From NCBI GenBank assembly GCA_964234715.1, contig OZ174279.1: a stretch of 64,000 nucleotides of DNA. One strand, 5' to 3'. Shown one piece after another: positions 1-64,000 of this stretch. The translations under genes were made by a program, and so were the position numbers. The notes under the pieces were generated by a model that was not told the DNA's origin, did no database searches, and saw only the letters and a program-made list of their open reading frames with translations. Each line of letters starts with the position of its first letter. Within the stretch, counting starts at the first letter, position 1. The stretch comes from Podarcis melisellensis (taxonomy: Eukaryota).

Positions 1-44
1 GTATCATAAGAAAGGAATAAGGACTCTGACAACGTTATGGATTT

Positions 45-917
45 AAAATTAGGCCACAACTTTATTAAACTTCCAAATGTAGGAAGACCTAGGCTTAGGC
101 CTTGGGCATGTATCCCTACCAGCCCCCCAGCTGGGGGAACTGGGGCACATCAGGGTAAATGGGATATGGGGGTGCTCTGAGAGACGTAAGTGTAGGCAGG
201 CAGCCCAGCCCATATCTCCACACACAGAGTAGTTCACTGACAACCTTTCAGTGCATGGCCAGTGACACCCATTATATAACCCCTTTAAGAGGGTACCGTG
301 GAATTGCCACCGCAGGGGATATGAATCACCACTTCATACACACACACACACACCATTATAGGGAAGAAAAGACTAAAGGATTCCACCCAAGGCCATAACA
401 GTTGTGATGAATTGCTGTAGGGAAGACAAAACCTGCCAATGCAGGAAAATTTCTTCCCGGTTCTTCAACAGCGACCAGTCAAAGACCGCAGCAGCACCTG
501 CTAAACAGGAAGGAAAAGTTAACCTGCAAACAAGAAAACATTAAACAAAGGGAGGGTAGGGAGGGTGAATCTCCAGAGCCACTGCCTGGCTGTTGTCAGC
601 TCCACCCCCTATTTATAAATGGGGCTGGCCCCACCTCCCAGCAAGAAGCCTAATTACTGAGGCTGGACGTGAACCTCTAAATCAGCCTTTCTCAACCTGT
701 GGGTCCTCAGATGTTGTTGAACTACAACTCCCATCACCCCTAGCTAGCAAGGCCAGAACTCAGGGATGATGAGAGTTGTAGTCCAACAACATCTGGGGAC
801 CCACAGGTTGAGAACTGCTGCTATAAATAACAACACTGAGAAGCTAGCCAGCCCCCTACTACTATTATGTTCCCTGGGAACTGTAGTCCCACGTGCGATC
901 CCGCAAAGGGCACCCAC
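45..917 (-). mobile_element. Non-coding DIRS/Ngaro-like repeat (interrupted by hAT MITE)
   Basis: Minus strand AATAAAGTTGTGGCC near 52-66 and TATA-like box near 610-619; colinear homology with 42645-43355; ends approximate. Confidence 0.5.
683..820. mobile_element. hAT-type palindromic MITE
   Basis: TIRs cagcctttctcaacctgtgggtcc / ggacccacaggttgagaactgctg; TSD ctctaaat/ctataaat (7/8). Confidence 0.85.
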
Positions 918-1844
918 ATTATGAAATGTGAGTGCTTACTTCATCAGTGTCTGAATGTCTGCAAAAAGGCATACAACTAGTTTAGTTTAATCATCTTCAG
1001 GGAAAAAAATCAATTCAAGATGGCGAGTGTAGGGGGAGTAGGCTTGGAGGCTCCTTGGGGTAAGGAATTTGATATTTTGAGACTGGGCTAAGGTCTCTGC
1101 CCCACGGCAGCAGTGCCCCACCAGTTGACTTTCCCGTCAATATCAAATGCTTTGGGAAAGGTCTTCCCTCAGCTTAGATGTCAATTAGCATAATGAAGCC
1201 CATTTGGAGCAGAGGCTTTGTCCTAGTTATCCCCTTTGTACTGCTGACAAGGAGGAATGTGCTTAGGTGATCCACATCATTCATCTTTCGTTTCCCCGAC
1301 AGGAATTGCATTAAAAAATAATGGAAGAGATAGTGGCAAAAAAACAGGGTAATGTATGGAAGCTTTTCTCGGCCTCAAGATTTACTGCCCAGTTATAAAC
1401 TTATAAAAAGTTTATGATAGGGGAATATTTAGCACATCGCCAATCCGAAGTCCTGATAAGAGCCTCACCTTTAGACACAAGACAGTTACCTGTCATGGGG
1501 AAACAGCTGTAAATTACCCTGGATAAAAAGCCACTGTGAAGCGTGAAATCAATTGAGTACTGCAGCATTCTGGGCCTTTCTTACTTAATGGCCAATGCCT
1601 TGCAGAGGACATTCTGTACATAAATGGACAAAGAGGCAAATGTCTTTTTTCTTCCCCAGGAAATGACAAGGAGGAGATTGCTTTATTTAAGGAGGAAGAT
1701 GGTTTTGTGCTGGAGCACACTGCTGCCTCTCGCCAATAGGTGAAAGTGTAACCGTGCTCTTCCCTTCCCATCAATAATTTGGTAAAAGAGACGTGGCGCA
1801 CAAGCAGCTCAGCCACCAGGCAACTGTTAACAGGGCATCTGAAA

Positions 1845-1845
<1 letters not shown>

Positions 1846-1909
<64 letters not shown>
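1846..1909. repeat. Compound (TTA)n(ACA)n microsatellite
   Basis: Directly visible. Confidence 0.95.
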
Positions 1910-2224
1910 TATTTAGGCCTTGAATGTGATACCTCTCTTTTGAATTTTCTGTATAAAATGCCTGAAATATTGTGCATCAGTTTATTCACATTTAAATCAT
2001 ACATTTACTTAGTAATTCTACAGCTATTTGCAATGGTTCATGCTATGTATTAAAATATTTACTGCTGCTTATTTGATATATTGTGTATTGCTTTGGCAAA
2101 GTGGCATACAAATGAATGAATGAGATAAAAATGTGCATATTTGTATGTAACATTATGTCTGACTGCACGAGTGAGATCAGAGGTAATGGAGAAGTAATTG
2201 CTGCTAGATGACATCAGTATTATT

Positions 2225-2351
2225 ATCTGAAGGCAGCCCTGTTTAGGGAAACCTTTAAAGTTTGATGCATTATTGTATTTGAATATTTTGTTGGGAGCCA
2301 CCCAGAGTGGCTGGGGAAGCCCAGCCAGATGGGTGGGGTATAAATAATAAA

Positions 2352-2386
<35 letters not shown>
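2225..2386 (+). mobile_element. L2 LINE 3' end with (ATT)n tail
   Basis: Matches the 3' terminus of the other L2 copies (cccagagtggctggggaa...ggggtataaat). Confidence 0.8.
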
Positions 2387-2387
<1 letters not shown>

Positions 2388-4334
2388 CTCGACCATTCAC
2401 AAGGGGGATGGTTTGTGCAGCCAAATGCAACTTTGACCCATAGACTGCTTTTTGGGAAACAGCCTGGTCTGCAAGAACACAAAAGTTGGCCATCCCTGCT
2501 GTAAATAAATAATTTTAAAAAACCACTTTCTTCATGTATCTTGGTAATGAACGACAGGAACATTTGCTTAAGGAAGAAACAGGTGTGTGGAAATAAAACC
2601 ACTTGCCTTTGAAACAGAGGTGGGGAACTGCAAGCCTCTGCAATGGCCTCTCAGGACTCAATCTAGACCACACCCCTCCCTCAGCCACACCTTCTCTCAG
2701 CTGCCAAAATGAAATATAGTGCTTGGGACAAAGAATCATACAGCATGGAACAAAGCCATTCCCAGAGAAAGTAAATGTCATTGGAGAGCTAAAACACCAA
2801 CTGAGATGCTTTCTGGAGCAGGTTGAACTATCTGAATCAATATTTGCAAGACATCTCAATGGAAGCAGAGCCCGTAAATCTATTACTGCAAAATCTTCAC
2901 AGTCTTGGAATCTTGACCAGGAGGCTACGTTTATAGAATTGTGAGAAGAAACCCAGGCCTGTTTATGTTAACAGAATTGGGAGAAGAAACCCAGGCCTAG
3001 AGGAGAATTTTCATTCCCAAGTGGTTGAACCCGAAGAAATTTATTGATCAGATTACCAAACTGAGAAAGGATTCTGAACATTTATAACTGGCATGGTTCC
3101 TGGGAAGAACTACCTCAGTTCGAGGCAGGAGAGATATTTTATATCAAACTTGTTGAAGAAAATGCAGGGCAAACTTCAGCTACTGCACAAGTTAAAATGA
3201 AACACCCAGATCATATTCTGTTGAGACTTAGCAAAAACTGGCAATATCTTCTTCATATCTCTCAAAAGGTATAATCACAAAATCTAGAAGTAGTATCTAA
3301 AAACCCAGCTTCATCTTCGGAGTCTGCTCAGGCTATCATGTAAGTTGGATTGTCTCGCTCACTCTGGTTGAGTAATTTGAAACCCTTCAAGATTTAGAGA
3401 TGAGAGACTCAATACTCGAACTGCCATATTTTCCAACAGTACCGATTTAATTTTTGTTTCTTTAAATCAGAGGGGGAGAGATACTGTCACCATAAAGTTT
3501 AGTAACTAGATGGTGCTAAACTTATCTGGGTGGAGTCCGGAATGTCATATTACCATCCTGGTTTTCTTCAGGCGAGATCATGGAGTCCTTATCTGCTTTT
3601 TTGACTGGTGTGTCCTCTAAGCCTTCCATGGCAATATGTAAATGAATCCTGCACTTGTCCACTTGTCTCCGTGGTGACTAAACTGTGTTTATTACAGGCA
3701 GAAAAAGTATGGAAGAGATCCAGCTCTGTTCTGATTTTTTCTTAATGCACCAATTTATTTGTTGACCAGACAGCAGACAAAAATATGATCTTCACCCTGC
3801 TTTGCTTCAATCTTCTTTGCTACAAACAAGGGGGATTGACCTCCCCTCTCTCTCTTTGAGCCCTAAAAGGTCTCATCAGCCTACTGCAAGGCAGCTCACA
3901 TGTTTATAAATTTCTATTCGAAAGAGTCATAGGCAGACAGTCAGGGAATCAAGACAGACAAGAGCACAGACAACTTAATTCCCCCAGGATATTCAGAGTG
4001 CAAGATGAATTCAGAAAGGGCTTTATTTAGCTATGGCGTGTGTTTCCCCTCCCCGCTTTCCCAGTGCTGAAAGGCTGTTGTGTTCCTTGTCTCTTTAGAA
4101 GCCTTCAGGTACACATATAGATTCAAAGGCATTTACTGAATATGATATCATAGCAAAAAGCCCAATCTCTGTTGTGGACAAGCGCATGTTTATGCCATGA
4201 AAACATTTGCCCTGCAGACCTGAACTTTCAACCACCTTCCTCCTCCTTCCGTTTTTCTTAACAATGTAGTAGATCAATGAAATGAAGACATTCTTTCAGG
4301 GTTTTCGAGATTGAAACTGAAATATTGTCTAAAG

Positions 4335-4655
4335 CAGGGGTAGGCAACTTAACGCCCATGGGCCGGATGCGGCCCAATTGCCTTCTCAATCCGGCCCATG
4401 GACGGTCCGGGAATCAGTGTGTTTTACATGAGTAGAATGTGTCCCTTTATTTAAAATGCATCTCTCAGTTATTTGTGGGGCCTGCCTGGTACTTTTACAT
4501 GAGTAGAATATGTGTTTTTATTTAAAATGCATCTCTGGGTTATTTGTGGGGCATAGGAATTTGTTCATTATTTTTTTCCAAAATATAGTCCGGTCCACCA
4601 CATGGTCTGAGGGACGGTGGACTGGCCCATGGCTGAAAAAGGTTGATGACCCCTG
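4335..4655. mobile_element. hAT (Charlie-like) MITE
   Basis: caggggtaggcaac...gttgatgacccctg; perfect 8-bp TSD gtctaaag; internal ~70-bp duplication. Confidence 0.9.
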
Positions 4656-5919
4656 GTCTAAAGGATATTGCATGAGTCCAGATGGTACATTTCTTGGCAT
4701 TGTTTACCACGAATGGTTTGCTCATGCCAGGGCCAAACTGTCTTTGACTAGAAATGGGAGTCTGTTACCACATGTGAAGTCCTGTAGGGAGGAAGAGCAG
4801 TCAAGTCCAACATCTCCTGTTTGCTAGAACGCACAGAGGAATGAGGCTCCAGACAGGAAGGACTTCCTGTCAAACCTTTGGAAGCCACCTCCCTCTGCAT
4901 GTGACCAGGTAGATGGGCATGGCCCACATGAAAGGGCTGGTCATCTAGCTATCTCTCTCTTGATCTCTTTGCACTTTGATTCTCTTGTCTCCTGCCTTCT
5001 CATCCATAACAATGGATGTAGGCCCATGTTGAGTGCTCTATGCTCACTAACGTGATTAAGGAAGGACAATATCTAACTAAAATATCATCTCCTGCCTTCA
5101 TAAATATTCCTACAAAGGCTTCCCAAAATTGGTTTAATATTATAAAGGAGAAACTACAAGCTGGGATCATGTGGGTGCTAGGGAAAAAATTGAATGTATA
5201 AGGAGCATTTGTCGCACGACAAATGCCCTTCAAGAAGCACCTTGCATACAACTTCTTTGTATATTCAAAGGGAAGGGGAAGTGGGAATGGTGTTTAAATA
5301 ATCAGTGTTTCTCAGAGAATTTCCACAGACCCTCATCTCTGGGTATGTGTAGAACTAGGGCCATAGATCTCAAAATTGAGCAATTATGTTCTTGTACAGA
5401 GAGATCCCTGTGGGGGGTGTTGTTGTTGCTTAAACTCAATTGCCTTTCTAAGGTCTCCCTTCACCTTTGCATTTTGAACCGGGATTGGATCAATATCCTT
5501 TGCTGCAATAATTGAGGGAATTGACAAAACAGGAGGCATTACTTAACTGTTCTAATCCTAATGGCTTCTAACTTCATTAGGCACTGCCAGTACAGGTCAT
5601 AAAATCTCCGACACAGAGAGCCAATCCAAAGTGCTAAAGTAAGTTGGAAGAGGGGGGAAATGTCGCACAATGGAAGAGACTCAACATGAAATCAATCTGG
5701 TTTTCTCCAAACGATTTAATAGCCTTTGGCGTCAGCCAATTTCCCAGAAGGCAGAGGAGTATAGAAGGTTTTCAACCTTCATCATATTTCAATGCACTTT
5801 ATAGTTTTATTTCTGAAGCCACCATATCTTACCAAGTACAGAAAGACAAAGGTCCTAGATGCATTATATAAGCAATTGAGCTTGGACTAGATATGGGAGA
5901 CACATGTTTTAGGAATTTA

Positions 5920-6228
5920 GGAAACTGATTTAAACTGAGGCAGACCATTGGTCCGTCTAGATCACTTTCTGTCTACACGAGAGATGTGGAACCTGTGGGT
6001 CTCCTATGCTCTTCAACAGCAACTCCCATCATCCATGACCACTGGTCTTTCTGGCTGATGCTGATGGGAGTTGAACAACAGGTCCCATCCATAGGTCCAC
6101 ACTGAATGGAGTGGCTCTCCAGCATTATAAACTCAAGTTTCTCATAACTTTAGCTGGAGATAACAGGGACTCCATGAGACCTTATCCATGAACAGTCAGT
6201 TCTCTACCACTGAGATACAGCTCTTCAC
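5920..6228 (-). mobile_element. Degenerate Squam2-like SINE with nested hAT MITE (5979-6094)
   Basis: SINE halves flank the MITE; TSD gtctacac/gtccacac. Confidence 0.6.
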
Positions 6229-6763
6229 AACTGAAGAACCAGATGACAAGTTTCTTTTTTTTAAAAAAAAAAGCAAAACAAAATCTGAAATTATTCCAGG
6301 AATTGGTCCAGCAAGAGAGGTGCATACAAATAAGTGGGCTTCTGTGAGTTTTGCAAAATACCCACATAAAGATTGTGATGTTCTACCAAGCCCTACTGAA
6401 CTATTTGGATGTGTCTTTTGATAAATAATAGGGATAATGATGCACTTCTTGAGTCACCAGTTATTATTTGTGATCAGTTGCCTATGCCTACCTCTGGCTC
6501 AGGGCCACTATTTATAAGATAACCAGAAGATACTTTCATTCTGTTTTGCTGGGATGGGTTATATTGATTCAGGACCCTTGATTTTTCTCTTGAACCTTTT
6601 CTGCAGATGGTGTGCTGTGCAGTGTGCACATATTTGAATATGGAATGAGATGGCAGAGCTTTAATGTGATAGGTCCACTTTAATGCATATATCAGGGTCT
6701 TTTGTGTAGGAAGAAAAGTACAGCATCTTATAAACACACCAATGCACTAAATAGCTTTGCTTC

Positions 6764-6889
6764 TAGTAGTTGAACGGGATCACAAGGGTCATCTAGTCCT
6801 GTAATGCAGGAATCTTTTGCCCAATGTGGGGCTCAAACCCACAGTCCTGACATCAAGAGTCTCGTGCTCTACCAACTGAGCTATCCAGC
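6764..6889 (-). mobile_element. tRNA-Lys-derived SINE with CR1-like tail
   Basis: Reverse complement begins gctggatagctcagttggtagagcacgagactcttga; homologous to 45718-45863. Confidence 0.75.
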
Positions 6890-7530
6890 ACGTTAATTTT
6901 CTGGCTTATGTACCCTACAATTAGTACCTAGCTGTGGGCAGGTTCTGTGATGGAATTTGGAATAGGAAGTTATAGTTTTGGTCACACAGGTGAAAAAACA
7001 AACAAACAGATGACTGAGTGATCTTCTGATACAGCAAAATGTTCCATTGTTATTGTGTACTTCATTACAGTTAAAGTTTTCTTCCACAGAAACATCTGCA
7101 GGAAAGGGATTGATGTGCCCCCCCCCCTTTGGGGAGATATGCAGGTTGATTTCTGAATGGAAATGTATGAAAAGGGTTTTGTGCAATTTACGCCTCTGCT
7201 ACAATCTTGGCTTGCTGCTCCTTTTTAATAGAGCTTTGGTTTTATAGGGCAGGGATGAAGAGAGAAGGTAGATTAGCATCTACTTGTAAACCTCTGGGTG
7301 ATTTGCTGAAGAATGGCAAGGATTTCTGACTCCTGATTGTTGCAGAAGAACAACAATAAAGTGATGCTCCCTCTGAAACTAGTCTGCTGAAATGAAGAAA
7401 GCCTGTGGTAATAAGTAGGTATAGATTTGTATATGGAAAGAAAGTGAGCTCAGCTCAGTTCTGCTCGGAACATAGAGAGAGCTGAGCTGGATCATTGGCA
7501 GACCTGGGGCGCTCAAATTTCAGCAAGTGT

Positions 7531-7531
7531 A

Positions 7532-7585
<54 letters not shown>

Positions 7586-7891
7586 TATACCCCGCCCATC
7601 TGGCTGGGCTTCTGGGTGGCTTCCAACAAAATATTAAAATACAGTAATGCATCAAACGTTAAAAGCTTCCCTAAACAGGGCTTCCTTCAGATGTCTTCTA
7701 AAAGTCTGGTAGTTGTTGTTCTCTTTGACATCTGGTGGGAGGGTGTTCCACAGGGTGGGTGCCACTACTGAGAAGGCCCTCTGCCTGGTTCCCTGTAACT
7801 TGGCTTCTCGCAGTGAGGGAACCACCAGAAGGCCCTCAGGGCTGGACTTTGGTGTCTGGGTAGAATGATGCGGGTGGAGACCCTCCTTCAG
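7531..7891 (-). mobile_element. L2 LINE 3' fragment with (AAT)n tail
   Basis: Closely similar to the 63538-64000 L2 copy. Confidence 0.9.
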
Positions 7892-7895
7892 ATAG

Positions 7896-8462
7896 TGTTA
7901 AAAGCTAATGAAGCCAGGCTAAATTCCTGGTGAGGGTATAACCTGAGGGATGGACCATTAAGAAGAACAAAGCTTCAAGGGACTCTGTTAGAGATGGCAA
8001 ATTGATGCGGCCAGTCGCTCCCTCAACAAATAAAGCCAAAACTAAAACAGATTAGATTTAGAGTTGCTGTGATGTGAACTAGAGGTAGGAACAGTGCTTT
8101 TTTCGGGGGGGGGGACACAGGGTGATGCATTCCCCTAACCATTTTGTGAATCTAAGTTTGAGAGTACCCCTAAACATTATATATATTTTTAGAAAAGAAG
8201 CATTGGGTAGGAGTTATGTGGCAGAGAAGCAAAGGCAACTGGCAGAGCATGAAGTTGAATCTCTGCTTGGATCCTAGGCTGTGATTATGCGGTGAACCCC
8301 TCCCTCCTAGGCTCAGGTAGGATATATGTGTAAATAAACTATATGGCATAAAGACACCACAGTCCCCACTGTGCCTCATTTTCCAAAAGGAAACACAGAT
8401 GCTGGGTAAGCCACCAGGAACCCATGGAATCTCCGCTCAGAAACTGTGGATGGCATACAACA
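7896..8462 (+). mobile_element. Putative solo LTR
   Basis: TGTT...AACA termini, AATAAA at ~8333, imperfect flank atag/atat. Confidence 0.5.
8092..8205. mobile_element. hAT MITE nested in putative LTR
   Basis: cagtgctttt...aagaagcattg; TSD ggtaggaa/ggtaggag; related to 12512-12665. Confidence 0.8.
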
Positions 8463-11400
8463 ATATGGTTGAGAACCAAATACTGGGGACATACAATGGG
8501 AATGGGATGTCATTTTCAAGACCTACATGAAGTCTTCCTGAAAGCAGCTGGTTGGGCTCTTTTGAAAATAGGATGCTTCCTCCTGCTGCACCCTCATTAT
8601 GGTCCTACAAGACCCTTCATTTTATTTTTAATTACTTGGATGAAGGGTGAACATAAGAAACTACATTAAATCAAGTCGGATAATTGATCCATCTCACTCA
8701 GTAATGTCTACACTAAGTGGCTCTTTGGGGTTTTAGACAGGGTTGCACCCATTGAAGTTCCATTCGTGTAACCCCACTTGGCCCTCCTCTGCTCTCCCTG
8801 CACGCCACCACCCCAGTCTGCTCTGGAGAGTCCCCCAACCCCCTGGAACAGTTTTTGAGGGTACATGGTGGAGGCTGCAGTGGAGAGGAGAGGGAAATTC
8901 CATTGTACAAGTGGAAATCTGATGCACAAGCAGGACATCAGCATTGGAATACTACCCAGGAGCCTTTTCCAGCCATACCTGTGTATTCCGGTGATTGAAC
9001 TGGGACCTTTTACATGCAAAGGAGCCGTAATACACATTGTCTTCCACGATGTAATGGCCCTTCCCCAAAGCTAGGAAGCTGGGATAGAAGTGTAACATAC
9101 AAATAAATTGGGAACCTGAAAACAATTTATCTAAGAAACATAAGAAGATGGAGGAAAAGCAATCTAACACTTTACAAAGCGGAGGCAGGTTGGAGGATTG
9201 TTTGGTTGTAAATAGGAAATGGAGTTCTCTTATTGCTGCAGCACGCTGGACAGCAGCTTAGAAAGAGAAATAATGCCTGCAAAGGGGGGGGGGAGGGAAT
9301 TCTCAAGCTGGAATGTGACAAGAGCAAAACAGCAGATGTTTCCCGCTGAGAATCTCTGTGGGGTGTCTTAGTTGGTGTACACCATCAGCTGTGCGGAAGC
9401 AGAAAGGCCAAGCAAAATGATGCAAAATTACCAAAATCCACAGTGTGAGATGGACACAGATCACAACAAAACATCTGAAGGAGAGCCTGTAAAATTCAGG
9501 GGGGAGACCACACGCTCAAATTATGCTATGGAATTTGCCAGAAGCTTTGAATCAGTGAAGATACCCTGTGTGTTCCCTTGACAGACAGACAGAAACTACA
9601 AAATGTTAGCAGAACCACTTGGCTACAAGTTTCTCCTTTAAGAGGAGAAGCACACACACTAATCTCACTTCCTAAAATGAGCATTCCACATTGTGCTTGT
9701 CTATTAAGAAATGTGTTGGAATCACAATCTTCCGCAGGAAGCTAGTTGCATGTTGGTTTGTTGCTGTTTTCCCCGTGATACGGCCTTTGCATTGTAATAC
9801 TGTGCTAAGCTCTGCTCCCGTTCTGGCTCAGCATATGAATTGCCATGGGACTCCGTGTATATTAAAATCTCCCTGGCTATGTTACTCTTCTGTCTCTGAG
9901 CCTAATCACAAACAGCAAGCTGAAGATATATTAATCTCTTGGTTCCATTTTTTATAGCTGAACCAGACATTCTGCAGCAGATAGGCTCTTCAGTCTCCAG
10001 AGGCCACTTGCAAAGTGATGGCGGTGGGGGGGGGGAGGACATTATTTTGGAGGGGAGATGTGGTTGGCAGGGAAGAAGAAACTTAACCCTTCGTATCTCA
10101 CTACGTTCTTCCTAAAACTCTCCCCTTCACCTGCTTTTGTCCTGTAAAAAATGCAGAGAGAAACTTAGGGTGCTTTGAGGTTGTCACTATTTTGGAGGTG
10201 GGATTTAATCACATCTTGGCAAATGCAGCTTGCATGATTAAAGCTGATTTGGAGTCCCCCCCCAAAAAAAAATTGTCCTTTTTCCTATGAGGAAAGTGAC
10301 CAGAAAATGCATTGGAAAGTTGCTTGGGTGCAACTTCGTCTCATCTCCTAACAAACAGATCGGTGTGAATGCTGATTCAAGAACCAACATTGTCTAATCT
10401 CTCCACAGACCCATCAGACTGAATGCTCACCTGAAACTGACCTTGTGAATCTTTAAACTTTCTTCCGAATCCTTACAAGTGTTTCACCTGAACTGGACCT
10501 TTCAAATACATGTTATTTGAAGTTCAGTGGCAATTCTAGAAACCCTAAAAGCATTTAATAGACTGGTTACAGAACAATGCACGAAACTGCCTTCACCTTC
10601 TTGTATCTGAAATCTGCTTGACATTTTCTATTCTCTCATGGAAACTTATTATACTATTATGCGCTTATACCTTTTAACCCGTTCATCTCTGCAAAAGGGT
10701 ATCAAGGTTTTCTTTGTGGTCACTTTCCTCTCACTAAAACCTAGTTCATCCAACTTTAAAACAAGTGTTCTCTGTTTGCAAGCATCTTTGTATTCAGTCA
10801 TGAAGCACAGGCTACACTGCAGTTTACAGGAGTATGTAAAATATTGGCTTTTTCCTGAGGAAGCAAGGGATCTCAGTTGTTATAATCCCTGTGCTCTGTC
10901 GAAGTCTTTAAAACAGGCGCAGCAATTGTGCACATAACACTTTACTTGGCAACCACGTTACAATGAAAGCCCTGGTAACAATGCTTCCATTAATAAATAC
11001 ATGGCTGCATGATGAAACCCTGCTTATAATACCTATGATTTTTTAAAAGGGATATGTACTTCTACAGTAGAACATTTTCTGACTTTTCCTGAAGTGGATT
11101 TCTTTTCTCCAAGAAACTTTGAATGACAGCTCAGCTAGGGAGACTCTGGACATCTATGGTTTTCCCACTCCCCAAAATGAAAGCCATATATTTGCTCTTT
11201 TGTGGATAAGCATTCAAAACAGGCTGAAGGTTTGTGAACACTACCATTGAACCTGTAGAGGGAAAGGGGAGTGGCTTAATAGCACAAGCTGCTGTATACT
11301 TAAGCTTGTTGTGTCTGTCTTGTGCAACAATGAGCCAAATCTAGATTCATGTATACTGCTTTCTCTGCTTTAGACTAGGGAATGAGCAAGCTATTCAGCC

Positions 11401-11495
11401 AATTAGCATGTGATGAAAAAACAGTCTTACAGATTTGTATTGGTGGTTGCTTCTCCTCATGAATGGGGAACATGATGTGCAATTGTGGGTAATAA

Positions 11496-11812
11496 TCTTC
11501 TTCTTCTTCTTCTGCTTCTGCTTCTGCTTCTTCTTCTTCTTCTTCTTCGATCACTCATAGCCGAGTAAGATTGTCTTCCATAAACACGGTTTTAACAATG
11601 AGTCAGTAAGTGACTGTGGAGGCCAATTCTGGATCCATGCATACTTCCACAGTGGGGACATTGGTTTCTGGGCAGGAGTTGAGCACAGTGTGGATTTGCC
11701 AAGCGTGCCTTCCTCTTAGCACGTTTCTCCCTTACATCCTGAATTTGAGTGTCTTCAAAGCCCATGACACCTTTGGTAAAGGCTGTTCTCCGAATGGAGC
11801 ACTCGCAGGCCA
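11496..11812 (-). mobile_element. RTE-clade LINE 3' end with (AAG)n tail
   Basis: ORF 11592-11891 ends in CPHC...HSHLLTHC zinc-finger-like tail; second copy at 34105-34418. Confidence 0.8.
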
Positions 11813-12511
11813 GGGGTAGGGTTCTCCAAGGATGGTGGGGTAGAGGCTCACCTAATGGAGTACCTTTCAAAAATATTGGCCCACAGGACAATAAAAATGG
11901 CTATTTTAAGCCAGGGTATATATGGGAAGCATCTTGAAAGTGTGAACCTATCAACTTCAACCTGTAAATAAAAATATGGACTGGATTAACTACCTACAAT
12001 TCATTACTGAGTCTGAGCCTCAGATTCACATTGTTTTACCCCATAGATGCTTACTAGAATTCCAAAGTTCACTACTGAGAAATAAACTTGAAAATGAAAA
12101 GACAGAAATTGACATGTAGTTGCTGAGTAAGAAGGTACATTAAAAGGAGTTCTAATCTAGTGCTTTTCTTTTCCTATGGTTTCTCTCTTCCATCTCTTTA
12201 CCCTGCAGTCTGAAGTTGTACAGTCCAGCAAGAGCTGATGATATAGGAGGGCTCTGGTCTGAAGCCACTTTATTGCCCAAATGTCTATGCTTCATGAATT
12301 GTAGTCACTGTTAGTTTTATTCAGAGTAGACCCATTGAAATTACTAACTTAATGAAATTACTAACTTGGGTCTGTTTAATTCAATTGATCCAATACAGAC
12401 TAAAACTTAGTCGTGTACATCCCCAATGCCACCATAGGGATGGAGGAGAGTTTTGTTATTTAAACAAACTGAGCTAATTCACAGCCCCCAAACAAAGTAC
12501 ATAGATCAGAG

Positions 12512-12665
12512 CAGTGCTTTTTTTCCTAAAAAAACCCCCAACATTTAGGGGTACTCACATTTTCCTACTCGTATTGAAATACTGCCCCTCACTGAGACCA
12601 AACTTAGATTCACAAAATGTTTAGATGTATGCGTCCCCCTGCGTCCCCTCAGGAAAAAAGCACTG
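12512..12665. mobile_element. hAT MITE
   Basis: TIRs cagtgctttttt/aaaaaagcactg; perfect TSD gatcagag. Confidence 0.9.
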
Positions 12666-14063
12666 GATCAGAGCATATCTCAATATTTTGCAGCACTGTA
12701 CCAAAATGCAGTTAAAATACATTTAGAAATGCATACATTGGGATAATATATCAAATAAGTATTTAGTGATATAGTATTTGTATATTGTAATCCGCATTTA
12801 AACATGGTTTGCATATTTTTTTTATTAAAGAAAAACCAAATTAACGCCAAAACCAAATGAAATGGACTTATGAAGAAGCACATGAGAATCTGAGATGGGT
12901 CAGAAATAGACCAATCCGCTTATCCTTATTCCCTTCAATAAGGCACCATGGTTTTGATTTTGCCAAGAGTTTGGTCGCCTTAGCACATGTCATTGGCTCC
13001 CACCTCTGCTCAGGTATCTCTCAGGTTCTGAAGTTAAGTGGCACAGGATAAACCTCCTGAAATTAAACATTTAGAGATAATTAAGAAATGGGTGGTGTGA
13101 GAAGCGATGATGCCACTAGGTGATAGAGAATTCACATTCATCTGAGCTCATTAAGATCCATAATTGTACAAATTTACAAATTAAGTGCATTTGCATTAGG
13201 TTTGTATAAAGGTGGAGCTGGGCTTTCAGTGATAAAAAAATATACTAACCGAGCTCCAGAACATGTCAGTGACACTTAAATACTGTCCGTTTATATATTT
13301 CTTTTTCTTTTTTTTTAAGGTGAATTGAAGAAAAAAAATGCACCCTACATTGGATTTGAATTTACATTGAGCGGAACCAATTACATCAAATCTTGCCCTC
13401 CAAAGTATTCCTCCAGGGTTTCCGTGTTTCATTTGCAGAGTAAATTAAATCCATTGTTCCAAGATGAGCCACTTGTTAGGCTTTCCAGAGTAGCCTCTTG
13501 GGTGAAAGTTGGAAACAGTCACATTTAAATAAGTTGTTTGGTGATCATATTTGCATAGTAATCTAAATCATTTCCTTTCTTCTCCTTTCAGAATAAAATT
13601 CCCAGCCTTCCTACATTCTCTACAAGGTCATCAGAAGCCATCAAAAGAACTGCAATGATTTATATTAGAGGAACAACATTTTATTTATTTTAATAGTTAC
13701 TTCATGCAATAGCATCTGCAGCCAAATTCCAGAACTTAATTAGAATCTATGGGCAAAATCTTGGGTCCATTCCCATGGATTTGGGCTTCTGGGGGTATAT
13801 AACAGACTCCATTATGAGTCTTGAAAACATCTCCCACACTGGACCACCATACGTTAGTATTGCGTTATGATAGGAAGGAGGAGGATATGTGGGTGATGTG
13901 CGTATTTAATGAGTAAAATTCTTCCTATTTAATTGCAGTGATGAAAAAGAGCCCTGGCAGCAGGTACCTAACCACAAGCTACCACTTTAAATTTCACACG
14001 ATACCTCAAGCATGCTCTTGGTAATGGTGGAAGGTTTAAAATGGTGGCTTCATTCTGGCCAAC

Positions 14064-14686
14064 TGTCATGGGCCCCTCGGCTTTGTCATGGGCCCCTCGG
14101 TTTGGCAGCCCCAAGACATTGAGCATGAGGATGAGGAGGAAGGAAATGGAGCAGAGGGGAAAGTTAAAGGCTGTACCCAGGGATGGGGGTGCGGAGGTTC
14201 TCCACTTTTGACTCCCAAGTGCCAGAGAATGGGAAGTCCATCTGCTGGCTCTCTCTGCCACACCTCCTTAAGAGCACAGAGCTTCCTTGAGAGGGAGGGA
14301 GGACCTTGACCAGCTCGTGGGGACAGGTGCACAGGAGGCAGTGTGAGCAGAACCAAAGTCAGAAAGCAGGACACAGTAATTGAGAACCAGGGCCTGTCTC
14401 CATAGATGTGTTCAGACGCATCCACCCAGATGAACCATGGGTGGCATTCCCCCAAAATGAGGTAGTCTCATGAGTGAGCTTGCCACACCTCGACTTCAAA
14501 AGCTGGGTGAGAGAGGCACACAAACTGTTGGGACATCTTTGTTGCTTTCATTCGGTTCTGAATCTCTTCCCTTGCTCTTATACTTTGTAGTGTTACTAGC
14601 CCAAATAAAGAACTCTTTCTTGCACGTAAAAGCCTCTGCCCATGGTGGACTTGGGGTCTCAGATTTCAGCGGTGCCCTGCGTGACA
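14064..14686 (+). mobile_element. Solo LTR (Gypsy-like)
   Basis: TGTCA...TGACA termini, AATAAA at ~14604, flank caac/caaa; first 20 bp duplicated. Confidence 0.7.
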
Positions 14687-15263
14687 CAAAAATTCGGTGC
14701 CCTCCAGCCCTCCACCCCTCACGATCCATTCTAAATCAAAGTTGCAACATCCCTTGAGGCTCCACACCCAGTGCAACCCAACCAGTCATGCTCCCCTAAA
14801 TCTGCCTGCCTCTCTCAGTGTTTTGGACAGAAGCTGGACATGAGTTGGCATGGCAGGAGTGGAGCAGGGCACCTGGAAGCAGCTGGTGTAAGATGCTGGG
14901 AAACTGTAGTTAGTGTGGTGGGGCAGAGTCACAGAGTTGCCTTCCTGACACTGGTACCACCGCTGGCAATAGCTTACTTGAAGGGGAAGAGTGTGGTGAG
15001 GTGAGGCAGCAGCAAGGCTGGGGCTGGATGGACATGCGGACAAGAGGATTGGAACAGCTCCATTGGTACGTCTTGACAGCCTCCACCTCACTGTCACTGT
15101 GTTTCAGCCTTATCCAGGTAAGATGTAGTGATTTCAGGAGGGTGACTCTGAGGCTCTGCCCCATGACATCAGACGCTACTGTTGCCAGCTACTGACCCTT
15201 GGGCTTTGGGCTGAAATATAGTGACTTTATCCACTATACAGGAGGGAAAAGGAGCTAGAGGAG

Positions 15264-15603
15264 AGTATACATGAAGGAACGTCTCCACCCCCATTGTTCA
15301 GCCCAGACACTGAGGTCCAGCTCTGAGGGCCTTCTGGTGGTTCCCTCCCTGTGAGAAGTGAGGTTACAGGGAACCAGGCAGAGGGCCTTCTCTGTAGTGG
15401 CGCCCGCCCTGTGGAACACCCTCCCATCAGATGTCAAGGAAATAAACAACTATCTGACTTTTAGAAGATATCTGGGGGCAGCTCTGTTTAGGGAAGGTTT
15501 TAATGACTGATGTTTTAATGTATTTTTAATATTTTGTTGGAAGCTGCCCAGAGTGGCTGGGGAAACCCAGGCAGATGGGCGGGGTATAAATTATTATTAT
15601 CAT
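15264..15603 (+). mobile_element. L2 LINE 3' fragment
   Basis: Homologous to the other L2 copies. Confidence 0.9.
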
Positions 15604-15995
15604 CATTAATCCCAGCAGAAAAATAGTCAGAGTGGAAAGGTTCAAGTCATTCTTCCCAGCACGAGGGTTTTCCTAGGCAGATTGCAGCTTCTGCAGCTTC
15701 TGAAGCTCCATTTTGTTTTGTTTTCACGCGGAGATGGAGCGTCTGAGATTGTTTCAGCCCAAATCTTCCTGACACGGAGGATTTGCTTTTCCCCTGATAT
15801 AAAATATTCCTAGATTAAGCATTCTGTTGGAGTTGAATTACTAACATACTATTCATCACACATCAAAAAAAGAGAGAAAAGTGGGGCTTATATTTTAAAA
15901 TGGCATGGTTCTGATGTATTCTTTCTTCAGTCAACCAAAACGAAATTTAAACACAATCTTGCCTGTATTTCTTATGCAATCAACCAAGACCAAAT

Positions 15996-16000
<5 letters not shown>

Positions 16001-16048
<48 letters not shown>
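16001..16048. repeat. (TC)n microsatellite
   Basis: Directly visible. Confidence 0.95.
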
Positions 16049-16051
<3 letters not shown>

Positions 16052-16657
16052 TCCAGTCTCTTTTTCAATGAAGAGGTTCTACTCAGCCGGTCAATTCTTA
16101 TCACTGGCAAAAGCACTTACCATTTCATTCTTTACGGAAAGTGTTATTTAATTTCAGAGCTTTATATCCTTTTGTAGGAGGAAGCGGTGGCGCTAGACTG
16201 GTTTTGTCCTGCTGTAAATATCCATGCATCATGGTTGGATTAACTTACATTATTAATTTCATCTCTTTCTCTGCTTCTCCTGCCTGGTGCCCTTTTTCAG
16301 ATTCATGCTAAATAAAATCAATATCTTATTTTTTTGTGAAAGATCACACAGTGTAAATCCATACACACCGGGCTGCTTCAAGAACAAGAATTTAATTTCA
16401 TCAGGAGGTAAATTCCACACTTAATTTGCTCAAATATTTTTTTTATATATAAATATCATGGGGAATGCTCCATTGTTCATATAAAGATTAATGAGTAAGA
16501 GCAAGCTGTTCAACAAATAAAAAGTCTTATGCTTTCTCTTCCTACCTTTTTGGAAGGTTTAGCCTTGCAAAACCATGCAGAAGCAGCATTTCCACTGTAG
16601 TGGGCAGCACTTTTGCTGCAGCAGTAGATGGAAGACGTTTCTTATTAGAGAATATTT

Positions 16658-16852
16658 GGGGAAGGGCTGCAGCTCAGGGGCAGATCATCTGCTTTCCATT
16701 CAGAAGGTCCTAGCTTTAGTCCTTGGCAAGTCCAGTAAGGCTGGGAGAGACATCTTGCCTCTGAAACACTCAGCAGCCAGCCAGCACAGGCAATAGTTAG
16801 CTAGATGAACTGGTGGTCTGACTCAGTAGAAGGTAGCTACAAATATGTTCCT
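16658..16852 (+). mobile_element. Squam2-like tRNA-derived SINE
   Basis: tRNA-like head gggctgcagctcagggg...; homologous to 56638-56831 and 43958-44130. Confidence 0.7.
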
Positions 16853-16868
16853 GTGTACTTATTACAGC

Positions 16869-17517
16869 TGTGCACAGCCTGCTAATAGGTCTTAGGCCCC
16901 CAACCTGGTGCTTCAGATCAGGCCAACTCAACCCATGCTGACCTGGAGACCACCACCTAAGATCTAGCCCTGAATGAACTCAGGAGCAGGCCTTGTTGGG
17001 TTTGCAGCCAAATCACAAATGCATGTTTTGCTAGACAAGTACAGGGCTAGTACACAGAGAGTACTTCCTAGAGAGGACACTCTGTGAGCTCACTTCCCCT
17101 GCCACTTCCAGGTGGGAATTCTGTGACAAAGGAGATAATCTTTTATATTTCCTCCTGCCTCTGAGGAGATTCTCTTTCCACCATGCTTCCAAACTGAGCA
17201 GGCATGTGTCTGAGAGCTTGAGACACACATAACCTATTTTGAAGCCAGCTTTTGTATTTTTGCACCTGAAAAGTTTTATCGCCTGTATTGTATTTGCTGC
17301 CTGCATTGAAATATAAGTAAACCTTTTTTGTTTATCTTACTACAAGAGGTTGGTTCATTCTCTGCAATAGGGATAAAGAGGAGGTCAGCAGATGGCAAAT
17401 GGAAGATAAAAAGTGTAATTGCCTAATTTCTAAGTTTTAATCATCTGCAAAAAAGTATGTGTTTTATTGTGCTAAAAAGCTTCACAACCCACTTGCTTTT
17501 TATATTTTCTCCATACA
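16869..17517 (+). mobile_element. Possible old solo LTR
   Basis: LTR-like composition, AGTAAA signal at ~17316, TG..CA ends possible; no TSD found. Confidence 0.3.
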
Positions 17518-17559
17518 TGTGGGGTAAGATGTTTAAATTTTAATCCTCAATACATCTCC

Positions 17560-18695
17560 CACATAAACAATACGACTATGACAGCCATTAGAAATGTGGT
17601 TTAGCTCTTAAAATATTATCTAGGGTTTGCATCTGAGGCCTTAGTCTTTGTAATGCTAGGCTTGTTCCCTGAGTTTTATGGCAGCAGCGCAAAATTTGGC
17701 CACCCTTAGCATGATCTCTGTATCCTTATCCTCTATCAGGGATTCTAAGCATTGAGGTTCAGATCCACCTGGAATTTTCTGTATAACAGGGGTGATAAAG
17801 ACCGAGCATATATCATAAAACCGACATCATAGCAAGACATGAGAGACGGTTTCCACCTCTATCAGGCTGCTGGGGCAGACTCGCTCCACATATGGTTTAC
17901 CCACATATCTGCCCTGCAATAAGGCAGATGGCAGCACGTTGAATCTAGTGAGGGTGAACAACCGTCTATATTTAGATATTTGTAATTTTGACAGATATAT
18001 TGCTGGGGTAAAACCTCTCCCATTATTTTTGATTGCTGGATGCTTATTCATCTCACTCACATGACACTGAAATTCTACGTCCCAGATTCGTTGACAAATT
18101 GTTGCTCTGGCTTTCTCATAACCTACGGCTATCAGTGCCTGTGGTGAAAATCCCATGCCTTTCAGCTTTTTGTATAATGTAGTTTTCCATTTTGATTGAT
18201 AAGGATCCAGTAGGGTTAAGGGTGCCAACCCAACAGGAAAGAAGATGAGTTTAACCAGCAATGGATCTCTAGGATCCATATCCAAGCGCTAACAGGGATT
18301 TGGCTGACCTCCAAGCGGACAGCTATATTAGACACGCAAGACAGGATCCCTAGAAGGGAAAGATAAAACTTGGTTTGAAAGGTTTCTAAGGGATCAAGCT
18401 TTTGAGAGCTGCAGATCTAGGAACCATAAGTCAGTTGTGATAGTACCTTTGCAGCAAAGACCCGCGAGGCTGACGGAATATATTTGCCGCCTTTTCCATT
18501 AAAAAAAAACAAACCTTATGATAGCTTTAGAGGATCTTTGAGCATTGGCAATAGTGTTTTGAACGTGACCGTTCCATGAACCCTTTTCCTGAAAGGTTAT
18601 GCCCAGATATTTAAAGGATGATACCTGTTCAATGAGTCGATTGTCAATTACCCATTTGTGTCTCGATCGTTTTTGGGAAAACTTTACAAACTTTC
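17560..18695 (-). mobile_element. RTE-X/L2-group non-LTR retrotransposon ORF2 3' fragment (degraded)
   Basis: Minus-strand IEQVSSFKYLGITF RT motif (~18595-18640) and C-terminal RRLFTLTRFNVLPSALLQGRY..ERVCP..ETVSHVLL (ORF 17827-18285). Confidence 0.8.
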
Positions 18696-20586
18696 CCTTT
18701 CCCCATCTCCTCCCTTCTACACTTAGAGCATCTATACCATGCCTTTTCGCAAAAAAAGCCGAAACAACAACAACAACTCTCTGAGCAGCTTACAAAAATC
18801 AGTACTGAAACGGTCCCTGTCCTCAGGTTCACAATCTAAAAAGAAATGACACACAAGGGAAAAAAGAATGCAGGGGAGGGAGGGGGGAAGCAAGCTCAAG
18901 CACAACTTCTCAATACAGTTATTTCTCTGCATGGATATTTACAAAGCAAGGACTGGCGCATGAGAAAATGTGATTGGATGTGGAAAATGTGCACATATTC
19001 CGGGGCAATAGAAATTGGTAGCTGGAAGCAGGTACTACTGAGAAATAGCTGGCTCACAGAAGAGATATCCAGATATGGAACGTGAAGGTCTATGAAGCTA
19101 AAAGCTCAAGTTTCATGTTGCCAACTTGAAAAGCCAAAGAAATCAATCACCACTGTTCAAAGTTGCTGTGGGAATGACATTTTGGGCTAGGACAAAAGAG
19201 AAGGCCACCTTCAGACAATTTCAAAGGTGTGTGGGTATGTGTGCGTGAAGTATTATCTACATTTTATTCTGCAGCCATAGAGGTAGGCGCAAGAAGAATT
19301 ATGAGGCCCCATTTTGGTCAAGAAAATGCCACAGGCGCAAGGACTTGAGGAATTCACACACTACGCTGCCATTAATACCTGAGAAAAGGACTTATTCATC
19401 ATAGTTTAATGCATTACATGCAGAACACCCCAGTCCAATTCCTAACATCTCCAGGTAGGGAGGAGAAGGATTCCCTGTCAGATGTTTGCTCTCCATGATT
19501 TCAGTAAGAGTAGACTATTCGGGGGGGGGGGGGGGTCCAACACTAAATGAACCAGTATAAGGGACCCCTTGTGGGGGCTTTGCATGACTTGTTGTAGGGC
19601 CCACAACTCGTCTCAAGTTAAGCATTACTAAGTCCTGTTGCAACCAGGGAAACAAGTTATTCACCACAAATAACTCCTTCTGCAATCAGACAAGCCCTGA
19701 TGTTGGGATGCCGTCACGTGATTTCAAAAATCACCATATGATCCTCTTTGTAAGCGCAGACATTGGTTGACAGTAATGATTAAGACCAGCCAGCTGCAGG
19801 CAATGTTCACTAATAGGGATTCAGGGTAGGCGACGGTTGTGACAACTTGAGATTCAAGTGCTATAAAAAGACAAGGATTATGTAAATGTCTTGAATAGAA
19901 AACTATTTGCAAAAAAATGTTGCTGTCCCCAATGCTGCTAAGAAAAAAAGAAAACCCCAAGATGGATATCTCAGGCCATCTTAATCTTCCCTACTTCGGG
20001 TAAAAAATAATAAACCTTCTCCAAAGACTTTGAACAGATGGAGAATAAAAACAATTCCTCAGGTGGATGCCTGTTGAGACTTTATGGCACCCAGGAACCT
20101 TTTCTTTTATTTTCAGCTTATTTGATCTATGTAGGCAGACCACCTGCCGCATATTTCAAGAAACTGTCCACTTCTTAAAATATATACCTGATGTTTGTTG
20201 TTCCGGATAAGTGTCAGTACTCACTTCACATGCCCCTTACTCTAAAAACTCAGTGGCCATGTGTTGCATGGTTTTGTGTTTTTTTAAAAAATAAAAATAA
20301 TATTGTCTTTTAAACTAAATTTTAATAGTGCATTTTGTCAGCAGCAACATACTTGTGTTCAGCTCTGAACTGGAGAAGTTGTACCCCTTGCTTAAAACAC
20401 ATCTTTCTGCCCTGGGAATAATTCCAAGTGCTTTGTGGAAGCCAAATGAAGGAAGGTCTCAGTGGACACTTTTATATGTACTCTTGGGCACTCAAGTCCC
20501 TTTATATCTTCACAGGGTTGGCCCTAGCATTAGGTAGCATGAGGGGAGCTCTTTAATTGGCAGATGCTAGGATGGTGGTAGCCTCC

Positions 20587-20589
<3 letters not shown>

Positions 20590-20654
<65 letters not shown>
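20590..20654. repeat. (TC)n(AC)n microsatellite
   Basis: Directly visible. Confidence 0.95.
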
Positions 20655-20799
20655 AACATTCTGCTTGAGGTCCATGGCTGCATTCCTCCTCCTGCACTGG
20701 CGTCCTTGCCGCAGTTAAATCTGCTTGGCCGAGTGCCTGTTTTGCTTAGCTTTTCTCCCCACACCTCATAGACAGTGTTATCGGAAAAGGCCCCTGATG

Positions 20800-21303
20800 A
20801 GAAGAAGAAGAAGAAGAAGAAGAAGAAGAAGAAGAAGAAGAAGAAGAAGAAGAAGAAGAAGCAGCAGCAGCTGCTATACCCCGCCAATCTGGCTCAGTCT
20901 CCCCAGCCACTCTGGGCAGCTCCCAACAGAGTACTAAAAACACAATAAAAGATCAAACATTAAAAGCTTCCCTAAACAGAGCTGCCTTCAGATGTCTTCT
21001 AAAAGTCAGATAGTTGTTTATTTCCTTGACATCTGATGGGAGGGCGTTCCACAGGGCAGGCACTATTACCGAGAAGGCCTCTGCCTGGTTCACTGTAATC
21101 TCACTTCTCGCAGGGAGGGAACTGCCAGGAGGCCCTTGGTGCTGGACTTCAGTGTCTGGGCTGGATGATGGGGGTGGAGATATTCCTTTGGGTATACTGG
21201 GCCGAGGCCATTTAGGGCTTTAAAGGTCAGCACCAACCCTTTGAACTGTACTCGGAAACGTACTGGGAGCCGATGTAAGTCTTTCAGGACTGGTGTTATG
21301 TGG
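20800..21303 (-). mobile_element. L2 LINE 3' fragment with (TTC)n tail
   Basis: Homologous to 63538-64000; plus-strand (AGA)n at 20800-20860. Confidence 0.9.
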
Positions 21304-23740
21304 TTCCCCCATCATGTTTCATGTAGCAAAAGTGAGCAGTCTTTCTTGGCTCTGTCAGAAGTTGCAAGGGATTGATCTGGGACCTTCTGAAAGCCTGATC
21401 CCATGTGCTTCCCGTGCACCCTATAGATAAGGATAGGTTGAAAGCAGATTCAGCTGAACCAAACCAGAAGGATGGTTTTCACATACATCTGCAGCATAAG
21501 ATGACTACACAAAGTCACCTTGTGATGAAGACCTGATTATGTAAATTCTGCTTTAATCCAAAAAAAAAAAAGAGGAAAGTGTAAGATATAATGGAAGGTT
21601 TCCCTCCCTCTTGCTTTCATCACCCACTTCCTTCAAGTGAGAATAATTAATCGTTAGAACAATTTGCCATGGAAATATGGCAAATTCCCCAGCAGCCTTT
21701 CCGCGAAGATTGGATCTTCCTTTGCAGTTTTAGGGCATGCTGAGAGGGAGGGCAAAAATAACATTATGACCTCTATTATGCAAAGAAAAGTTGATACTGC
21801 TGGTAACTTTGGTCCCTAGAAATCAATGGTTTTATTAAGAAGGCAAGAAGAAACGTTAAGTAGGATGTAATTTAGTTGCCTGGAGAAGAGAGAGATGGCC
21901 TAACACAACAGTCCCGATGTAGGCTGGGTCACAATAATGGAGGCAATATTTAAATAGAAAGGAGACTGATTGAAATTGGAATTTTTTTTATGCAGCTCAT
22001 GCTTAACATCCAGAGCTCTTGGCTTCGAGGCATTATGAAGGCACACAAACTTGGCAGAGATTTGCAGAAGGATAAGGGATTTATCAGACTAAGAACAAAG
22101 AACAGGCTGCTTTTTGTGCTAATCAGATGGCATTCTTATTTAAATGGGGTTCTTATCCTTTATTAAAATCTGTGCTGAACTATTAGCCTTGATATTATCT
22201 CGTGGCAACCAGGGCCTCATGGAAAGTTCCTCCAAAGTTGATTTCAAACTTCCCTTTTGCTCCCCCTTGGTTTTGGATGAAGTCCATAACCTCAGGGAGT
22301 AACTGTATGCTGATTTATGTGTGTCTCATTTTGATTTCATGCTATTATTGGGCCATTTCCATAATTCTGTTGAAATCAGACACTGCTCATTTAAAGTTAC
22401 CTACAGCAGAACAGCAACCTCCCCACTTCATCTAACTTTATATGGAGATCATTTAAAGGGGGTTGCATTTATGGGGAAATGCAATCTTTTTCTGCTGTGT
22501 TGACTGGGGCAGAGCAGATGCTGGACAAGTCTGATTAGTTCCTCTGTTTAAAATAAGATCTTCTGTCGGAAGGGTGCTGGATTAAATTGTTACACTGACC
22601 CTCTATTTTAGGGATGGGGGCAGAGTTCTGCTCCAGCTGGAATCCAGAGTCCCAAGTGAGGCAGAAGAATGCACACTCAATGAGCAGTTTGAAGGGTGAA
22701 TTTCACAGTGTGCTCTAGAAATAGGCAGGCCTTGCACAGCTTGGTTTAGTAGGCTAACGATGTGCCTATGACATCGCAAAGGGGTGACACGGGGTGGTGG
22801 TAGATGCAACTGCAAAGGCCTTGGGACACATACAATTCAAATTTCCACAATCCACTCAGGTGTTTTGACCAAGCAGGGGGGGGGGCGAATCTATTTGAAA
22901 TTCTGCCCAAATCACAAGTCAGGAGACTGCTGTTCAGCTCCGGGGCTGTTTTTGGGCTTCCCATAGGCATCTGGTTGGGCAAAGTGAGAACAGAATGCTG
23001 GACTCAAGAGACCTTTGGTCTGATCCAATATGGCTCTTTTTATATAATGCTGCCACCACTCTGTCTGCCACTACCACTAGTGGCCATTGTCTCTGTCCAC
23101 CCTAAATACCCAGTTCCCATGTGGTTTTTTTTAAAGTGAAAATTCAGGTTCTTAAAAATCAAATTGTCCTTCATCAATTGACAATCCCAGGTAGGGTCAT
23201 ATCACAAAAACTAAACAGTGACATTAAATTCAAAGAGCGGGCAGGCTTTCCCCTTTCACATCTTGTTTATGTCTTTGCAACTATGTAATCTCAACCGACC
23301 AGAAAACTTCCACATTTCCTGTGAAAGCCAGTGCTGAGGTATGGAAAGGGAGACATTTTTCTATCTAAGCTTCACTTGATGCTCACACTGAAAAGGTTCT
23401 GTGCCCACATTTAGGCTCACATCAGATGAACTTATAAAGTCCATGAGTGGAGGGTGGGGAGAGAGAGGGAAGTCTTGGAATGAGCCAGTCTGATAGTCCT
23501 GCTGGTGCATTTGAACCATACCAGCTTCCCTGCCAATGTTGCCTCTTCCCCTCTACCTCCCTTTAAGCAACAGAGATGCAACTGGCTAGGGGCCGCAACA
23601 AACCACCTGCAATTGGAGTTGCTCTCCTGAGGATCATAGTGACCAGGGAAAAGTACACAAAGACAGAAAACCTTGTTCCATGTTTGTCAAGGCTTTAGAT
23701 ACTACTACTACTACTACTACTAATAATAATAATAATAATA

Positions 23741-24696
23741 CAGTGGTACCTTGGTTCTCAAACATAATCCATTCCGGAAGTCCATTCCAAAACCAAGGCA
23801 CACTTTCCCATAGAAAGTAGTGCAAAACGGATTAATCCATTTCAAACTTTTAAAAACAAAGCTTAAAACAGCAATTTAACATGAATTTTACTATCTAACG
23901 AGACCACTGATCCATAAAATGAAAGCAATAATCAATGTTCTGTAAAGGTAAAGGGACCCCTGAACATTAGGTCCAGTCATGGCTGACTCTGGGGTTGCGG
24001 CGCTCATCTTGCTTTATTGGCCAAGGGAGCCGGCGTACAGCTTCCGGGTCATGTGGCCAGCATGACTAAGCCGCTTCTGGCGAAACAGAGCAGCACACGG
24101 AAATGCTGTTTACCTTCCCACCAGAGTGGTACCTATTTATCTACTTGCACTTTGACATGCTTTCGAACTGCTAGGTTGGCAGGAGTAGGGACCGAGCAAC
24201 AGGAGCTCACCCCGTTGCAGATATTCGAACCACCAACCTTCTGATCGGCAAGTCCTAGGCTCTGTGGTTAAATAAATAAGACAGTATTGTAGATGATAAA
24301 AATACAATTTATTTATTTTTTCTTACCTGCACTGATGATAGTCCTTGTTTGGATGGGGGGCTTTTATCCATTTTCACAGTCACACAATCAATCAATCAAT
24401 CAATCAGTAGCTGAACTTCACAAAAACAAATTAACCGAAAAAGCCTCAAAAACAAAAACGCAAAATAAATAGCAAAAACAAAAGCACCAAACTTAATCCG
24501 CTCTGGAAGTCCATTTGACTTCCATAATGTTCAGAAACCAAGGCACAGCTTCTGATTGGTGCAGGCGCCCCGGAAACAATAGCTGACCACTGCAGCAGAC
24601 GTTCGGCTTCTGAAAAAAACATTTGAAAACCAGAACACTTGCTTCCAGGTTTTCAGCGTTTGGGAACCAAGGCATTTGAGAACCAAGGTACCACAG
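23741..24696. mobile_element. Tc1/pogo (Tigger-like) non-autonomous transposon
   Basis: TA|cagtggtaccttggttctcaaa ... tttgagaaccaaggtaccacag|TA. Confidence 0.85.
23944..24270 (-). mobile_element. Sauria SINE (Squam1), nested in Tigger-like element
   Basis: (ACCTTT)n tail; closely similar to 35691-36035 but lacks the first ~25 nt. Confidence 0.9.
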
Positions 24697-25566
24697 TAGT
24701 AACAATAATATTTTTACCTTGCTCATCTGGCTGGGTTGTCCAAGTCTTCAAACCTGTCTTGGTAGCACTTTGGTGGTCAGTATCCTCTTCTAGCACAGGT
24801 ATCCTGTCCCTTCAACAGCCTTGTCTCCACCAGGTGATTTTTACCTGCTTTGCCCCCCTCAAGGTGAACTTCAAGACAAGAAATAAGCCTGGCTGGAGGT
24901 GGGGAGCAGCTGAAGGGAACCACAAATGCCCTCCCTTATATTCCAATTGCAGAGATGATATGCAGCTCTACCCTTAAAATGTATTAGGGACACCTAAAAC
25001 GTGATGTGTGAAATGGCAATCAGAGGCAGATGGTGCCGGAAAGGCTGATATCAAACCAGCGGCCTGTAAAGGTTGAATCCAGCGATATCTGTGCCCTGGG
25101 ACTTATAGAAGGCATATTCTGGTTCCATCCCAAAGTATACTGCATGCAAGTTCCATAATGGCCCAGGTCATTCAAGATCAGTGTCAAAGTCACATGTGAG
25201 TACAGAAGGAACAAGCAGGAGTGCTTGCGGCTCAGTCATCAATCTGCTGTCAGGCCTCCTTGCTTCTTGGCATGCTACGTAAAAAGGTGGGTGGGGGGAG
25301 GAAGAGGGGAAAGCCACATTACGTCAAGCTCTGTCTATGGAGCTGCCACTTTCCCAAAAGTACACACTTAGCCTTGGGAGGCTCAGAACAATGTTGGGAA
25401 TAAACCTATTTTTTAAAAAGAAACAACCTGAGACTACAAGGGGGAAAAAGAGAAGCGTAAGATAAAAGAAAAGGGAACCAAGAAACTGAATAGTTAAGAA
25501 CCCAGAACTGCAGGTACCAGTAATTTGCTGGGTTTAGAAACAATGTACCACATCATGATAGGATTG

Positions 25567-25817
25567 CAGTTGTACCTTGGAAGTTGAACGGAATCCATTC
25601 GGAAAGTCCATTCGACTTCCAAAACATTTGAAAACCAACTTGTGGTTTCCGATTGGCTGCAGGAAGCTCCTGTGGCCAATCAGAAGCTGCAGAAGCCCTG
25701 TCGGACATTCAGGTTCCAGAAGAATGTTCACAAACCAGAACAATCACTTCCAGGTTTACGGTGTTCAGGAGCCAAAATGTCAGAGTTCCAGGGCGTTTGG
25801 GATCCAAGGTACGACTG
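25567..25817. mobile_element. Tigger-like MITE
   Basis: cagttgtaccttgga...tccaaggtacgactg|TA; homolog at 48129-48358. Confidence 0.85.
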
Positions 25818-26938
25818 TACGTCAAAGTTTACTGCAATGCAGTAAATCCCATGTCGATTTTTGAGCTGATCCCTCCCAAATGCAGAGGTAGTGTCTGATG
25901 GGGTGGAGACATGCAGCTGCCTTCCTGCCACTGTCATGGATAGAACAGGGTGGCAGCAAGGTCAGGACTAAGTAGGTTCTCCAGAAGTCCATCTGGCACT
26001 CTCACCAGTGTGTCTGCACAGCCCTGAACTCACCACTGCCTCATCCCAGCAAGGTGTATCTTAGCAGACAATACTCCTCACCTTATGGAAATAAATAAAT
26101 AAATAAATACGGCCATGCTTAATAAGTCTGCAGGGAAAGGGTCAATGATTAACGTGTGCATACACAGGTAAGCAGCATCTAGCATTGCTGCTTTCTGGAA
26201 ACACAACTGGTTAGCATTGTGCAGGACCCAAAGAGGCAAATTTTAAGGCTTGGGGAAAGCAGAACAAATAAAATACCTGACTCACTTATGCAATGGCTCA
26301 GCCACTCTGAAAACCACATTTTTAATACCCATTCATGCCATCTGTAGGTATCTTGCCAGTGATCGATAAGTGATTCAAAAGGTTTTGTTTTGTTCTACAT
26401 GTTCCTTTAAGTGAAAGGCCACTCAAATAATTTATACTCTTCTTCCCTCTCCATGCATGAATGCCCTTCTGATCCATTCAAGTCAAATGGAGTTTTGCCA
26501 TTTGCTTCAACGGGGCATAGGCTGCCTCCAAATTAATTAACATCTACGAGTAAAATAATTATAATACAGTAGATGAAATCAGCAATTGTTCCTTTTTACT
26601 TCAATTAGTTTTAAATCAAAGAAAGAGAAGAGCACAAGGGTGCTTTATATGTAGATTTCCCTTCCCATTTGGATTGGAGGGGAATATTTATTTTAACTTG
26701 ATATCAACCTTTTAAAACTGTTGCATTTTTATTTTTGGCTAGAAAAATAATTTTTACGTGGGTGCAATGGGAGTCAATAAACACTTTGGATCCATGCCAG
26801 CTTCAGTGTTTCAGAGCAATCAGGCAAAGCATCCTTAGTGAGCACTGTGCAGCCGCTTGGCTAAAGATTTGCTTGTGCTGCCTCTATCTATCTTGGGTGG
26901 TGCTATGAAAACATAACAATTTGCGACCACATAAAAAA

Positions 26939-27255
26939 ATCTGAAAGAACATCTCTACTCCCATCATTCAACCTGGACACTGAGGTCCAGCGCCAAGGGC
27001 CTTCTGGCGATCCCCTCGTTTCAAGAAGCGAAGTTACAGGGAACCAAGCAGAGGGCCTTCTTGGTTGTGGTGCCCACCCTGTGGAACGCCCTCCCATCAG
27101 ATGTCAATGAAATAAGCAACTATCTGATGTTTAGAAGACATCTGAAGGCAGTCCTGTTTAGGGAAGTTTTTAATGACTGATGTCTTAATGTATTTTTAAT
27201 CTTTTGTTAGAAGCTGCTCAGAGTGGCTGGGGAAACCCAGCCAGATGGGCAGGGT

Positions 27256-27315
<60 letters not shown>
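26939..27315 (+). mobile_element. L2 LINE 3' fragment with (AAT)n tail
   Basis: Homologous to the other L2 copies. Confidence 0.9.
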
Positions 27316-29104
27316 TTGCAATTTAAAAAGGCCTAGGGCAGTTGATTGCCATTTTGAATGAAATAGACCTGAGGGGTCAAATCCAAGCAAAGGAAGAAAA
27401 AAAAAAGTGGGCTTCAGATTCTTCTCTGAAGGGAACCAATGATGTGATATATACAAGATATAAACCCTGCAATGTTAGAGTCAAGATTTCTGCCACCTCA
27501 GCCCATCACCTCACTGAATGTACAGAAGATCTCTGCTGGGTCAGTTCAAAAGTCCACCTAGACCAACATCCTTTTCCCCACAGTGGTCAGACAGATGTCT
27601 CTGGGAAGCCCACAAGCAACAGGCATTCAGAGGTAGACTTGCCACATAGTGGAATGTGGAGGTCAAGTTCTAAATTTACGGCAACACATCCTAGATTCCT
27701 AAGAAGGAATAGAACTACCCAGGATAGGATTAATATACTGACAAACCAGTTTTTCCACTTTGTTCCACAACATGTCACAAAATAAAACAGCTGTGGGAAG
27801 CAATGGTATTTCAAAAGCAATATATTTTAATATCACCACTTTCAAATATTTCTCCCCAGGCTGCATTTGACAGATGGATGGTCCCTCCAGTTTGAATGTT
27901 ACAGAGGTGTGCCTTGATGACCTACCTAAACTGGGATGCTTTACACAGGTGTGAGTCACCTGATGACTGCAACATTATGTGATGATTTGCATGTGGGGAA
28001 TAGGTCATCGCACATATAGAACACCAAAAGTAAAACACTCATATGGCCTCATACGACTTCAAATCCAATGGTTTTCAATGGATACATTTTGCACATCGAA
28101 CAGCAAGTATCAAATATGCACTAATTTAGTGAATATAAGTCAAGGGGCTGTATTTGCATGTGTGAACTAAGCCCAAGCAAAAATCAAGCAGGTCCTCAGC
28201 TCCCCCCAATGAACTGAACATATTTGACTGGGTCAGAAGCAGGTTAAGGGAGGGAGGAAAACCCTTTTCTTGCCTGCCAGAAAACAGGTTTACAAGTTAA
28301 TTATTCAAAGTGAGTCAACTTTTGTTACTCATACAACCTGGCACATGACCTCTTGAACAGTGGGATGGTTCCCTCTAGGTGTCTTGAGGGAAACATTTTG
28401 TCATGTTAAATGTGACTTCTCCCTTAAGATGCTTCCAAAAGTGATGGAAGGGTTTGGCTCCAGACGAAAACCCAGTGCAGGCAGCGCCAGAGAGGAACAA
28501 ACCTGCCCAAGTTATGCAGCTAAAAAGCACCCTTGTTTGTAAAGTGAGAATATGGAACAGGAATATGACTCTTGGCAGCTGACAGGGCCCATTTTATCAC
28601 TAGTCGAATGCTTTCCAAATCCATTCCGCACAAAAGCCGTAGCCTCTCTCGCCCCCCAAAAGCAGTCGTCTCTCTTAGCTGCTTGGAGATGGAATTTGAA
28701 AAGGCAAGGCTAAGTGTACATACACAGAAATAAGTGCCACTGAGTGCAATAGAACTTAACTCCACCATAAATAGCATAACTCCTGACATAAACCTTATTT
28801 GTGGGCCTTTGAATAATGCAGTGCAAACAGATGCAGTAGAGACAAAAGAAAATTATTGGCAAGGAACAGAACACCTACCCTCTAAGCAGTTGGTTTGTTT
28901 CATTCAAAAGCACCCCATGGCCTTGTCTCACCCCTAAAACCATCTGCTCTCCTCCATGCTTGTCTTGCGTGGCTTCCCCTTAGGTCCGTAACTTTGCCTC
29001 TTCCTGCAAATCCTAAATCAAAACCCACATTTCCCATAAGCCACCATGAAACAAACCTGGTTATCTATAATTAAGATGGGAAGCTGCCTTATACCAAGAG
29101 TCAG

Positions 29105-29397
29105 GAACAGAGCAGGAACAAATCTTGCAGCATCAGTGCAGCAACTCATCCTGGTAGATCTTGCCCTTGTGAGGTAGTTGTGGAGACCTTGCCACAGTTG
29201 TCTAAGTCTCCTCCTCTCCCAAGCCTTTCCCAAGCAATCGGAGACTCTGCCACCATACCCTTTGCTCCACCATCTTCATACCTCTTCTAGTTCTGGGAGA
29301 CCAGCGGGGAGGGGAGGGGGTCACAGCAGGACAGGATGACACTTTGGCTTCTTCACTAGCCTGAATCATCTCTGCCTCTTGTCTCCCCACCTCTAGT
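29105..29397 (-). mobile_element. Probable LTR fragment
   Basis: ORF 29202-29390 shares a peptide motif with the ORF in the TSD-flanked LTR at 49686-50107; termini not visible. Confidence 0.5.
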
Positions 29398-29479
29398 ATG
29401 CTGCATACTCAGTCCAAGCATCTTCTCTCATGGTGGCCCAAGCCCTCAACTGGAGCACTCCTTTTACAGGCTGAGGATA

Positions 29480-30370
29480 TAATGTACGATTCGCATATCA
29501 CGCTAAGCCAAACAATGGCTTCCATGAAGTTGTGGTTTCCTGGAGAGCAGCGTGGTGCTGCTTTGCTCCTCCCTGGTTGCTCTGCTTCTGCACTGTGCTC
29601 AGCTAAACCATGGCTTGACGTAACGTGCGGCCTGAGCTTGGGCTCAGGATTAACCTCTCTCCAAGCTAATCACAAGCTGTAACCCAAGTTTGCCCAGCAG
29701 TGTACAGCTCATGGTTTGTCTTGGAGAGGTGAACCATGATCCTGAGTCTACCACAGCATAGCTGTCAACCGTCCCTTATTTGGCAGGAAAATCCTTTATC
29801 CCAGCGCCGTTTCCCGCTGCTGTCCCTTATTGATGATGTCCCTTAAATTTCCCGGGTTTCAAAGGAAGCAGCTCCTCTCCCCCCCGCCTGCTGGCCAGGG
29901 AGGAGGGAGGCTCCAACTGTGTTGCTTGGCTGCGTTGCTCACCCAATAAGGAGTCTAAGAACGATTGGGGGGTGGAGCTTGCATGCCTTGTTCCGATCAA
30001 ATCGGCTGCATTGCCTGGGGACTCGCCTTTGCTCAGCACTTCCCAGCGGAGAGGTGATGGTGATTTTCCTTGCTGCATCCCTTTTGCCAGGCTGCTGCGC
30101 TGTGGGAACCACCACTTGAGGCTTTGTTTGGCTGCTTTCTACCTTTGGCTCGGAGGGGCTCAGAAGTTGAACATACCTGTGTTCGGAAAATCCCTTATTT
30201 TGGCTGCTGATCCCTTATTTTCAAATCTGTAAGTTGACAGCTACGTACCACAGCTGAGCTCGGCACAAGATCAGGAAGGAGAAAAGTGATTGTGGTCTCC
30301 TATCTGGGAGCCTGCATGCTTCCACATTCATACTAAATTATAGTGTGGCTGAACATGATGTATATACCAG
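29480..30370. mobile_element. Old palindromic MITE (PIF/Harbinger-like) split by hAT insertion
   Basis: Repeated aaccatg/catggttt motifs and internal inverted segments; ends uncertain. Confidence 0.35.
29757..30245. mobile_element. hAT non-autonomous element (TIR CATAGCTGTCAAC)
   Basis: TIRs catagctgtcaac/gttgacagctacg; perfect TSD taccacag; subterminal tcccttatt repeats. Confidence 0.9.
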
Positions 30371-31199
30371 GTCTGTATGTATGCATAGCTGGGGAGAGGG
30401 GGCTGCTTTATGCTCCAGCTCACTGCTTGGAATCATCACAACACAATACACCTACAAGAGGAAGAGATAGTGTAAGATCAGAGACGCCACATGGTCAGCC
30501 GCTGCACTCAAACAGCTCCCCCCTGAGCAGTCTCCGAGCAGGAATCCATCCTTGCGTTCTCCGAGAAAATGAACGAAAATCCATCCCGTAGCAAAAGAGG
30601 AGCTGGGAGTATGGGAGCGATTACCCAAGTCCCAAAGATTATTATATATAGGAAAAACAAGGCCCTCCAGAGCTTGGTTTCCTAGACAATAATTTGCACT
30701 TAAGGCAAAATATGTTAAGAGCAGGGAGAAACACAGAGTTCAAGGCCAGTGCAATTGGGAGGCCTCTGGGAGATCCTATGCTGCAGTCTGTCATTTAAGT
30801 GGTAATGATGCATAGCAGCTGCTTGATGAAACACCACTCAGGATATTTCAACTGGCACTCCATTCAGCTTCCACCGAGAAAGCTAAAGTCTGTCATGTTG
30901 CGGCATTTGCTAGCTCGGAACTCAGAATGTGTGAGAGGGAGATAATGTGAAAGAATGAACTATGGAGGGGAAAAATCAGGTTGCCAGCCCTTTGAATGGC
31001 CTTACGGGAGTGACACTATCAAGTGGTGCGTGGCCAGTCATTGGAAAGCTTCTGCAAGATGCATGGCAGAGGACGTCAACATCAGATGGACAACCAAAAA
31101 CATAGCAGAAAGAACTGGGATCAGAAGAAAAACATGGCTGGATCATAGTAAGATTTTCTATTGTTCTCCGGGTATCCCTGCTGTCAGAGATCAACAATA

Positions 31200-31425
31200 C
31201 AGTGGTACCTTGGGTTAAGAACTTAATTCGTTCTGGAGGTCCGTTCTTAACCTGAAACTGTTCTTAACGTGAGGTACCACTTTAGCTAATGGGGCCTCCC
31301 GCTGCCACTGCGCCGCCGTGGCGCTTTTTCTGTTCTCATCCTGAAGCAAAGTTCTTAACCCAAGGTACTATTTCTGGGTTAGTGGAGCCTGTAACGTGAA
31401 GCGTCCGTAACCTAAGGTACCACTG
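31200..31425. mobile_element. Tigger-like MITE
   Basis: cagtggtacct...aggtaccactg; copies at 33586 and 55329. Confidence 0.9.
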
Positions 31426-31587
31426 TCTGTAACCTGAGGTATCACGCTTCTAGTCCCTTATGTTTTGAAGTATGGCTTTTGGATAATAGTGATTTCTCCT
31501 ATTAAAGATGAAGCAATGAGATGAATATAGAGTTCATATGATTTAAGCATTAGCATACCTGGCATGAAGTAATGCATGCTTCTCAGG

Positions 31588-31771
31588 AGTGGCGCCCGCC
31601 CTGTGGAATGCCCTCCCATCAGATGTCGAGGAAATAAACAACTATCTGACTTTTAGAAGACATCTGAAGGCAGCCTTGTATAGCGAAGTTTTTAATATTT
31701 GATTTTTTTTTTTTTAATATTCCGTTGGGAGCCGCCCAGAGTGGCTGGGGCAACCCAGCCACATGGGTGGC

Positions 31772-31829
<58 letters not shown>
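31588..31829 (+). mobile_element. L2 LINE 3' end with (AAT)n tail
   Basis: Homologous to the other L2 copies. Confidence 0.85.
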
Positions 31830-32680
31830 TCATCTTTTAGGCTGAAGATGTTGCACCCTTTTAACTCTTATTTTTATTACTTGCTCCTTCAGAAGAAACT
31901 GAACTGTGATCCTTCTCCATTAATCCACAACCAACATTGGGCAGGGTTGTTCCTATGCAGGTCAATTAAATATGTGGATAGTATGATAGGTAGGACCTGA
32001 ACATTGCTCTTTGTGTCTCAGGATAGCTCGCCAGATTGTATGGCGGGAGCAGGGCTAGAGAGGATCCGATAGATGGGGCAGGGGAAGCGATTTTGTCTGC
32101 AATATTATTCATTCTGAATTACAAACTCCCTTGTAATGCACGTTTTCCTCCTGCTTGCTTAATAGGGGAACAGGGAATACAAGTTCAATTGATTTCTGTT
32201 TGATTTCTGCACAATGTAGGAAGCTTCGTTTGAACACTGTAAGGGAAAGCTGGCGAGGGGCGTCTGTGAAACTAGCTATTCCCCCTTGCTTTTTCCATAT
32301 CTCAGGCTCCTCAATCTCTTACCTTATTTCTTTCAAGCACACCATTCCAAATTTCCTGAGACTCATTAGCTTCTCTTGCCCTGTGTGATGGAAGGAAAAA
32401 AAGCATCTGGAAGGGTTTGTAGTGCTGCCGGAGCAGAACAGAAAGGGAAAGAGAGAAAAAGTAATTTTGGTTTTACTTTAAACAGCGGGGGCATCTCTTC
32501 AATAAAGTTAATAGCCCCAAACTAGACCAGCTGCAACAAGAAACCTGTTTTTGGGACCCACCATTCTTGCACAACTACAGATGGAATCAAATGTATCTGG
32601 ATGCTTTAAATCAGGAGCAGCTAACCATTTGTTTGACCCAAGAGTCACATTCAAAGCTGGCCAATCTTGTGAGGGCTGCA

Positions 32681-32918
32681 AGGTAAAGGTAAAGGACCCC
32701 TGGACAAGTTAAGTCCAGTCAAAGGCGACTATGGGGTTGCGACGCTCATCTTGCTTTCAGGCCGAGGGAGCCAGCGTTTGTCCACAGACGGCTTTCCGGG
32801 TCATGTGGCCAGCAGGACTAAACCGCTTCTGGTGCAACAGAACACCGTGATGGAAACCAGAGCACATGGGAATGCAGTTGACCTTCCCGCCACAGCAGTA
32901 TCTATTTATCTACTTGCA
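32681..32918 (-). mobile_element. 5'-truncated Sauria SINE (second subfamily)
   Basis: (ACCTTT)n tail; 15-bp TSD cttgtgagggctgca at 32666-32680 and 32919-32933. Confidence 0.9.
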
Positions 32919-33437
32919 CTTGTGAGGGCTGCATGCCAGCACTGGCCATGTAAGAACTGGTGCCGAACATTCCTGGTTGTGCACCACACATGCAGTACAC
33001 ACAAACAGTACACACACTTACTTACTATATGTACTGGCCACACACACACACACACACATATGCAGAAACACAACACCCACTCTGACACACACACACACAC
33101 ACAGGCACTCAGAGTGCACACAACCTCCCGATCTCTTTTTCTTCCTCACTCAAATGCACATCATTCTCCCACCCTCCACACACATATCCATGCACACTAT
33201 GCACAGACTCTCTTCCCCCTTCCAGCCCTCTCTATCATGCAGAGGTGGATTTAGGGCAGAGCAACCAATCTGGGCACAGAGCCTCAGGGACGCCACGGGG
33301 GATGTCACAACAAAGATGTAGAATAGAAGACAAGAGGCAGGGTTGCCAATTTTGACGTCTCACAGGGTGCCACTGAAATTTGAGACTCCAAGGTCCCCCG
33401 CTGCTGTCATCTGCCACAAAAAGGCCATCCTCATTCC

Positions 33438-33996
33438 AATAATAATAATAATAATAATAATGATTTATTTATACCCCGCCCACTCTGGGCTGCTTCCAAC
33501 AAAATATTAAAATACAATAGTCTGTTAAACATTTAAAAGCTTCCCTAAACAGGGCTACCTTCAGATGTCTTCTAAAAGTCTGGTACAGTGGTACCTCGGG
33601 TTAAGAACTTTATTCGTTCTGGAGGTCCATTCTTAACCTGAAACTGTTCTTAACCTGAGGTACCACTTTAGCTAATGGGGCCTCCTGCCACCGCACGATT
33701 TCTGTTCTTATCCTGAAGCAAAGTTCTTAACCCGAGGTACTATTTCTGGGTTAGCGGAGTCTGTAACCTGAAGCGTCTGTAACCTGAAGCATCTGTAACC
33801 CAAGGTACCACTGTAGTTGTTTTTCTCTTAGACACCTGATGGAAGGGTGTTCTACAGGGTGGGTGCCACTACCAAGAAGGCCCTCTGCCTGGTTCCCTGT
33901 AACTTGGCTTCTCACAGTGAGGGAACCACCAGAAGGCCCTCAACACTGGACCTCAGTGTCCAGGCGGAACAATGGGGCTGGAGACGCTCCTTCAGG
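33438..33996 (-). mobile_element. L2 LINE 3' fragment interrupted by MITE
   Basis: L2 sequence aaaagtctggTA|gttg resumes after the insertion. Confidence 0.9.
33586..33813. mobile_element. Tigger-like MITE in L2
   Basis: TIRs and TA duplication. Confidence 0.92.
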
Positions 33997-34104
33997 AGAC
34001 CCCCCCATCACTGTTCTGCATTCCACAGTGAGTTTAAAACCTCTCCTCTAAGCACAGTGCTGTGATGGGGAGGTAGGTGGACTGGGGTGTGGCAAATCTA
34101 GATA

Positions 34105-34418
34105 TAAAAAGGGTAGTATAAACACTGGCAACTGGGAATCACTGGCATGCGAGCGCTCCCATTGGAGAACAGCCTCTACCAAAGGTGTCATGTCCTCTGA
34201 AGAAGCATGAACTCAGGATGAAAGGGAGAAATGAGCTAAGAGGAAGGCACGCTTGGCAAATCCTCACCGTGATCAACTCTCACCCAGAAACCTATGTCCC
34301 CACTGTGGAAGGACGTGTGGATCCAGCATTCGCCTCAGCAGTCACAGACTCACTGTTAAGACCATATTCATGGAAGACAATCTTACTCTGCCCTGAGTGA
34401 TCGCCAAAAAAGAAGAAG
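34105..34418 (+). mobile_element. RTE-clade LINE 3' end
   Basis: Homologous to 11496-11812; aagaagaag tail. Confidence 0.8.
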
Positions 34419-35690
34419 TGTGACTTTGTACAGCTTGGCAGCTTTGAATAAATCCATGGGTTTGCCACCCCCATTTTAAATAATCTGGTCTCTGGGACAT
34501 GTATGGGGGTGAGGATAGGTGAAAATGTCTATTTCCCATGTTGTGTCATTTTTAGTTGGGTTCACCTTTAATTCAGTAATCTGCCTTAAGACCCACACAC
34601 CAAAATTAACCATTAAATTTAAAATATTTAAATATTTAAAATATTTGAAATATTTTAAAGCATATGTGTTCCTCAACACATCTTCTCTTGATAAGTGCAT
34701 TTCTAACTCATTCCCCCACCCCCCTGAAAAAGTGGGTTCTAAACTTCTTTTGATACTTGTTTGAGCCAAAGCAGTATTCCATTCAGGCAGCATGAAAGCT
34801 GCTTGATAACGCTGTTCCTAACAAGCAGGGACAATCCTTGTGATTGACATTTTATTACACTTACCATTAGTATAAGAGTAAAATGGGAAAAGCTGGATTA
34901 TCTGCTTATTGACAACAGTTTAGAAGAGTTTGAAACAGTCTTTATATCAATTAACTCATATTGTCAGGTTTCAAGAACAAAGGCAACTAACTACTTTTAA
35001 AGATAAATGTAGAAACCTAGTTGTTTTAATGGAAAGTTTTCACCTAAAATATCTTGTCATATATTTGATTTTTTGAAGTAAAATATAAAAAATATATACA
35101 GTACAATAAATGTAATAAAGTGATCATACATATGCTAATTCCTAACAACTAAGAGTTCCATTCCACAAATTTCTTTTATCTCAATGTAAAATTCCTAAAG
35201 TAAGCTGTCTCTTTTTATACATTTTGGTCCTTTTTGAGCTGAGAACTGTATTACAAAATTCAAAGAAGTGCAAAATTTGATGGATTATTACATTCCAAGC
35301 ATGTATTAATCCAGGAGGCATGAACTATGTTAGCTCACATAATTAAAAAAAACCCTGTCCAAATGAAATTCTTCTACATCTCTATTCTCAGCACAGACAG
35401 ATATCCTTCTAAATTCACTGCCAGGACAGAGAGGTGTCATCTCCCTTGGTTTTTAGAAAACCTGGTGAACAAACTGGTTGTGAAAGTCTTTTCATCAGCA
35501 GTGAGAAGCAGCATGTTAACGCTTTTCCTTTAAACCAGAGTGTTTAATTTTTTAAAATATTTGTATAATATTAACTCTTATAGAAAACATCTAAGCAATG
35601 TACAGCAAAACATCAAAAAGAAAAAGGAGGAAACTTCATAAGGAACTGGCTATTTGCTATTGTCTCATCCTCCTACATCCCTCCATAGTA

Positions 35691-36035
35691 AGGTAAAAGG
35701 TAAAGGGACCGCTGACCATTAAGTCCACTCGTGGGCGACTCTGGGGTTGCGGCGCTCATCTCGCTTTATTGGCCGAGGGAGCCGGCGTAAAGCTTCCGGG
35801 TCATGTGGCCAGCATGACTAAGCCACTTCTGGCGAAGCAGAGCAGCGCACGAAAACGCCGTTTACCTTCCCACCTATTTAACTGCTTGTACTTTGAAGTA
35901 CTTTCGAACTGCTAGGTGGACAGGAGCAGGGACCGAGCAACAGGAACTCACCCCGCCGCAGGGATTCAAACCGCTGACCTTCTGATCAGCAAGTCCTAGG
36001 CTCTGTGGTTTAACCCACAGAGCCACCCACGTCCC
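35691..36035 (-). mobile_element. Full-length Sauria SINE (Squam1)
   Basis: tRNA-like head (reverse complement gggacgtgggtggctctgtgggttaaacc), ACCTTT tail, flanking catagta repeat. Confidence 0.92.
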
Positions 36036-38004
36036 ATATTCATAGTACTTCAAATTAAAGGAACAGCAGTTTTCCTTTCTTTCTGTCGTGTCATCATTTC
36101 CCCCCAGACTTAGAAATATGGCGGCAGCGATGCCTTGTACCCCGATTGTTGCAGATACAGCATTAAAACTATTTTATAAAGCTGCTATCACATTGCTGCC
36201 CACCACAAAATAAGAACCCCAGCCCCACTGAACTAGTGAACTGGTTTGGGCCCCACTGCCCAGAGAGAACCCAACCTCACCTTGCTCTCCACCAGTAAAC
36301 TGGGGTGCTGAGCTGCAGACACAGCTGCGGCAAGGTCATCCTAGTTCCTCCCAGCAGGGCTTTTCTAATGTCATAAGCCATCAAAACAAGGCATAAGGTT
36401 GAAAGGCACTGTACTTTTGAAGGTAACAGCAGATCTTAACACTGAGGAGCCAAAGACATAATAACCATTGATAAAATAATCCGCAATACAGCACTGTGGT
36501 TTCTTCCTCCTCCTCTGGAGGGCCTCCATTGCCAACATTCAGCGACAGAAAGATTGGTTTGCCCCTTTCTGATTTTCCCCACAAGGATATCTGTGAACTT
36601 AGCAACCTTTCATAATGCAGCAGTGATATTATCCCGATGAATCTTCAGCTCTGGGATCCCGTCCCACGCTGTGCATTCCAGATGGCCAAAATGAAAGCAC
36701 TGTAGGGATGTTCAGATAACCTTGGGGGCTCTTTGAGAAAATATAATTGAGCCATTTAGGAGATGCTGCTATATGCTCATCACAGAGTATATTTCCAGAT
36801 ATATTTTTTCCCCTGCCACGTGTATACATATACAGGGCAGGAATGGCTTCTTTCGCATTTAGTTAGTTAGTTAGTTAGTTAGTTCCATATCCATTCAGTT
36901 TCAAGTTCTCCCGTCAATCCCAGGGTGGGCTACAGCCCAGAAACCTAAAGCTATGCATTGAAACCCAAATAAAGGCAATTCACTTTTTATGCACACCAAA
37001 TGTAAAATCTAACTTTGCACCATAACTCTTTTTTGTCCAAATTGTCTATCTGCCTGTTTTATCTTCTGCAGGTCCTCTCTAGGCCAGAACTGTGTTGACA
37101 AAGTGATGTGAGCAGAAGGTTAGAGGCAACTAATGCTGATCGCTAAGAAACTGCAAAAAAATAGCCATCAATTAAATATAACCTCATCAGAAACATCTGC
37201 AGCTGTCATTAGGAATCTGCTTTGCATCAGCAATTTCCCAGAAATCATGTTTGCAGCTGAACTCTAGAATCATCTGAAATTTCCCCTCCTCCTCAGGACA
37301 AACTCCCAAATGGGGAGATTGCCAGGTGTAGGCCCCATTTTTGATGTGTCCCAATTCCACCACATGCTGGCTGTTGTTTTCTGGCAAAGTACACTCCCAG
37401 GACTTGGAATAAACCTGAAGTTCTGATACCCTGTCCCCTTCTAAGATCTTTGCAGTCAGTCAGAATGACAGGATACTTGGAACAAAAATGCATGGCTTGC
37501 AGCTGAGTAGCATCAAAACAGACTCTAGGATCGATTTCAGCCTTTTTATTTCACACCTTGCCATCTCAGTAGACCTCCCCCCTCCACACAAATTCACAGT
37601 AAGGATGTCCATTGGAATTCTAAATGACTGTGGCTCATAACCAAAGCAGCAGCGAACAATCATCAGGTGGAAAGTTGTCAGTGTCTTCAAGAGCAGCACC
37701 AGTCAATTAACCTTAACATGGACAGAACAGAGGTTCACCTCTCAAAGCACCAAGTGTTGCTTTTAATCATCTCAGTATAAACTCTGTCATACTGGTAGAA
37801 ATTTAAATTACCATGGAGAACTAACAATGTTAGGTTTTGTATTTTTATTATTATGACAGAAGCCCTGCAGACCTTACATGCACACCTTGAGTACTTCCCT
37901 GTCTAAAAATAAGTCCCATTGATTTCAGTATGTGTGCTTGGTGCCTCATCTTAAATCCAACTCTTCTGATTTAGCTTAATAATAATAAGAGGAAGAATTT
38001 TATC

Positions 38005-38061
38005 ATTTATACCCCGCCCACCTGGCTGGGTTTCCCCAGCTACTCTGGGCGACTTCCAGCA

Positions 38062-38097
<36 letters not shown>

Positions 38098-38315
38098 CTG
38101 TGTGTGTATAAAATGTCAAACATAAAAAACTTCCCAATACAGGGCCATAGCTGTCAACTTTTCCCTTTTCTTGCGAGGAAACCTATTCGGAATAAGGAAA
38201 TTTCCCCTAAAAAGGGGGAAACGTTGGCAGCTATGTACAGGGCTGCTTTCAGATGTCTTCTAAAAGTTGTGTAGGTCTTAATCTCCTTGACATCTGATGG
38301 GAGGGTTGCCCACAG
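38005..38315 (-). mobile_element. L2 3' end containing (TG)n and a 90-bp hAT MITE
   Basis: L2 homology on both sides of the inserts. Confidence 0.8.
38146..38235. mobile_element. 90-bp hAT MITE
   Basis: TIR catagctgtcaac/gttggcagctatg; perfect TSD tacagggc. Confidence 0.92.
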
Positions 38316-38340
38316 CTTATTTAATGATCCAGGCTGTGGG

Positions 38341-38828
38341 TTGTTGTTGTTTAGTCGTGTCCAATTCTTCGTGACCCCATGGACCAGAGCACGCCAGGCC
38401 CTCCTGTTTTCCACTGCCTCCCGCAGTTTGGTCAAACTCATGCTGGTAGCTTCAAGAACACTATCCAACCATCTCGTCCTCTGTCGTCCCCTTCTCCTTG
38501 TGCCCTCCATCTTTCCCAACATCAGGGTCTTTTCCAGGGAGTCTTCTCTTCTTATGAGGTGGCCAAAGTATTGGAGCCTCAGCTTCAGGATCTGTCCTTC
38601 CAGTGAGCACTCAGGGCTGATTTCCTTCAGAATGGATAGGTTTTATCTTCTTGCAGTCCACAGGACTCTCAAGAGTCTCCTTCAGCACCATAATTCAAAA
38701 GCATCAATTCTTTGGCGGTCAGCCTTCTTGATGGTCCAGCTCTCACTTCCATACATCACTACTGGGAAAACCATAGCTTTAACTATACGGACCTTTGTCG
38801 GCAAGGTGAGGTCTCTATTTTTTAAGGT
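38341..38828 (-). mobile_element. BovB (RTE) LINE 3' fragment
   Basis: MLGKMEGTRRRGRQRTRWLDSV...WRALVHGVTK; (CAA)n tail; TSD gctgtggg. Confidence 0.95.
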
Positions 38829-38891
38829 GCTGTGGGTATGAAGTCTGTAATGAGCAATAAGCTAATGGCAAGGTTCCCTCCCTCCTAAAAG

Positions 38892-38981
38892 CATAGCTGT
38901 CAACTTTTCCCTTTTCTTGTGAGGAATCCTATTCGGAATAAGGGAATTTCCCTTAAAAAAAGGGAAACGTTGACAGCTATG
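38892..38981. mobile_element. 90-bp hAT MITE
   Basis: Perfect TIRs catagctgtcaac; perfect TSD cctaaaag. Confidence 0.92.
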
Positions 38982-39970
38982 CCTAAAAGTTGCTTTCTTT
39001 GGAAGGAGGAGAATTTCACTGGAAAACACATAATTAGCCCTGCCCATGTGATGCCTTCACATATGGGGTGGGATTGCATGAAGTGTCTCACAAGCCATTT
39101 GGGGTAAGTGTAAGCCTTAGTTATACCAGAGTCATGAAGAAATGAATTCACAGTTGGCTGCTACCCCTATATGAATATACCCCTATATGAATATATTCAT
39201 TGTTAAACAAATGGCATATTGTGCTCTATAGTGGTAGATGTAATTGTGCACTAGGATATGAAAGACTGGAGATGTGTAAAAATAGCATGTCTTGTTTTCA
39301 GACTTGAACCTCCCCTCCTTATATCCAAAGGTTAATTGGCTAGTGCCAAAGTTAAAAAAAACCCAAGTGGCAACTTTCTATGGAATCATTATTTCCTGAT
39401 GATATTTTAAGATGCGTATTTCTACTATGCTCTCTTATTTTAAAGTGCTGTGTGTACTGGCGGGGGGGGGGGAGTAATTTTCACAATGGTTTCTACCATT
39501 AATTAGCCAACTGTAGATGCAATTAAAAATGGAAAGGTAATAAAACCTGATAATGACAATGCTTAAAATAAATTGCCATTATTGTTGTTGTTGTTGTTGT
39601 TGTTATTGTTGTTGTTGTAAACTGTCTGTCCAGGGATCACATGGAAGCATACAAAATGAAATGTGCAATATGAATTTAAAAATTCTGAAGACACTAATAA
39701 AATTGCAAGTGTGTTATATTCCATTAAACTCATCCACGATGGCCAATCTCAGAAACAAAACAAAAAACAAATACACCCCAGTGTCTCAAATTTCTCCAGA
39801 GCCTGAATAAATAAACACCTTTTAAGACACTGGAAATGCAAATCACATCTCCAGTAGGAAAGTATTCTACAGTCAGGTGCCACGGTGAGAAAGTCCTGTC
39901 CTTTGTCACCGCCAACCAGGCAATGCCAAGTGGTGGCACCATTAGCAAAGCTTCCCCTGACACTCTGAGG

Positions 39971-40196
39971 CATGGGTAGGCAAACTAAGACCCGGGGGCC
40001 AGATCCGGCCCAATCGCCTTCTAAATCCGACCTGTGGACCGTCCAGGAATCCAGTTTTATTTAAAATGCATCTCTGGGTTATTTGTGGGACATAGGAATT
40101 CGTTCATTATTTTTTTCTTCAAAATATAGTCTGGCCCCCAACAAGGTCTGAGGGACAGTGGACCGGCCCCCTGCTGAAAAGGTTTGCTGACCCCTG
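39971..40196. mobile_element. hAT (Charlie-like) MITE
   Basis: Perfect TSD ctctgagg; same family as 4335-4655. Confidence 0.9.
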
Positions 40197-40270
40197 CTCT
40201 GAGGACTCAGAGTGGAGTTTAATGAGCAAAGTACTCTAGGGTTCTAAGCCATTTAAGGCTTTATTGAGCG

Positions 40271-40969
40271 TATGAAAATGATATATTGATGGTAGTTAAC
40301 ACCAAGTAAATTGGTGAAAATGTAGAAATCCAAATCAAATAAGTGTTGGAATTGTAAAGAGAAAGAAGGTTATTTTTATCATATGTGGTGGTTTTGTAAT
40401 AATGTTAAAGCTTACTGGGAAATGATATATAATGAAATGAAAAGGGTGTTTAAAATAATATTTGTAAAAACAAATAACAAGAAACAGAAGCCTTCATTTT
40501 GGGAATTATAGGGACAGAACTACCCAAAGTAAAGAAATTTATTCATTTATACAGTGGCAAGAATGTTACTTGCCCAAAAATGGAAAGAAGGAGAAGTCTC
40601 AGCAAATGAAGAATGGATACAAAACCTTATGGAGTATGCAGAAATGGCAAAACTTACCGGGAAAAAAATAAGAAATCAAGATAACAAACTTTTAATAAAA
40701 GAATGGAAATGGTTTATTGGATATTGACAAATAAACTGTAAACAGATAAGAGCATTGGCAGGATTATTGTAATAACCTGCAGTTTAATGAGAATATATAT
40801 TTCAAGTAGATGAATAAATGAGCAAATTAAGTTAATTTGGATAGACAGAATATATTTAAAATAAATTGAAGGAACCACAGAAAGAGGGGAAGGAAGTTGA
40901 GTTTTCAAATGTTTAAATGATTGTAAAATTATTGAAATGTATAAAATTGAAAATCATAAATAATTTTTT
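40271..40969 (+). mobile_element. L1 LINE 3' fragment
   Basis: Encodes NKCWNCKEKEGYFYHMWWFCNNVKAYW (L1 ORF2 CCHC region); ~18-bp TSD ttaaggctttattgagcg/ttaaggccttattgagtg. Confidence 0.9.
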
Positions 40970-42644
40970 TTAAGGCCTTATTGAGTGAAGTCAAAACTTT
41001 GAACGTGGGAAGATCCCTGGTGAGTGGATGTTAGGATAAATAATGAAGGATTATTCTGAAGGATAACACTGAAGGATAAATAATCTGAAGCTAAGTATCA
41101 AATCAAACTTCAAGCATATAGAGTAGTGGAAACATCTTGCATATCTTATTGTGAAGGGAGATGCAACAGCTATATTTTGGAAACTCCCCGAAAGCAGATA
41201 GATAAGGAGTCAGGAGATTTTTGTGCTTCCTATCCCCTGGCACATCTGCAATGATGGAAGCCATTTTCCATGAAACCATTGCAGATCTGTTTCATCCTTC
41301 CCAGAGGCCAGTTCTGCTTTCTCTTCCCACCACCTGTGCATTTGCATCTCATTTCTCCTGCTTTTGATCACATTTGGTTGCTCAACGCCTTCCTCAAAAG
41401 GAGGAAATATAGAGGCTCGCTTCTCGGAGGGAGCCGAGAAGGCGGTGAACAGCCTGAAGGGACGCTCCTTCAAGGATTCTATACTTAGTCTCAGTTTTCT
41501 TAATTATGGTTTAGTACACACATCCCAGCTGCATGGGGTCTCTTGCCAGGAAAAGAGCATCAGCCAGCAACATCATTTCTGAGCACAAGACCTGCAGAAG
41601 GGTGAACGGGGAGGGGGAGAAATGGACGTGCAACATCAGCTGTCCACAAAGCAGAGCCTCTGATGTTAGAAAACCCGCAAGGCATTTCTCCAGAGCTGGT
41701 TCAAAGACAGTGATGGCCAATGTCTGCCTTGATCCATTTCATTCTTGGCCCACTGGAAGCATTTTCTAGCCTCCAGCCATGCCATTGGTCATGAGTATTT
41801 CTATTTTTTTCTCCCTTCCCTGTGGAAAAGCATGGTGTAAGGCTCTCTCGGTCTTCCTAGCTGAATTATTTTGCTACTCAGCTATGCAGAAGCAGCAGGC
41901 CTTTAGGCTAATTAATAAATCATCAACGCATTTGTGGTGTGAAAAATGAAATATTTATGCTTGCCAGAGTAATATTTCTGTCTTGCAGCACTATGCTCTG
42001 TTGATGCCTGATGGAGGATGAAGTAAATACCAGCTGGTGTAGAATGAGCAGAATATAATTACTTTCTACAAAGTTAACTGGAAATTAAAAAGAGAGAGAG
42101 AGAAGAAGAAGTCAGAGAAACTAGCTCAAGAGAAAGAAAAATCTAATCATGACATGGCATGGAATGTAGAACGCGTTCTGGCGGGGGGAGATGGAGGGGG
42201 GAAATCAGCCACGCAGCTAATGCTGCCACGGGGCACAGGAAATTGCAAAAGCCATACTGTGGACAAGCATTCCCATGCCAAGGTCCTTTTACCAGAGCAG
42301 TTTGTGACCAGCTGGTACTGTGAAAAGGCCTCATGGGAAGCCAAGGACACTTTATTACTTCAGCCACTCACCTCATCATTACGGAAAGGACTTAAAGCCT
42401 CAGATGTCTATCGCTTTTCCAGAAGACAAGCCATTGTTTTCTGGGAAGACCTTTCCACTCTTTGAAATCGAGCAAGGACTTAGTTAAAAGAGAGGGAGGG
42501 AAAACATATCCTTGAAGTTTACTTTCTGGTTTCCCTGTTCTCTGTCCTCAGAACCTGACCAAACTGTTGTTGCGTGCTGAGGTCCCCCAAAACCCCACCC
42601 CAATAACTCAGACATCACACATAATTTTTGTTTAAGGTTTTTGG

Positions 42645-43355
42645 CATAATTTTGGCCACAACTTTATTTTCATACAAATTGAGAGTGGTTGCTTAGGCAT
42701 TGGTTATGACTAGCTGTCCCCCCCCCCCCGCCTTGGGGGACAGCACTGACTCCTTAGTCAGTCCCGGAGGAACAAGGTCAGAGTCAGCTGGAGCTGCGAT
42801 ACAGGCCCTCAGCTACTCCGCGCATGTTCCTTGAAGCTTACGCGGCCCGCACCCTGCCGTCAGGGTTTGGACGAAGGGGATGGTAAGCTTCAGAATTCCT
42901 TTAACGGAATACCCATCAGCAGCAGCATTGGAGGGGCAGGCACAGCCAATCCATACCCCTCCACCAACCAATTTTAACCAATGCCTAACCGCCAACCTTA
43001 CAAGTTGTGACGATTTGCTAACCAGTAGGCAAAACCCAAAAGGCACGCACTAATCAGCCAATTGGGAAAATTCCTACTAGGCCCCCGCAACAATGCGAGC
43101 GACCCCATGACAGGCAGAGCAAGGTCAAAGCGAAAGCCCAAACAAGGGAGGGCGGGCGGGAGATCCGATGTCCACAGCGAAAGAGAAAGAGAAAGAGAAA
43201 GCTGTGGACCCTGTTTATATATAGTCGTTAATCCCACCCCTAACTTGGCAACATCACATTCACCCCAGTAACAACATCAACCAATCTGCTCCAGGCCCAT
43301 TGCCATCAATGGCCTGGCAACTAAATGGGGTTTTGTTCGGCCCCATCCGCAACAC
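42645..43355 (-). mobile_element. Non-coding DIRS/Ngaro-like repeat
   Basis: Minus strand TATATATAAA at ~43215-43224 and AATAAAGTTGTGGCC at ~42653-42667; colinear with 45-917; CpG-rich. Confidence 0.55.
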
Positions 43356-43957
43356 GTGCTCTTTCTTTTATGAGAACACGCTTTCCACCACCTGTCACAT
43401 TTGAACATCCAGTAGTGACCAATGAGGTGAGGTGGGACACAAGCCCCTTCATGAACACCAGGCACCAGAATGAAAAAAAATAACACACACCCCTCTTCCC
43501 TCCTTTCTTTCTCCCCTCTCTCTTCTCCCAACTGTAAGGTGACTAGGACCAGTGTCTCTTACTGAGGACTCAGCTACATGAGTCAAAAAACATTGTTCTG
43601 AATGTGTTGTAAACATGTAACATCAGATGGCTTTGGAAGGGGGGGGGGGATCTAAGTGATTTTCCATAGCGTTTTTTGTTTTTTATTTTGTTATAACAAT
43701 TTAATTTCTGGCTTATTTATAGCATTTTTTCCTGTGTGTAGATCCACCCTAAATGTAAATGAACTGTGAAAAGATATGTGTACCTTTCCCTGTTTATTTG
43801 CTTTGCTTTGTAACACAACAATCTTTAATAAAAACTTATTTTGAAAAAGCATGATGCTAAGGTATAGTCTCTGCAACTGAGGCAGTGATGGGGGAGGGTA
43901 GAGATTGGGGAGAGGTGCATGACTGTTGTCTGACTAGTAATGCCCAGAATAGACTAT

Positions 43958-44130
43958 ATAGGAAGCTGCTTTCTACTGAGTCAGACAATTGGTCAGTATT
44001 GTCTGTACTGACTGGTAGCAGCTGTCCAGGGCTTCAGGCAGGGGTCTCTGCCACCCCACCAGGAGATGCTGGGAGTCAGATTTGGAACTGTCTGCATGCA
44101 AAGCAGATGCCCTTGCATTCAACTGGCCAC
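43958..44130 (-). mobile_element. Squam2-like SINE
   Basis: Reverse-complement homolog of 56638-56831. Confidence 0.7.
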
Positions 44131-44607
44131 TGCTTTTTAGCTAGCAGCTGCATGGTTGCAGAAGGCTGACCTAGGTGGCCTCTGCCACTGTCACACTGGT
44201 TACTGACCCTCCCTTTGGTCACTGCTCAGTGGCAGCGGCCAAGAGTTACATCCCACCCCAGCTCCACAAGTAGTGCTGTTTTCATCCCATGTGAATACTG
44301 TTGGCATACAACCAAGGAAGCAGGCCCCCAGCTGGCTCCATCCCACCGGCCAGTGTACTGGACGAACTCCAGTTCTTGGTGCCACATGAATCAGCAACCC
44401 AAACTTCAAAAGCTAGGGCACGCTCAAATCAGCAGAGATAACGCTACGCAACAGAAGTGCCGGGAGAGTATGTGTGAGCATATTTACAAGCAGTTCATTC
44501 AGCATACATCAGGACAAAAGGAAAACATGTCCAATCCCCTTTGTGTCCGAAGCAAGGCAACATAATCAAAAGCTATACACAAATGGAAGTTCCCAGCAAG
44601 CTGTGCT

Positions 44608-44781
44608 NNNNNNNNNNNNNNNNNNNNNNNNNNNNNNNNNNNNNNNNNNNNNNNNNNNNNNNNNNNNNNNNNNNNNNNNNNNNNNNNNNNNNNNNNNNNN
44701 NNNNNNNNNNNNNNNNNNNNNNNNNNNNNNNNNNNNNNNNNNNNNNNNNNNNNNNNNNNNNNNNNNNNNNNNNNNNNNNNN
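44608..44781. other. Assembly gap (174 N)
   Basis: Run of N. Confidence 1.
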
Positions 44782-44994
44782 CCCGCTTTATCACTACCCT
44801 AAGGAGTCTCAAAGTGGCTAACATTCTCCTTTCCTTTCTTCCCCCACAACAAACACTCAGTGAGGTGAGTGAGGCTTCTCTGAAGTGTGACTAGCCCAAG
44901 GTCATCCAGCAGCTGCATGTGGAGGAGCAGAGACACGAACCCGGATCACCACATTACGAGACTACCGCTCTTAACCACTATACCACACTGGCTC
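44782..44994 (-). mobile_element. Squam3-like SINE (tail lost in gap)
   Basis: Homologous to 45134-45391. Confidence 0.85.
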
Positions 44995-45133
44995 ACTGTC
45001 ACACTGTGACATACAACAATTCCACACGTCTGTTCTTAAGGTGGAACTGAATACCCCAACAAATACCAGGCCTATCAAACAACAAGGAGTGCATGAGTGC
45101 TGCGTTTTGTGAGGCCTGCTCAACTCATTGTCC

Positions 45134-45391
45134 AAAGAAGAAGAAGAAGAAGAGTTTGGATTTGATATCCTGCCTTTCACTCCCTTTAAGGAGTCTCAAA
45201 GCGGCTAACATTCTCCTTTCCCTTCCTCCCCCACAACAAACACTCTGTGAGGTGAGTGGGGCTGAGAGACTTCAAAGAAGTGTGACTGGCCCAAGGTCAC
45301 CCAGCAGCTGCATGTGGAGGAGCGGAGACACGAACCCGGTTCCCCAGATTATGGGACTACCGCTCTTAACCACTACACCACACTGGCTCTC
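45134..45391 (-). mobile_element. Squam3-like SINE, full length, (CTT)n tail
   Basis: Head gagagccagtgtggtgtagtggttaagagcgg (A box) and gggttcgtgtc (B box). Confidence 0.88.
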
Positions 45392-45717
45392 AGAGAACGC
45401 TCCCATAAGCATGTTAACGATATGCCACAAGGATTGATGATTTGATACGGAAATAAAGTGGGAGGTTGGGGAAAGGTGAGTAGGGGCTAGAAGTGGGTAA
45501 ATGAGATAAAGCTTCACTCTTCCATTATAGTTCTCAGGTAGCCCAACAGAGCTCTTTCACATAGCAAAAAACAAATTATGATCACATGCACCAGTTAATG
45601 GGGTACTGCAAAGGATGCTGTGATGAGTTCATTAGGCACTTTTAGGACAAAATCACTTGCTTTCATGGTGACCTCGACAGCGCTGTTAAAACAGTCTGCG
45701 GTGAACTGTCTCCCGCT

Positions 45718-45863
45718 GCTGGATAGCTCGGATGGTAGCGCATGAGACTCTAAATCTTATGGTTGTGGTTTTGAGCCCTGTGTTGGGCAAAATGTTGTTG
45801 CATTGCAGGGGGTTGGACTAAATGAGTCTGGTGGTTCCTTCCAACTCTACAATTCTATGATTC
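45718..45863 (+). mobile_element. tRNA-Lys-derived SINE with CR1 3' tail
   Basis: Head resembles tRNA-Lys(CTT); tail gcagggggttggact...ttccaactctacaattctatga matches the CR1 end at 53316-53372. Confidence 0.8.
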
Positions 45864-45919
45864 CTCTACACAGTCTTATTCCATTTTGATGTATCAATTT
45901 CAGTTCTTGAGGCCTGAGG

Positions 45920-46177
45920 ATACGATGCAATATTATACGATACGATATGATAATCTTTATTGTCATTGTCCCATACAGAACAACAAAATTGATAAAATTC
46001 TACACCAGCCATTCAAAAACCCACAAGCCTGCTATCCTAGCTATCCCAGCCTGGTTAGCCCCTAAAAACTCTGATACCCCATAATTGAATACAATATACT
46101 CACATAAAGACTACCTTACTCTGCGTTTAAAACCAAAATCACATTTGGACAGAAACTGTTTCTCAGGCGGCTAGTGG
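45920..46177 (-). mobile_element. Rex1/Babar-like LINE 3' end
   Basis: Ends TSRLRNSFCPNVILVLNAE*; AATAAA followed by (TATCG)n-like tail. Confidence 0.65.
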
Positions 46178-46340
46178 ACAAAGTGGGTGCAGCTGTCTGT
46201 CCCTTGCTTCCCTTAACAATTGTCCCTCTTGCCTTGTTTGTGAAAGTTTGGGAGGCTGTCAGGTGGATCCAGGGCCCAGTTATCACATCTTTGCATGTGA
46301 CAATGGTCTCCATTGCCTTGAAGGAGGTTGATGTGTATCC

Positions 46341-46389
46341 ACTACTACTACTACTATTACTACTACTACTATTACTACTACTACTACTA
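46341..46389. repeat. (CTA)n microsatellite
   Basis: Directly visible. Confidence 0.95.
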
Positions 46390-46441
46390 GAATTTATATA
46401 CCGCCCTATGCCCGCAGGTCCCTACTTCTAGCAGAGCATGG

Positions 46442-46543
46442 GAAGGGGACACTATTCTATCCCCAAGGTTATTTAATGTTTATATAAAGTTTTTGGGAGC
46501 AGTCATCAGGAGATTTGGAGTGCAGTGTCATCAGTATGTTGGA
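46442..46543 (+). mobile_element. Old L2 reverse-transcriptase fragment
   Basis: Translates EGDTILSPRLFNVYIKFLGAVIRRFGVQCHQYVG, resembling RT PQG..LSP.LFN.Y...YADD. Confidence 0.7.
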
Positions 46544-48128
46544 CAGTATATGGACACTTTTATAGGACAGGAGCACTAATCTGTAGAGCATCATTTTGCA
46601 TTTTTTTAATTCTCAGATTTGAATGAAACACAGAATCCCCCCCCCCTATTTTTCACTCCTTTCCTTTATTATGTACTTTCTGATGTCTTCTGTCACCACA
46701 CATAGACTGGAGACAAGAAATTTTAAGATGCAACTGGGTGGTATACTTTTTGACCTTGTTAAGGGGGCATCCGTAGGACCTACAGTAAGGCAACTCACTG
46801 GGTTAGCTGGCAGATTGGTCATAATGAGGATTAGAGCTCTAAAGCAGGCCTCTCCTCTTTCCAAATTTACGCCACCATCAGTGTCCTCAGGCTAAATAAC
46901 CCAACTGCTCCCTTCCACATTATTTCCACCAATCAAAATATGTTTTTTCAACACCTTCATCTCGTCTCTTGGGTTCTGGACTTTTAGTTTGAATCATCCC
47001 ACTGTGTCTTCCTGCGCTTGAGTGACGGACCCTGCTGTGACAGTTCAGCTCAGGAACATGGTTTGCCTCTGAAGCTCTGGGTGAGAACTTCAATTACCTA
47101 CTTCCAAGCCCCACATTAGAAACAACTGATGCCTAGTTGGCAACCCATACTGTGAGGGATCAAATTCTGGCCAGCTCCATTTATCTCAGACACCTCTCTT
47201 CCTCAATTTATTTCCCCTTAACGTTCCTTCTCTCTCTGTCCTGCCCAGCAATAGGCAGCCATATATTTTGGTACAGTCTCATCCAATATATTAACACCCC
47301 TATGAGATTTGCATCCAATGCTGGATTAGAGTGTGAGTCTGGGAGGAATCCCCTTATGTGCCACAACTATCAATTCCTGCCCATTTTTCTTTTATCCTCC
47401 TTTTTTATTTTATTTTTTAAAAAATGCACTCCTTTTGTTTATGACTTGTTGTCAAAACAGTGCTGAGAATTAGGCATGGGTATTGATTTTCCCTCTTCTT
47501 ATTTTATGCCTCTTTTTTCTTAACAACAAACATAATTGAAACACTTGTTTGAAAACAAAACAAAAAAGCAGAATTTACAGCTCCGTCTCCTGGATGCAGA
47601 GAGATCTAATAATGTCTGCACCTTTGTCAATGGAATGAAATTACTGTTGTGTGTTGCAGTCAAGGTTATGCTTCCAAAGCAAGCCTGCAAAAGACTCGGT
47701 TTCTGATGTGACCAGCTCATTATGAGTTATCTTGGTTTTCAGCTCACCCTCTCTAAACATCATTTTTCTGATATCAGAATGGAAAGAGAAAGATCAGCAT
47801 CTAATTATTATGCAAAGAGGGAACTGTTTGTTCTCCTAAAGGTCTCCCACCAGAGAAAGCAAACAGCACAATTCAAGGACAATTACTAATGCTACAGTAC
47901 ACAGCCGGATCATCTCCCATTTAAAATCCTTGCACCGTAACTGGAACTGTGAGGCACTGACTGTCATGGTCCTGGCCAAGCCGAGAGTCAGGAGGATGGA
48001 TCTGGGACTGCTGAAAAAGTGACTCAGAACAAAGTTCCTGAAGATTGGAAAAATATTGCCCAGCAGAGGGCAGAACAGTTGGATATGAATTTAGATTGAA
48101 CATTTGACCACTTTGAAGAATTATTGTA

Positions 48129-48358
48129 CAGTCGTACCTTGGTTGTTGAACGGAATCCATTCTGGAAGTCCATTTGACTTCTGAAAATGTTCAACAACCA
48201 AGGTGCGGCCTCCTGGCTTCCTGCACTCAATCAGAAGCTGCGTCGGACATATGGCTTCCAAATAACGTTTGCAAACTGGAACACTCACTTCCGGGTTTGC
48301 AAAATTCAGGAGCCAAAACGTTCAACTTGCAAAACATTGGGGAACCAAGGTATGACTG
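48129..48358. mobile_element. Tigger-like MITE
   Basis: TA|cagtcgtaccttggtt...aaccaaggtatgactg|TA. Confidence 0.88.
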
Positions 48359-48961
48359 TATGTACAATTTAGGGGTGGCTAGCTGGAAGTTATTTTACCT
48401 TTTATCTATTTCTTTCTTATTTCCTTTTTATTTCTTTATTCCTTTCTTTAATATTCTCTCTTATGATATTTTGATAAGAACTGCATGTAGATGGAGATGA
48501 TGAACCCTGTGTGAGAGGCAGGGAAGGGGAAATCTCCCAGAGTGAGAGGCTGGGAGAAGAGGGAAATGGTCCCAGGTGAGAGGTGGGAGGATGCATCCTT
48601 CTCTGTATGGGATAAAAATTCAGATATATCTGTGAGAGAGGACATTGTATTCGGTGAGCTGGCCCTTTAAGGAGTCGAACTCTTCAAGTTTGGGAGGGGT
48701 AGACCAGATATAACTGTTCTTCCATTTCCTCAGATGTCATTGGACTACAGCTCCCATCATCCCTGACCATTGGCTAAACTGGCTGGGTTACAAGCATACA
48801 TTACTCCAGTCAGAACAAAAATGTAGCCAAATAAATTTTGCTTAAAACACAATCTAGCTTTCCCTATCTAGACATTGCCCCTAACCCTAACAATTTAGGT
48901 CCAGTTTGCAGAATCTTACACCCTCCAACTTGGCATGCTATTTGCTTGTCTGTATCCTGAG

Positions 48962-49378
48962 TATGGAAGTGAGAGCTGGATCATAAAGAAAGCTGATCGC
49001 CAAAGAATTGATGCTTTTGAATTATGGTGCTGGAGGAGACTCTTGAGAGTCCCATCGACTGCAAGAAGATCAAACGTATCCATTCTCAAGGAAATCAGCC
49101 CTGAGTGCTCACTGGAAGGACAGATCCTGAAGCTGAGACTCAAATGCTTTGGCCACCTCATGAGAAGAGAAAACTCCCGGGAAAAGCCCCTGATGTTGGG
49201 AAAGATGGAGGGTGCAAGGAGAAGGGGACGACAAAGGACGAGATGGTTGGATAGTGTTCTCGAAGCTACCAGCATGAGTTTGACCAAACTGTGGGAGGCA
49301 GTGGAAGACAGGAGTGCCTGGCGTGCTCTGGTCCATGGGGTCACAAAGAGTCGGACATGAAATGACTAAACAACAACA
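48962..49378 (+). mobile_element. BovB LINE 3' fragment
   Basis: YGSESWIIKKADRQRIDAFELWCWRRLLRVP...; (CAA)n tail; perfect TSD atcctgag. Confidence 0.95.
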
Positions 49379-49685
49379 ATCCTGAGACCACACCTTCATC
49401 CACTCATCTGGTTGGTAATCTTCCCTCTCAGCAGTGCCACTCCCAGTCCACAAATTCAAGCAAGCTAGATTGTTTTCTCTCTCAACAGCTGACATGTCTA
49501 CATGTGATCCTGCATCTTCCTCAATGATTTTACCAGCTTCCAATTTGATCACTAGACCAGAAAGTTCTAGCAAGTTAAACTCAAAACCCCCAATGTATGT
49601 GCAAAAGTTATAGTTTTTGTACTAGCAGAACAGTTCATTTCTTTCGCATTAGTGATGAAAACACTAGGGGAGGTGGCAATGATAC

Positions 49686-50107
49686 TGTAAGGAGGGGTTG
49701 GTTAGCCCTTCGCAATAAATCCCTCGGCTTGACCAGAGTTGTATTTACAGTCTTTTATTTGTACAATATTTACAAAGTACAGAGCATCTCTTCAAGCATC
49801 CGAGTCGTCCGTAACAGATCCCGGGAGTGGGGGCTTCCTGCTCTGCCTCCCGCAAAGCGGCCTGGGCAATCCCAGATGTCGGCGTTGTTCTCTACACTTT
49901 AACCCCCTCCTGTCCTGTGTGGACAGAACTGGTGCCCCCTCACCCTCTGTGCTGAAGCTGGTGAAGTCGTGCTGTCGCTTTCTAACCTCATGGAGGTGTG
50001 CCTCCGCCTCCCCTTGCTCTCCACCCCCTTCCAGTGCTGCCTCTTCTACTGGCCCCTCTCTCTCCCCGTCCTCCAACTCTGGAGCCGTCCCAGCTGGCTC
50101 CATGACA
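49686..50107 (-). mobile_element. Solo LTR (Gypsy-like)
   Basis: Minus strand TGTCA...TTACA termini, AATAAA at ~49754-49759, perfect 5-bp TSD gatac. Confidence 0.85.
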
Positions 50108-50507
50108 GATACTAAACTCTTTCACATGGCCCCACCCCTCACATGTTAACTCCTTTTCCAAACACCTGAAGAGGGCTCTTGTTACATGCAAATGTGTGTA
50201 ATTGTAGCCTGATAGGAACTTAAAATGGAGGGACCCCTGCTTTTCTCACATTTCAAATTAAGAACACGTGAAGATCCTTGCCAGATCAGGCCAAGACATA
50301 TCTAGTCCTGCACTCTGTTCTCACAGTGGCCAACCAGATGCTCAGATTGCTTCTTCAAATGGACTCACAGTGGGTATTTTTAATGTGGGAAAGCACACAA
50401 AGGAGGGAGAAGCTGCTTGGGGAAACTATGTGGAATGTGGTTATTGACAGGCTGCTCCTGACAGATGCCGGATGTGGTAGAACCAGTGTTGAAGTCAACC
50501 CCATGCC

Positions 50508-50643
50508 TAGTTCTATTTTTCTAGAAAAAGGGGTGCCAGAATTCACCATGAACACTTCCCTTGTCCACTTATAGTGGCAATGGCACACACCTAAGAGGTG
50601 CTGGAACTGAGCTTTGGTGAGTTCTGGCTGAAAAGAAGGCCTG
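50508..50643. mobile_element. Degenerate hAT MITE
   Basis: TSD cccatgcc/cccaagcc; one TIR decayed. Confidence 0.55.
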
Positions 50644-50683
50644 CCCAAGCCTATAATTTTTCAAGGGGAGAAAACCATGAACT

Positions 50684-51043
50684 CACTGGCGGACGAAGGT
50701 GGGGGTGGGGGGAATGGGCAGCCCCGGGTGCCATCCCGGAGGACACATCGCAGCCGCCCCCCAGGACGCACAGCAAGCACCCCAGGGATGCACAACATGT
50801 ACTCCCTGGGACGTGCATCACCCCCCCCCCAGGTAACACACCATGCCCCCTGGGACATGTGTCACACCCCCGGGACTCACACGACGCCCCCTGGGAGGCA
50901 TGCCACACCCCCGGGATGCATGTCACGCCCCCCACGGGTGGTCACCATGCCCCTGGGACATGCGCCACATCCCCTGGATGTGCGCCAGCCACGCCCCCGC
51001 ATATTCGCCGCTCCGGGTGCTGGGGTATGTAGCTCTGCCACTG
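50684..51043. mobile_element. hAT element with internal GC-rich ~20-bp minisatellite
   Basis: TIR cactggcgga/tctgccactg; perfect TSD catgaact. Confidence 0.85.
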
Positions 51044-53315
51044 CATGAACTATGTGAAATTGATAAAATGTGGAAGACAGAAGGTGTGTCTTTGGAACCA
51101 CTTTGCACCCCAGAAAAGCACCACATAAAGGATAAAAACAAATCAAAGTAAATAATATATTATAACTCAATTTGCCTGTATAGAAACAAAAGTTACCCAG
51201 AATGGTTAGTTAAGTTACTTGACTCTCACATTTTTTTAAATAAATGATAACAGCCATGTGAGAGTGTCCCTTTAATGCAAGTTTTTTTAAAAGGCAGTAG
51301 ATTGTGGGGGGCAGGATTGCATGGGCTTCCAGGAGGGATTAGAAGTAAATGTCATATTTTAGCTTTAGCTTTGGCTGTTTGTATCTGAGAGAACAGGCAA
51401 TTTAAATGTCAGTTATTTTAGCTTGTCAATAAATTCCACAGCCGAAGCACATCTGGTGCCTGTGATTGACAACCACAAATTAATAATAGCTTTGTTAAAT
51501 ATCCAGCCGCAAACACACAACACAGTTGCCGGCAACCCACGGCATGCAGTACAAAGAACTCACAAAGCATTTATGCGGATGTGCTGGCATGTCGTATAAA
51601 ATGTTCAAGCTTAATTCACATTTTTAAAGAGATCAAATTTAAGGTTGGACAGCACCCTTTGGGGGAAAGGCACATCAGTAACCCACCATTAGCATGGTGA
51701 AACTTGCCGAAGCTTTACAGTAAAATGACCCTTCATCGGTCTACAGAATCTTTCATCATATAGCAAGACAGATGTTGAAGTTGAGACCCAGGAAGTCATG
51801 AATTGGAAGGGGAAGAGGATCCCAGTGAGGGGTTTAGCCATAGCTTACTCTATGGCATTAACCCCTTCATGCATTAAGTAGATTTAAGTATGTTGTTTAT
51901 ATGCGGCAGGCTATCCTACAAAAACAGTGAAACCTACTGGCAAGGATGGCAGGAAAGCAAAATACACAACAATTGTAGGGATTGTAGAGTGAAACACCAC
52001 CCTCCCCCAGTCACTGTAGGGAGGCAGAAATTTCCACCTTGCCTTGGGCTCATCACAACCATTGCTGTTTCCATTCCACTGCAGTTCAGCTTCCACTTAA
52101 ACCTATGGTGCTAGTCTCACTATTGGCTATGACCAGAACATATGTAATGGATTATATAGATAATTTAAATGAATCACAGTGGAAGTAAAAAGGAAAAAAA
52201 GAAAAGCAGAAAATAAAGGAAGCATTTACATAATTTTGCAGACAGGGAAAAATAAAAACCAGTAGCAAATGCCATTTGTATTAACTTTCATTATTTCTGA
52301 TCCTGACCTTGAACGAACATGCCAGTTGTGGGAATTTCCACTCCCTTTTCCATTTCCAGCAGAATTCGCTGACATCTTACATTCACTTAGCCATTTCCCT
52401 AAGAGAACTGCCAAAGAGAAGCCCCCTCACCTTCTCATAACATTGGATTTTTCTAGTCTATGATGTTTTCCGATTCACTCACCAATCCTGTTTCTGCATT
52501 AATCTTCAAAATATGCAGTTTAAATGTATTTTGACATGGTTTGTGAGTCAACAACTGTGTTGGAACATTCAGGCAGAGTGAAAGGTGATGGATTACTAAG
52601 GCTGAAACCTTTAATCCACACACAAAATCAATGGCAGCAGTAAGCATAATTTACAACCAACTCATTCACCCACCTCCATCTGTGGCAATATAGTATCACA
52701 AAACAGCAACATATCCACTACTTTCCATCTTCCACCCAGGTATTATGTATCTTTATAGCTTCCCAAACCATTACAGCCTAGACAGCAAACAAACAAACTC
52801 AACACATAATTCACAATACATCACAGTTTAGCACTGAATAGGAGCAAACAACAATTGGGTTTTATGCGGATTGCCATTTGTTCCGATTTATCACTAAAGA
52901 GTAGCAATTAACACAAGAATTCCTTACAGCCAAATCCTCTGTATGATTTGCTGTTATCACATATGAACATTCTCCCAAAAATTGCATCCTCGGAATCTCA
53001 TAACCCAAGGGTGGATGGGCAGGAAGTTCTCAAAGCAAAATGGCTCTGAGCTCCAGGAGAAGCAGCCTTATATGTGCTTTCCCCTCCTCTTTGCAAGGGT
53101 TCATAGGGCAGCTTTTCCCCACAAGCCCCTCACAGACAAGATACTAGGTGAAACCTTCCCCAGTATTTTGCTTCATTCTATGGGCCACAGTAGGCAAAGG
53201 CGTTCCACTCTTATTGGGCATGGAACAAGGCTTCTTCAAAGATCACAGTTGGTCTGAAATAAGTGGAGACTGATATCAGTTCTAGAACTCTTTATGATAT
53301 ACGCATCTTTTCTTT

Positions 53316-54644
53316 CATAGAATCATAGAGTTGGAAGAGACCACAAGGGCCATTGAGTCCAACCCCCTGCCAAGCAGGAAACACCATCAGAGCACTCCTG
53401 ACATATGGTTGTCAAGCCTCTGCTTAAAGACCTCCAAAGAAGGAGACTCCACCACACTCCTTGGCAGCAAGTTCCACTGTCAAACAGCTCTTACTGTCAG
53501 GAAGTTCTTCCTAATGTTTAGGTGGAATCTTCTTTCTTGTAGTTGCTCCGTGTCCGCTTCTCTGGAGCAGCAGAAAACAACCTTTCTCCCTCCTCTATCT
53601 GACATCCTTTTATATATTTGAACATGGCTATCATATCACCCCTTAACCTCCTCTTCTCCAGGCTAAACATGCCCAGCTCCCTTAACCGTTCCTCATAAGG
53701 CATCGTTTCCAGGCCTTTGACCATTTTGGTTGCCATCCTCTGGACACGTTCCAGTTTGTCAGTGTCCTTCTTGAACTGTGGTGCCCAGAACTGGACACAG
53801 TACTCCAGGTGAGGTCTGACCAGAGCAGAATACAGTGCCACTATTACTTCCCTTGATCTAGATGCTATACTCCTATTGATGCAGCCCAGAATTGCATTGG
53901 CTTTTTTAGCTGCCGCGTCACACTGTTGGCTCATGTCAAGTCTGTGGTAAACCAAGACTCCTAGATCCTTTTCACATGTACAGCTCTCAAGCCAGGTATC
54001 ACCCATCTTGTATTTGTGCCTCTCATTTTTTTTGCCCAAGTGCAATACTTTACATTTCTCCCTGTTAAAATTCATCTTGTTTGTTTTGGCCCAGTTCTCT
54101 AATCTGTCAAGGTCGTTTTGAAGTGTGATCCTGTCCTCTGGGGTGTTAGCCACCCCTCCCAGTTTGGTGTCATCTGCAAATTTGATCAGGATGCCCTCGA
54201 GTCCATCATCCAAGTCGTTGATAAAGATGTTGAATAAGACCGGGCCCAAGACAGAACCCTGTGGCACCCCACTAGTCACTCTTCTCCAGGATGAAGAGGA
54301 ACCATTGATGAGCACCCTTTGGGTTCGGTCAGTCAGCCAGTTACAAATCCACTGAGTGGTAGCATAGTCAAGACCGCATTTTACCAGCTTCTTTACAAGA
54401 ATATCATGGGGCACCTTGTCAAATGCCTTGCTGAGATCAAGATAGGCTACATCCACTGCATTCCCTTCATCTACCAGGGTTGTAATTCTGTCAAAAAACG
54501 AGATCAGGTTAGTCTGACCTGACTTATTTTTCAGAAATCCATGCTGACTATTGGTGATCACAGCATTCCTTTTTAGGTGCTCACAGACTGTTTGCTTAAT
54601 GATCTGCTCCAGAATCTTCCCTGGTATTGATGTCAGACTGACTG
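53316..54644 (-). mobile_element. CR1 LINE, 5'-truncated (RT domain plus 3' UTR)
   Basis: ORF 53518-54654 with [20 protein letters not shown] and KFADDTKL; (ATTCTATG)n tail. Confidence 0.97.
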
Positions 54645-54894
54645 TACTGAACATTCACTTGATGCTAAATTAATTCACTGACCTTGCTACAGGTGCTAAT
54701 GAGAAGTCTGACGACATGCAGAGTCCTGACTCATGGAAGATGCATGATTGACCATACAGAGGATTGCAAGGGGCTCATTTGTGCCATTATAAAAGTAGGA
54801 AAGCAGGAGCCAACAGAGCGTAAATACAGGAAGTCAGCAGAATTTATGCTAAGCTGATGTAAGTTATCCCTATTCCACAATCCATTCGGGGGCA

Positions 54895-55290
54895 GGAGAT
54901 CTTATGACATGTGTGGTAAGAGTACAAACCAGATTAACACTTCTAGGATAGGATGATATACTTGTTTTGTTGAAATTGCAAAAGAAACCAGTGAGGGCAA
55001 TTACATTTGTGAAGCCAGAGAATTCCAGCAATGGATTTGTTCACTCGGATCACTAGCACAGTTTCATGGTTTCTGAAGAATAACATTGCTAAGACAAATG
55101 GTTCCAATTCTGCTGTAAAATGCCAAAGAACAAAACTTAAATCTTCCTGTAAGAGATTTCCTGTTTTCTGGCTTCACAAATGATGTCGCCCTCACAAGTT
55201 TATTTTGCAATCTCAATGAAACAAGATTCTCATTCTGTCTAGAACTGTAAATTTGGAACGTACTCCTACCACAAATGTCATAAGATCTTC
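54895..55290. repeat. Old inverted repeat (~128-bp arms, ~140-bp spacer)
   Basis: 54895-55023 is the imperfect reverse complement of 55164-55290. Confidence 0.9.
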
Positions 55291-55328
55291 TCCTAAGATC
55301 TCACCAGTTCCATTAACATTTTTCAGTA

Positions 55329-55570
55329 CAGTGGTACCTCGGGTTAAGTACTTAATTTGTTCCGGAGGTCCGTTCTTAACCTGAAACTGTACTTAACCTG
55401 AAGCACTACTTGAGCTAATGGGACCTCCCGCTGCTGCCCTGCCGCCGGAGCACAATTTCTGTTCTCATCCTGAAGCAAAGTTGTTAACCTGAGGTACTCT
55501 TCCTGGGTTAGCGGAGTCTGTAACCTGAAGCGTATGTAACCTGAAGCGTATGTAACCCAAGGTACCACTG
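55329..55570. mobile_element. Tigger-like MITE
   Basis: TIRs and TA TSD. Confidence 0.92.
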
Positions 55571-56637
55571 TACCCTGGTTTAAGTGTGTATTAAGCCTTA
55601 ATGATTCAAGTGCTGTTTTCCATGAACCACTGATGGGTCCAGGTGAGGATGTTGACAATGTAGGGGGATCAGAATCAAGGCCCAATTTTTGCATGATGTG
55701 CTATTGGGTTTTGCCAGAATTGAGGATTTTCTCAGCTCTTATCAGTACAAGCTAACAAAGTGTGGACCCTAGCAGGGATCAGCTGGGTACAAAAAGCCTC
55801 TCTGAATGAAGGATCCAGTGTTCTTGATGTTCATCAGAACCAACCTATTACTCTTCACTGAATGTGACCTTGTACCTGACTGTCCGGTGCTCAGACCCGT
55901 AAGCCATTCAAAATCTGGACAGCAATATAATATACGATATTATCATTTTAAAACTTATATAAAGGTATTTGTTTTACCAATTGTATTGTATCTGTAGCTT
56001 GCAGCAGGAAGATTTAAGATTTGTTCTTTGGCATTTTACCGTCAAACTGGAGCCATTTATCTTAGCAATTTTATCCTTCAAAAACTATGAAACTGCGTTG
56101 GTGATCCAAGTGAACAAGTAAGCAAAGAATAGACAAAATGTGCTGAAACTGATAGAGTAAAGTGTCTGTGATGTTTTTCCTCCAGAGCATTCTTGCTAAC
56201 TAATGGCTATGTTATGATGAAGGTTAAATTGGATTTGTGGCCTGAGCTTTGTGGGAAGACATGTTGCAGTGACTTATATAATTTATTATGGGGAAACCCA
56301 GTCAGATGGGTGGGGTATAAATAATAAAATTATTATTTATTATTTACCATGGTGCCTTGGAAGTTTTGGTGAAGAACCAGAAGTCTATTGTTTTTGGTTT
56401 ATGTATCAGCTCATCAAATTTGTTGCAATCAGACAAACAGCTAAGGCAGATACAAATATGGTGAAGTGACCACAAGATTCTTACACTGGTCTCCCAAAAT
56501 GAAACCTGATGTTAAATTTAAGGTAAATTTGGAGGCACCTCCCAAGAAAACATTGAAGGAGTGTCAATAGAAATTCAGATGGATTAGGAACATTTTTACA
56601 CAGGTGGGTGCTGTATGTCCCAAGCTCTGCTACTGAA

Positions 56638-56831
56638 GAAGGGCTGTCGTTTAAGGGTAGAGCATCTTTCTTGCATACAGAAGGTCTTGGTTCAATTGCT
56701 GACGTTTCCAGGTAGGGCTGGGCATGTCTCCTGTCTGAAATTCTGGAGAGCTGCTGCCAGTCAGTGTGGGCAATGCTGGGTTAGATGGACCAATGGGCTG
56801 ACTTAGTGTAAGGCAGTTTCCTATGTTCCTA
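56638..56831 (+). mobile_element. Squam2-like SINE
   Basis: tRNA-like head ggtagagcatc...ggttcaatt; tail cctatgttccta. Confidence 0.75.
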
Positions 56832-56924
56832 ATCAAGCCAAGAACTGACAAAATGCACAATTCAAACTCTATCACGTACAAAGGGTATGTGACTCCCCAT
56901 AGCAAAAGTGATTGATTGTGGACA

Positions 56925-57295
56925 GGAGGAGGAATATCAACCAAAAACGAATGGCTGATAAAAGTGATGGACTATGTGGAAATTGTGAAATTGACTGCTA
57001 AAATAAGAGGGCATGACGATGAATTGTTTAAGGAAGAATGGAGACCACTGATGGACTATCTGTGAAACTTCATCTATACATGAAGTCACAGGCAGGATTT
57101 GAAATATAAGAAACAGATTATTGAAAGAATTAATAATATTGGGGCTTTGGTAATAAAAGTATATCAGTTCTAAAACAGCTATTAAAAAGGAATAACAAAA
57201 AAAAAACAGGAAAGGAGGGGTGGGAAGTCAAGAAGAAATTACATAATCTTTTTTAAAAAATCTGTAAATGATGGCAAGAGTTTTTTAATATTTTT
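56925..57295 (+). mobile_element. Degraded L1 3' end
   Basis: TKNEWLIKVMDYVEIVKLTAKIRG..FKEEWRPLMDYL parallels the L1 at 40600-40730. Confidence 0.7.
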
Positions 57296-57304
57296 GGAGA
57301 CTTA

Positions 57305-57305
<1 letters not shown>

Positions 57306-57371
<66 letters not shown>
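57306..57371. repeat. (TG)n(AG)n microsatellite
   Basis: Directly visible. Confidence 0.95.
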
Positions 57372-57375
<4 letters not shown>

Positions 57376-60259
57376 TTAGTCTATTTTTGGTCTGCAGTGG
57401 TTTCAGATATGTTAGGGGAGGGGGAATCTCCCAAATGCATTTAAATTGTATGCCTTTGCCCCTAAAATACATTTTTCCCCCATACATTAGCAAAGCTATC
57501 CAGCTGTTTGAAAGCCTTGATATCTCACCACCTCCAAACTTCCACAGCTTAATCATAATGAGCCAAGAACATCTTATTAGAATCAAATTGCTCCAAGCCT
57601 ATTAGGCTTCTACTGAAACACTCAGCTTCAGTCGCAGTGCTCTCGTCATACCCAGGTGAGAGATAAGTTGGTTATTCCAGATGCTGAAATATTTACAGTA
57701 GTGATTCTCTTCTATTTCATGTCACATGTTCTGAATCGTCTCCTTTTCCTCCAGCAGCTGCTTTGAAATCAAGACCTGTTGCCAACTATTTGAGGATTCA
57801 GAAAATTCCAAAGTATCACATATCATCAGGCCCTCGCCACACTTTCTTGTGCAAACAAGTCCCCCAGCATAGCAAACAGGGCACAAGCAGAATATGTAAT
57901 GCAATTGGCTAGGGAGAATGAGTCATCAATCTGAAACTCTTAGACATGGTAAACCCAACAGGTAACAGATAAAAGGTCACCCTATTTCATGCACAGTGCT
58001 TTAAGATAAAATAGCCGCTAGAGTTAATAATTCCCATCATAAATCTCACTACTGTAAAGAGCTCTGTTATACAACTGGAGTTATTTTTATCACAATGACC
58101 TTAATAATTAACATGATCCCGTCTGTCTTTGAAGAATTTCCTCCATCAGCTACATTCCAGAGGTGGAAGGCAGGTTTCTCAGAGCAGAAAGGTAGAATTT
58201 TTTCCCTTTCTAATTTAACAAGATAAACTGTAACTCTTAATGATGCAAGCAAATTATGCTTTTTGTGTTGTCAATTTAGTTCTGTAAAACGCAAGCAGCA
58301 GCTGGCATAAGCCATACTCTCACTGAGATCTAACGAGATGTTCACCACACTTCCCAAACTCCCACTGGAACAAACAAAAGAATCTATGTTGAATCCATAC
58401 AGTCCCATCAAACCGAGGCCTTCTGTGTGTGACCTACAGAATGTATAAGGACTTTATTCTTCCAAGTCAGACCAATTCTTCACATGTCCCACTACTCCCT
58501 GTAGCAGCTTGTGAGACTCATGATCTCTCCTAGCCCTAATAGCTGAGTTTCTTCATCTGGTGTCCACCAGATGTGACTTACAAAGCCAAAGGCCATGTTG
58601 GGTGACTGGCCCAGTGTTGAATAACCCAACTGTTTTTGCAGCCAGAGAGGCAGAAAGACACCTTTTGCCATGCTTTGGATGGCCTGCCCTACATAGTTGG
58701 TGAGATGAGTTCAGCTTGATGGGTCTCCAGATTTGCCTCGCTTCCATTCAAGACAACTCATGTCCTTTCAAGAGATGAAGCAACACAGCTTCAGCAGATG
58801 AGTTACTGGAGGCTCCTACTGGTCCTGAGATTGGTGTTAGAGTTGTCAAAGCAGCTCAACAATATGTGACTGGTTAAGGCATCAGGAGGACTATGGTTTG
58901 CATGCCCAGGCAATGGAAACACAGCCCAACTCCAAAAGAAATAGAGAACTGCTTGCAAGCATGCAAGAATGCTGTCTTAAATCCTGGAAAGATCATACCA
59001 GTTGGTGTAGACAGTACTGAGCTAAAAGCTGTGGCAAGCTAGACGTTCTCAGAAGTAGAAATGAGGAGAAGAGGAAACAGCAATGGAACAATGGAAAATT
59101 GCTGATATATTGGTGCAGCTCCACAAACACATTCAGCTTCTATGGAAACTCAAGATCTAGGGGGGGAGATTCAGATGGGGAGAATTTCATAAGCATCCCC
59201 AGTGACAAATAAAGATGTGCCAGGCGTCCCTGAGGAAATTGGAAAGTAGAATGATAGATTTTCACCTTGAATCAACTTTACTTTCTTACAGTCAGCTGCT
59301 GCCTCAAAAATAGTCTCCTTTCATTTCCATCCTTTGACTGCCTCCTAAGGAAAGATTATTTGAAATCTTTTCTGTGAACTCAGTAGTGTACTTTTATGAA
59401 CCTTTAATACATCTGTATTACCGAGGTTGGAGTGTTTTGGAGATACATATATGAGTAATCTTATTACCGTAAGCATGGTCACAGTCAATTGCATTTGAAT
59501 TAAATCTGAATAGCAGAGGAAAGCTACCTGTATGCAGAAGAGACAATCTGGCATCTGCAGTGCAGAAGACCAGGGGAGGCGGGGAGGTGCTGGAGAGAAA
59601 GAGAGAGAAAGAGATTAAAGAACTAAAGAGTTGTTGCTGTAAAGAAAATGCTTACCATGTTGTTCTGTAGAATTATAATTCTACAAAAAAACAGGGTTGT
59701 CTGTCTATTAAGAAATCATGTTGGTGTTCAAAAATCTTAGCTATGATGAATCAGTCAGAGGTAATACACTTGAGAACCAAATGATTATGAGCCAGAAACA
59801 ATGGGTTTGGGTTTGTCAGGAATGAGAGTAGCATCCAATAGGTAAAACTGACATCCATTCATTTTGAAGGTACATGTGCAGATCTGCTCAAGGGACATGA
59901 TGTGGGAGTTCCACCCTGTACAGTACTCTTCCTAAAAGCAAAAAGTGCAATGAGGAAAATGATCCATGAGAGAAGCTTGTTCTCAGCATAATCCCTGGGA
60001 ACCGGGAAAGTATACGTGCATAGTGCACATGGAGTTTGTGCATGTCTGAATGCTCCACTGCAAGCTTCCGACCACTCCATAGATGTGAACAGGCTATCGT
60101 TTACATCTAGGACCGCTGGGTGTGCATTGGAGCACTTGCAGCTAATTGGCACACCAGAAAAGAATTCTAAATTGTAGATCACAGCCTGTTCATTGTATAT
60201 CAGATTTCGCCTTCCTCTTCTAGCACAATAAATGGGAAGCAATTCAAGGTCACATAAAT

Positions 60260-60473
60260 TTAAAAAAATTGTCCAGTAGCACCTTAGAAACCAACTAAGT
60301 TTGTTCTGGGTATAAGCTTTCGTGGGCATGCACACTTCTACAGATACATGCACACGAAAGCTTATACCCAGAACAAACTTAGTCGATCTCTAAGGTGAGG
60401 TGCTACTGGACACTTTTTTAATTTTTAATTTCTTTTGGCTGCATCAGACCAACTCGGCTACCTACCTGAATCT
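60260..60473. mobile_element. Penelope-like element terminal fragment, inverted arrangement
   Basis: ~70-bp arms (gtccagtagcacct...aagctttcgtg / cacgaaagctt...aggtgctactggac) followed by a cggctacc..ctga terminus. Confidence 0.8.
60309..60347 (-). ncRNA. Degenerate minimal type I hammerhead ribozyme motif
   Basis: gtat-CTGtAGA-agtgtgcatgcccac-GAAA-gc-TT-atac; core A6 substituted. Confidence 0.6.
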
Positions 60474-62969
60474 AAAGTCACGCAAAGGTCTTCATTTATG
60501 CACTGTTAGGCTCCCACTCTCTGTGGCACTGCCCTTGAAGATGGCTTTGAAACTACAGCTAGTGTACAGCCTACCTCCCAACTAGATGAGCACAGTACTC
60601 TACCTCTATTCCAAAGAAACACTGACACATTGAATCAAGAAGTAGGACCAACAAGCCTTACTGCTGACATAAACGGTTGGAAGGTTGAAGCACTTGCTGT
60701 GGCTGTAGAAACATATTTGGTTGCAGCTGGTTGCAAATGGAGGCATCTGGTTTTGTTGCCGCAGATGCCCCATGGCATTTCTTCTCTCTGCATTCCTCAC
60801 AGAGATCATTCCTCCTCTGGTCACTGCTATGGATACATGACCTGCCTGCCTGTCTCCAAGCAGACAGGAAGCTCATGTGCATACAACTATATGCAAGAAG
60901 GCATCCATGTGATTCCTCCCTGTGGACTTGGATGTGAATGCAGGGATGGTGGGGGATACACCAGCATGCATGACAGCCCCTAATTTTATGCAAGATGCTG
61001 TCTTGCATAAAAGGAATACTGTACCTTTTAGGCCTATCCACTGTCTATCTTCCCCAAGCAAGTAGACATTTTTTATATATAAGTTTAGACTTTGCCTTCT
61101 CTATAAATCCTTCTGCTCTGACAGTGGTGGTCTTTGTCATTTAGGTTTCTGGGGAGCATATTATAAGGTTCTATTAAAAAGGGTAAGGCACCACAACTCA
61201 GAAAGTGTTGAAAGCTGCCCCATAATTATTTCATTGAAACATTTAATACACAACCAACATGTGATGTCATTGAAATTTCAGCCTCCTGGTGATATATAAC
61301 CTTTTCCTCCAATATGTTTTTAGCATTTGCGTTTCATAACATAACACTCAGCATTTAGGCTTTTGTAGCTATTGGCACCACATATACGCCACCCAGCTCC
61401 CTGAAGGTATACATGAAGTTCCTTGACTCTTTCTCCATTGTTTGGAGTGCTTGCTCTTAGCAAACTTAATGGCAGCTCTAACGTGTCAAGAATTAAAGCA
61501 GGCCTTTCTTTTCATTTTTCATCTGAAGGACTGCACATTTATTCAGTGGTATTTTGATGTTGGAGGTTCAAAGGCTATCCAACAGATGCCACAAAGAGAA
61601 AGATCAGGGGAGCACAAGAAAGTTTACTTAAATAGGACTGTGTCATGCAAATTTGATCAATCCTTTCCAAATTGGCTGAAAGCCTATGAGATCACAGGAG
61701 TGACTGACTGGTTAGTGTACCTAAAGGTCAGCCAGCTATTTTGTGAAACCTTTAATCTATTCCGGAGCTCTTTTCTTCTTTTTTTACAAGATCTTGCTTC
61801 TCTATATCTATTTTTTAATAGTCCTTTGGACTTTCCTGTGACCATAGAGCCTCATCTAAATCACCACTTTCATTGCTCCCATTGTTATGAATTCTTCAGA
61901 TCTGGAGTTCATAATAGCGCCCTAAGATTTTACTGATTTCTCCTTCACCACTCAAAAAAGATGATATCTGTGAAATCGAATGGAGCACAGCTTACCCTCA
62001 ATGGGAAGAAGGATTTCCCCATATATATTTATGCAATATACAGTAAAGGGCTGTGAAAGGAAGGTTCCATGGTCCGATTAAAAACAGATCATTCTGTCAA
62101 AGTTGTTGAATAGATTTCATTATATTCAAGTTGTAATATAAACCCAGGGAGCGTGGAATGCAGCTGTTCTCAAAAATATGGGGAATGCATTCTGGACTAC
62201 AGATTGTATGCGAGAGGTTGCATATTTTACAGTTATTCCCAAATAGAAAGCTTTTTCTATGCAGTAACCTACCACACATCAGGGAGAGAGTTCTCCTTTC
62301 TGTTTCTGAAGTGTTGGCCAGCCTCACTGAGGGATGTTTTCTGTTGACATGTCAGAGGACTTGAAATGACCCTACCCACCATTTGAGGTGGTAAAGTCCA
62401 AAATTCTACATTGGGCGTAATATATTGATTGACTTTAAGAATGTCTGGGGAATTGTACCAAATGGCTTTAACTGAGCCAAGCAGCCCCTCAAAGTCTCAC
62501 CTTATCTGTCAGTGTTCCGGTGGAGTGAACATGCAGGTTAATTCACTAGAAGGCCTTTGATCGAACACACTCAGTTCAGCCTTGGGGAAAGTCACTATAA
62601 CTGACTGAGCCCTTTTAGATGGCAGTTCTCTCACAAGTAATCCAGCTCCCATCCTGTTCCTGTGTACAGTACTGTGCAGTGACCTGCCGATGCAGCTAAT
62701 TCAGGTTCACTCCATTACTGTAATCAGTGATAGCTCCAAGCTCATTCACACCCTACGTTTAAGAAACAGAATATGTGCTGAAGTTTAAATGGCAATATTC
62801 ACACAGGTCCTGATTACTGAATGCAATGACTTCCATGGAAACCGTTCATTAGGTGAGCGTTTGCATAATGAGTCCACAATGTCCATTATTTCCTACGGAA
62901 TATTTCTAATGAGGGATTTGTCTGATCTCTTTCCCCTCACTCTCTATGGTTTCTTCCTGAAATTGCTGT

Positions 62970-63285
62970 GAAGATGAAGAAGAAGAAGAAGAAGAAGAAG
63001 AGGAGGAGGAGGAGGAGAAGGAGGAGGAGGAGGAGGAGGAGGAAGAGGAGGAGGAAGAGTTTGGACTTGATATCCCATCTTTCACTCCCCTTAAGGAGTC
63101 TCAAAGCAGCTGACAATCTCCTTTCCCTTTCTCCCCCACAACAAACACTCTGTGAGGTGAGTGGGGCTGAGAGACTTCAAAGAAGTGTGACTGGCCCAAG
63201 GTCACCCAACAGCTGCATGTGGAGGAGTGGGGAAGTGAACCCAGTTCACCAGATTACGAGTCCACCGTTCTTAACCACTACTGGC
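62970..63285 (-). mobile_element. Squam3-like SINE with expanded (CCT)n(CTT)n tail
   Basis: Homologous to 45134-45391. Confidence 0.88.
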
Positions 63286-63537
63286 GAAAGAGAGACAGTG
63301 GAGAAAAAATTGTCTGTTATCTCCTGCTCCCTGATTCATCTGATCTTGTTCCCCCTTTCACTCTCTGTGGTTTCTGCCTTAAAATGGCTGCCACAAAACA
63401 GCAAAGCACAGGAAGTTGGCTGTCCGAATAGTGGAATATCTGGAGTGTATAGTGAAATTTGGGTATAATTATTTATGTGTTTATAAGTGAATTTTCAGAT
63501 AGTGAATGTGTGGATAGTGGGGCCTGGGTGTGTGTAA

Positions 63538-64000
63538 CAAACAACAACAACAACAACAATAATTTATTTATACCGCACCCATCTGGCTGGGTTTCCCCAG
63601 CCACTCTGGGCGGCTTCCAACAGAATATTAAAATACAATAACCTATTAAAAATTAATAGCTTGCCTAAACAGGGCTGCCTTCAGATGTCTTCTAAAAATC
63701 AGATAGTTGTTTTTCTCCATGACATCTGGTGGGAGGGTGTTCCCCAGGGTGGGTGCCACTACCAAGAAGGCCCTCTGCCTGGTTCCCTGTAACTTGGCTT
63801 CTCGCAGTGAGGGAACCGCCAGAAGGCCCTCAGCGCAGGACCTCAGTTTCTGGGCAGAACAATGGGGGTGGAGACACTCCTTCAGGTATACTGGACTGAG
63901 GCTGTTTAGGGCTTTAAAGGTCAGCACCAACACTTTGAATTGTGCTCGGAAATGTACTGAGAGCCAATGTTGGTTTTTCAAGACCGGTGTTATGTGGTCT
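63538..64000 (-). mobile_element. L2 LINE 3' fragment (runs off the window)
   Basis: ORF HWLSVHFRAQFKVLVLTFKALN..P.YLKE..LRS..RAF..AP, typical of the L2 ORF2 C-terminus. Confidence 0.92.

Follow-up and report, generated by a model that had tools for sequence, protein, structure and literature searches.

A lizard Ty3/Gypsy chromovirus solo LTR and the probable relic of an LTR-encoded integrase tail within it

The window analyzed here is a stretch of 64,000 nucleotides of Podarcis melisellensis DNA (contig OZ174279.1), the minus strand of which carries a solo LTR enclosing an open frame of 103 codons. The features discussed below are as follows.

49686..50107, minus strand: solo LTR of a Ty3/Gypsy chromovirus (family A), 422 nt, recognized from its termini, target duplication and genome matches
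50108..50112, minus strand: target-site duplication, upstream copy, 5 bp
49681..49685, minus strand: target-site duplication, downstream copy, 5 bp
49792..50103, minus strand: 103-codon frame, very probably the relic of an LTR-encoded C-terminal Pol/integrase tail; the homologous frame is continuous with the integrase-chromodomain in L133, L154, L072/L138 and the protein P0013
49960..50103, minus strand: acidic, length-variable codons 1-48, a likely linker, with no codon-position bias and a less certain alignment
49795..49959, minus strand: conserved basic half, codons 49-103, with a basic stretch, a Cys-Trp-basic motif (in the family) and a short acidic end
49882..49923, minus strand: 14-codon motif singled out in the first-pass annotation, residues 61-74
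49754..49759, minus strand: AATAAA, a putative polyadenylation signal of the LTR, proposed from its sequence
29139..29388, minus strand: 5'-truncated fragment of a second LTR family (B); it has a conserved frame of its own, with the motif at 29259-29300

The LTR ends are TGT...ACA, GTATC stands on both flanks, and an ATG at LTR nt 5 opens the frame at 50103-49792, which encodes 103 aa. Residues 1 to 56 include 16 D/E and 4 K/R, and residues 57 to 95 include 2 D/E and 10 K/R. These observations agree with the first-pass annotation, which had described an ATG-led frame with an acidic N-terminal and a basic C-terminal half in a solo LTR flanked by target-site duplications. Taken alone, the openness of the window frame is no better than chance, a frame of this length being stop free in 1,467 of 20,000 Markov resamples. 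Pfam recognized no domain in the tail, an ESM Atlas search gave nothing (best 0.78), and none of 599 candidates proved to be a longer protein containing the window frame. Elsewhere in the window are a 378-aa reverse transcriptase-like frame (53518-54654, minus strand), which we take to be of the CR1 type, and RTE/Bov-B-like fragments at 38355-38754 and 48961-49360, which form a 400-nt inverted pair (93%).

The window LTR has 39 matches at 67 to 100% identity in the 1.57-Gb genome. With its C-terminal 52 codons as the query, the best 150 of 7,496 candidates were scored and 91 distinct copies were extracted; with one duplicate removed, 90 were clustered, and 80 of these lie within the seven subfamilies used. 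On the LTR side, the TG...CA termini and short target duplication are those of Ty3/Gypsy chromoviruses, and the RT-RH-IN order with a C-terminal chromodomain is found in elements with homologous LTRs, the window copy itself being devoid of an interior. Pfam recovers IN, SH3 and chromodomain in L133 and RNase H, IN, SH3 and chromodomain in L138, and L135 shows matches from gag to integrase. The window LTR belongs to a lizard Ty3/Gypsy chromovirus clade, the tree of which was built from the SH3-chromodomain region without named references. Two LTR pieces on C9 were considered as a single element and rejected, as they represent a local duplication. Most of the pol-linked copies of the window's clade are carried by C19, many of them near-identical, as expected of a nonrecombining, possibly sex, chromosome.

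Of 28 family A copies found by DNA search, 13 are located no more than 5 Mb from a chromosome end, where 12% would be expected, in a count that left out C14, C18-C20 and the small contigs and took one duplicated pair twice. No comparable excess is seen in family B (11/133) or in a separate young family described below (13/87). The bias fits targeting and differential retention alike. The pol-linked relatives of family A lie within 5 Mb of chromosome ends in 12 of 17 cases, and family A and its relatives cluster at opposite ends on C1, C4 and C9 and at the same end on C11 and C15. The centromeric end could not be identified from the chromosome-end sequences. On C1, C2, C3, C4 and C9, one end has degenerate telomeric arrays with a 72 to 74% match (L278, L279, L282, L283 and L291), some with periods of 83 to 131 bp, and the arrays at the other chromosome end are cleaner.

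The coding context of the window frame emerges from sister subfamilies in which pol is preserved next to the LTR. In L133, whose LTR is among the closest pol-linked relatives of the window LTR (62% identity over 381 nt, E=1e-20), a single frame of 665 codons encodes an integrase zinc finger, core, SH3 and chromodomain by Pfam; the frame then crosses the purine tract and continues for 103 codons inside the LTR, ending in a peptide homologous to that of the window. L154 and L072/L138 share this layout. In L072, the only true junction among nine places returned by a purine-tract pattern search, the integrase, chromodomain and an acidic linker lead in frame over the purine tract into an LTR peptide resembling the window's. 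A query with the chromodomain region of L133 gave at least 150 matches, from which 30 loci were fetched. A recognizable junction is present in 16, in phase in 14 and shifted in 2; in the other 14 loci, some of them truncated or interrupted, our search expression recognized no junction. Eleven of the 14 in-phase junctions extend at least 95 codons into the LTR, and four of these 11 shift frame within the tail. A frame shift inside the tail is common to four neighboring copies on C11 (L161, L163, L165 and L166) and could reflect either local duplication or the spread of a tail-altered lineage. Thus, the continuation of pol past the purine tract into the 3' LTR, which the first-pass annotation had put forward as a check, was indeed found in sister subfamilies.

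No pol-linked copy of the window's own subfamily was found, all examinable copies being solo or truncated, and a pattern specific to it retrieved one place without pol upstream; hence, read-through there is inferred from sisters at about 62% identity. At the protein level, we built a search profile from 36 natural tails (alignment A1), for which structure prediction gave no confident fold (pTM 0.11). Against 1.84 billion proteins, this profile found five, the best of which, P0013 (E=2.4e-13), comes from another data set and comprises an SH3, a chromodomain, a linker and the tail; the remaining four are three short tail-only products and one unrelated RCC1 protein. In L173, an LTR frame of 182 codons contains internally the start of a shorter LTR family, suggesting that the LTR boundary has moved along the tail.

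Two forms of a coding U3 had been envisaged for this locus, namely, a read-through tail of Pol/integrase and a separate LTR gene. The former finds its counterpart in the sister elements described above, and the latter fares poorly. Both MMTV sag and HIV nef have coding sequence that overlaps the U3 of the 3' LTR; the lizard frame shares this overlap but is continuous with pol and lacks a conserved start codon, unlike these genes, which are separate and have their own RNAs. A comparable gene expressed from the nt-5 ATG via a subgenomic RNA, perhaps besides read-through, would account for the presence of this ATG in 14 of 15 copies of subfamily A4, in family B and in the young family. Yet the ATG is found in just 6 of the 24 copies of the two nearest groups, in 1 of 7 copies of A5 and in none of 5 of D1, although the peptide is conserved in all of these subfamilies, and the pol-linked copies have no stop between the integrase and the ATG. 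Most of the remaining copies in the nearest groups have ACG or ACA at this site, making CpG decay the likely source, and among the five closest copies ATG is confined to the window copy. Further, the triplet falls inside the terminal inverted repeat, and among 26 copies whose target duplication is perfect, 15 have a right LTR end that reads TGTGATG on the opposite strand; the terminal inverted repeats of plant CRM elements also take the TGATG/CATCA form, according to the account given in PMC3059260. Given how few of the nearest copies have it, the ATG of the window frame is incidental, and we consider an independent LTR gene improbable.

Still less probable is domestication of the solo LTR by the host, whereby a host transcript from upstream would give rise to a 103-aa microprotein. 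The window copy does have an open, ATG-led frame, and the insertion is common to two other organisms in public data, in which contigs cross the insertion junctions; however, the substitutions run against constraint on this copy. The codons unique to it include 11 nonsynonymous and 6 synonymous changes, and the differences listed relative to one orthologous contig of another organism include at least 9 nonsynonymous and at least 3 synonymous, near a neutral ratio of nonsynonymous to synonymous sites of about 2.6. It also departs from nearly invariant positions of the family. Contigs presumed to be RNA derived contain parts of the LTR only and probably come from other copies. The window copy has therefore drifted about neutrally, without a sign of constraint of its own, as far as these small numbers go, and this drift, together with the rarity of the ATG, leaves the stand-alone microprotein that had been proposed for this LTR unsupported.

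Selection becomes apparent when subfamilies, rather than individual copies, are compared. Collecting copies across the genome and computing dN/dS over the frame, as had been proposed, gave values of 0.10 to 0.27 between subfamilies for codons 49 to 103, versus 1.4 to 2.0 for the other two sense frames pooled; the subfamily pairs are not independent, and the copies retrieved by protein search are biased toward open frames. In these codons, 90 of 213 third-position sites differ between subfamilies, versus 32 of 218 and 26 of 218 sites at the other two positions (p=3e-12), and this bias is absent both after the stop (p=0.12) and in codons 2 to 48 (p=0.28). Private variants of single copies comprise 79 synonymous changes, 155 nonsynonymous changes and 12 stops, compared with 111:98 between subfamilies, and the contrast between private variants and the nearest subfamily pair has p=0.006. 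The 24 copies found by DNA search contain 7 stops in 1,303 codons in frame versus 30 and 29 in the shifted frames. Omega values from codon models on trees, in which neutral tips are included, were 0.42 (23 DNA-found copies) and 0.50 (66 copies); the shifted frames gave 1.2 to 1.5, the acidic half 0.74 to 0.99 and the region beyond the stop about 1.0. Only 26 of 61 copies preserve the phase between the LTR start and the motif (p=0.08). These results support purifying selection on codons 49 to 103 between subfamilies, and changes after insertion and in the acidic half look near neutral. Hence, the protein-level selection on U3 that had been put forward holds for the basic half and fails for codons 2 to 48, where no clear codon signal was found.

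The antisense frame that shares third positions mirrors this signal (dN/dS of 0.21 to 0.27, few stops), so that continuity with pol is the sole criterion for the coding strand. The notion that the conservation reflects DNA or RNA signals such as promoters or structure, or the antisense frame, with no sense peptide at all, is barely credible: U3 must contain promoter elements, and in the DNA-found copies the shadow frame matches the sense frame in openness (6 stops in 1,281 codons), but a three-base periodicity that ends at the stop codon is unexpected of a DNA signal, the shadow frame has twice the stops over 66 copies (39 versus 19), and the frame joined to pol is the sense frame.

The 14-codon motif was originally noted for its match to a frame at the other end of the window, in a piece of the second LTR family. 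The match is as first described, with 8 identical residues, 6 of them specified by different codons, and 19 of 42 nucleotides identical; the accompanying caution that so short a match could be due to chance was well placed, since 52 of 5,000 shuffles equaled or exceeded its local alignment score of 40, which is also surpassed by two unrelated window frames (44 and 42). Family B is abundant (40 scored of 2,073 candidates), and a single frame is preserved in its copies from LTR nt 2 onward. A profile-profile comparison of A and B aligns exactly the noted motif, with E=7e-4 (3e-4 with a wider set) and a probability of 26 to 39%, and yields nothing in shifted frames; the best match of the A-type profile falls on the motif in 41 of 59 B loci under a loose expression. 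L233 carries a B-like LTR downstream of an integrase-chromodomain; in the tree, this integrase-chromodomain clusters with those of the A-type elements (support 99/98) and separately from the young family. Taken together, homology of the A and B motifs appears likely, though short of proof. A family B pattern gave 11 matches with one pol-linked copy, this same L233, which is frame-shifted and diverged. The selection signal of B falls short of that of A: variants common to at least four B copies number 11.9 nonsynonymous to 10.6 synonymous, but stops are fewer in the +2 frame. Neither the A nor the B tail gave a significant match to the tail of the young family in profile comparisons.

This separate young family provides complete elements, with LTR pairs that are 99.7 to 100% identical and single frames of 1,575 to 1,625 codons terminating some 117 codons into the 3' LTR; its members include L139:707-5581 (minus strand), L142 and L075-L102. 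The junction is in phase in 19 of 28 copies, 17 of which reach the family stop, and the 9 shifted copies differ in the length of a G run, each having an in-phase nearest neighbor (one tied). Its tail is weakly constrained, with pairwise dN/dS of 0.4 to 0.7 versus 0.07 to 0.26 in the alignable integrase and chromodomain parts, and ends in an exact HMGN-type RRSARL. The UniRef entry P0001 from Podarcis muralis, named "Gypsy retrotransposon integrase-like protein 1," shares 95% identity with the C-terminal 196 aa of this family, tail included, and is unmarked as LTR encoded. At L014:14-686, a young-family LTR has inserted within a family A LTR without a change of frame, and the two form a hybrid open frame of 224 codons.

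On the basis of these observations, we regard the window frame as very probably what remains of the final ~100 codons of a chromovirus Gag-Pol/integrase. Pol would have run in frame from the chromodomain over the purine tract into the 3' LTR, as seen in the sister subfamilies, so that U3 served there, and presumably in the window's subfamily, as both LTR DNA and coding sequence. Purifying selection preserved the basic half as long as the elements were active; LTR-LTR recombination would then have removed the interior and left a copy without its upstream frame, which seems to have drifted about neutrally since. The feature is real, and the locus itself is a fossil.

Precedents for parts of this arrangement exist. 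In plant CRM chromoviruses, an LTR-encoded CR motif is tied to centromere targeting according to PMC3059260, PMC3605345 and PMC6317226, and Pol of CRM group A likewise runs into the 3' LTR. The CRM motif (CHDCR) stands in place of a chromodomain, and its gain is linked to chromodomain loss in PMC6317226, whereas in the lizard elements a chromodomain recognized by Pfam is retained ahead of the purine tract and the tail comes in addition. In their Gag-PR-RT-RH-IN-SH3-chromodomain order, single frame and lack of an env match, they resemble the vertebrate Tf1/Sushi V-clade as tabulated in PMC6317226. In an amphibian relative, P0002, the sequence that follows the chromodomain is different. Hence, the entry of pol into the 3' LTR is already known from plant chromoviruses, and one lizard tail (P0001) is already present in automatic annotation. 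In literature on chromoviruses, squamate Gypsy elements, acidic-patch binding and Metaviridae, covered mostly as titles and the beginnings of abstracts, we found no selected LTR-encoded tail beside a retained vertebrate chromodomain.

As to function, the tail would stay on the integrase, with the acidic part as a flexible spacer and the basic part as a linear motif. By analogy, we give about even chances to a disordered acidic spacer plus an arginine-rich motif that aids nuclear entry or the hold on chromatin beside the chromodomain. HMGN, Dsup and several viral proteins place such arginines on the H2A-H2B acidic patch, and foamy virus Gag, LANA and IE1 are tethered to it by arginines, as stated in PMC12487698 and PMC9040877. 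The RRSAR(L) core is exact in the young family, family B has an R-x-S-L-R-L-like stretch, and the window's family lacks the core and has a looser stretch of the W-R-R-S-R-K type; a basic motif of six residues could also be convergent or an NLS. A distant unnamed chromodomain-bearing Pol, P0010, has RRSARL just after its chromodomain, which suggests recurrence of the motif. In many tails, among them those of L172, L176, L233, family B and P0014-P0016 but not of the window's subfamily, Ser/Thr-Pro directly precedes the basic stretch, a CDK-site-like pattern. A complex prediction for the family A tail with H2A-H2B, in which the alignment was not used, scored 0.01.

A bolder and rather doubtful proposal is that these elements have a two-part grip on chromatin, in which a histone-mark-reading chromodomain and an LTR-encoded arginine anchor on the acidic patch would together set the integration sites of each family, as a vertebrate counterpart of the CR motif. 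The anchor might take the form of RRSARL in one lineage and of a basic-helix/Cys-Trp motif in that of the window, and, being located in U3, the peptide would be swapped with the LTR. If correct, this would explain the bias of family A toward chromosome ends.

A fossil protein frame of this kind is present in thousands of lizard solo LTRs, and ATG-led "micro-ORFs" are accordingly the expected by-products of such fossils and not new genes. The findings point to a selected integrase tail of ~100 residues that overlaps the promoter region in vertebrate chromoviruses already equipped with a chromodomain. Provided that it binds nucleosomes, this tail would constitute a second targeting module and extend acidic-patch tethering from viruses to retrotransposons, a proposition testable with short peptides.
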